From: Yuukianura sp. NJ FZ-2021
Taxonomy: Eukaryota
Assembly (NCBI GenBank): GCA_046563655.1
Contig: JAJCTO010000009.1
Span: forward strand, 620,001 to 684,000
Direction of reading: 5' to 3'
Length of the DNA: 64,000 bases
Of this stretch, positions 1-64,000 are shown piece by piece; the stretch's first letter is position 1, and each line of letters starts with the position of its first letter. The position numbers were made by a program, and so were the translations under genes. The notes below the pieces were generated by a model. That model searched no databases, was not told the origin of the DNA, and was given only the letters and a program-made list of their open reading frames with translations.

Positions 1-373
1 AGCTCAAAGGAGAAGTGCCGGTGAAATGACAAGCGCGACCTCACTACAAATACCAACCAGTACTCATTTTGACATCATGATACACAATGACTCAGACGGC
101 AACTGAACTTCAGGGGAAATCCCATTATTACATTTTCTAAATCAAAATCGAACATTCAGCATTATTTGTTATTTTGATTAAAATTTTTAGAAAATACTTT
201 TTTATGTCATACTACCACCTTGCACTTCCAATAAAGCACATCTGAAAAACTGGTGTTCAACACTAATCTGGAATTATATTTTAGCCCAACTCCACTATGC
301 AACAAGTGCATAAATCTGACTGTCATTTTGGTATAAACTAATGTGGGAACTATACAACGAAGTTTTAAACATA
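1..373. repeat. Partial ~508-bp satellite unit, left of the LTR insertion
   Basis: Same sequence as the downstream array (agctcaaaggagaagtgccgg...gaagttttaaacata), broken at CATA by the LTR element. Confidence 0.97.
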
Positions 374-756
374 TGAGACGCCTGCTCGTCCATAGCGTTA
401 GTAGAGTGTTAGGATAGGGGCAAGGTGAGATGACGATGTGGCTCGCGGTAGATTTGAGTTGAGGCGAGGAGCGAGCGAGCAGAGGAGTTTTGTATAGAGT
501 TAGTCAGTCTGGTTTTGGGATTGTGGGAGAGAGGAGATCAGAGTTAGATATTATTTAGTGATGATTGATTATTGTGTATATTGATTATTTTTCATCAGTT
601 ATTAAATATATTTTATATATTTAACCACTGATGTGGTTTTGGTGTTTCGGTGAGTTTTGGTCTTTGGGCAGTTGTGGGATCTGCTGATCAGTGATGAGAG
701 TCTGAGGGCGTGGCTGCGGCCATATTTCTGGAGGAGTAGCGGTGCGAGACGCTACA
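374..756 (+). repeat. 5' LTR
   Basis: Direct repeat of 2754-3136. By eye they differ by 3 substitutions and 2 single-base indels. Confidence 0.95.
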
Positions 757-759
757 CAG

Positions 760-769
760 TGGCGACCGT
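760..769 (+). promoter_or_regulatory. Primer-binding site (tRNA-Arg type, as in 412/mdg1-group Gypsy elements)
   Basis: TGGCGACCGT 3 nt after the LTR end, complementary to a tRNA 3' end ...ACGGUCGCCA. The tRNA-Arg assignment is from recall and was not searched. Confidence 0.8.
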
Positions 770-1770
770 TCGTGACACAACTACCAAAGGTCAGTGAGCT
801 CATTAAAGGTCAAATGCGTTTGACCCGAAATTTTGGTAAAAATAGTGAAAAATCATGATCAGCTGCGGTTGTTCATCAAAAGTGGAAGTGCATGGAGTCA
901 TTGCGATGGCTTTCATAGTGTCTAGGAGTCACGATTAGTGGCTCCAATCATGTCAAAGGTCACCGATGACCAAAAAGAAGATAATTAGTGAAGTGTACAG
1001 TGCATATGGATAAACCAAGTTAGAAGAAGCATGGTAATGTATTAATGTAGTGATATAGAAAAAAAAATTGTTGCTGCGGCAATGCATGTGGTAGTGGAAA
1101 GCATGCAGAAGGTAGTTCAAAAGTTAGCAGAGGGAGTCGCTGCGGTGGCTCCAATCAGTGGTGGAAGTGATCAGACAGGAGCTCATTTCGGCCCTGGGAA
1201 TGGTGAAATTCACTTCAGCACCATGCCAGTTGATAGTTCCAAAGTCTGCTACTATGAAGTAGGCGGCAGTAGTGTAGATATGTGATGTGAATAAGTTAGT
1301 GCAGTGATTGTGCGGTTGAAGTGATCCAAAAATGTCAAAGTTGTGACAAAGTGAATTCAAAATTTTAAAAAGTGAAAAGATGAAGAGTGATGAAAGTGAT
1401 AATTTAAAAAATCATAGAAATTGCTCAAATGGCAAAGGACTCAACCCAGTTGGCTCCAATTTAAGAATAATTTATGGAAGATGTGGTTTTTGCGGAAATT
1501 ATGGTGGAAGTGTGTGCCATTATGGAAGGAAGTGTTGTGCATCACTCGTTAAAAAACTTGTAAATAGTTAAAATTATTATTAGTGTGAGTGCCCAGGGAG
1601 TTGCGTTTTAGCAGCTCCAATCAAGTGTAAATAGTGTGTTCCGGGAAGATAATGCAGTGAGAAGTGGATTGTGAAGTGAGAAGTCTAGTGATGACTGTTG
1701 ATAGTGAGAATTTGTATGACCACGAAGGTGGCATACTGCAGAATGATGGACTCAAAGGAGGTCACATTAA

Positions 1771-1941
1771 AGAGAGCATTTGCCCGGCCACGTTGCTGAA
1801 GTGCGGTGTTACTCTAGCTCCAAACAGTGAGCTTTTACAAAAAATGCTACGGAGGGTCTCAATCCCTCAAAATCAAGAAGAGAGCGTTTGCCCGGCCACG
1901 TTGCTGAAGTGCGGCGTTACTCTAGCTCCTCATTGTGAGCT
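1771..1941 (+). repeat. Two copies (offset 108 bp) of a ~63-nt structured motif in the LTR element interior
   Basis: agagagcRtttgcccggccacgttgctgaagtgcggYgttactctagctc-N8-gagct at 1771-1833 and 1879-1941. Confidence 0.85.
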
Positions 1942-2043
1942 TAATAGTGCTGCGGTGCTAAAAAGTAAAATTTAAAAGTGAGTGCATGTGTAGTGAAGTG
2001 AATATTATTGGAAAAAATCAGTTGAATTGGATTGTTTCGCTTC

Positions 2044-2461
2044 AAGTTCTGTGTTGTTGAGGGTCTCACTGTCCCGTTAAGTGAAGGAAGGAGGAACACA
2101 GAGTTTGTCGCTGTGCAGGAGAGTGAAATTATTGAACTTTATATGTGTATTCAGGGTCTTATCCCCTAAAAAAGATTAAACAATGAAAAAATGAAAAAAG
2201 TTTTTGTAAGTGTGTCAAAGTGAATTAATTGGCTTTTTATTTGATGGAAGTGCTGCGGTTTTGTCTACAAATTCTGAGTTGTTTGGGTCTCACTGTCCCG
2301 TAAAGTGAAGGAAGGTGGAACTCAGAATCTGTAGCAGCAGAAAGGAGTCAAGTCATTGGCTTCAAAGTGTTTGTGTTGTTGTGGTGCTCATTGTCTGCAA
2401 TTTCGACTGTTGGGGGTCTCACTGTCCCGTATAAAGTGATGGAAGGTGGAGTCGCAAATTG
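2044..2461 (+). repeat. Three copies of a conserved core enclosed by different long stems
   Basis: gggtctcactgtcccgt(N1-3)aagtgaWggaaggWgg within 2044-2106, 2265-2334 and 2398-2461, each bracketed by its own inverted repeat. Confidence 0.85.
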
Positions 2462-2740
2462 GTGGAAATGCAGTGGCAGTGGAGTCCATTAATGGGCTCC
2501 AATCCAGTTTATTTTGAAAAAATTAGTGAAAGTGTAAGTGTTGACGTGATGGATCATCAGGGAGGAATCCGATGCTGCGGTTGACGATTACTATGATGAA
2601 GACTCCGCTGATGTCCATGATGAGATGACTGTGGGGATGATGCCGATCGCGATGGAGTTGCAGAGATTCGGGAGTAGCAGTCGTCTGCGGAGCTGCTGCA
2701 GTTGGATGTCGCCCGTGGTTCGACTGGAACGCCATCCATC

Positions 2741-2751
2741 GGAAGGGGGAA
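2741..2751 (+). promoter_or_regulatory. Polypurine tract
   Basis: GGAAGGGGGAA immediately upstream of the 3' LTR start at 2754. Confidence 0.85.
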
Positions 2752-2753
2752 CG

Positions 2754-3136
2754 TGAGACGCCTGCTCGTCCATAGCGTTAGTAGAGTGTTAGGATAGGGG
2801 CAGGTTGAGATGATGATGTGGCTCGCGGTAGATTTGAGTTGAGGCGAGGAGCGAGCGAGCAGAGGAGTTTTGTATAGAGTTAGTCAGTCTGGTTTTGGGA
2901 TTGTGGGAGAGAGGAGATCAGAGTTAGATATTATTTTAGTGATGATTGATTATTGTGTATATTGATTATTTTTCATCGTTATTAAATATATTTTATATAT
3001 TTAACCACTGATGTGGTTTTGGTGTTTCGGTGAGTTTTGGTCTTTGGGCAGTTGTGGGATCTGCTGATCAGTGATGAGAGTCTGAGGGCGTGGCTGCGGC
3101 CATATTTCTGGAGGAGTAGCGGTGCGAGACGCTACA
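2754..3136 (+). repeat. 3' LTR
   Basis: Direct repeat of 374-756, followed by the TSD CATA and resumption of the satellite in exact register. Confidence 0.95.
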
Positions 3137-3944
3137 CATACCGAAAAATGGAATTTATGCCTTGTTATCGCTTATAACCATCTTCATGGAACGCATCTAA
3201 TACCGGTCCACTTTGTCGTAGTGCATCAACGACTATTACATACGGTGAACCACTTGTTGTCAGCCTTCATCTTTGAGCTCAAAGGAGAAGTGCCGGTGAA
3301 ATGACAAGCTCTCCCTCACTACAAATAACAACCAGTACTCATTTTGACACCATGATACACAATAACTCCGACGGCAATGGAGCTTCAGGGGATCCCATCA
3401 TTACATTTTCTAAATCAAAATCGAACATTCAGCATTATTTGTTATTTTGATTAAAATTTTTAGAAAATACTTTTTTATGTCATACTACCACCTTGCACTT
3501 CCAATAAAGCACACCTGAAAAACTGGTGTTCAACACTAATCTGGAATTATATTTTAGCCCAACTCCACTATGCAACAAGTGCATAAATCTGACTGTCATT
3601 TTGGTATAAACTAATGTGGGAACTATACAACGAAGTTTTAAAAATACCGAAAAATGGAATTTATGCCTTGTTATCGCTTATAACCATCTTCATGGAACGC
3701 ATCTAATACCGGTCCACTTTGTCGTAGTGCATCAACGACTATTACATACGGTGAACCACTTGTTGTCAGCCTTCATCTTTGAGCTCAAAGGAGAAGTGCC
3801 GGTGAAATGACAAGCGCGACCTCACTACAAATACCAACCAGTACTCATTTTGACACCATGATACACAATGACTCAGACGGCAACTGAACTTCAGGGGAAA
3901 TCACATTATTACATTTTCTATAGCAAAATCGAACATTCAGCATT
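3137..3944. repeat. ~1.6 satellite units between the two retroelements
   Basis: Matches the array consensus. Confidence 0.97.
3667..3814 (+). ncRNA. Candidate structured RNA core of the satellite unit (representative copy; one per unit), family unknown
   Basis: Near-invariant across copies while the adjacent ~240 bp is polymorphic. Closing helix CTTGTTAT/ATGACAAG plus internal helices. I recognise no match to known snRNA, 5S, tRNA or SL families. Confidence 0.3.
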
Positions 3945-4017
3945 TTTTTTTTTTTTCTACTTAAAACATTTTTATTTCTGAACCTTAATTTAAAAACACT
4001 TGGATGAAACTTAAATA

Positions 4018-5121
4018 CTAGAGATAAAATATTTCCAATAATTCTCTTCCGGGAGGAAGCGTTCCTAAGATTGAGGCACAGTTGCCACGTTGCATTTCAA
4101 GGCTAATTCTCTGGAAAAGGAATGACGTGGCTTTTTGTTCCCCAGTGTAGTCAGCAATCCGTTGGCCAATAGACTTCAGTATCTTCAGACCTTCGTCTCC
4201 AATGACCCCGGATGATTCAATTGCGATGATTGATACGATGAAACGATCTTCAAGTTCTGCGTAGACGTTATGTTTGTGTGTTTCGGCGAGAGCAGCGGCA
4301 TGTCCGCAGACGTTTGAACATGAGTGGACATAGGATGATGCAAACGTATCCCGACATGTAAAATCCCACGCTAAGGAACGACCAGACTTCCAAGGAATTA
4401 ATGTGATGCCATCTGGTCGTTTTCCGTCAGATCTCGAACAACCGGGCGGTTCCTTGATGCTTGGAATTCCTGCTGAGCGAAGCGCTCGAAAGATTAAGTC
4501 GTTGACAGAGTTATGTCTGGAGTGGCGTCCAGCGCTTTTTAAACAGCTAAGGCCGTGAAGTCCGTCGCTAGAAACTTGAGCTCCGCAAACACATTTGTGT
4601 GAAAGGCAGATATCTGAGCCGAGGCGTAGAGCACATGAGATTCTGAAGCATTCGTTATTTAGCAGGGTGCCAAGTTGAGGAGAAGGAATCGCGTTCAGCC
4701 AGTCACCGGCATGTGGAGAAGCGACAGCAAGAAGGCGAGCTTTGTCAGTAGGTGTTGAGCAATTGTTAAGCAGCTCGTTGTAGGTACTTTGACTGATTTC
4801 AAAGTCCCATTGTCTTTGTATTTTTGGATTTTCTGGAAGCACGAATCCTTTCTCTAACCATTGTGTAGAAGCCAGATCCAAAGACAGATCGGAACGTGAC
4901 AGATTGCTTGGCAGAAAGAGGTCGACGAGATCAGAACAGCAGTGGATTGAAGCCAAAAATGAAACGGTAGCACAATCGACTGCATGACGGATTCCCAGAC
5001 CTCCTTGGGACACAGGAAGAGAAGATTGTCGCCAAGAGGAATCTGATAAGTTGATGTTCAGGGTGTTCACTAAGACTTGACGAAGACAATTGTCGTAGGT
5101 GGTCAGTAGGTCGTTTTCCAG
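4018..5121 (-). pseudogene. Thumb, CCHC zinc knuckle and RLE endonuclease portion of the retrotransposon ORF
   Basis: LPVSQGGLG; CVC...HGLSC (CCHC); RHN; RPDG...AWDFT...AETHKHNVY (PD-(D/E)xK-type RLE); IESSG. The N-terminal 33 aa of track ORF 4018-5226 derive from the inserted transposon. Confidence 0.92.
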
Positions 5122-5126
5122 GAATG

Positions 5127-5656
5127 CACTATGGGCCGGATAGGCTTTGTGTTTGGTAAAAATTATAATAAGTGAAATAATATAACATGTAGTCAGTGAC
5201 CCCTTACGACTAAACGACTGAACCAAAGTATTGAGACCTATATATTTTCGGAATCAGCAGGTCAAGAGCTTTCCAACGACACCTTGTTTGTGTGGGGTCG
5301 TCATAGGATGACCTCTTGACCTCTGGTGACCTTCGATAGGCCGTTTCAGACGCACTACTGCGAAAATGCAAAAAAGGGCAGCAGTGTATGTTCTATAGAG
5401 TATGACCTTCCTATTAGCGCTTAGAGTTTCAAAATACATAGTGGAACCTAGGGGAACGGGCTGATTTACTACAAGCCCATACACTGCAATGCTAAATCCC
5501 AACTTCCGCTTGCCATAATGAAATGACGAAGGGCCCTAAAGCTTAGCCCTTGCGTGAAAAAAAAGTCCACATACTGGAGAGACTTTTTAGGCCTGCAACA
5601 CTAAAATCGCTTACATCGACTAAATACCAGCCACGAGGCCTACCCGGCCCATAGTG
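5127..5656. mobile_element. Non-autonomous Transib-superfamily DNA transposon (MITE-like, 530 bp)
   Basis: Imperfect ~32-bp TIRs: CACTATGGGCCGGATAGGCTTTGTGTTTGGTA (left) and CACTATGGGCCGGGTAGGCCTCGTGGCTGGTA (right, reverse complement). 5-bp TSD GAATG at 5122-5126 and 5657-5661. CAC-heptamer ends with a 5-bp TSD are characteristic of Transib/RAG-like elements. No transposase ORF. Confidence 0.88.
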
Positions 5657-6379
5657 GAATGATGGGAAGCAACGTAGGAAGTAGATCAGCCTCGGGGTAG
5701 AAATAGATGCTCTTAGGAGGAATAGAGCGGCGTGGGCAGGTAATAAAGAGAGCCTTGCAGAGAGGCGACTGAAATCTTCTGTTTTCTTTTTGATTATACG
5801 ACGACAGGAAGCAGTGTTTAGAGGTGCACCGAGGAGTTCTGCGTTTTCTTCATCAGGGACCCCAATGTCGTCAGCAAACGCGCGAAAAGACTTCACAATT
5901 GAGGAACTTTCAGATGGACTTGCGTTGAGGACAATAATTTCGCATTTCTTGAAGTTTAGATGTAGGCCAAAAGTAGCAGCATCTTTGTCAATTCGCTTCA
6001 GTTCGGATAGCACGGCCTCAGGAGAGTCTCCAATAGTAGCATCATCAAGGTACCAAACATTAAATTCCGTCTTGATAGAAGTAGCCATAGGATGGACTGT
6101 CAGGGCAAAGAGGGCTGGACCAAGGGGATCCCCCTGTTGCACACCTAGGCTGGACTTGATTCTGCAGGATCCGTAGAACAAGTCGGAATCAGTTGAGTAG
6201 GCTTGAGATACAAAATTGTAGAAGTCAGGGAAGGTATGTTTTACTGATTGCAGCATTTTGTCCCTTCTAATTAGATTAAATGCGTTCCGGAAGTCCATCT
6301 TGAGCAGCACCTTGGGGGATGAATGAGGAGTATTCGTGTAGATTCTAGCAGCATGGGCAACTGCTTCTGCTCCGTTCTT
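5657..6379 (-). pseudogene. Reverse transcriptase portion of the retrotransposon ORF (5'-truncated, interrupted by the Transib-like insert)
   Basis: Motifs KMDFRNAFN, GVQQGDPLGPALF, WYLDD, GLHLNFKKCE, LLGAPL. The 'ML' start comes from target DNA. The C-terminus of track ORF 5543-6385 after CFPSF reads into the inserted transposon. Confidence 0.92.
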
Positions 6380-9300
6380 CAGCATTATTTGTTATTTTGA
6401 TTAAAATTTTTAGGAAATACTTTTTTATGTCATACTACCACCTTGCACTTCCAATAAAGCACACCTGAATAACTGGTGTTCAACAATAATCTGGAATTAT
6501 ATTTTAGCCCAACTCCACATTGCAACAAGTGCATAAATCTAACTGTCATTTTGGTATAAACTAATGTGGGAACTATACAACGAAGTGTTAAACATACTGA
6601 AAAATGGAATTTATGCCTTGTTATCGCTTATAACCATCTTCATGGAACGCATCTAATACCGGTCCACTTTGTCGTAGTGCATCAACGACTATTACACACG
6701 GTGAACCACTTGTTGTCAGCCTTCATCTTTGAGCTCAAAAGAGAAGTGCCGGTGAAATGACAAGCTCGCCCTCACTACAGATACCAACCGGTACTCATTT
6801 TGACACTGTGAATCACAATGACTCAGACGGCAACTGAAGTTCAGGGGAAATCCCATTATTACATTTTCTAAATGAAAATCGAACATTCAGCATTATTTGT
6901 TATTTTGATTAAAATTTTTAGAAAATACTTTTTTATGTCATACTACCACCTTGCACTTCCAATAAAGCACACCTGAGTAACTGGTGTTCAACAATAATCT
7001 GGAATTATATTTTAGCCCAACTCCACTATGCAACAAGTGCCTAAATCTAACCGTCATTTAGGTTTAACTAATGTGGGAACTATACAACGAAGATTTAAAC
7101 ATACTGAAAAATGGAATTTATGCCTTGTTATCGCTTATAACCATCTTCATGGAACGCATCTAATACCGGTCCACTTTGTCGTAGTGCATCAACGACTATT
7201 ACACACGGTGAACCACTTGTTGTCAGCCTTCATCTTTGAGCACAAAGGAGAAGTGCCGGTGAAATGACAAGCTCGCCCTCACTACAGATACCAACCAGTA
7301 CTCATTTTGACACTATGAATCACAATGACTCAGACGGCAACTGAACTATTACATTTTCTAAATCAAAATCGAACATTCCGCATTATTTGTTATTTTGATT
7401 AAAATTGTTAGGAAAGACTTTTTTATGTCATACTACCACCTTGCACTTCCAACAAAACACACCTGAATAACTAACTGGTGCTCAACACTAATCTGGAATT
7501 ATGTTTTAGCCCAACTCCACTATGCAACAAGTGCATAAATCTAACTGTCATTTTGGTATAAACTAATGTGGGAACTATACAACGAAGTTTTAAACATACC
7601 GAAAAATGGAATTTATGCCTTGTTATCGCTTATAACCATCTTCATGGAACGCATCTAATACCGGTCCACTTTGTCGTAGTGCATCAACGACTATTACATA
7701 CGGTGAACCACTTGTTGTCAGCCTTCATCTTTGAGCTCAAAGGAGAAGTGCCGGTGAAATGACAAGCGCGACCTCACTACAAATACCAACCAGTACTCAT
7801 TTTGACACCATGATACACAATGACTCCGACGGCAATGGAACTTCAGGGGATCCCATTATTACATTTTCTAAATCAAAATCGAACATTCCGCATTATTTGT
7901 TATTTTGATTAAAATTGTTAGGAAAGACTTTTTTATGTCATACTACCACCTTGCACTTCCAACAAAACACACCTGAATAACTAACTGGTGCTCAACACTA
8001 ATCTGGAATTATGTTTTAGCCCAACTCCACTATGCAACAAGTGCATAAATCTAACTGTCATTTTGGTATAAACTAATGTGGGAACTATACAACGAAGTTT
8101 TAAACATACCGAAAAATGGAATTTATGCCTTGTTATCGCTTATAACCATGTTCATGGAACGCATCTAATACCGGTCCACTTTGTCGTTGTGCATCAAAGA
8201 CTATTACACACGGTGAACCACTTGTTGTCAGCCTTCATCTTTGAGCTCAAAGGAGAAGTGCCGGTGAAATGACAAGCTCGCCCTCACTACAAATAACAAC
8301 CAGTACTCATTTTGACACCATGATACACAATAACTCCGACGGCAATGGAGCTTCAGGGGATCCCATCATTACATTTTCTAAATCAAAATCGAACATTCCG
8401 CATTATTTGTTATTTTGATTAAAATTGTTAGGAAAGACTTTTTTAAGTCATACTACCACCTTGCACTTCCAATAAAGCACACCTGAGTAACTGGTGTTCA
8501 ACAATAATCTTTAATTATATTTTAGCCCAACTCCACTATGCAACAAGTGCCTAAATCTAACCGTCATTTAGGTTTAACTAATGTGGGAACTATACAACGA
8601 AGATTTAAACATACTGAAAAATGGAATTTATGCCTTGTTATCGCTTATAACCATCTTCATGGAACGCATCTAATACCGGTCCACTTTGTCGTAGTGCATC
8701 AACGACTATTACACACGGTGAACCACTTGTTGTCAGCCTTCATCTTTGAGCACAAAGGAGAAGTGCCGGTGAAATGACAAGCTCGCCCTCACTACAGATA
8801 CCAACCAGTACTCATTTTGACACTATGAATCACAATAACTCAGACGGCAACTGAACTATTACATTTTCTAAATCAAAATCGAACATTCCGCAGTGTTTGT
8901 TATTTTGATTAAAATTGTTAGGAAAGACTTTTTTATGTCATACTACCACCTTGCACTTTCAATAAAGCACACCTGAGTAACTGATGTTCAACAATAATCT
9001 GGAATTATATTTTAGCCCAACTCTACTATGCAACAAATGCATAAATCTAACTGTCATTTTGGTATAAACTAATGTAGGAACTATACAACGAAGTTTTAAA
9101 CATACTGAAAAATGGAATTTATGCCTTGTTATCGCTTATAACCATCTTCATGGAACGCATCTAATACCGGTCCACTTTGTCGTAGTGCATCAACGACTAT
9201 TACACACGGTGAACCACTTGTTGTCAGCCTTCATCTTTGAGCTCAAAGGAGAAGTGCCGGTGAAATGACAAGCGCGACCTCACTACAAATACCAACCAGT

Positions 9301-12300
9301 ACTCATTTTGACACCATGATACACAATGACTCAGACGGCAACTGAACTTCAGGGAAAATCCCATTATTACATTTTCTAAATCAAAATCGAACATTCAGCA
9401 TTATTTGTTATTTTGATTAAAATTTTTAGAAAATACTTTTTTATGTCATACTACCACCTTGCACTTCCAATAAAGCACATCTGAAAAACTGGTGTTCAAC
9501 ACTAATCTGGAATTATATTTTAGCCCAACTCCACTATGCAACAAGTGCATAAATCTGACTGTCATTTTGGTATAAACTAATGTGGGAACTATACAACGAA
9601 GTTTTAAACATACCGAAAAATGGAATTTATGCCTTGTTATCGCTTATAACCATCTTCATGGAACGCATCTAATACCGGTCCACTTTGTCGTAGTGCATCA
9701 ACGACTATTACATACGGTGAACCACTTGTTGTCAGCCTTCATCTTTGAGCTCAAAGGAGAAGTGCCGGTGAAATGACAAGCTCTCCCTCACTACAAATAA
9801 CAACCAGTACTCATTTTGACACCATGATACACAATAACTCCGACGGCAATGTAGCTTCAGGGGATCCCATCATTACATTTTCTAAATCAAAATCGAACAT
9901 TCAGCATTATTTGTTATTTTGATTAAAATTTTTAGAAAATACTTTTTTATGTCATACTACCACCTTGCACTTCCAACAAAACACACCTGAATAACTAACT
10001 GGTGCTCAACACTAATCTGGAATTATGTTTTAGCCCAACTCCACTATGCAACAAGTGCATAAATCTAACTGTCATTTTGGTATAAACTAATGTGGGAACT
10101 ATACAACGAAGTTTTAAACATACCGAAAAATGGAATTTATGCCTTGTTATCGCTTATAACCATGTTCATGGAACGCATCTAATACCGGTCCACTTTGTCG
10201 TTGTGCATCAAAGACTATTACACACGGTGAACCACTTGTTGTCAGCCTTCATCTTTGAGCTCAAAGGAGAAGTGCCGGTGAAATGACAAGCGCGACCTCA
10301 CTACAAATACCAACCAGTACTCATTTTGACACCATGATACACAATGACTCCGACGGCAATGGAACTTCAGGGGATCCCATTATTACATTTTCTAAATCAA
10401 AATCGAACATTCCGCATTATTTGTTATTTTGATTAAAATTGTTAGGAAAGACTTTTTTATGTCATACTACCACCTTGCACTTCCAACAAAACACACCTGA
10501 ATAACTGGTGTTCAACAATAATCTGGAATTATATTTTAGCCCAACTCCACTATGCAACAAGTGCATAAATCTAACTGTCATTTTGGTATAAACTAATGTG
10601 GGAACTATACAACGAAGTTTTAAACATACTGAAAAATGGAATTTATGCCTTGTTATCGCTTATAACCATCTTCATGGAACGCATCTAATACCGGTCCACT
10701 TTGTCGTAGTGCATCAACGACTATTACACACGGTGAACCACTTGTTGTCAGCCTTCATCTTTGAGCTCAAAGGAGAAGTGCCGGTGAAATGACAAGCGCG
10801 ACCTCACTACAAATACCAACCAGTACTCATTTTGACACCATGATACACAATGACTGAGACGGCAACTGAACTTCAGGGGAAATCACATTATTACATTTTC
10901 TATAGCAAAATCGAACATTCAGCATTATTTGTTATTTTGATTAAAATTTTTAGGAAATACTTTTTTATGTCATACTACCACCTTGCACTTCCAATAAAGC
11001 ACACCTGAATAACTGGTGTTCAACAATAATCTGGAATTATATTTTAGCCCAACTCCACCTTGCAACAAGTGCATAAATCTAACTGTCATTTTGGTATAAA
11101 CTAATGTGGGAACTATACAACGAAGTGTTAAACATACTGAAAAATGGAATTTATGCCTTGTTATCGCTTATAACCATCTTCATGGAACGCATCTAATACC
11201 GGTCCACTTTGTCGTAGTGCATCAACGACTATTACACACGGTGAACCACTTGTTGTCAGCCTTCATCTTTGAGCTCAAAGGAGAAGTGCCGGTGAAATGA
11301 CAAGCTCGCCCTCACTACAGATACCAACCAGTACTCATTTTGACACTATGAATCACAATGACTCAGACGGCAACTGAAATTCAGGGGATCCCATCATTAC
11401 ATTTTCTAAATCAAAATCGAACATTCAGCATTATTTGTTATTTTGATTAAAATTTTTAGAAAATACTTTTTTATGTCATACTACCACCTTGCACTTCCAA
11501 TAAAGCACACCTGAGTAACTGGTGTTCAACAATAATCTGGAATTATATTTTAGCCCAACTCCACTATGCAACAAGTGCCTAAATCTAACCGTCATTTAGG
11601 TTTAAACTAATGTGGGAACTATACAACGAAGATTTAAACATACTGAAAAATGGAATTTATGCCTTGTTATCGCTTATAACCATCTTCATGGAACGCATCT
11701 AATACCGGTCCACTTTGTCGTAGTGCATCAACGACTATTACACACGGTGAACCACTTGTTGTCAGCCTTCATCTTTGAGCACAAAGGAGAAGTGCCGGTG
11801 AAATGACAAGCTCGCCCTCACTACAGATACCAACCAGTACTCATTTTGACACTATGAATCACAATGACTCAGACGGCAACTGAACTTCAGGGGAAATCCC
11901 ATTATTACATTTTCTAAATCAAAATCGAACATTCCGCATTATTTGTTATTTTGATTAAAATTGTTAGGAAAGACTTTTTTATGTCATACTACCACCTTGC
12001 ACTTCCAACAAAACACACCTGAATAACTAACTGGTGCTCAACACTAATCTGGAATTATGTTTTAGCCCAACTCCACTATGCAACAAGTGCATAAATCTAA
12101 CTGTCATTTTGGTATAAACTAATGTGGGAACTATACAACGAAGTTTTAAACATACCGAAAAATGGAATTTATGCCTTGTTATCGCTTATAACCATGTTCA
12201 TGGAACGCATCTAATACCGGTCCACTTTGTCGTAGTGCATCAACGACTATTACACACGGTGAACCACTTGTTGTCAGCCTTCATCTTTGAGCTCAAAGGA

Positions 12301-15300
12301 GAAGTGCCGGTGAAATGACAAGCGCGACCTCACTACAAATACCAACCAGTACTCATTTTGACACCATGATACACAATGACTCCGACGGCAATGGAACTTC
12401 AGGGGATCCCATTATTACATTTTCTAAATCAAAATCGAACATTCCGCATTATTTGTTATTTTGATTAAAATTGTTAGGAAAGACTTTTTTATGTCATACT
12501 ACCACCTTGCACTTCCAACAAAACACACCTGAATAACTAACTGGTGCTCAACACTAATCTGGAATTATGTTTTAGCCCAACTCCACTATGCAACAAGTGC
12601 ATAAATCTAACTGTCATTTTGGTATAAACTAATGTGGGAACTATACAACGAAGTTTTAAACATACCGAAAAATGGAATTTATGCCTTGTTATCGCTTATA
12701 ACCATGTTCATGGAACGCATCTAATACCGGTCCACTTTGTCGTAGTGCATCAACGACTATTACACACGGTGAACCACTTGTTGTCAGCCTTCATCTTTGA
12801 GCTCAAAGGAGAAGTGCCGGTGAAATGACAAGCTCGCCCTCACTACAGATACCAACCAGTACTCATTTTGACACTATAAATCACAATGACTCAGACGGCA
12901 ACTGAACTTCAGGGGAAATCCCATTATTACATTTTCTAAATCAAAATCGAACATTCCGCATTATTTGTTATATTGATTAGAATTTTTAGGAAATAATTTT
13001 TTATGTCATACTACCACCTTGCACTTCCAATAAAGCACACCTGAGTAACTGGTGTTCAACAATAATCTGGAATTATATTTTAGCCCAACTCCACTATGCA
13101 ACAAGTGCCTAAATCTAACCGTCATTTAGGTTTAAACTAATGTGGGAACTATACAACGAAGATTTAAACATACTGAAAAATGGAATTTATGCCTTGTTAT
13201 CGCTTATAACCATCTTCATGGAACGCATCTAATACCGGTCCACTTTGTCGTAGTGCATCAACGACTATTACACACGGTGAACCACTTGTTGTCAGCCTTC
13301 ATCTTTGAGCACAAAGGAGAAGTGCCGGTGAAATGACAAGCTCGCCCTCACTACAGATACCAACCAGTACTCATTTTGACACTATGAATCACAATGACTC
13401 AGACGGCAATGGAACTTCAGGGGATCCCATTATTACATTTTCTAAATCAAAATCGAACATTCCGCATTATTTGTTATTTTGATTAAAATTGTTAGGAAAG
13501 ACTTTTTTATGTCATACTACCACCTTGCACTTCCAACAAAACACACCTGAATAACTAACTGGTGCTCAACACTAATCTGGAATTATGTTTTAGCCCAACT
13601 CCACTATGCAACAAGTGCATAAATCTAACTGTCATTTTGGTATAAACTAATGTGGGAACTATACAACGAAGTTTTAAACATACCGAAAAATGGAATTTAT
13701 GCCTTGTTATCGCTTATAACCATCTTCATGGAACGCATCTAATACCGGTCCACTTTGTCGTAGTGCATCAACGACTATTACATACGGTGAACCACTTGTT
13801 GTCAGCCTTCATCTTTGAGCTCAAAGGAGAAGTGCCGGTGAAATGACAAGCGCGACCTCACTACAAATACCAACCAGTACTCATTTTGACACCATGATAC
13901 ACAATGACTCCGACGGCAATGGAACTTCAGGGGATCCCATTATTACATTTTCTAAATCAAAATCGAACATTCCGCATTATTTGTTATTTTGATTAAAATT
14001 GTTAGGAAAGACTTTTTTATGTCATACTACCACCTTGCACTTCCAACAAAACACACCTGAATAACTAACTGGTGCTCAACACTAATCTGGAATTATGTTT
14101 TAGCCCAACTCCACTATGCAACAAGTGCATAAATCTAACTGTCATTTTGGTATAAACTAATGTGGGAACTATACAACGAAGTTTTAAACATACCGAAAAA
14201 TGGAATTTATGCCTTGTTATCGCTTATAACCATCTTCATGGAACGCATCTAATACCGGTCCACTTTGTCGTAGTGCATCAACGACTATTACATACGGTGA
14301 ACCACTTGTTGTCAGCCTTCATCTTTGAGCTCAAAGGAGAAGTGCCGGTGAAATGACAAGCGCGACCTCACTACAAATACCAACCAGTACTCATTTTGAC
14401 ACCATGATACACAATGACTCCGACGGCAATGGAACTTCAGGGGATCCCATTATTACATTTTCTAAATCAAAATCGAACATTCCGCATTATTTGTTATTTT
14501 GATTAAAATTGTTAGGAAAGACTTTTTTATGTCATACTACCACCTTGCACTTCCAACAAAACACACCTGAATAACTAACTGGTGCTCAACACTAATCTGG
14601 AATTATGTTTTAGCCCAACTCCACTATGCAACAAGTGCATAAATCTAACTGTCATTTTGGTATAAACTAATGTGGGAACTATACAACGAAGTTTTAAACA
14701 TACCGAAAAATGGAATTTATGCCTTGTTATCGCTTATAACCATGTTCATGGAACGCATCTAATACCGGTCCACTTTGTCGTAGTGCATCAACGACTATTA
14801 CACACGGTGAACCACTTGTTGTCAGCCTTCATCTTTGAGCTCAAAGGAGAAGTGCCGGTGAAATGACAAGCTCGCCCTCACTACAAATAACAACCAGTAC
14901 TCATTTTGACACCATGATACACAATAACTCCGACGGCAATGGAGCTTCAGGGGATCCCATCATTACATTTTCTAAATCAAAATCGAACATTCCGCATTAT
15001 TTGTTATTTTGATTAAAATTGTTAGGAAAGACTTTTTTATGTCATACTACCACCTTGCACTTCCAATAAAGCACACCTGAGTAACTGGTGTTCAACAATA
15101 ATCTGGAATTATATTTTAGCCCAACTCCACTATGCAACAAGTGCATAAATCTAACCGTCATTTAGGTTTAACTAATGTGGGAACTATACAACGAAGATTT
15201 AAACATACTGAAAAATGGAATTTATGCCTTGTTATCGCTTATAACCATCTTCATGGAACGCATCTAATACCGGTCCACTTTGTCGTAGTGCATCAACGAC

Positions 15301-18300
15301 TATTACACACGGTGAACCACTTGTTGTCAGCCTTCATCTTTGAGCACAAAGGAGAAGTGCCGGTGAAATGACAAGCTCGCCCTCACTACAGATACCAACC
15401 AGTACTCATTTTGACACTATGAATCACAATGACTCAGACGGCAACTGAACTATTACATTTTCTAAATCAAAATCGAACATTCCGCATTATTTGTTATTTT
15501 GATTAAAATTGTTAGGAAAGACTTTTTTATGTCATACTACCACCTTGCACTTCCAACAAAACACACCTGAATAACTAACTGGTGCTCAACACTAATCTGG
15601 AATTATGTTTTAGCCCAACTCCACTATGCAACAAGTGCATAAATCTAACTGTCATTTTGGTATAAACTAATGTGGGAACTATACAACGAAGTTTTAAACA
15701 TACCGAAAAATGGAATTTATGCCTTGTTATCGCTTATAACCATCTTCATGGAACGCATCTAATACCGGTCCACTTTGTCGTAGTGCATCAACGACTATTA
15801 CATACGGTGAACCACTTGTTGTCAGCCTTCATCTTTGAGCTCAAAGGAGAAGTGCCGGTGAAATGACAAGCGCGACCTCACTACAAATACCAACCAGTAC
15901 TCATTTTGACACCATGATACACAATGACTCCGACGGCAATGGAACTTCAGGGGATCCCATTATTACATTTTCTAAATCAAAATCGAACATTCCGCATTAT
16001 TTGTTATTTTGATTAAAATTGTTAGGAAAGACTTTTTTATGTCATACTACCACCTTGCACTTCCAACAAAACACACCTGAATAACTAACTGGTGCTCAAC
16101 ACTAATCTGGAATTATGTTTTAGCCCAACTCCACTATGCAACAAGTGCATAAATCTAACTGTCATTTTGGTATAAACTAATGTGGGAACTATACAACGAA
16201 GTTTTAAACATACCGAAAAATGGAATTTATGCCTTGTTATCGCTTATAACCATGTTCATGGAACGCATCTAATACCGGTCCACTTTGTCGTTGTGCATCA
16301 ACGACTATTACACACGGTGAACCACTTGTTGTCAGCCTTCATCTTTGAGCTCAAAGGAGAAGTGCCGGTGAAATGACAAGCTCGCCCTCACTACAAATAA
16401 CAACCAGTACTCATTTTGACACCATGATACACAATAACTCCGACGGCAATGGAGCTTCAGGGGATCCCATCATTACATTTTCTAAATCAAAATCGAACAT
16501 TCCGCATTATTTGTTATTTTGATTAAAATTGTTAGGAAAGACTTTTTTATGTCATACTACCACCTTGCACTTCCAATAAAGCACACCTGAGTAACTGGTG
16601 TTCAACAATAATCTGGAATTATATTTTAGCCCAACTCCACTATGCAACAAGTGCATAAATCTAACCGTCATTTAGGTTTAACTAATGTGGGAACTATACA
16701 ACGAAGATTTAAACATACTGAAAAATGGAATTTATGCCTTGTTATCGCTTATAACCATCTTCATGGAACGCATCTAATACCGGTCCACTTTGTCGTAGTG
16801 CATCAACGACTATTACACACGGTGAACCACTTGTTGTCAGCCTTCATCTTTGAGCACAAAGGAGAAGTGCCGGTGAAATGACAAGCTCGCCCTCACTACA
16901 GATACCAACCAGTACTCACTTTGACACTATGAATCACAATGACTCAGACGGCAAAGGAACTTCGGGGGAAATACCATCATTAAATTTTCTAAATCAAAAT
17001 CGAACATTCCGCATTATTTGTTATTTTGATTAAAATTGTTAGGAAAGACTTTTTTATGTCATACTACCACCTTGCACTTCCAACAAAACACACCTGAATA
17101 ACTAACTGGTGCTCAACACTAATCTGGAATTATGTTTTAGCCCAACTCCACTATGCAACAAGTGCATAAATCTAACTGTCATTTTGGTATAAACTAATGT
17201 GGGAACTATACAACGAAGTTTTAAACATACCGAAAAATGGAATTTATGCCTTGTTATCGCTTATAACCATCTTCATGGAACGCATCTAATACCGGTCCAC
17301 TTTGTCGTAGTGCATCAACGACTATTACATACGGTGAACCACTTGTTGTCAGCCTTCATCTTTGAGCTCAAAGGAGAAGTGCCGGTGAAATGACAAGCGC
17401 GACCTCACTACAAATACCAACCAGTACTCATTTTGACACCATGATACACAATGACTCCGACGGCAATGGAACTTCAGGGGATCCCATTATTACATTTTCT
17501 AAATCAAAATCGAACATTCCGCATTATTTGTTATTTTGATTAAAATTGTTAGGAAAGACTTTTTTATGTCATACTACCACCTTGCACTTCCAACAAAACA
17601 CACCTGAATAACTAACTGGTGCTCAACACTAATCTGGAATTATGTTTTAGCCCAACTCCACTATGCAACAAGTGCATAAATCTAACTGTCATTTTGGTAT
17701 AAACTAATGTGGGAACTATACAACGAAGTTTTAAACATACCGAAAAATGGAATTTATGCCTTGTTATCGCTTATAACCATGTTCATGGAACGCATCTAAT
17801 ACCGGTCCACTTTGTCGTTGTGCATCAAAGACTATTACACACGGTGAACCACTTGTTGTCAGCCTTCATCTTTGAGCTCAAAGGAGAAGTGCCGGTGAAA
17901 TGACAAGCTCGCCCTCACTACAAATAACAACCAGTACTCATTTTGACACCATGATATACAATAACTCCGACGGCAATGGAGCTTCAGGGGATCCCATCAT
18001 TACATTTTCTAAATCAAAATCGAACATTCCGCATTATTTGTTATTTTGATTAAAATTGTTAGGAAAGACTTTTTTATGTCATACTACCACCTTGCACTTC
18101 CAATAAAGCACACCTGAGTAACTGGTGTTCAACAATAATCTGGAATTATATTTTAGCCCAACTCCACTATGCAACAAGTGCCTAAATCTAACCGTCATTT
18201 AGGTTTAACTAATGTGGGAACTATACAACGAAGATTTAAACATACTGAAAAATGGAATTTATGCCTTGTTATCGCTTATAACCATCTTCATGGAACGCAT

Positions 18301-21300
18301 CTAATACCGGTCCACTTTGTCGTAGTGCATCAACGACTATTACACACGGTGAACCACTTGTTGTCAGCCTTCATCTTTGAGCACAAAGGAGAAGTGCCGG
18401 TGAAATGACAAGCTCGCCCTCACTACAGATACCAACCAGTACTCATTTTGACACTATGAATCACAATGACTCAGACGGCAACTGAACTATTACATTTTCT
18501 AAATCAAAATCGAACATTCCGCATTATTTGTTATTTTGATTAAAATTGTTAGGAAAGACTTTTTTATGTCATACTACCACCTTGCACTTTCAATAAAGCA
18601 CACCTAAGTAACTGATGTTCAACAATAATCTGGAATTATATTTTAGCCCAACTCCACTATGCAACAAGTGCATAAATCTAACTGTCATTTTGGTATAAAC
18701 TAATGTAGGAACTATACAACGAAGTTTTAAACATACTGAAAAATGGAATTTATGCCTTGTTATCGCTTATAACCATCTTCATGGAACGCATCTAATACCG
18801 GTCCACTTTGTCGTAGTGCATCAACGACTATTACACACGGTGAACCACTTGTTGTCAGCCTTCATCTTTGAGCTCAAAGGAGAAGTGCCGGTGAAATGAC
18901 AAGCGCGACCTCACTACAAATACCAACCAGTACTCATTTTGACACCATGATACACAATGACTCAGACGGCAACTGAACTTCAGGGGAAATCCCATTATTA
19001 CATTTTCTAAATCAAAATCGAACATTCAGCATTATTTGTTATTTTGATTAAAATTTTTAGAAAATACTTTTTTATGTCATACTACCACCTTGCACTTCCA
19101 ATAAAGCACACCTGAAAAACTGGTGTTCAACACTAATCTGGAATTATATTTTAGCCCAACTCCACTATGCAACAAGTGCATAAATCTAACTGTCATTTTG
19201 GTATAAACTAATGTGGGAACTATACAACGAAGTTTTAAACATACCGAAAAATGGAATTTATGCCTTGTTATCGCTTATAACCATCTTCATGGAACGCATC
19301 TAATACCGGTCCACTTTGTCGTAGTGCATCAACGACTATTACACACGGTGAACCACTTGTTGTCAGCCTTCATCTTTGAGCTCAAAGGAGAAGTGCCGGT
19401 GAAATGACAAGCTCGCCCTCACTACAAATACCAACCAGTACTCATTTTGACACCATGATACACAATGACTCCGACGGCAATGGAACTTCAGGGGAAATCC
19501 CATTATTACATTTTCTAAATCAAAATCGAACATTCAGCATTATTTGTTATTTTGATTAAAATTTTTAGAAAATACTTTTTTATGTCATACTACCACCTTG
19601 CACTTCCAATAAAGCACACCTGAAAAACTGGTGTTCAACACTAATCTGGAATTATATTTTAGCCCAACTCCACTATGCAACAAGTGCATAAATCTAACTG
19701 TCATTTTGGTATAAACTAATGTGGGAACTATACAACGAAGTTTTAAACATACCGAAAAATGGAATTTATGCCTTGTTATCGCTTATAACCATCTTCATGG
19801 AACGCATCTAATACCGGTCCACTTTGTCGTAGTGCATCAACGACTATTACACACGGTGAACCACTTGTTGTCAGCCTTCATCTTTGAGCTCAAAGGAGAA
19901 GTGCCGGTGAAATGACAAGCTCGCCCTCACTACAAATACCAACCAGTACTCATTTTGACACCATGAATCACAATGACTCCGACGGCAATGGAACTTCAGG
20001 GAATCCCATTATTACATTTTCTAAATCAAAATCGAACATTCCGCATTATTTGTTATTTTGATTAAAATTGTTAGGAAAGACTTTTTTATGTCATACTACC
20101 ACCTTGCACTTCCAATAAAGCACACCTGAATAACTGGTGTTCAACAATAATCTGGAATTATATTTTAGCCCAACTCCACTATGCAACAAGTGCATAAATC
20201 TAACTGTCATTTTGGTATAAACTAATGTGGGAACTATACAACGAAGTTTTAAACATACTGAAAAATGGAATTTATGCCTTGTTATCGCTTATAACCATCT
20301 TCATGGAACGCATCTAATACCGGTCCACTTTGTCGTAGTGCATCAACGACTATTACACACGGTGAACCACTTGTTGTCAGCCTTCATCTTTGAGCTCAAA
20401 GGAGAAGTGCCGGTGAAATGACAAGCTCGCCCTCACTACAGATACCAACCAGTACTCATTTTGACACTATGAATCACAATGACTCAGACGGCAACTGAAC
20501 TTCAGGGGAAATCCCATTATTACATTTTCTAAATCAAAATCGAACATTCCGCATTATTTGTTATTTTGATTAAAATTGTTAGGAAAGACTTTTTTATGTC
20601 ATACTACCACCTTGCACTTCCAATAAAGCACACCTAAGTAACTGATGTTCAACAATAATCTGGAATTATATTTTAGCCCAACTCCACTATGCAACAAGTG
20701 CATAAATCTAACTGTCATTTTGGTATAAACTAATGTGGGAACTATACAACGAAGTTTTAAACATACCGAAAAATGGAATTTATGCCTTGTTATCGCTTAT
20801 AACCATCTTCATGGAACGCATCTAATACCGGTCCACTTTGTCGTAGTGCATCAACGACTATTACACACGGTGAACCACTTGTTGTCAGCCTTCATCTTTG
20901 AGCTCAAAGGAGAAGTGCCGGTGAAATGACAAGCTCGCCCTCACTACAGATACCAACTAGTACTCATTTTGACACCATGAATCACAATGACTCCGACGGC
21001 AATGGAACTTCAGGGAATCCCATTATTACATTTTCTAAATCAAAATCAAACATTCCGCATTATTTGTTATTTTGATTAAAATTGTTAGGAAAGACTTGTT
21101 TATGTCATACTACCACCTTGCACTTCCAATAAAGCACACCTGAATAACTGGTGTTCAACACTAATCTGGAATTATATTTTAGCCCAACTCCACTATGCAA
21201 CAAGTGCATAAATCTAACTGTCATTTTGGTATAAACTAATGTGGGAACTATACAACGAAGTTTTAAACATACCGAAAAATGGAATTTATGCCTTGTTATC

Positions 21301-24300
21301 GCTTATAACCATCTTCATGGAACGCATCTAATACCGGTCCACTTTGTCGTAGTGCATCAACGACTATTACACACGGTGAACCACTTGTTGTCAGCCTTCA
21401 TCTTTGAGCTCAAAGGAGAAGTGCCGGTGAAATGACAAGCTCGCCCTCACTACAGATACCAACTAGTACTCATTTTGACACCATGAATCACAATGACTCC
21501 GACGGCAATGGAACTTCAGGGAATCCCATTATTACATTTTCTAAATCAAAATCGAACATTCCGCATTATTTGTTATTTTGATTAAAATTGTTAGGAAAGA
21601 CTTTTTTATGTCATACTACCACCTTGCACTTCCAATAAAGCACACCTGAATAACTGGTGTTCAACAATAATCTGGAATTATATTTTAGCCCAACTCCACT
21701 ATGCAACAAGTGCATAAATCTAACTGTCATTTTGGTATAAACTAATGTGGGAACTATACAACGAAGTTTTAAACATACCGAAAAATGGAATTTATGCCTT
21801 GTTATCGCTTATAACCATGTTCATGGAACGCATCTAATACCGGTCCACTTTGTCGTAGTGCATCAACGACTATTACACACGGTGAACCACTTGTTGTCAG
21901 CCTTCATCTTTGAGCTCAAAGGAGAAGTGCCGGTGAAATGACAAGCTCGCCCTCACTACAAATACCAACCAGTACTCATTTTGACACCATGAATCACAAT
22001 GACTCCGACGGCAATGGAACTTCAGGGAATCCCATTATTACATTTTCTAAATCAAAATCAAACATTCCGCATTATTTGTTATTTTGATTAAAATTGTTAG
22101 GAAAGACTTGTTTATGTCATACTACCACCTTGCACTTCCAATAAAGCACACCTGAATAACTGGTGTTCAACACTAATCTGGAATTATATTTTAGCCCAAC
22201 TCCACTATGCAACAAGTGCATAAATCTAACTGTCATTTTGGTATAAACTAATGTGGGAACTATACAACGAAGTTTTAAACATACCGAAAAATGGAATTTA
22301 TGCCTTGTTATCGCTTATAACCATCTTCATGGAACGCATCTAATACCGGTCCACTTTGTCGTAGTGCATCAACGACTATTACACACGGTGAACCACTTGT
22401 TGTCAGCCTTCATCTTTGAGCTCAAAGGAGAAGTGCCGGTGAAATGACAAGCGCGACCTCACTACAAATACCAACCAGTACTCATTTTGACACTATGAAT
22501 CACAATGACTCAGACGGCAACTGAACTTCAGGGGAAATCCCATTATTACATTTTCTAAATCAAAATCGAACATTCAGCATTATTTGTTATTTTGATTAAA
22601 ATTTTTAGAAAATACTTTTTTATGTCATACTACCACCTTGCACTTCCAATAAAGCACACCTGAAAAACTGGTGTTCAACACTAATCTGGAATTATATTTT
22701 AGCCCAACTCCACTATGCAACAAGTGCATAAATCTAACTGTCATTTTGGTATAAACTAATGTGGGAACTATACAACGAAGTTTTAAACATACCGAAAAAT
22801 GGAATTTATGCCTTGTTATCGCTTATAACCATCTTCATGGAACGCATCTAATACCGGTCCACTTTGTCGTAGTGCATCAACGACTATTACACACGGTGAA
22901 CCACTTGTTGTCAGCCTTCATCTTTGAGCTCAAAGGAGAAGTGCCGGTGAAATGACAAGCGCGACCTCACTACAAATACCAACCAGTACTCATTTTGACA
23001 CCATGATACACAATGACTCCGACGGCAATGGAACTTCAGGGGATCCCATTATTACATTTTCTAAATCAAAATCGAACATTCCGCATTATTTGTTATTTTG
23101 ATTAAAATTGTTAGGAAAGACTTTTTTATGTCATACTACCACCTTGCACTTCCAATAAAGCACACCTGAATAACTGGTGTTCAACAATAATCTGGAATTA
23201 TATTTTAGCCCAACTCCACTATGCAACAAGTGCATAAATCTAACTGTCATTTTGGTATAAACTAATGTGGGAACTATACAACGAAGTTTTAAACATACTG
23301 AAAAATGGAATTTATGCCTTGTTATCGCTTATAACCATCTTCATGGAACGCATCTAATACCGGTCCACTTTGTCGTAGTGCATCAACGACTATTACACAC
23401 GGTGAACCACTTGTTGTCAGCCTTCATCTTTGAGCTCAAAGGAGAAGTGCCGGTGAAATGACAAGCTCGCCCTCACTACAGATACCAACCAGTACTCATT
23501 TTGACACTATGAATCACAATGACTCAGACGGCAACTGAACTTCAGGGGAAATCCCATTATTACATTTTCTAAATCAAAATCGAACATTCCGCATTATTTG
23601 TTATTTTGATTAAAATTGTTAGGAAAGACTTTTTTATGTCATACTACCACCTTGCACTTTCAATAAAGCACACCTCAGTAACTGATGTTCAACAATAATC
23701 AAGAATTATATTTTAGCCCAACTCCACTATGCAACAAATGCATTAATCTAACTGTCATTTAGGTTTAAACTAATGTGTGAACTATACAACGAAATTTTAA
23801 ACATACTGAAAAATGGAATTTATGCCTTGTTATCGCTTATAACCATCTTCATGGAACGCATCTAATACCGGTCCACTTTGTCGTAGTGCATCAACGACTA
23901 TTACACACGGTGAACCACTTGTTGTCAGCCTTCATCTTTGAGCACAAAGGAGAAGTGCCGGTGAAATGACAAGCTCGCCCTCACTACAGATACCAACCAG
24001 TACTCATTTTGACACTATGAATCACAATGACTCCGACGGCAACTGAACTTCAGGGAAATCCCATTAGTACATTTTCTAAATGAAAATCATACATTCAGCA
24101 TTATATGTTATTTTGATTAAAAATTTTAGGAAATACTTTTTTATGTCATACTACCACCTTGCACTTCCAATAAAGCACACCTGAAAAACTGGTGTTCAAC
24201 ACTAATCTGGAATTATATTTTAGCCCAACTCCACTATGCAACAAGTGCATAAATCTAACTGTCATTTTGGTATAAACTAATGTGGGAACTATACAACGAA

Positions 24301-27300
24301 GTTTTAAACATACCGAAAAATGGAATTTATGCCTTGTTATCGCTTATAACCATCTTCATGGAACGCATCTAATACCGGTCCACTTTGTCGTAGTGCATCA
24401 ACGACTATTACACACGGTGAACCACTTGTTGTCAGCCTTCATCTTTGAGCTCAAAGGAGAAGTGCCGGTGAAATGACAAGCGCGACCTCACTACAAATAC
24501 CAACCAGTACTCATTTTGACACTATGAATCACAATGACTCAGACGGCAACTGAACTTCAGGGGAAATCCCATTATTACATTTTCTAAATCAAAATCGAAC
24601 ATTCAGCATTATTTGTTATTTTGATTAAAATTTTTAGAAAATACTTTTTTATGTCATACTACCACCTTGCACTTCCAATAAAGCACACCTGAAAAACTGG
24701 TGTTCAACACTAATCTGGAATTATATTTTAGCCCAACTCCACTATGCAACAAGTGCATAAATCTAACTGTCATTTTGGTATAAACTAATGTGGGAACTAT
24801 ACAACGAAGTTTTAAACATACCGAAAAATGGAATTTATGCCTTGTTATCGCTTATAACCATCTTCATGGAACGCATCTAATACCGGTCCACTTTGTCGTA
24901 GTGCATCAACGACTATTACACACGGTGAACCACTTGTTGTCAGCCTTCATCTTTGAGCTCAAAGGAGAAGTGCCGGTGAAATGACAAGCGCGACCTCACT
25001 ACAAATACCAACCAGTACTCATTTTGACACCATGATACACAATGACTCCGACGGCAATGGAACTTCAGGGGATCCCATTATTACATTTTCTAAATCAAAA
25101 TCGAACATTCCGCATTATTTGTTATTTTGATTAAAATTGTTAGGAAAGACTTTTTTATGTCATACTACCACCTTGCACTTCCAACAAAACACACCTGAAT
25201 AACTAACTGGTGCTCAACACTAATCTGGAATTATATTTTAGCCCAACTCCACTATGCAACAAGTGCATAAATCTAACTGTCATTTTGGTATAAACTAATG
25301 TGGGTCAACTATAGGCAACGAAGTTTTAAACATACCGAAAAATGGAATTTATGCCTTGTTATCGCTTATAACCATCTTCATGGAACGCATCTAATACCGG
25401 TCCACTTTGTCGTAGTGCATCAACGACTATTACACACGGTGAACCACTTGTTGTCCAGCCTTCATCTTTGAGCTCAAAGGAGAAGTGCCGGTGAAATGAC
25501 AAGCTCGCCCTCACTACAAATACCAACCAGTACTCATTTGTGACACAATGAATTAGTTTTTAAGACTCCGACGGCAATGGAACTTCAGGGGAAATCCCAT
25601 TAAATTACATTTTCTAAATCAAAATCGAACATTCCGCATTATTTGTTATTTTGATTAAAATTGTTAGGAAAGACTTTTTTATGTCATACTACCACCTTGC
25701 ACTTCCAATAAAGCACACCTGAGTAACTGGTGCTCAACACTAATCTGGAATTATGTTTTAGCCCAACTCCACTATGCAACAAGTGCATAAATCTAACTGT
25801 CATTTTGGTATAAACTAATGTGGGAACTATACAACGAAGTTTTAAACATACCGAAAAATGGAATTTATGCCTTGTTATCGCTTATAACCATCTTCATGGA
25901 ACGCATCTAATACCGGTCCACTTTGTCGTAGTGCATCAACGACTATTACATACGGTGAACCACTTGTTGTCAGCCTTCATCTTTGAGCTCAAAGGAGAAG
26001 TGCCGGTGAAATGACAAGCGCGACCTCACTACAAATACCAACCAGTACTCATTTTGACACCATGATACACAATGACTCCGACGGCAATGGAACTTCAGGG
26101 GATCCCATTATTACATTTTCTAAATCAAAATCGAACATTCCGCATTATTTGTTATTTTGATTAAAATTGTTAGGAAAGACTTTTTTATGTCATACTACCA
26201 CCTTGCACTTCCAACAAAACACACCTGAATAACTAACTGGTGCTCAACACTAATCTGGAATTATGTTTTAGCCCAACTCCACTATGCAACAAGTGCATAA
26301 ATCTAACTGTCATTTTGGTATAAACTAATGTGGGAACTATACAACGAAGTTTTAAACATACCGAAAAATGGAATTTATGCCTTGTTATCGCTTATAACCA
26401 TCTTCATGGAACGCATCTAATACCGGTCCACTTTGTCGTAGTGCATCAACGACTATTACACACGGTGAACCACTTGTTGTCAGCCTTCATCTTTGAGCTC
26501 AAAGGAGAAGTGCCGGTGAAATGACAAGCTCGCCCTCACTACAAATACCAACCAGTACTCATTTTGACACCATGATACACAATGACTCCGACGGCAATGG
26601 AACTTCAGGGGATCCCATTATTACATTTTCTAAATCAAAATCGAACATTCCGCATTATTTGTTATTTTGATTAAAATTGTTAGGAAAGACTTTTTTATGT
26701 CATACTACCACCTTGCACTTCCAACAAAACACACCTGAATAACTAACTGGTGCTCAACACTAATCTGGAATTATGTTTTAGCCCAACTCCACTATGCAAC
26801 AAGTGCATAAATCTAACTGTCATTTTGGTATAAACTAATGTGGGAACTATACAACGAAGTTTTAAACATACCGAAAAATGGAATTTATGCCTTGTTATCG
26901 CTTATAACCATCTTCATGGAACGCATCTAATACCGGTCCACTTTGTCGTAGTGCATCAACGACTATTACACACGGTGAACCACTTGTTGTCAGCCTTCAT
27001 CTTTGAGCTCAAAGGAGAAGTGCCGGTGAAATGACAAGCTCGCCCTCACTACAAATACCAACCAGTACTCATTTTGACACCATGATACACAATGACTCCG
27101 ACGGCAATGGAACTTCAGGGGATCCCATTATTACATTTTCTAAATCAAAATCGAACATTCCGCATTATTTGTTATTTTGATTAAAATTGTTAGGAAAGAC
27201 TTTTTTATGTCATACTACCACCTTGCACTTCCAACAAAACACACCTGAATAACTGGTGTTCAACAATAATCTGGAATTATATTTTAGCCCAACTCCACTA

Positions 27301-30300
27301 TGCAACAAGTGCATAAATCTAACTGTCATTTTGGTATAAACTAATGTGGGAACTATACAACGAAGTTTTAAACATACTGAAAAATGGAATTTATGCCTTG
27401 TTATCGCTTATAACCATCTTCATGGAACGCATCTAATACCGGTCCACTTTGTCGTAGTGCATCAACGACTATTACACACGGTGAACCACTTGTTGTCAGC
27501 CTTCATCTTTGAGCTCAAAGGAGAAGTGCCGGTGAAATGACAAGCGCGACCTCACTACAAATACCAACCAGTACTCATTTTGACACCATGATACACAATG
27601 ACTCCGACGGCAATGGAACTTCAGGGGATCCCATTATTACATTTTCTAAATCAAAATCGAACATTCCGCATTATTTGTTATTTTGATTAAAATTGTTAGG
27701 AAAGACTTTTTTATGTCATACTACCACCTTGCACTTCCAACAAAACACACCTGAATAACTAACTGGTGCTCAACACTAATCTGGAATTATATTTTAGCCC
27801 AACTCCACTATGCAACAAGTGCATAAATCTAACTGTCATTTTGGTATAAACTAATGTGGGAACTATACAACGAAGTTTTAAACATACTGAAAAATGGAAT
27901 TTATGCCTTGTTATCGCTTATAACCATCTTCATGGAACGCATCTAATACCGGTCCACTTTGTCGTAGTGCATCAACGACTATTACACACGGTGAACCACT
28001 TGTTGTCAGCCTTCATCTTTGAGCACAAAGGAGAAGTGCCGGTGAAATGACAAGCTCGCCCTCACTACAGATACCAACCAGTACTCATTTTGACACTATG
28101 AATCACAATGACTCAGACGGCAACTGAACTTCAGGGGAAATCCCATTATTACATTTTCTAAATCAAAATCGAACATTCAGCATTATTTGTTATTTTGATT
28201 AAAATTTTTAGGAAATACTTTTTTATGTCATACTACCACCTTGCACTTCCAATAAAGCACACCTGAATAACTGGTGTTCAACAATAATCTGGAATTATAT
28301 TTTAGCCCAACTCCACTATGCAACAAGTGCATAAATCTAACTGTCATTTTGGTATAAACTAATGTGGGAACTATACAACGAAGTTTTAAACATACTGAAA
28401 AATGGAATTTATGCCTTGTTATCGCTTATAACCATCTTCATGGAACGCATCTAATACCGGTCCACTTTGTCGTAGTGCATCAACGACTATTACACACGGT
28501 GAACCACTTGTTGTCAGCCTTCATCTTTGAGCTCAAAGGAGAAGTGCCGGTGAAATGACAAGCGCGACCTCACTACAAATACCAACCAGTACTCATTTTG
28601 ACACCATGATACACAATGACTCCGACGGCAATGGAACTTCAGGGGATCCCATTATTACATTTTCTAAATCAAAATCGAACATTCCGCATTATTTGTTATT
28701 TTGATTAAAATTGTTAGGAAAGACTTTTTTATGTCATACTACCACCTTGCACTTCCAACAAAACACACCTGAATAACTGGTGTTCAACACTAATCTGGAA
28801 TTATGTTTTAGCCCAACTCCACTATGCAACAAGTGCATAAATCTAACTGTCATTTTGGTATAAACTAATGTGGGAACTATACAACGAAGTTTTAAACATA
28901 CCGAAAAATGGAATTTATGCCTTGTTATCGCTTATAACCATCTTCATGGAACGCATCTAATACCGGTCCACTTTGTCGTAGTGCATCAACGACTATTACA
29001 CACGGTGAACCACTTGTTGTCAGCCTTCATCTTTGAGCACAAAGGAGAAGTGCCGGTGAAATGACAAGCTCGCCCTCACTACAGATACCAACCAGTACTC
29101 ATTTTGACACTATGAATCACAATGACTCAGACGGCAACTGAACTTCAGGGGAAATCCCATTATTACATTTTCTAAATCAAAATCGAACATTCAGCATTAT
29201 TTGTTATTTTGATTAAAATTTTTAGGAAATACTTTTTTATGTCATACTACCACCTTGCACTTTCAATAAAGCACACCTGAGTAACTGGTGTTCAACAATA
29301 ATCTGGAATTTATTTTAGCCCAACTCCAGTATGCAACAAGTGCATAAATCTAACTGTCATTTTGGTATAAACTAATGTGGGAACTATACAACGAAGTTTT
29401 AAACATACTGAAAAATGGAATTTATGCCTTGTTATCGCTTATAACCATCTTCATGGAACGCATCTAATACCGGTCCACTTTGTCGTAGTGCATCAACGAC
29501 TATTACACACGGTGAACCACTTGTTGTCAGCCTTCATCTTTGAGCTCAAAGGAGAAGTGCCGGTGAAATGACAAGCTCGCCCTCACTACAAATACCAACC
29601 AGTACTCATTTTGACACCATGATACACAATGACTCCGACGGCAATGGAACTTCAGGGGATCCCATTATTACATTTTCTAAATCAAAATCGAACATTCCGC
29701 ATTATTTGTTATTTTGATTAAAATTGTTAGGAAAGACTTTTTTATGTCATACTACCACCTTGCACTTCCAACAAAACACACCTGAATAACTGGTGTTCAA
29801 CACTAATCTGGAATTATGTTTTAGCCCAACTCCACTATGCAACAAGTGCATAAATCTAACTGTCATTTTGGTATAAACTAATGTGGGAACTATACAACGA
29901 AGTTTTAAACATACCGAAAAATGGAATTTATGCCTTGTTATCGCTTATAACCATCTTCATGGAACGCATCTAATACCGGTCCACTTTGTCGTAGTGCATC
30001 AACGACTATTACACACGGTGAACCACTTGTTGTCAGCCTTCATCTTTGAGCACAAAGGAGAAGTGCCGGTGAAATGACAAGCTCGCCCTCACTACAAATA
30101 CCAACCAGTACTCATTTTGACACCATGATACACAATGACTCAGACGGCAACTGAACTTCAGGGGAAATCCCATTATTACATTTTCTAAATCAAAATCGAA
30201 CATTCAGCATTATTTGTTATTTTGATTAAAATTGTTAGGAAAGACTTTTTTATGTCATACTACCACTTTGCGCTTCCGATAAAACACACCTGAATAACTG

Positions 30301-33300
30301 GTGTTCAACAATAATCTGGAATTATATTTTAGCCCAACTCCACTATGCAACAAGTGCATAAATCTAACTGTCATTTTGGTATAAACTAATGTGGGAACTA
30401 TACAACGAAGTTTTAAACATACTGAAAAATGGAATTTATGCCTTGTTATCGCTTATAACCATCTTCATGGAACGCATCTAATACCGGTCCACTTTGTCGT
30501 AGTGCATCAACGACTATTACACACGGTGAACCACTTGTTGTCAGCCTTCATCTTTGAGCTCAAAGGAGAAGTGCCGGTGAAATGACAAGCGCGACCTCAC
30601 TACAAATACCAACCAGTACTCATTTTGACACCATGATACACAATGACTCCGACGGCAATGGAACTTCAGGGGATCCCATTATTACATTTTCTAAATCAAA
30701 ATCGAACATTCCGCATTATTTGTTATTTTGATTAAAATTGTTAGGAAAGACTTTTTTATGTCATACTACCACCTTGCACTTCCAACAAAACACACCTGAA
30801 TAACTAACTGGTGTTCAACACTAATCTGGAATTATATTTTAGCCCAACTCCACTATGCAACAAGTGCATAAATCTAACTGTCATTTTGGTATAAACTAAT
30901 GTGGGAACTATACAACGAAGTTTTAAACATACTGAAAAATGGAATTTATGCCTTGTTATCGCTTATAACCATCTTCATGGAACGCATCTAATACCGGTCC
31001 ACTTTGTCGTAGTGCATCAACGACTATTACACACGGTGAACCACTTGTTGTCAGCCTTCATCTTTGAGCACAAAGGAGAAGTGCCGGTGAAATGACAAGC
31101 TCGCCCTCACTACAGATACCAACCAGTACTCATTTTGACACTATGAATCACAATGACTCAGACGGCAACTGAACTTCAGGGGAAATCCCATTATTACATT
31201 TTCTAAATCAAAATCGAACATTCAGCATTATTTGTTATTTTGATTAAAATTTTTAGGAAATACTTTTTTATGTCATACTACCACCTTGCACTTCCAATAA
31301 AGCACACCTGAATAACTGGTGTTCAACAATAATCTGGAATTATATTTTAGCCCAACTCCACTATGCAACAAGTGCATAAATCTAACTGTCATTTTGGTAT
31401 AAACTAATGTGGGAACTATACAACGAAGTTTTAAACATACTGAAAAATGGAATTTATGCCTTGTTATCGCTTATAACCATCTTCATGGAACGCATCTAAT
31501 ACCGGTCCACTTTGTCGTAGTGCATCAACGACTATTACACACGGTGAACCACTTGTTGTCAGCCTTCATCTTTGAGCTCAAAGGAGAAGTGCCGGTGAAA
31601 TGACAAGCTCGCCCTCACTACAAATACCAACCAGTACTCATTTTGACACCATGATACACAATGACTCCGACGGCAATGGAACTTCAGGGGATCCCATTAT
31701 TACATTTTCTAAATCAAAATCGAACATTCCGCATTATTTGTTATTTTGATTAAAATTGTTAGGAAAGACTTTTTTATGTCATACTACCACCTTGCACTTC
31801 CAATAAAGCACACCTGAATAACTGGTGTTCAACACTAATCTGGAATTATATTTTAGCTCAGCTCCACTATGCAACAAGTGCATAAATCTAACTGTCATTT
31901 TGGTATAAACTAATGTGGGAACTATACAACGAAGTTTTAAACATACCGAAAAATGGAATTTATGCCTTGTTATCGCTTATAACCATCTTCATGGAACGCA
32001 TCTAATACCGGTCCACTTTGTCGTAGTGCATCAACGACTATTACACACGGTGAACCACTTGTTGTCAGCCTTCATCTTTGAGCACAAAGGAGAAGTGCCG
32101 GTGAAATGACAAGCTCGCCCTCACTACAAATACCAACCAGTACTCATTTTGACACCATGAATCACAATGACTCAGACGGCAACTGAACTTCAGGGGAAAT
32201 CCCATTATTACATTTTCTAAATCAAAATCGAACATTCAGCATTATTTGTTATTTTGATTAAAATTTTTAGGAAATACTTTTTTATGTCATACTACCACCT
32301 TGCACTTCCAATAAAGCACACCTGAATAACTGGTGTTCAACAGTAATCTGGAATTATATTTTAGCCCAACTCCACTATGCAACAAGTGCATAAATCTAAC
32401 TGTCATTTTGGTATAAACTAATGTGGGAACTATACAACGAAGTTTTAAACATACCGAAAAATGGAATTTATGCCTTGTTATCGCTTATAACCATCTTCAT
32501 GGAACGCATCTAATACCGGTCCACTTTGTCGTAGTGCATCAACGACTATTACACACGGTGAACCACTTGTTGTCAGCCTTCATCTTTGAGCTCAAAGGAG
32601 AAGTGCCGGTGAAATGACAAGCTCGCCCTCACTACAGATACCAACCAGTACTCATTTTGACACTATGAATCACAATGACTCAGACGGCAACTGAACTTCA
32701 GGGGAAATCCCATTATTACATTTTCTAAATCAAAATCGAACATTCAGCATTATTTGTTATTTTGATTAAAATTGTTAGGAAAGACTTTTTTATGTCATAC
32801 TACCACCTTGCACTTCCAATAAAACACACCTGAATAACTGGTGTTCAACAATAATCTGGAATTATATTTTAGCCCAACTCCACTATGCAACAAGTGCATA
32901 AATCTAACTGTCATTTTGGTATAAACTAATGTGGGAACTATACAACGAAGTTTTAAACATACTGAAAAATGGAATTTATGCCTTGTTATCGCTTATAACC
33001 ATCTTCATGGAACGCATCTAATACCGGTCCACTTTGTCGTAGTGCATCAACGACTATTACACACGGTGAACCACTTGTTGTCAGCCTTCATCTTTGAGCT
33101 CAAAGGAGAAGTGCCGGTGAAATGACAAGCTCGCCCTCACTACAAATACCAACCAGTACTCATTTTGACACCATGATACACAATGACTCCGACGGCAATG
33201 GAACTTCAGGGGATCCCATTATTACATTTTCTAAATCAAAATCGAACATTCCGCATTATTTGTTATTTTGATTAAAATTGTTAGGAAAGACTTTTTTATG

Positions 33301-36300
33301 TCATACTACCACCTTGCACTTCCAACAAAACACACCTGAATAACTAACTGGTGTTCAACACTAATCTGGAATTATATTTTAGCCCAACTCCACTATGCAA
33401 CAAGTGCATAAATCTAACTGTCATTTTGGTATAAACTAATGTGGGAACTATACAACGAAGTTTTAAACATACTGAAAAATGGAATTTATGCCTTGTTATC
33501 GCTTATAACCATCTTCATGGAACGCATCTAATACCGGTCCACTTTGTCGTAGTGCATCAACGACTATTACACACGGTGAACCACTTGTTGTCAGCCTTCA
33601 TCTTTGAGCACAAAGGAGAAGTGCCGGTGAAATGACAAGCTCGCCCTCACTACAGATACCAACCAGTACTCATTTTGACACTATGAATCACAATGACTCA
33701 GACGGCAACTGAACTTCAGGGGAAATCCCATTATTACATTTTCTAAATCAAAATCGAACATTCAGCATTATTTGTTATTTTGATTAAAATTTTTAGGAAA
33801 TACTTTTTTATGTCATACTACCACCTTGCACTTCCAATAAAGCACACCTGAATAACTGGTGTTCAACAATAATCTGGAATTATATTTTAGCCCAACTCCA
33901 CTATGCAACAAGTGCATAAATCTAACTGTCATTTTGGTATAAACTAATGTGGGAACTATACAACGAAGTTTTAAACATACTGAAAAATGGAATTTATGCC
34001 TTGTTATCGCTTATAACCATCTTCATGGAACGCATCTAATACCGGTCCACTTTGTCGTAGTGCATCAACGACTATTACACACGGTGAACCACTTGTTGTC
34101 AGCCTTCATCTTTGAGCTCAAAGGAGAAGTGCCGGTGAAATGACAAGCTCGCCCTCACTACAAATACCAACCAGTACTCATTTTGACACCATGATACACA
34201 ATGACTCCGACGGCAATGGAACTTCAGGGGATCCCATTATTACATTTTCTAAATCAAAATCGAACATTCCGCATTATTTGTTATTTTGATTAAAATTGTT
34301 AGGAAAGACTTTTTTATGTCATACTACCACCTTGCACTTCCAACAAAACACACCTGAATAACTAACTGGTGCTCAACACTAATCTGGAATTATGTTTTAG
34401 CCCAACTCCACTATGCAACAAGTGCATAAATCTAACTGTCATTTTGGTATAAACTAATGTGGGAACTATACAACGAAGTTTTAAACATACCGAAAAATGG
34501 AATTTATGCCTTGTTATCGCTTATAACCATCTTCATGGAACGCATCTAATACCGGTCCACTTTGTCGTAGTGCATCAACGACTATTACACACGGTGAACC
34601 ACTTGTTGTCAGCCTTCATCTTTGAGCACAAAGGAGAAGTGCCGGTGAAATGACAAGCTCGCCCTCACTACAAATACCAACCAGTACTCATTTTGACACC
34701 ATGATACACAATGACTCAGACGGCAATGGAACTTCAGGGGAAATCCCATTATTACATATTCTAAATCAAAATCGAACATTCCGCATTATTTGTTATTTTG
34801 ATTAAAATTGTTAGGAAAGACTTTTTTATGTCATACTACCACCTTGCACTTCCAATAAAGCACACCTGAATAACTGGTGTTCAACACTAATCTGGAATTA
34901 TATTTTAGCCCAACTCCACTATGCAACAAGTGCATAAATCTAACTGTCATTTTGGTATAAACTAATGTGGGAACTATACAACGAAGTTTTAAACATACCG
35001 AAAAATGGAATTTATGCCTTGTTATCGCTTATAACCATCTTCATGGAACGCATCTAATACCGGTCCACTTTGTCGTAGTGCATCAACGACTATTACACAC
35101 GGTGAACCACTTGTTGTCAGCCTTCATCTTTGAGCTCAAAGGAGAAGTGCCGGTGAAATGACAAGCTCGCCCTCACTACAAATACCAACCAGTACTCATT
35201 TTGACACTATGAATCACAATGACTCAGACGGCAACTGAACTTCAGGGGAAATCCCATTATTACATTTTCTAAATCAAAATCGAACATTCAGCATTATTTG
35301 TTATTTTGATTAAAATTTTTAGAAAATACTTTTTTATGTCATACTACCACCTTGCACTTCCAATAAAGCACACCTGAATAACTGGTGTTCAACACTAATC
35401 TGGAATTATATTTTAGCCCAACTCCACTATGCAACAAGTGCATAAATCTAACTGTCATTTTGGTATAAACTAATGTGGGAACTATACAACGAAGTTTTAA
35501 ACATACCGAAAAATGGAATTTATGCCTTGTTATCGCTTATAACCATCTTCATGGAACGCATCTAATACCGGTCCACTTTGTCGTAGTGCATCAACGACTA
35601 TTACACACGGTGAACCACTTGTTGTCAGCCTTCATCTTTGAGCTCAAAGGAGAAGTGCCGGTGAAATGACAAGCGCGACCTCACTACAAATACCAACCAG
35701 TACTCATTTTGACACCATGATACACAATGACTCCGACGGCAATGGAACTTCAGGGGATCCCATTATTACATTTTCTAAATCAAAATCGAACATTCCGCAT
35801 TATTTGTTATTTTGATTAAAATTGTTAGGAAAGACTTTTTTATGTCATACTACCACCTTGCACTTCCAACAAAACACACCTGAATAACTAACTGGTGTTC
35901 AACACTAATCTGGAATTTATTTTAGCCCAACTCCACTATGCAACAAGTGCATAAATCTAACTGTCATTTTGGTATAAACTAATGTGGGAACTATACAACG
36001 AAGTTTTAAACATACCGAAAAATGGAATTTATGCCTTGTTATCGCTTATAACCATCTTCATGGAACGCATCTAATACCGGTCCACTTTGTCGTAGTGCAT
36101 CAACGACTATTACACACGGTGAACCACTTGTTGTCAGCCTTCATCTTTGAGCACAAAGGAGAAGTGCCGGTGAAATGACAAGCTCGCCCTCACTACAGAT
36201 ACCAACCAGTACTCATTTTGACACTATGAATCACAATGACTCAGACGGCAACTGAACTTCAGGGGAAATCCCATTATTACATTTTCTAAATCAAAATCGA

Positions 36301-39300
36301 ACATTCAGCATTATTTGTTATTTTGATTAAAATTTTTAGGAAATACTTTTTTATGTCATACTACCACCTTGCACTTCCAATAAAGCACACCTGAATAACT
36401 GGTGTTCAACAATAATCTGGAATTATATTTTAGCCCAACTCCACTATGCAACAAGTGCATAAATCTAACTGTCATTTTGGTATAAACTAATGTGGGAACT
36501 ATACAACGAAGTTTTAAACATACTGAAAAATGGAATTTATGCCTTGTTATCGCTTATAACCATCTTCATGGAACGCATCTAATACCGGTCCACTTTGTCG
36601 TAGTGCATCAACGACTATTACACACGGTGAACCACTTGTTGTCAGCCTTCATCTTTGAGCTCAAAGGAGAAGTGCCGGTGAAATGACAAGCTCGCCCTCA
36701 CTCCAGACACCAACCAGTACTCATTTTGACACTATGAATCACAGTGACTCAGACGGCAATGGAACTTCATGGGAAGTCTATTATTAAATTTTCTAAATCA
36801 AAATCGAACATTCCGCATTATTTGTTATTTTGATTAAAATTTTTAGGAAATACTTTTTTATGTCATACTACCACCTTGCACTTCCAATAAAGCACACCTG
36901 AATAACTGGTGTTCAACACTAATCTGGAATTATATTTTAGCCCAACTCCACTATGCAACAAGTGCATAAATCTAACTGTCATTTTGGTATAAACTAATGT
37001 GGGAACTATACAACGAAGTTTTAAACATACCGAAAAATGGAATTTATGCCTTGTTATCGCTTATAACCATCTTCATGGAACGCATCTAATACCGGTCCAC
37101 TTTGTCGTAGTGCATCAACGACTATTACACACGGTGAACCACTTGTTGTCAGCCTTCATCTTTGAGCTCAAAGGAGAAGTGCCGGTGAAATGACAAGCGC
37201 GACCTCACTACAGACACCAACCAGTACTCATTTTGACACTATGAATCACAGTGACTCAGACGGCAATGGAACTTCATGGGAAGTCTATTATTAAATTTTC
37301 TAAATCAAAATCGAACATTCCGCATTATTTGTTATTTTGATTAAAATTTTTAGGAAATACTTTTTTATGTCATACTACCACCTTGCACTTCCAATAAAGC
37401 ACACCTGAATAACTGGTGTTCAACAGTAATCTGGAATTATATTTTAGCCCAACTCCACTATGCAACAAGTGCATAAATCTAACTGTCATTTTGGTATAAA
37501 CTAATGTGGGAACTATACAACGAAGTTTTAAACATACCGAAAAATGGAATTTATGCCTTGTTATCGCTTATAACCATCTTCATGGAACGCATCTAATACC
37601 GGTCCACTTTGTCGTAGTGCATCAACGACTATTACACACGGTGAACCACTTGTTGTCAGCCTTCATCTTTGAGCTCAAAGGAGAAGTGCCGGTGAAATGA
37701 CAAGCTCGACCTCACTACAAATACCAACCAGTACTCATTTTGACACCATGATACACAATGACTCCGACGGCAATGGAACTTCAGGGGATCCCATTATTAC
37801 ATTTTCTAAATCAAAATCGAACATTCCGCATTATTTGTTATTTTGATTAAAATTGTTAGGAAAGACTTTTTTATGTCATACTACCACCTTGCACTTCCAA
37901 CAAAACACACCTGAATAACTAACTGGTGTTCAACACTAATCTGGAATTATATTTTAGCCCAACTCCACTATGCAACAAGTGCATAAATCTAACTGTCATT
38001 TTGGTATAAACTAATGTGGGAACTATACAACGAAGTTTTAAACATACCGAAAAATGGAATTTATGCCTTGTTATCGCTTATAACCATCTTCATGGAACGC
38101 ATCTAATACCGGTCCACTTTGTCGTAGTGCATCAACGACTATTACACACGGTGAACCACTTGTTGTCAGCCTTCATCTTTGAGCACAAAGGAGAAGTGCC
38201 GGTGAAATGACAAGCTCGCCCTCACTACAGATACCAACCAGTACTCATTTTGACACTATGAATCACAATGACTCAGACGGCAACTGAACTTCAGGGGAAA
38301 TCCCATTATTACATTTTCTAAATCAAAATCGAACATTCCGCATTATTTGTTATTTTGATTAAAATTGTTAGGAAAGACTTTTTTATGTCATACTACCACC
38401 TTGCACTTCCAATAAAGCACACCTGAATAACTGGTGTTCAACAATAATCTGGAATTATATTTTAGCCCAACTCCACTATGCAACAAGTGCATAAATCTAA
38501 CTGTCATTTTGGTATAAACTAATGTGGGAACTATACAACGAAGTTTTAAACATACTGAAAAATGGAATTTATGCCTTGTTATCGCTTATAACCATCTTCA
38601 TGGAACGCATCTAATACCGGTCCACTTTGTCGTAGTGCATCAACGACTATTACACACGGTGAACCACTTGTTGTCAGCCTTCATCTTTGAGCTCAAAGGA
38701 GAAGTGCCGGTGAAATGACAAGCTCGCCCTCACTACAAATACCAACCAGTACTCATTTTGACACTATGAATCACAATGACTCAGACGGCAACTGAACTTC
38801 AGGGGATCCCATTATTACATTTTCTAAATCAAAATCGAACATTCCGCATTATTTGTTATTTTGATTAAAATTGTTAGGAAATACTTTTGTATGTCATACT
38901 ACCACCTTGCACTTCTAATAAAGCACACCTGAATAACTGGTGTTCAACAATAATCTGGAATTATATTTTAGCCCAACTCCACTATGCAACAAGTGCATAA
39001 ATCTAACTGTCATTTTGGTATAAACTAATGTGGGAACTATACAACGAAGTTTTAAACATACTGAAAAATGGAATTTATGCCTTGTTATCGCTTATAACCA
39101 TCTTCATGGAACGCATCTAATACCGGTCCACTTTGTCGTAGTGCATCAACGACTATTACACACGGTGAACCACTTGTTGTCAGCCTTCATCTTTGAGCTC
39201 AAAGGAGAAGTGCCGGTGAAATGACAAGCTCGCCCTCACTCCAGATACCAACCAGTACTCATTTTGACACTATGAATCACAATGACTCAGACGGCAATGG

Positions 39301-42300
39301 AACTTCAGGGGAAATCCCATTATTACATTTTCTAAATCAAAATCGAACATTCCGCATTATTTGTTATTTTGATTAAAATTTTTAGGAAATACTTTTTTAT
39401 GTCATACTACCACCTTGCCCTTCCAATAAAGCACACCTGAATAACTGGTGTTCAACACTAATCTGGAATTATATTTTAGCCCAACTCCACTATGCAACAA
39501 GTGCATAAATCTAACTGTCATTTTGGTATAAACTAATGTGGGAACTATACAACGAAGTTTTAAACATACTGAAAAATGGAATTTATGCCTTGTTATCGCT
39601 TATAACCATCTTCATGGAACGCATCTAATACCGGTCCACTTTGTCGTAGTGCATCAACGACTATTACACACGGTGAACCACTTGTTGTCAGCCTTCATCT
39701 TTGAGCTCAAAGGAGAAGTGCCGGTGAAATGACAAGCTCGCCCTCACTACAAATACCAACCAGTACTCATTTTGACACTATGAATCACAATGACTCAGAC
39801 GGCAACTGAACTTCAGGGGAAATCCCATTATTACATTTTCTAAATCAAAATCGAACATTCCGCATTATTTGTTATTTTGATTAAAATTTTTAGGAAAATA
39901 ATTTTTTATGTCATACTACCACCTTGCACTTCCAATAAAGCACACCTGAATAACTGGTGCTCAACACTAATCTGGAATTATATTTTAGCCCAACTCCACT
40001 ATGCAACAAGTGCATAAATCTAACTGTCATTTTGGTATAAACTAATGTGGGAACTATACAACGAAGTTTTAAACATACCGAAAAATGGAATTTATGCCTT
40101 GTTATCGCTTATAACCATCTTCATGGAACGCATCTAATACCGGTCCACTTTGTCGTAGTGCATCAACGACTATTACACACGGTGAACCACTTGTTGTCAG
40201 CCTTCATCTTTGAGCTCAAAGGAGAAGTGCCGGTGAAATGACAAGCTCGCCCTCACTACAAATACCAACCAGTACTCATTTTGACACCATGAATCACAAT
40301 GACTCCGACGGCAACTGAACTTCAGGGGAAATCCCATTATTACATTTTCTAAATCAAAATCGAACATTCCGCATTATTTGTTATTTTGATTAAAATTGTT
40401 AGGAAAGACTTTTTTATGCCATACTACCACTTTGCGCTTCCGATAAAACACACCTGAATAACTGGTGTTCAACAATAATCTGGAATTATATTTTAGCCCA
40501 ACTCCACTATGCAACAAGTGCATAAATCTAACTGTCATTTTGGTATAAACTAATGTGGGAACTATACAACGAAGTTTTAAACATACTGAAAAATGGAATT
40601 TATGCCTTGTTATCGCTTATAACCATCTTCATGGAACGCATCTAATACCGGTCCACTTTGTCGTAGTGCATCAACGACTATTACACACGGTGAACCACTT
40701 GTTGTCAGCCTTCATCTTTGAGCACAAAGGAGAAGTGCCGGTGAAATGACAAGCTCGCCCTCACTACAGATACCAACCAGTACTCATTTTGACACTATGA
40801 ATCACAATGACTCAGACGGCAACTGAACTTCAGGGGAAATCCCATTATTACATTTTCTAAATCAAAATCGAACATTCCGCATTATTTGTTATTTTGATTA
40901 AAATTTTTAGGAAATACTTTTTTATGTCATACTACCACCTTGCACTTCCAATAAAGCACACCTGAATAACTGGTGTTCAACAATAATCTGGAATTATATT
41001 TTAGCCCAACTCCACTATGCAACAAGTGCATAAATCTAACTGTCATTTTGGTATAAACTAATGTGGGAACTATACAACGAAGTTTTAAACATACTGAAAA
41101 ATGGAATTTATGCCTTGTTATCGCTTATAACCATCTTCATGGAACGCATCTAATACCGGTCCACTTTGTCGTAGTGCATCAACGACTATTACACACGGTG
41201 AACCACTTGTTGTCAGCCTTCATCTTTGAGCTCAAAGGAGAAGTGCCTGTGAAATGACAAGCTCGCCCTCACTACAGATACCAACCAGTACTCACTTTGA
41301 CACTATGAATCACAATGACTCAGACGGCAATGGAACTTCGGGGGAAATACCATCATTAAATTTTCTAAATCAAAATCGAACATTCCGCATTATTTGTTAT
41401 TTTGATTAAAATTTTTAGGAAAGACATTTTTATGTCATACTACCACCTTGCACTTCCAATAAAGCACACCGGAATAACTGGTGTTCAACACTAATCTGGA
41501 ATTATATTTTAGCCCAACTCCACTATGCAACAAGTGCATAAATCTAACTGTCATTTTGGTATAAACTAATGTGGGAACTATACAACGAAGTTTTAAACAT
41601 ACCGAAAAATGGAATTTATGCCTTGTTATCGCTTATAACCATCTTCATGGAACGCATCTAATACCGGTCCACTTTGTCGTAGTGCATCAACGACTATTAC
41701 ACACGGTGAACCACTTGTTGTCAGCCTTCATCTTTGAGCTCAAAGGAGAAGTGCCGGTGAAATGACAAGCTCGCCCTCACTACAGATACCAACCAGTACT
41801 CATTTTGACACTATGAATCACAATGACTCAGACGGCAACTGAACTTCAGGGGAAATCCCATTATTACATTTTCTAAATCAAAATCGAACATTCCGCATTA
41901 TTTGTTATTTTGATTAAAATTGTTAGGAAAGACTTTTTTATGTCATACTACCACCTTGCACTTCCAATAAAGCACACCTGAATAACTGGTGTTCAACAAT
42001 AATCTGGAATTATATTTTAGCCCAACTCCACTATGCAACAAGTGCATAAATCTAACTGTCATTTTGGTATAAACTAATGTGGGAACTATACAACGAAGTT
42101 TTAAACATACTGAAAAATGGAATTTATGCCTTGTTATCGCTTATAACCATCTTCATGGAACGCATCTAATACCGGTCCACTTTGTCGTAGTGCATCAACG
42201 ACTATTACACACGGTGAACCACTTGTTGTCAGCCTTCATCTTTGAGCTCAAAGGAGAAGTGCCGGTGAAATGACAAGCTCGCCCTCACTACAGATACCAA

Positions 42301-45300
42301 CCAGTACTCATTTTGACACTATGAATCACAATGACTCAGACGGCAACTGAACTTCAGGGGAAATCCCATTATTACATTTTCTAAATCAAAATCGAACATT
42401 CAGCATTATTTGTTATTTTGATTAAAATTTTTAGGAAATACTTTTTTATGTCATACTACCACCTTGCACTTCCAATAAAGCACACCTGAATAACTGGTGT
42501 TCAACAATAATCTGGAATTATATTTTAGCCCAACTCCACTATGCAACAAGTGCATAAATCTAACTGTCATTTTGGTATAAACTAATGTGGGAACTATACA
42601 ACGAAGTTTTAAACATACTGAAAAATGGAATTTATGCCTTGTTATCGCTTATAACCATCTTCATGGAACGCATCTAATACCGGTCCACTTTGTCGTAGTG
42701 CATCAACGACTATTACACACGGTGAACCACTTGTTGTCAGCCTTCATCTTTGAGCTCAAAGGAGAAGTGCCGGTGAAATGACAAGCTCGCCCTCACTACA
42801 AATACCAACCAGTACTCATTTTGACACCATGAATCACAATGACTCAGACGGCAATGGAACTTCAGGGGAAATCCCATTATTACATTTTCTAAATCAAAAT
42901 CGAACATTCCGCATTATTTGTTATTTTGATTAAAATTGTTAGGAAAGACTTTTTTATGTCATACTACCACCTTGCACTTCCAATAAAGCACACCTGAATA
43001 ACTGGTGCTCAACACTAATCTGGAATTATATTTTAGCCCAACTCCACTATGCAACAAGTGCATAAATCTAACTGTCATTTTGGTATAAACTAATGTGGGA
43101 ACTATACAACGAAGTTTTAAACATACTGAAAAATGGAATTTATGCCTTGTTATCGCTTATAACCATCTTCATGGAACGCATCTAATACCGGTCCACTTTG
43201 TCGTAGTGCATCAACGACTATTACACACGGTGAACCACTTGTTGTCAGCCTTCATCTTTGAGCTCAAAGGAGAAGTGCCGGTGAAATGACAAGCTCGCCC
43301 TCACTACAGATACCAACCAGTACTCATTTTGACACTATGAATCACAATGACTCAGACGGCAACTGAACTTCAGGGGAAATCCCATTATTACATTTTCTAA
43401 ATCAAAATCGAACATTCCGCATTATTTGTTATTTTGATTAAAATTGTTAGGAAAGACTTTTTTATGTCATACTACCACCTTGCACTTCCAATAAAGCACA
43501 CCTGAATAACTGGTGTTCAACAATAATCTGGAATTATATTTTAGCCCAACTCCACTATGCAACAAGTGCATAAATCTAACTGTCATTTTGGTATAAACTA
43601 ATGTGGGAACTATACAACGAAGTTTTAAACATACTGAAAAATGGAATTTATGCCTTGTTATCGCTTATAACCATCTTCATGGAACGCATCTAATACCGGT
43701 CCACTTTGTCGTAGTGCATCAACGACTATTACACACGGTGAACCACTTGTTGTCAGCCTTCATCTTTGAGCTCAAAGGAGAAGTGCCGGTGAAATGACAA
43801 GCTCGCCCTCACTACAGATACCAACCAGTACTCATTTTGACACTATGAATCACAATGACTCAGACGGCAACTGAACTTCAGGGGAAATCCCATTATTACA
43901 TTTTCTAAATCAAAATCGAACATTCAGCATTATTTGTTATTTTGATTAAAATTTTTAGGAAAGACTTTTTTATGTCATACTACCACCTTGCACTTCCAAT
44001 AAAGCACACCTGAATAACTGGTGTTCAACAATAATCTGGAATTATATTTTAGCCCAACTCCACTATGCAACAAGTGCATAAATCTAACTGTCATTTTGGT
44101 ATAAACTAATGTGGGAACTATACAACGAAGTTTTAAACATACTGAAAAATGGAATTTATGCCTTGTTATCGCTTATAACCATCTTCATGGAACGCATCTA
44201 ATACCGGTCCACTTTGTCGTAGTGCATCAACGACTATTACACACGGTGAACCACTTGTTGTCAGCCTTCATCTTTGAGCTCAAAGGAGAAGTGCCGGTGA
44301 AATGACAAGCTCGCCCTCACTACAAATACCAACCAGTACTCACTTTGACACTATGAATCACAATGACTCAGACGGCAATGGAACTTCGGGGGAAATACCA
44401 TCATTAAATTTTCTAAATCAAAATCGAACATTCCGCATTATTTGTTATTTTGATTAAAATTTTTAGGAAATACTTTTTTATGTCATACTACCACCTTGCA
44501 CTTCCAATAAAGCACACCTGAATAACTGGTGTTCAACAATAATCTGGAATTATATTTTAGCCCAACTCCACTATGCAACAAGTGCATAAATCTAACTGTC
44601 ATTTTGGTATAAACTAATGTGGGAACTATACAACGAAGTTTTAAACATACTGAAAAATGGAATTTATGCCTTGTTATCGCTTATAACCATCTTCATGGAA
44701 CGCATCTAATACCGGTCCACTTTGTCGTAGTGCATCAACGACTATTACACACGGTGAACCACTTGTTGTCAGCCTTCATCTTTGAGCTCAAAGGAGAAGT
44801 GCCGGTGAAATGACAAGCTCGCCCTCACTACAGATACCAACCAGTACTCATTTTGACACCATGAATCACAATGACTCCGACGGCAATGGAACTTCAGGGG
44901 AAATCCCATTATTACATTTTCTAAATCAAAATCGAACATTCCGCATTATTTGTTATTTTGATTAAAATTGTTAGGAAAGACTTTTTTATGTCATACTACC
45001 ACCTTGCACTTCCAATAAAGCACACCTGAATAACTGGTGTTCAACAATAATCTGGAATTATATTTTAGCCCAACTCCACTATGCAACAAGTGCATAAATC
45101 TAACTGTCATTTTGGTATAAACTAATGTGGGAACTATACAACGAAGTTTTAAACATACTGAAAAATGGAATTTATGCCTTGTTATCGCTTATAACCATCT
45201 TCATGGAACGCATCTAATACCGGTCCACTTTGTCGTAGTGCATCAACGACTATTACACACGGTGAACCACTTGTTGTCAGCCTTCATCTTTGAGCTCAAA

Positions 45301-48300
45301 GGAGAAGTGCCGGTGAAATGACAAGCTCGCCCTCACTACATATACCAACCAGTACTCATTTTGACACTATGAATCACAATGACTCAGACGGCAACTGAAC
45401 TTCAGGGGAAATCCCATTATTACATTTTCTAAATCAAAATCGAACATTCCGCATTATTTGTTATTTTGATTAAAATTGTTAGGAAAGACTTTTTTATGTC
45501 ATACTACCACCTTGCACTTCCAATAAAGCACACCTGAATAACTGGTGTTCAACAATAATCTGGAATTATATTTTAGCCCAACTCCACTATGCAACAAGTG
45601 CATAAATCTAACTGTCATTTTGGTATAAACTAATGTGGGAACTATACAACGAAGTTTTAAACATACTGAAAAATGGAATTTATGCCTTGTTATCGCTTAT
45701 AACCATCTTCATGGAACGCATCTAATACCGGTCCACTTTGTCGTAGTGCATCAACGACTATTACACACGGTGAACCACTTGTTGTCAGCCTTCATCTTTG
45801 AGCTCAAAGGAGAAGTGCCGGTGAAATGACAAGCTCGCCCTCACTACAGATACCAACCAGTACTCATTTTGACACTATGAATCACAATGACTCAGACGGC
45901 AACTGAACTTCAGGGGAAATCCCATTATTACATTTTCTAAATCAAAATCGAACATTCAGCATTATTTGTTATTTTGATTAAAATTTTTAGGAAATACTTT
46001 TTTATGTCATACTACCACCTTGCACTTCCAATAAAGCACACCTGAATAACTGGTGTTCAACAATAATCTGGAATTATATTTTAGCCCAACTCCACTATGC
46101 AACAAGTGCATAAATCTAACTGTCATTTTGGTATAAACTAATGTGGGAACTATACAACGAAGTTTTAAACATACTGAAAAATGGAATTTATGCCTTGTTA
46201 TCGCTTATAACCATCTTCATGGAACGCATCTAATACCGGTCCACTTTGTCGTAGTGCATCAACGACTATTACACACGGTGAACCACTTGTTGTCAGCCTT
46301 CATCTTTGAGCTCAAAGGAGAAGTGCCGGTGAAATGACAAGCTCGCCCTCACTACAAATACCAACCAGTACTCATTTTGACACCATGATACACAATGACT
46401 CCGACGGCAATGGAACTTCAGGGGAAATCCCATTATTACATTTTCTAAATCAAAATCGAACATTCCGCATTATTTGTTATTTTGATTAAAATTGTTAGGA
46501 AAGACTTTTTTATGCCATACTACCACTTTGCGCTTCCGATAAAACACACCTGAATAACTGGTGTTCAACAATATTCTGGAATTATATTTTAGCCCAACTC
46601 CACCATGCGACAAGTGCATAAATCTGTCATTTTGGTATAAACTAATGTGGGAACTATACAACGAAGTTTTAAACATACCGAAAAATGGAATTTATGCCTT
46701 GTTATCGCTTATAACCATCTTCATGGAACGCATCTAATACCGGTCCACTTTGTCGTAGTGCATCAACGACTATTACACACGGTGAACCACTTGTTGTCAG
46801 CCTTCATCTTTGAGCACAAAGGAGAAGTGCCGGTGAAATGACAAGCTCGCCCTCACTACAGATACCAACCAGTACTCATTTTGACACCATGAATCACAAT
46901 GACTCAGACGGCAACTGAACTTCAGGGGAAATCCCATTATTACATTTTCTAAATCAAAATCGAACATTCAGCATTATTTGTTATTTTGATTAAAATTGTT
47001 AGGAAAGACTTTTTTATGTCATACTACCACCTTGCACTTCCGATAAAGCACACCTGAATAACTGGTGTTCAACAATAATCTGGAATTATATTTTAGCCCA
47101 ACTCCACTATGCAACAAGTGCATAAATCTAACTGTCATTTTGGTATAAACTAATGTGGGAACTATACAACGAAGTTTTAAACATACTGAAAAATGGAATT
47201 TATGCCTTGTTATCGCTTATAACCATCTTCATGGAACGCATCTAATACCGGTCCACTTTGTCGTAGTGCATCAACGACTATTACACACGGTGAACCACTT
47301 GTTGTCAGCCTTCATCTTTGAGCTCAAAGGAGAAGTGCCGGTGAAATGACAAGCTCGCCCTCACTACAAATACCAACCAGTACTCATTTTGACACTATGA
47401 ATCACAATGACTCAGACGGCAACTGAACTTCAGGGGAAATCCCATTATTACATTTTCTAAATCAAAATCGAACATTCAGCATTATTTGTTATTTTGATTA
47501 AAATTTTTAGGAAATACTTTTTTATGTCATACTACCACCTTGCACTTCCAATAAAGCACACCTGAATAACTGGTGTTCAACAATAATCTGGAATTATATT
47601 TTAGCCCAACTCCACTATGCAACAAGTGCATAAATCTAACTGTCATTTTGGTATAAACTAATGTGGGAACTATACAACGAAGTTTTAAACATACTGAAAA
47701 ATGGAATTTATGCCTTGTTATCGCTTATAACCATCTTCATGGAACGCATCTAATACCGGTCCACTTTGTCGTAGTGCATCAACGACTATTACACACGGTG
47801 AACCACTTGTTGTCAGCCTTCATCTTTGAGCTCAAAGGAGAAGTGCCGGTGAAATGACAAGCTCGCCCTCACTACAAATACCAACCAGTACTCATTTTGA
47901 CACCATGATACACAATGACTCCGACGGCAATGGAACTTCAGGGGAAATCCCATTATTACATTTTCTAAATCAAAATCGAACATTCCGCATTATTTGTTAT
48001 TTTGATTAAAATTGTTAGGAAAGACTTTTTTATGCCATACTACCACTTTGCGCTTCCGATAAAACACACCTGAATAACTAACTGGTGTTCAACAATAATC
48101 TGGAATTATATTTTAGCCCAACTCCACTATGCAACAAGTGCATAAATCTAACTGTCATTTTGGTATAAACTAATGTGGGAACTATACAACGAAGTTTTAA
48201 ACATACTGAAAAATGGAATTTATGCCTTGTTATCGCTTATAACCATCTTCATGGAACGCATCTAATACCGGTCCACTTTGTCGTAGTGCATCAACGACTA

Positions 48301-51300
48301 TTACACACGGTGAACCACTTGTTGTCAGCCTTCATCTTTGAGCACAAAGGAGAAGTGCCGGTGAAATGACAAGCTCGCCCTCACTACAGATACCAACCAG
48401 TACTCATTTTGACACTATGAATCACAATGACTCAGACGGCAACTGAACTTCAGGGGAAATCCCATTATTACATTTTCTAAATCAAAATCGAACATTCCGC
48501 ATTATTTGTTATTTTGATTAAAATTGTTAGGAAAGACTTTTTTATGTCATACTACCACCTTGCACTTCCAATAAAGCACACCTGAATAACTGGTGTTCAA
48601 CAATAATCTGGAATTATATTTTAGCCCAACTCCACTATGCAACAAGTGCATAAATCTAACTGTCATTTTGGTATAAACTAATGTGGGAACTATACAACGA
48701 AGTTTTAAACATACTGAAAAATGGAATTTATGCCTTGTTATCGCTTATAACCATCTTCATGGAACGCATCTAATACCGGTCCACTTTGTCGTAGTGCATC
48801 AACGACTATTACACACGGTGAACCACTTGTTGTCAGCCTTCATCTTTGAGCTCAAAGGAGAAGTGCCGGTGAAATGACAAGCTCGCCCTCACTACAAATA
48901 CCAACCAGTACTCATTTTGACACTATGAATCACAATGACTCCGACGGCAATGGAACTTCAGGGGAAATCCCATTATTACATTTTCTAAATCAAAATCGAA
49001 CATTCCGCATTATTTGTTATTTTGATTAAAATTGTTAGGAAAGACTTTTTTATGTCATACTACCACCTTGCACTTCCAATAAAGCACACCTGAATAACTG
49101 GTGTTCAACAATAATCTGGAATTATATTTTAGCCCAACTCCACTATGCAACAAGTGCATAAATCTAACTGTCATTTTGGTATAAACTAATGTGGGAACTA
49201 TACAACGAAGTTTTAAACATACTGAAAAATGGAATTTATGCCTTGTTATCGCTTATAACCATCTTCATGGAACGCATCTAATACCGGTCCACTTTGTCGT
49301 AGTGCATCAACGACTATTACACACGGTGAACCACTTGTTGTCAGCCTTCATCTTTGAGCTCAAAGGAGAAGTGCCGGTGAAATGACAAGCTCGCCCTCAC
49401 TACAGATACCAACTAGTACTCATTTTGACACCATGAATCACAATGACTCCGACGGCAATGGAACTTCAGGGGATCCCATTATTACATTTTCTAAATCAAA
49501 ATCGAACATTCCGCATTATTTGTTATTTTGATTAAAATTGTTAGGAAAGACTTTTTTATGTCATACTACCACCTTGCACTTCCAACAAAACACACCTGAA
49601 TAACTGGTGTTCAACAATAATCTGGAATTATATTTTAGCCCAACTCCACTATGCAACAAGTGCATAAATCTAACTGTCATTTTGGTATAAACTAATGTGG
49701 GAACTATACAACGAAGTTTTAAACATACTGAAAAATGGAATTTATGCCTTGTTATCGCTTATAACCATCTTCATGGAACGCATCTAATACCGGTCCACTT
49801 TGTCGTAGTGCATCAACGACTATTACACACGGTGAACCACTTGTTGTCAGCCTTCATCTTTGAGCACAAAGGAGAAGTGCCGGTGAAATGACAAGCTCGC
49901 CCTCACTACAGATACCAACCAGTACTCATTTTGACACTATGAATCACAATGACTCAGACGGCAACTGAACTTCAGGGGAAATCCCATTATTACATTTTCT
50001 AAATCAAAATCGAACATTCCGCATTATTTGTTATTTTGATTAAAATTTTTAGGAAATACTTTTTTATGTCATACTACCACCTTGCACTTCCAATAAAGCA
50101 CACCTGAATAACTGGTGTTCAACAATAATCTGGAATTATATTTTAGCCCAACTCCACTATGCAACAAGTGCATAAATCTAACTGTCATTTTGGTATAAAC
50201 TAATGTGGGAACTATACAACGAAGTTTTAAACATACTGAAAAATGGAATTTATGCCTTGTTATCGCTTATAACCATCTTCATGGAACGCATCTAATACCG
50301 GTCCACTTTGTCGTAGTGCATCAACGACTATTACACACGGTGAACCACTTGTTGTCAGCCTTCATCTTTGAGCTCAAAGGAGAAGTGCCGGTGAAATGAC
50401 AAGCTCGCCCTCACTACAAATACCAACCAGTACTCATTTTGACACCATGATACACAATGACTCAGACGGCAATGGAACTTCAGGGGAAATCCCATTATTA
50501 CATTTTCTAAATCAAAATCGAACATTCCGCATTATTTGTTATTTTGATTAAAATTGTTAGGAAAGACTTTTTTATGTCATACTACCACCTTGCACTTCCA
50601 ATAAAGCACACCTGAATAACTGGTGTTCAACAATAATCTGGAATTATATTTTAGCCCAACTCCACTATGCAACAAGTGCATAAATCTAACTGTCATTTTG
50701 GTATAAACTAATGTGGGAACTATACAACGAAGTTTTAAACATACTGAAAAATGGAATTTATGCCTTGTTATCGCTTATAACCATCTTCATGGAACGCATC
50801 TAATACCGGTCCACTTTGTCGTAGTGCATCAACGACTATTACACACGGTGAACCACTTGTTGTCAGCCTTCATCTTTGAGCTCAAAGGAGAAGTGCCGGT
50901 GAAATGACAAGCTCGCCCTCACTACAAATAACAACCAGTACTCATTTTGACACCATGAATACACAATGACTCCGACGGCAATGGAACTTCAGGGGATCCC
51001 ATTATTACATTTTCTAAATCAAAATCGAACATTCCGCATTATTTGTTATTTTGATTAAAATTGTTAGGAAAGACTTTTTTATGTCATACTACCACCTTGC
51101 ACTTCCAATAAAGCACACCTGAATAACTGGTGTTCAACAATAATCTGGAATTATATTTTAGCCCAACTCCACTATGCAACAAGTGCATAAATCTAACTGT
51201 CATTTTGGTATAAACTAATGTGGGAACTATACAACGAAGTTTTAAACATACTGAAAAATGGAATTTATGCCTTGTTATCGCTTATAACCATCTTCATGGA

Positions 51301-54300
51301 ACGCATCTAATACCGGTCCACTTTGTCGTAGTGCATCAACGACTATTACACACGGTGAACCACTTGTTGTCAGCCTTCATCTTTGAGCACAAAGGAGAAG
51401 TGCCGGTGAAATGACAAGCTCGCCCTCACTACAAATACCAACCAGTACTCATTTTGACACTATGAATCACAATGACTCAGACGGCAACTGAACTTCAGGG
51501 GAAATCCCATTATTACATTTTCTAAATCAAAATCGAACATTCAGCATTATTTGTTATTTTGATTAAAATTGTTAGGAAATACTTTTTTATGTCATACTAC
51601 CACCTTGCACTTCCAATAAAGCACACCTGAATAACTGGTGTTCAACAATAATCTGGAATTATATTTTAGCCCAACTCCACTATGCAACAAGTGCATAAAT
51701 CTAACTGTCATTTTGGTATAAACTAATGTGGGAACTATACAACGAAGTTTTAAACATACTGAAAAATGGAATTTATGCCTTGTTATCGCTTATAACCATC
51801 TTCATGGAACGCATCTAATACCGGTCCACTTTGTCGTAGTGCATCAACGACTATTACACACGGTGAACCACTTGTTGTCAGCCTTCATCTTTGAGCTCAA
51901 AGGAGAAGTGCCGGTGAAATGACAAGCTCGCCCTCACTACAAATACCAACCAGTACTCATTTTGACACTATGAATCACAATGACTCAGACGGCAACTGAA
52001 CTTCAGGGGAAATCCCATTATTACATTTTCTAAATCAAAATCGAACATTCAGCATTATTTGTTATTTTGATTAAAATTTTTAGGAAATACTTTTTTATGT
52101 CATACTACCACCTTGCACTTCCAATAAAGCACACCTGAATAACTGGTGTTCAACAATAATCTGGAATTATATTTTAGCCCAACTCCACTATGCAACAAGT
52201 GCATAAATCTAACTGTCATTTTGGTATAAACTAATGTGGGAACTATACAACGAAGTTTTAAACATACTGAAAAATGGAATTTATGCCTTGTTATCGCTTA
52301 TAACCATCTTCATGGAACGCATCTAATACCGGTCCACTTTGTCGTAGTGCATCAACGACTATTACACACGGTGAACCACTTGTTGTCAGCCTTCATCTTT
52401 GAGCTCAAAGGAGAAGTGCCGGTGAAATGACAAGCTCGCCCTCACTACAAATACCAACCAGTACTCATTTTGACACCATGATACACAATGACTCCGACGG
52501 CAATGGAACTTCAGGGGATCCCATTATTACATTTTCTAAATCAAAATCGAACATTCCGCATTATTTGTTATTTTGATTAAAATTGTTAGGAAAGACTTTT
52601 TTATGTCATACTACCACCTTGCACTTCCAATAAAGCACACCTGAATAACTAACTGGTGTTCAACAATAATCTGGAATTATATTTTAGCCCAACTCCACTA
52701 TGCAACAAGTGCATAAATCTAACTGTCATTTTGGTATAAACTAATGTGGGAACTATACAACGAAGTTTTAAACATACTGAAAAATGGAATTTATGCCTTG
52801 TTATCGCTTATAACCATCTTCATGGAACGCATCTAATACCGGTCCACTTTGTCGTAGTGCATCAACGACTATTACACACGGTGAACCACTTGTTGTCAGC
52901 CTTCATCTTTGAGCACAAAGGAGAAGTGCCGGTGAAATGACAAGCTCGCCCTCACTACAGATACCAACCAGTACTCATTTTGACACTATGAATCACAATG
53001 ACTCAGACGGCAACTGAACTTCAGGGGAAATCCCATTATTACATTTTCTAAATCAAAATCGAACATTCCGCATTATTTGTTATTTTGATTAAAATTGTTA
53101 GGAAAGACTTTTTTATGTCATACTACCACCTTGCACTTCCAATAAAGCACACCTGAATAACTGGTGTTCAACAATAATCTGGAATTATATTTTAGCCCAA
53201 CTCCACTATGCAACAAGTGCATAAATCTAACTGTCATTTTGGTATAAACTAATGTGGGAACTATACAACGAAGTTTTAAACATACTGAAAAATGGAATTT
53301 ATGCCTTGTTATCGCTTATAACCATCTTCATGGAACGCATCTAATACCGGTCCACTTTGTCGTAGTGCATCAACGACTATTACACACGGTGAACCACTTG
53401 TTGTCAGCCTTCATCTTTGAGCTCAAAGGAGAAGTGCCGGTGAAATGACAAGCTCGCCCTCACTACAGATACCAACCAGTACTCATTTTGACACTATGAA
53501 TCACAATGACTCAGACGGCAACTGAACTTCAGGGGAAATCCCATTATTACATTTTCTAAATCAAAATCGAACATTCAGCATTATTTGTTATTTTGATTAA
53601 AATTGTTAGGAAAGACTTTTTTATGTCATACTACCACCTTGCACTTCCGATAAAGCACACCTGAATAACTGGTGTTCAACAATAATCTGGAATTATATTT
53701 TAGCCCAACTCCACTATGCAACAAGTGCATAAATCTAACTGTCATTTTGGTATAAACTAATGTGGGAACTATACAACGAAGTTTTAAACATACTGAAAAA
53801 TGGAATTTATGCCTTGTTATCGCTTATAACCATCTTCATGGAACGCATCTAATACCGGTCCACTTTGTCGTAGTGCATCAACGACTATTACACACGGTGA
53901 ACCACTTGTTGTCAGCCTTCATCTTTGAGCTCAAAGGAGAAGTGCCGGTGAAATGACAAGCTCGCCCTCACTACAAATACCAACCAGTACTCATTTTGAC
54001 ACCATGAATCACAATGACTCCGACGGCAATGGAACTTCAGGGGAAATCCCATTATTACATTTTCTAAATCAAAATCGAACATTCCGCATTATTTGTTATT
54101 TTGATTAAAATTGTTAGGAAAGACTTTTTTATGTCATACTACCACTTTGCGCTTCCGATAAAACACACCTGAATAACTAACTGGTGTTCAACAATAATCT
54201 GGAATTATATTTTAGCCCAACTCCACTATGCAACAAGTGCATAAATCTAACTGTCATTTTGGTATAAACTAATGTGGGAACTATACAACGAAGTTTTAAA

Positions 54301-57300
54301 CATACTGAAAAATGGAATTTATGCCTTGTTATCGCTTATAACCATCTTCATGGAACGCATCTAATACCGGTCCACTTTGTCGTAGTGCATCAACGACTAT
54401 TACACACGGTGAACCACTTGTTGTCAGCCTTCATCTTTGAGCACAAAGGAGAAGTGCCGGTGAAATGACAAGCTCGCCCTCACTACAGATACCAACCAGT
54501 ACTCATTTTGACACTATGAATCACAATGACTCAGACGGCAACTGAACTTCAGGGGAAATCCCATTATTACATTTTCTAAATCAAAATCGAACATTCCGCA
54601 TTATTTGTTATTTTGATTAAAATTGTTAGGAAAGACTTTTTTATGCCATACTACCACTTTGCGCTTCCGATAAAACACACCTGAATAACTGGTGTTCAAC
54701 AATAATCTGGAATTATATTTTAGCCCAACTCCACTATGCAACAAGTGCATAAATCTAACTGTCATTTTGGTATAAACTAATGTGGGAACTATACAACGAA
54801 GTTTTAAACATACTGAAAAATGGAATTTATGCCTTGTTATCGCTTATAACCATCTTCATGGAACGCATCTAATACCGGTCCACTTTGTCGTAGTGCATCA
54901 ACGACTATTACACACGGTGAACCACTTGTTGTCAGCCTTCATCTTTGAGCTCAAAGGAGAAGTGCCGGTGAAATGACAAGCGCGACCTCACTACAAATAC
55001 CAACCAGTACTCATTTTGACACCATGATACACAATGACTCCGACGGCAATGGAACTTCAGGGGAAATCCCATTATTACATTTTCTAAATCAAAATCGAAC
55101 ATTCCGCATTATTTGTTATTTTGATTAAAATTGTTAGGAAAGACTTTTTTATGCCATACTACCACTTTGCGCTTCCGATAAAACACACCTGAATAACTGG
55201 TGTTCAACAATAATCTGGAATTATATTTTAGCCCAACTCCACCATGCAACAAGTGCATAAATCTAACTGTCATTTTGGTATAAACTAATGTGGGAACTAT
55301 ACAACGAAGTTTTAAACATACCGAAAAATGGAATTTATGCCTTGTTATCGCTTATAACCATCTTCATGGAACGCATCTAATACCGGTCCACTTTGTCGTA
55401 GTGCATCAACGACTATTACACACGGTGAACCACTTGTTGTCAGCCTTCATCTTTGAGCACAAAGGAGAAGTGCCGGTGAAATGACAAGCTCGCCCTCACT
55501 ACAAATACCAACCAGTACTCATTTTGACACCATGATACACAATGACTCCGACGGCAATGGAACTTCAGGGGATCCCATTATTACATTTTCTAAATCAAAA
55601 TCGAACATTCCGCATTATTTGTTATTTTGATTAAAATTGTTAGGAAAGACTTTTTTATGTCATACTACCACCTTGCACTTCCAATAAAGCACACCTGAAT
55701 AACTAACTGGTGTTCAACAATAATCTGGAATTATATTTTAGCCCAACTCCACTATGCAACAAGTGCATAAATCTAACTGTCATTTTGGTATAAACTAATG
55801 TGGGAACTATACAACGAAGTTTTAAACATACTGAAAAATGGAATTTATGCCTTGTTATCGCTTATAACCATCTTCATGGAACGCATCTAATACCGGTCCA
55901 CTTTGTCGTAGTGCATCAACGACTATTACACACGGTGAACCACTTGTTGTCAGCCTTCATCTTTGAGCACAAAGGAGAAGTGCCGGTGAAATGACAAGCT
56001 CGCCCTCACTACAGATACCAACCAGTACTCATTTTGACACTATGAATCACAATGACTCAGACGGCAACTGAACTTCAGGGGAAATCCCATTATTACATTT
56101 TCTAAATCAAAATCGAACATTCAGCATTATTTGTTATTTTGATTAAAATTTTTAGGAAATACTTTTTTATGTCATACTACCACCTTGCACTTCCAATAAA
56201 GCACACCTGAATAACTGGTGTTCAACAATAATCTGGAATTATATTTTAGCCCAACTCCACTATGCAACAAGTGCATAAATCTAACTGTCATTTTGGTATA
56301 AACTAATGTGGGAACTATACAACGAAGTTTTAAACATACTGAAAAATGGAATTTATGCCTTGTTATCGCTTATAACCATCTTCATGGAACGCATCTAATA
56401 CCGGTCCACTTTGTCGTAGTGCATCAACGACTATTACACACGGTGAACCACTTGTTGTCAGCCTTCATCTTTGAGCTCAAAGGAGAAGTGCCGGTGAAAT
56501 GACAAGCTCGCCCTCACTACAAATACCAACCAGTACTCATTTTGACACCATGATACACAATGACTCCGACGGCAATGGAACTTCAGGGGATCCCATTATT
56601 ACATTTTCTAAATCAAAATCGAACATTCCGCATTATTTGTTATTTTGATTAAAATTGTTAGGAAAGACTTTTTTATGTCATACTACCACCTTGCACTTCC
56701 AACAAAACACACCTGAATAACTGGTGTTCAACAATAATCTGGAATTATATTTTAGCCCAACTCCACTATGCAACAAGTGCATAAATCTAACTGTCATTTT
56801 GGTATAAACTAATGTGGGAACTATACAACGAAGTTTTAAACATACTGAAAAATGGAATTTATGCCTTGTTATCGCTTATAACCATCTTCATGGAACGCAT
56901 CTAATACCGGTCCACTTTGTCGTAGTGCATCAACGACTATTACACACGGTGAACCACTTGTTGTCAGCCTTCATCTTTGAGCACAAAGGAGAAGTGCCGG
57001 TGAAATGACAAGCTCGCCCTCACTACAGATACCAACCAGTACTCATTTTGACACTATGAATCACAATGACTCAGACGGCAACTGAACTTCAGGGGAAATC
57101 CCATTATTACATTTTCTAAATCAAAATCGAACATTCAGCATTATTTGTTATTTTGATTAAAATTGTTTAGGAAATACTTTTTTATGTCATACTACCACCT
57201 TGCACTTCCAATAAAGCACACCTGAATAACTGGTGTTCAACAATAATCTGGAATTATATTTTAGCCCAACTCCACTATGCAACAAGTGCATAAATCTAAC

Positions 57301-60300
57301 TGTCATTTTGGTATAAACTAATGTGGGAACTATACAACGAAGTTTTAAACATACTGAAAAATGGAATTTATGCCTTGTTATCGCTTATAACCATCTTCAT
57401 GGAACGCATCTAATACCGGTCCACTTTGTCGTAGTGCATCAACGACTATTACACACGGTGAACCACTTGTTGTCAGCCTTCATCTTTGAGCTCAAAGGAG
57501 AAGTGCCGGTGAAATGACAAGCTCGCCCTCACTACAAATACCAACCAGTACTCATTTTGACACCATGATACACAATGACTCCGACGGCAATGGAACTTCA
57601 GGGGATCCCATTATTACATTTTCTAAATCAAAATCGAACATTCCGCATTATTTGTTATTTTGATTAAAATTGTTAGGAAAGACTTTTTTATGTCATACTA
57701 CCACCTTGCACTTCCAACAAAACACACCTGAATAACTGGTGTTCAACAATAATCTGGAATTATATTTTAGCCCAACTCCACTATGCAACAAGTGCATAAA
57801 TCTAACTGTCATTTTGGTATAAACTAATGTGGGAACTATACAACGAAGTTTTAAACATACTGAAAAATGGAATTTATGCCTTGTTATCGCTTATAACCAT
57901 CTTCATGGAACGCATCTAATACCGGTCCACTTTGTCGTAGTGCATCAACGACTATTACACACGGTGAACCACTTGTTGTCAGCCTTCATCTTTGAGCACA
58001 AAGGAGAAGTGCCGGTGAAATGACAAGCTCGCCCTCACTACAAATACCAACCAGTACTCATTTTGACACCATGATACACAATGACTCAGACGGCAACTGA
58101 ACTTCAGGGGAAATCCCATTATTACATTTTCTAAATCAAAATCGAACATTCAGCAGTATTTGTTATTTTGATTAAAATTGTTAGGAAATATTTTTTTATG
58201 TCATACTACCACCTTGCGCTTCCAATAAAGCACACCTGAATAACTGGTGTTCAACAATAATCTGGAATTATATTTTAGCCCAACTCCACTATGCAACAAG
58301 TGCATAAATCTAACTGTCATTTTGGTATAAACTAATGTGGGAACTATACAACGAAGTTTTAAACATACTGAAAAATGGAATTTATGCCTTGTTATCGCTT
58401 ATAACCATCTTCATGGAACGCATCTAATACCGGTCCACTTTGTCGTAGTGCATCAACGACTATTACACACGGTGAACCACTTGTTGTCAGCCTTCATCTT
58501 TGAGCTCAAAGGAGAAGTGCCGGTGAAATGACAAGCTCGCCCTCACTACAAATACCAACCAGTACTCATTTTGACACTATGAATCACAATGACTCAGACG
58601 GCAACTGAACTTCAGGGGAAATCCCATTATTACATTTTCTAAATCAAAATCGAACATTCAGCATTATTTGTTATTTTGATTAAAATTTTTAGGAAATACT
58701 TTTTTATGTCATACTACCACCTTGCACTTCCAATAAAGCACACCTGAAAAACTGGTGTTCAACACTAATCTGGAATTATATTTTAGCCCAACTCCACTAT
58801 GCAACAAGTGCATAAATCTAACTGTCATTTTGGTATAAACTAATGTGGGAACTATACAACGAAGTTTTAAACATACTGAAAAATGGAATTTATGCCTTGT
58901 TATCGCTTATAACCATCTTCATGGAACGCATCTAATACCGGTCCACTTTGTCGTAGTGCATCAACGACTATTACACACGGTGAACCACTTGTTGTCAGCC
59001 TTCATCTTTGAGCTCAAAGGAGAAGTGCCGGTGAAATGACAAGCTCGCCCTCACTACAAATACCAACCAGTACTCATTTTGACACCATGAATCACAATGA
59101 CTCCGACGGCAATGGAACTTCAGGGGAAATCCCATTATTACATTTTCTAAATCAAAATCGAACATTCCGCATTATTTGTTATTTTGATTAAAATTGTTAG
59201 GAAAGACTTTTTTATGCCATACTACCACTTTGCGCTTCCGATAAAACACACCTGAATAACTGGTGTTCAACAATAATCTGGAATTATATTTTAGCCCAAC
59301 TCCACTATGCAACAAGTGCATAAATCTAACTGTCATTTTGGTATAAACTAATGTGGGAACTATACAACGAAGTTTTAAACATACTGAAAAATGGAATTTA
59401 TGCCTTGTTATCGCTTATAACCATCTTCATGGAACGCATCTAATACCGGTCCACTTTGTCGTAGTGCATCAACGACTATTACACACGGTGAACCACTTGT
59501 TGTCAGCCTTCATCTTTGAGCACAAAGGAGAAGTGCCGGTGAAATGACAAGCTCGCCCTCACTACAGATACCAACCAGTACTCATTTTGACACTATGAAT
59601 CACAATGACTCAGACGGCAACTGAACTTCAGGGGAAATCCCATTATTACATTTTCTAAATCAAAATCGAACATTCAGCATTATTTGTTATTTTGATTAAA
59701 ATTGTTAGGAAATATTTTTTTATGTCATACTACCACCTTGCGCTTCCAATAAAGCACACCTGAATAACTGGTGTTCAACAATAATCTGGAATTATATTTT
59801 AGCCCAACTCCACTATGCAACAAGTGCATAAATCTAACTGTCATTTTGGTATAAACTAATGTGGGAACTATACAACGAAGTTTTAAACATACTGAAAAAT
59901 GGAATTTATGCCTTGTTATCGCTTATAACCATCTTCATGGAACGCATCTAATACCGGTCCACTTTGTCGTAGTGCATCAACGACTATTACACACGGTGAA
60001 CCACTTGTTGTCAGCCTTCATCTTTGAGCTCAAAGGAGAAGTGCCGGTGAAATGACAAGCGCGACCTCACTACAAATACCAACCAGTACTCATTTTGACA
60101 CTATGAATCACAATGACTCAGACGGCAACTGAACTTCAGGGGAAATCCCATTATTACATTTTCTAAATCAAAATCGAACATTCAGCATTATTTGTTATTT
60201 TGATTAAAATTTTTAGGAAATACTTTTTTATGTCATACTACCACCTTGCACTTCCAATAAAGCACACCTGAATAACTGGTGTTCAACAATAATCTGGAAT

Positions 60301-63300
60301 TATATTTTAGCCCAACTCCACTATGCAACAAGTGCATAAATCTAACTGTCATTTTGGTATAAACTAATGTGGGAACTATACAACGAAGTTTTAAACATAC
60401 TGAAAAATGGAATTTATGCCTTGTTATCGCTTATAACCATCTTCATGGAACGCATCTAATACCGGTCCACTTTGTCGTAGTGCATCAACGACTATTACAC
60501 ACGGTGAACCACTTGTTGTCAGCCTTCATCTTTGAGCTCAAAGGAGAAGTGCCGGTGAAATGACAAGCTCGCCCTCACTACAAATACCAACCAGTACTCA
60601 TTTTGACACCATGATACACAATGACTCCGACGGCAATGGAACTTCAGGGGATCCCATTATTACATTTTCTAAATCAAAATCGAACATTCCGCATTATTTG
60701 TTATTTTGATTAAAATTGTTAGGAAAGACTTTTTTATGTCATACTACCACCTTGCACTTCCAACAAAACACACCTGAATAACTAACTGGTGCTCAACACT
60801 AATCTGGAATTATATTTTAGCCCAACTCCACTATGCAACAAGTGCATAAATCTAACTGTCATTTTGGTATAAACTAATGTGGGAACTATACAACGAAGTT
60901 TTAAACATACCGAAAAATGGAATTTATGCCTTGTTATCGCTTATAACCATCTTCATGGAACGCATCTAATACCGGTCCACTTTGTCGTAGTGCATCAACG
61001 ACTATTACACACGGTGAACCACTTGTTGTCAGCCTTCATCTTTGAGCTCAAAGGAGAAGTGCCGGTGAAATGACAAGCTCGCCCTCACTACAAATACCAA
61101 CCAGTACTCATTTTGACACTATGATACACAATGACTCCGACGGCAATGGAACTTCAGGGGAAATCCCATTATTACATTTTCTAAATCAAAATCGAACATT
61201 CCGCATTATTTGTTATTTTGATTAAAATTGTTAGGAAAGACTTTTTTATGTCATACTACCACCTTGCACTTCCAATAAAGCACACCTGAATAACTGGTGT
61301 TCAACAATAATCTGGAATTATATTTTAGCCCAACTCCACTATGCAACAAGTGCATAAATCTAACTGTCATTTTGGTATAAACTAATGTGGGAACTATACA
61401 ACGAAGTTTTAAACATACCGAAAAATGGAATTTATGCCTTGTTATCGCTTATAACCATCTTCATGGAACGCATCTAATACCGGTCCACTTTGTCGTAGTG
61501 CATCAACGACTATTACACACGGTGAACCACTTGTTGTCAGCCTTCATCTTTGAGCTCAAAGGAGAAGTGCCGGTGAAATGACAAGCTCGCCCTCACTACA
61601 AATACCAACCAGTACTCATTTTGACACCATGATACACAATGACTCCGACGGCAATGGAACTTCAGGGGAAATCCCATTATTACATTTTCTAAATCAAAAT
61701 CGAACATTCCGCATTATTTGTTATTTTGATTAAAATTGTTAGGAAAGACTTTTTTATGTCATACTACCACCTTGCACTTCCAACAAAACACACCTGAATA
61801 ACTGGTGTTCAACAATAATCTGGAATTATATTTTAGCCCAACTCCACTATGCAACAAGTGCATAAATCTAACTGTCATTTTGGTATAAACTAATGTGGGA
61901 ACTATACAACGAAGTTTTAAACATACTGAAAAATGGAATTTATGCCTTGTTATCGCTTATAACCATCTTCATGGAACGCATCTAATACCGGTCCACTTTG
62001 TCGTAGTGCATCAACGACTATTACACACGGTGAACCACTTGTTGTCAGCCTTCATCTTTGAGCTCAAAGGAGAAGTGCCGGTGAAATGACAAGCTCGCCC
62101 TCACTACAAATACCAACCAGTACTCATTTTGACACCATGAATCACAATGACTCCGACGGCAATGGAACTTCAGGGGAAATCCCATTATTACATTTTCTAA
62201 ATCAAAATCGAACATTCCGCATTATTTGTTATTTTGATTAAAATTGTTAGGAAAGACTTTTTTATGTCATACTACCACCTTGCACTTCCAATAAAGCACA
62301 CCTGAATAACTGGTGTTCAACACTAATCTGGAATTATATTTTAGCCCAACTCCACTATGCAACAAGTGCATAAATCTAACTGTCATTTTGGTATAAACTA
62401 ATGTGGGAACTATACAACGAAGTTTTAAACATACCGAAAAATGGAATTTATGCCTTGTTATCGCTTATAACCATCTTCATGGAACGCATCTAATACCGGT
62501 CCACTTTGTCGTAGTGCATCAACGACTATTACACACGGTGAACCACTTGTTGTCAGCCTTCATCTTTGAGCTCAAAGGAGAAGTGCCGGTGAAATGACAA
62601 GCTCGCCCTCACTACAAATACCAACCAGTACTCATTTTGACACCATGATACACAATGACTCCGACGGCAATGGAACTTCAGGGGATCCCATTATTACATT
62701 TTCTAAATCAAAATCGAACATTCCGCATTATTTGTTATTTTGATTAAAATTGTTAGGAAAGACTTTTTTATGTCATACTACCACCTTGCACTTCCAACAA
62801 AACACACCTGAATAACTAACTGGTGTTCAACAATAATCTGGAATTATATTTTAGCCCAACTCCACTATGCAACAAGTGCATAAATCTAACTGTCATTTTG
62901 GTATAAACTAATGTGGGAACTATACAACGAAGTTTTAAACATACTGAAAAATGGAATTTATGCCTTGTTATCGCTTATAACCATCTTCATGGAACGCATC
63001 TAATACCGGTCCACTTTGTCGTAGTGCATCAACGACTATTACACACGGTGAACCACTTGTTGTCAGCCTTCATCTTTGAGCTCAAAGGAGAAGTGCCGGT
63101 GAAATGACAAGCTCGCCCTCACTACAAATACCAACCAGTACTCATTTTGACACCATGAATCACAATGACTCCGACGGCAACTGAACTTCAGGGGAAATCC
63201 CATTATTACATTTTCTAAATCAAAATCGAACATTCCGCATTATTTGTTATTTTGATTAAAATTGTTAGGAAAGACTTTTTTATGCCATACTACCACTTTG

Positions 63301-64000
63301 CGCTTCCGATAAAACACACCTGAATAACTGGTGTTCAACAATAATCTGGAATTATATTTTAGCCCAACTCCACTATGCAACAAGTGCATAAATCTAACTG
63401 TCATTTTGGTATAAACTAATGTGGGAACTATACAACGAAGTTTTAAACATACTGAAAAATGGAATTTATGCCTTGTTATCGCTTATAACCATCTTCATGG
63501 AACGCATCTAATACCGGTCCACTTTGTCGTAGTGCATCAACGACTATTACACACGGTGAACCACTTGTTGTCAGCCTTCATCTTTGAGCTCAAAGGAGAA
63601 GTGCCGGTGAAATGACAAGCTCGACCTCACTACAAATACCAACCAGTACTCATTTTGACACCATGATACACAATGACTCCGACGGCAATGGAACTTCAGG
63701 GGATCCCATTATTACATTTTCTAAATCAAAATCGAACATTCCGCATTATTTGTTATTTTGATTAAAATTGTTAGGAAAGACTTTTTTATGTCATACTACC
63801 ACCTTGCACTTCCAACAAAACACACCTGAATAACTAACTGGTGTTCAACAATAATCTGGAATTATGTTTTAGCCCAACTCCACTATGCAACAAGTGCATA
63901 AATCTAACTGTCATTTTGGTATAAACTAATGTGGGAACTATACAACGAAGTTTTAAACATACCGAAAAATGGAATTTATGCCTTGTTATCGCTTATAACC
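6378..64000. repeat. Tandem satellite array, ~508-bp unit, ~113 head-to-tail copies, continues beyond the window
   Basis: Repeated ORF starts recur every ~494-512 bp. Units differ at a limited set of biallelic sites and small indels (GGGATCCC/GGGAAATCCC, +ACTA, a ~14-bp deletion). No inversions or further insertions seen. Confidence 0.99.

Follow-up and report, generated by a model that had tools for sequence, protein, structure and literature searches.

A candidate RNA motif with three copies in a gene-less LTR retrotransposon inserted in satellite DNA of Yuukianura sp.

Described systems and the locus

To our knowledge, the signals by which gene-less LTR elements are recognised are almost unknown outside a few vertebrate and yeast models. 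In the descriptions consulted, LARD and TRIM elements share one layout, in which an LTR, a PBS, a non-coding internal domain, a PPT and a second LTR follow each other between the copies of a target duplication. They are described mainly in plants, and their spread is presumed to depend on the proteins of an autonomous element. The element considered here has the same layout, with a PBS-like site in the place of the PBS, and is presumed to spread in the same way, and its size of 2.76 kb is between that of a typical TRIM and that of a typical LARD. None of those descriptions mentions a module that is present three times and carries an invariant core on a free-sequence helix. Non-coding LTR groups are said to specify conserved RNA structures in the part of PMC7215508 that was consulted. 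The kind is thus already known, while the motif is new.

The element lies in a stretch of 64,000 nucleotides from Yuukianura sp. NJ FZ-2021 (assembly GCA_046563655.1, contig JAJCTO010000009.1, positions 620,001 to 684,000 of the forward strand), which is the whole of the DNA analysed and is referred to as the window. Three units, each with a core enclosed by a helix (A units), and a second type of hairpin (B hairpins) form an A/B array at 2043-2504 of the window.

The MPMV CTE, the IAP RTE and the MusD MTE are vertebrate elements. They lie downstream of the last gene and ahead of the 3' LTR and affect the full-length transcript in cis; in the CTE, the conserved loop is present in two copies. 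As far as the excerpted descriptions go, all of them are structured RNAs with multiple stem-loops, like the A/B array. PMC11379458 gives a length of 162 bp for the CTE, the loops of which bind NXF1, and of 412 bp for the MTE, which has multiple stem-loops. The A/B array occupies the corresponding position: it is on the sense strand, and its distance from the 3' LTR, in the upstream direction, is 250-710 nt. The likeness is one of description, and no Rfam family of this kind matched the array.

Retroviral packaging signals are usually located in the 5' leader beside the PBS, and they let a helper carry gene-less elements. Mouse VL30 and ETn are packaged non-coding LTR elements with clusters of stem-loops, the exposed purines of which are bound by Gag/nucleocapsid. 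The location found here is different: the A units lie ~1,290-1,700 nt downstream of the end of the 5' LTR, in the 3' part of the element rather than in a 5' leader, although B hairpins do occur from 925 onward.

The xrRNAs and dumbbells of flavivirus 3' UTRs are tandem paralogous units with conserved cores, pseudoknot potential and compensated stems. The A units have the same features. However, the flavivirus units belong to another kind of replicon, and the array has no match in Rfam to an xrRNA or to a family from flavivirus 3' UTRs. Retrozymes, the LTR-bearing plant form of which is described in PMC4918200 (consulted in part), are likewise non-coding, helper-dependent retroelements with a small structured RNA. 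They are defined by hammerhead ribozymes in their repeats, whereas Rfam finds neither a hammerhead nor any other ribozyme here in 1-4000, a range that includes both LTRs.

The host element and its surroundings

Most of the window, ~58 kb (1-373 and 3137-64000), is satellite DNA whose monomer, ~508 bp long, is repeated 114-115 times; the copies are mostly 95-100% alike. Only two stretches in the window are not composed of monomers, 377-3132 and 3957-6377, and both are retroelement insertions within the satellite. The latter is a 5'-truncated non-LTR retrotransposon on the minus strand with two open frames (5543-6391 and 4018-5253) and an RVT_1 domain (E 5.6e-16); a T-run at ~3944-3957 would be its poly(A) tail. 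Among named proteins, its closest relatives are of the R2/CRE-like type and come from the springtail Folsomia candida (~53-56% identity).

The host of the motif is the other insertion, a non-coding LTR element of 2,763 bp (374-3136, + strand) that is inserted in a 508-bp satellite monomer (Table 1). Placing the motif in an LTR element, as the first-pass annotation did, is borne out by the LTRs, the target duplication, the PBS-like site and the polypurine tract. Paired LTRs with TG...CA ends, a target duplication and the lack of gag/pol coding capacity are all found, as in non-autonomous LTR retrotransposons. The uninterrupted satellite monomer has AATA where the element has CATA (3649-3652 region). 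The PBS-like site starts with TGGCGACCG at 760 and the purine run ends directly at the 3' LTR; together, their orientation makes + the sense strand of the element. The PBS assignment is tentative, and no tRNA genes or tRNA-like genes are present in the window.

Table 1. Features of the LTR element and of the motifs within it (positions in the window)
Feature	Position	Strand	Composition or basis
Target-site duplication CATA, left	370..373	+	read from sequence
5' LTR, 383 nt, TG...CA ends	374..756	+	379/384 aligned columns identical to 3' LTR
PBS-like site TGGCGACCGTTCGTGAC	760..776	+	starts 3 nt after 5' LTR; read from sequence
B hairpin, GGAGTC, 9-nt loop, GGCTCC, AATC	925..949	+	motif search, pairing count
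B hairpin	1133..1156	+	motif search, pairing count
B hairpin, degenerate: GGACTC, one unpaired cell	1437..1461	+	motif search, pairing count
B hairpin, C-G to U-A exchange at loop-closing pair	1597..1622	+	pairing count
Reduced hairpin GAGGG-TCTCAAT-CCCTC	1852..1868	+	sequence and motif count
A unit copy 1	2043..2107	+	stem 2043-2055/2095-2107, linker GTTGA, core 2061-2094
Reduced hairpin AGGG-TCTTATC-CCCT	2153..2167	+	sequence and motif count
A unit copy 2	2265..2334	+	stem 2265-2280/2319-2334, linker GTTT, core 2285-2318
B hairpin after copy 2: GGAGTC, 8-nt loop, GGCTTC	2344..2363	+	pairing count, 561-nt fold
A unit copy 3	2398..2461	+	stem 2398-2408/2450-2461, linker GTTGG, core 2414-2449
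B hairpin after copy 3	2481..2504	+	pairing count, 561-nt fold
Polypurine tract GGAAGGGGGAACG	2741..2753	+	adjoins 3' LTR; read from sequence
3' LTR, 383 nt	2754..3136	+	alignment to 5' LTR
Target-site duplication CATA, right	3137..3140	+	read from sequence

The longest stop-to-stop frame on the + strand of the element has 104 aa, and none of four internal frames matches Pfam at E up to 1. A frame of 68 codons before the 3' LTR (2550-2756, + strand) has an acidic start, and its TGA stop is formed by the first bases of the LTR. Its 68-aa product has no relatives among longer proteins and no Pfam match. In the DNA sequencing runs described below, contig depth is raised in the bin 2546-2616, which overlaps this frame. 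The host is presumably a gene-less, helper-dependent LTR retrotransposon. A Gypsy helper is compatible with a single feature, the length of 4 bp of the target duplication; because the element holds no coding remnant, the type of helper is not assignable from it. Contigs in three of the DNA runs (X2-X4) join 758 to 2753, that is, LTR end to LTR start with 2-3 bases between. Such an LTR-LTR junction is of the type seen in tandem LTRs or where a circle junction has integrated.

The internal region (757-2753, 1,997 nt) is poor in C on the sense strand, with 294 of 1,997 bases, and looks like a patchwork of decayed repeat units. Compared with dinucleotide shuffles, it is enriched in CTGCGG (7 vs 0.12), AGTGA (25 vs 6.1) and GCTCCA (6 vs 0.33). 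Two 65-nt direct repeats (1770-1834 and 1878-1942, 90.8% identical) bracket the reduced hairpin at 1852-1868. The B hairpin, which consists of GGAGUC, a free loop of 8-10 nt, GGCUCC and then AAUC, has six copies in this region. It is found downstream of A copies 2 and 3, and in a decayed form after copy 1. B hairpins also stand alone farther upstream, from 925 on, and are often preceded by GCAG.

The core, its enclosing stems and their covariation

The core was described in the first-pass annotation as occurring three times, and this is confirmed. A search for the 17-nt start of the core, GGGTCTCACTGTCCCGT, with up to 3 mismatches allowed, returns three matches at 2061, 2285 and 2414, all exact and all on the + strand. 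By chance, 0.07 matches would be expected, and three were obtained in 0 of 100 shuffles. The full cores have a length of 34-36 nt, and variation between them is confined to three places: a stretch of 1-3 nt after CCCGT, plus two A/T positions. The reduced hairpins reported earlier are also present. GGGTCT is found at five sites in the element, namely in the three cores and in these two hairpins, where shuffles lead one to expect 0.3. The first 9 bases of the copy 1 core (2061-2069) are complementary, with one bulge, to 2753-2762, which comprises a G and the start of U3; shuffled cores do no worse.

Each core is enclosed by paired arms. The stem of copy 1 had been given as 12 bp with two G-U pairs; the G-U pairs stand, and the length becomes 13 bp through one additional C-G pair. 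The other two stems are as previously reported: 15 of the 16 positions pair in copy 2, with a single A/C mismatch, and copy 3 has 11 bp and one bulged C, at 2455. Since the G-U pairs of copy 1 fit the sense strand only, the earlier preference for the + strand also holds.

Judged from the alignment of the tandem units (1974-2134 and 2196-2358, 69% identical; 2219-2365 and 2346-2502, 67.5%), the three copies are paralogous units of an old, diverged tandem duplication. In a three-way alignment, pairwise identity in the core is 32/34, 31/36 and 33/36. The corresponding values are 24/31, 14/31 and 14/31 for stem and linker, and 58/127, 38/133 and 52/136 (29-46%) for the outer flanks of the units. 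Recent copying-over of the whole core is unlikely, because the three tolerated core positions differ between copies. The stem arms are alignable between copies, so that their differences are readable as events.

These differences agree with the earlier claim that the stems are kept by compensating changes around a near-fixed core, as does the contrast in identity between core and flanks. Among the 13 pairs of the outer helix, five have changed on both sides, two have changed on one side, three are invariant and three contain an unpaired cell. Pairing extends to 94.2% of 52 cells, compared with 23-48% when the partner strand is slid by 1-3 columns, and the covariation score is matched by 1 of 500 shuffles; with n=3 related paralogues of one element, in an alignment fitted to the structure, these are thin statistics. 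RNAalifold, to which the structure was not supplied, returns the same outer helix together with an inner UCUCACU/AGUGA(A)GG helix, in total 25 pairs of which six are changed on both sides. The inner core helix is without covariation support, as 5/5 of its pairs never vary. For the putative GGG/CCC pseudoknot, covariation cannot decide because those bases never vary, and the only features that favour a GGG/CCC helix are the two reduced hairpins.

A covariance model of the three copies, which had been proposed as a check, recovers these three alone in a search of 1-7000. Their scores are 99, 97.7 and 86.4 bits, and the next score, 18.8 bits, belongs to the minus strand of copy 2. Folding energies of single copies are weak evidence, with z values of -1.21 for copy 1, -2.85 for copy 2 and -0.56 for copy 3. 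The minimum-energy fold of copy 3 differs from the proposed one, and its centroid retains the outer stem. Copy 2 folds better on the minus strand, at -23.4 vs -21.4 kcal/mol on the plus strand. The 561-nt region 1960-2520 has z -3.65 on + and z -2.84 on -, and its + fold shows copies 1 and 2 and two B hairpins as proposed. A loose scan for stems, in which G-U pairs and one mismatch were allowed, yields 20 stems vs a shuffled mean of 18.2, and is uninformative in this G/T-rich sequence. Some known folds were considered and rejected: an HDV-like double pseudoknot, looked for by eye, has no conserved P1-strand partner upstream of the stems, and for a K-turn or box C/D the 5' linker (GUUGA, GUUU, GUUGG) is not conserved.

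The B hairpin, in which the stem is fixed and the loop is free, is the converse of the A unit. Its stem is paired in 35 of 36 cells (97.2%), and a U-G pair occurs in 6/6 copies. The minus strand is disfavoured for B, as the U-G pairs would become C-A mismatches there. Covariation in the B stem is weak; there is one change on both sides, and 87 of 500 shuffles do equally well.

On the strength of these comparisons, the motif is a real and well-bounded candidate RNA motif of a non-autonomous LTR retrotransposon, in which it is present as three paralogues.

Other contexts of the core and its possible role

Sequencing data provide a view of the core outside this element. Five DNA runs from two studies contain the internal region, and the contigs of four of them (X1-X4) were mapped at 80% likeness. 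The bin 2262-2332, which holds the core of copy 2, has the highest summed contig depth of 30 bins in 4/4 runs. Depth in this bin, to be read as a sum over contigs and not as copy number, is 153 in X1 (12 and 19 in the adjacent bins), 11,854 in X2 (837 and 1,336), 8,470 in X3 (308 and 1,654) and 2,414 in X4 (124 and 562); it is also greater than in the bins at the LTR edges. In all four runs, loose contig ends with other flanks begin precisely where the core does, at 2285. They are also found at 2318, the last core base, again with different flanking letters, and the loose ends behind 2336 and 2337 show a B-type hairpin again after the core. One 5' and one 3' loose end in X1 could pair over ~10 bp with a 2-nt bulge, as judged by eye for two ends that may come from different loci. 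Contig joints from 2259 to 2370 and from 2167 to 2262 correspond to family members with one unit more or one unit fewer. Taken together, this suggests that the core occupies many more contexts than this element. Of the base differences in the contigs, 40 of 525 were listed, too few to demonstrate that the core is unchanged in other genomic copies.

Exact-pattern scans for the core gave 0 matches in metagenome (two patterns), viral and prokaryote contigs; these negatives weigh little because the collections scanned are poor in animal DNA. In a full-text search of the literature, the 15-nt core was not mentioned, whether spelled as DNA, as RNA or as its reverse complement. The core had been said not to match the known hammerhead, HDV, twister or pistol cores, and an Rfam 15 scan of 1-4000 agrees, with no family matching the motif at E up to 10; the ribozymes covered include hammerhead, HDV-like, twister, twister-sister, pistol, hatchet and hairpin. 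A second scan, of 2030-2520, gave no match at all with ribozyme, xrRNA, snRNA and tRNA families included.

On balance, and with modest confidence, we take the motifs to be modules of a cis-acting docking domain in the sense-strand RNA, which would serve packaging, export or stability in a helper-dependent, gene-less element. Each module would use a free-sequence helix of 11-16 bp to present a near-invariant core of 34-36 nt. The core itself would consist of the inner helix UCUCACU/AGUGA(A)GG, a possible GGG...CCC pairing and then a purine-rich tail, GGAAGGWGG. Each A module is followed by a second hairpin, GGAGUC-loop-GGCUCC-AAUC, and the A/B array may offer several docking sites to a protein that is supplied in trans. 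A candidate for this partner is the Gag/nucleocapsid of an autonomous element, for packaging; alternatively, the partner may be a host factor for nuclear export, localisation or RNA stability.

We infer from sequence the selection on RNA structure, the protein as partner and the life-cycle step that would be served. Selection on the structure of the sense RNA best explains a near-fixed core, kept pairing and wobble pairs that fit one strand, while the invariance of the core points to a partner that recognises its sequence specifically. By analogy with the CTE, RTE and MTE, the position upstream of the 3' LTR and a core that apparently extends beyond this family tilt the choice towards an export or stability element. 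A bolder and quite unlikely reading is that the core represents a new compact, possibly pseudoknotted RNA class (a ribozyme, an exonuclease-blocking knot or an aptamer-like protein trap), which a helix of free sequence would display and which would have spread, at very high copy number, through several retroelement families of this arthropod-like genome, beyond the element described here.

The same three copies might be a neutral relic: a tandemly duplicated palindromic unit with a core homogenised by copying-over (reverse transcription or recombination) and with paired flanks that are the remains of an ancestral palindrome. The copies are indeed tandem paralogues and only three in number, and the joints from 2259 to 2370 and from 2167 to 2262 show recombination between units. 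However, the variable core positions and parts of the stems differ, although copying-over would have made them uniform as well, and neutral decay does not yield five stem pairs that have changed on both sides and yet pair. The core also occurs with other flanks elsewhere in the genome, and we consider such a relic unlikely. An element that acts at the level of DNA, where the core would be a repeated site for a DNA-binding protein and act as an enhancer or insulator, is very unlikely. Some insect LTR elements carry repeated sites in untranslated regions, and a DNA-level role would account for an invariant core of ~34 bp present three times with variable spacers, for the strong enrichment of short motifs in the internal region and for the abundance of the core in DNA runs. 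It leaves unexplained why arms that have diverged in sequence are still complementary, and why the G-U pairs are possible on one strand only. Depth at the core above that at the LTR edges could also come from an independent small RNA gene, or another abundant short repeat, captured within the element; the unit is like small RNA genes in its size, 63-70 nt, and its closing stem. Yet no Rfam small RNA family matches and no tRNA-like gene is found, the units form part of longer tandem units that have diverged and include a B hairpin, and other contigs again show a B-type hairpin after the core (2336, 2337). We regard a capture of this kind as highly improbable.

The same low probability is given to a self-cleaving ribozyme of an undescribed class, comparable to that of retrozymes but with another catalytic motif, in which the catalytic core would be fixed and the helix closing it would vary. 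The architecture of the A units would fit small ribozymes, as their closing helix is free in sequence, their core is invariant and a compact GGG/CCC pseudoknot that crosses UCACU/AGUGA may form; the setting in a high-copy non-coding retroelement would fit as well. Against this, no Rfam ribozyme family is found at E up to 10 over 4,000 or 491 bases, no hammerhead, HDV-like or twister core is seen by eye, and an invariant core suits a protein site equally well. Least probable of all is an aid to reverse transcription, in which the purine-rich end of the core would prime plus-strand synthesis like an internal polypurine tract, or the core would pair with the PPT/U3 junction. The copy 1 tail GGAAGGAGGAAC (2086-2097) agrees with the 3' PPT GGAAGGGGGAAC (2741-2752) in 11 of 12 bases, all purine, and copy 2 also reaches 11/12, but a T interrupts the purine run in copies 2 and 3, and the likeness to the PPT does not exceed chance. 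Within the element, the core would form its best duplex with the PPT/U3 junction, 2724-2768. The duplex has a value of -34.4 vs a shuffled mean of -28.1 (sd 2.6), and this pairing was rejected as evidence because 1 of 30 shuffled cores does as well. Such an aid would also leave the stems and the conserved 5' half of the core unexplained.

The preferred reading, a cis-acting docking domain, touches on how gene-less LTR elements persist, as they spread only via RNA signals that are recognised by helper proteins or by the RNA machinery of the host. The module is a sharply bounded candidate, with ~31 fixed bases, a free-sequence helix, a companion hairpin and hints of very high abundance. If it is common to autonomous elements, it would identify a parasite-helper pair and would give a new RNA family for genome annotation.
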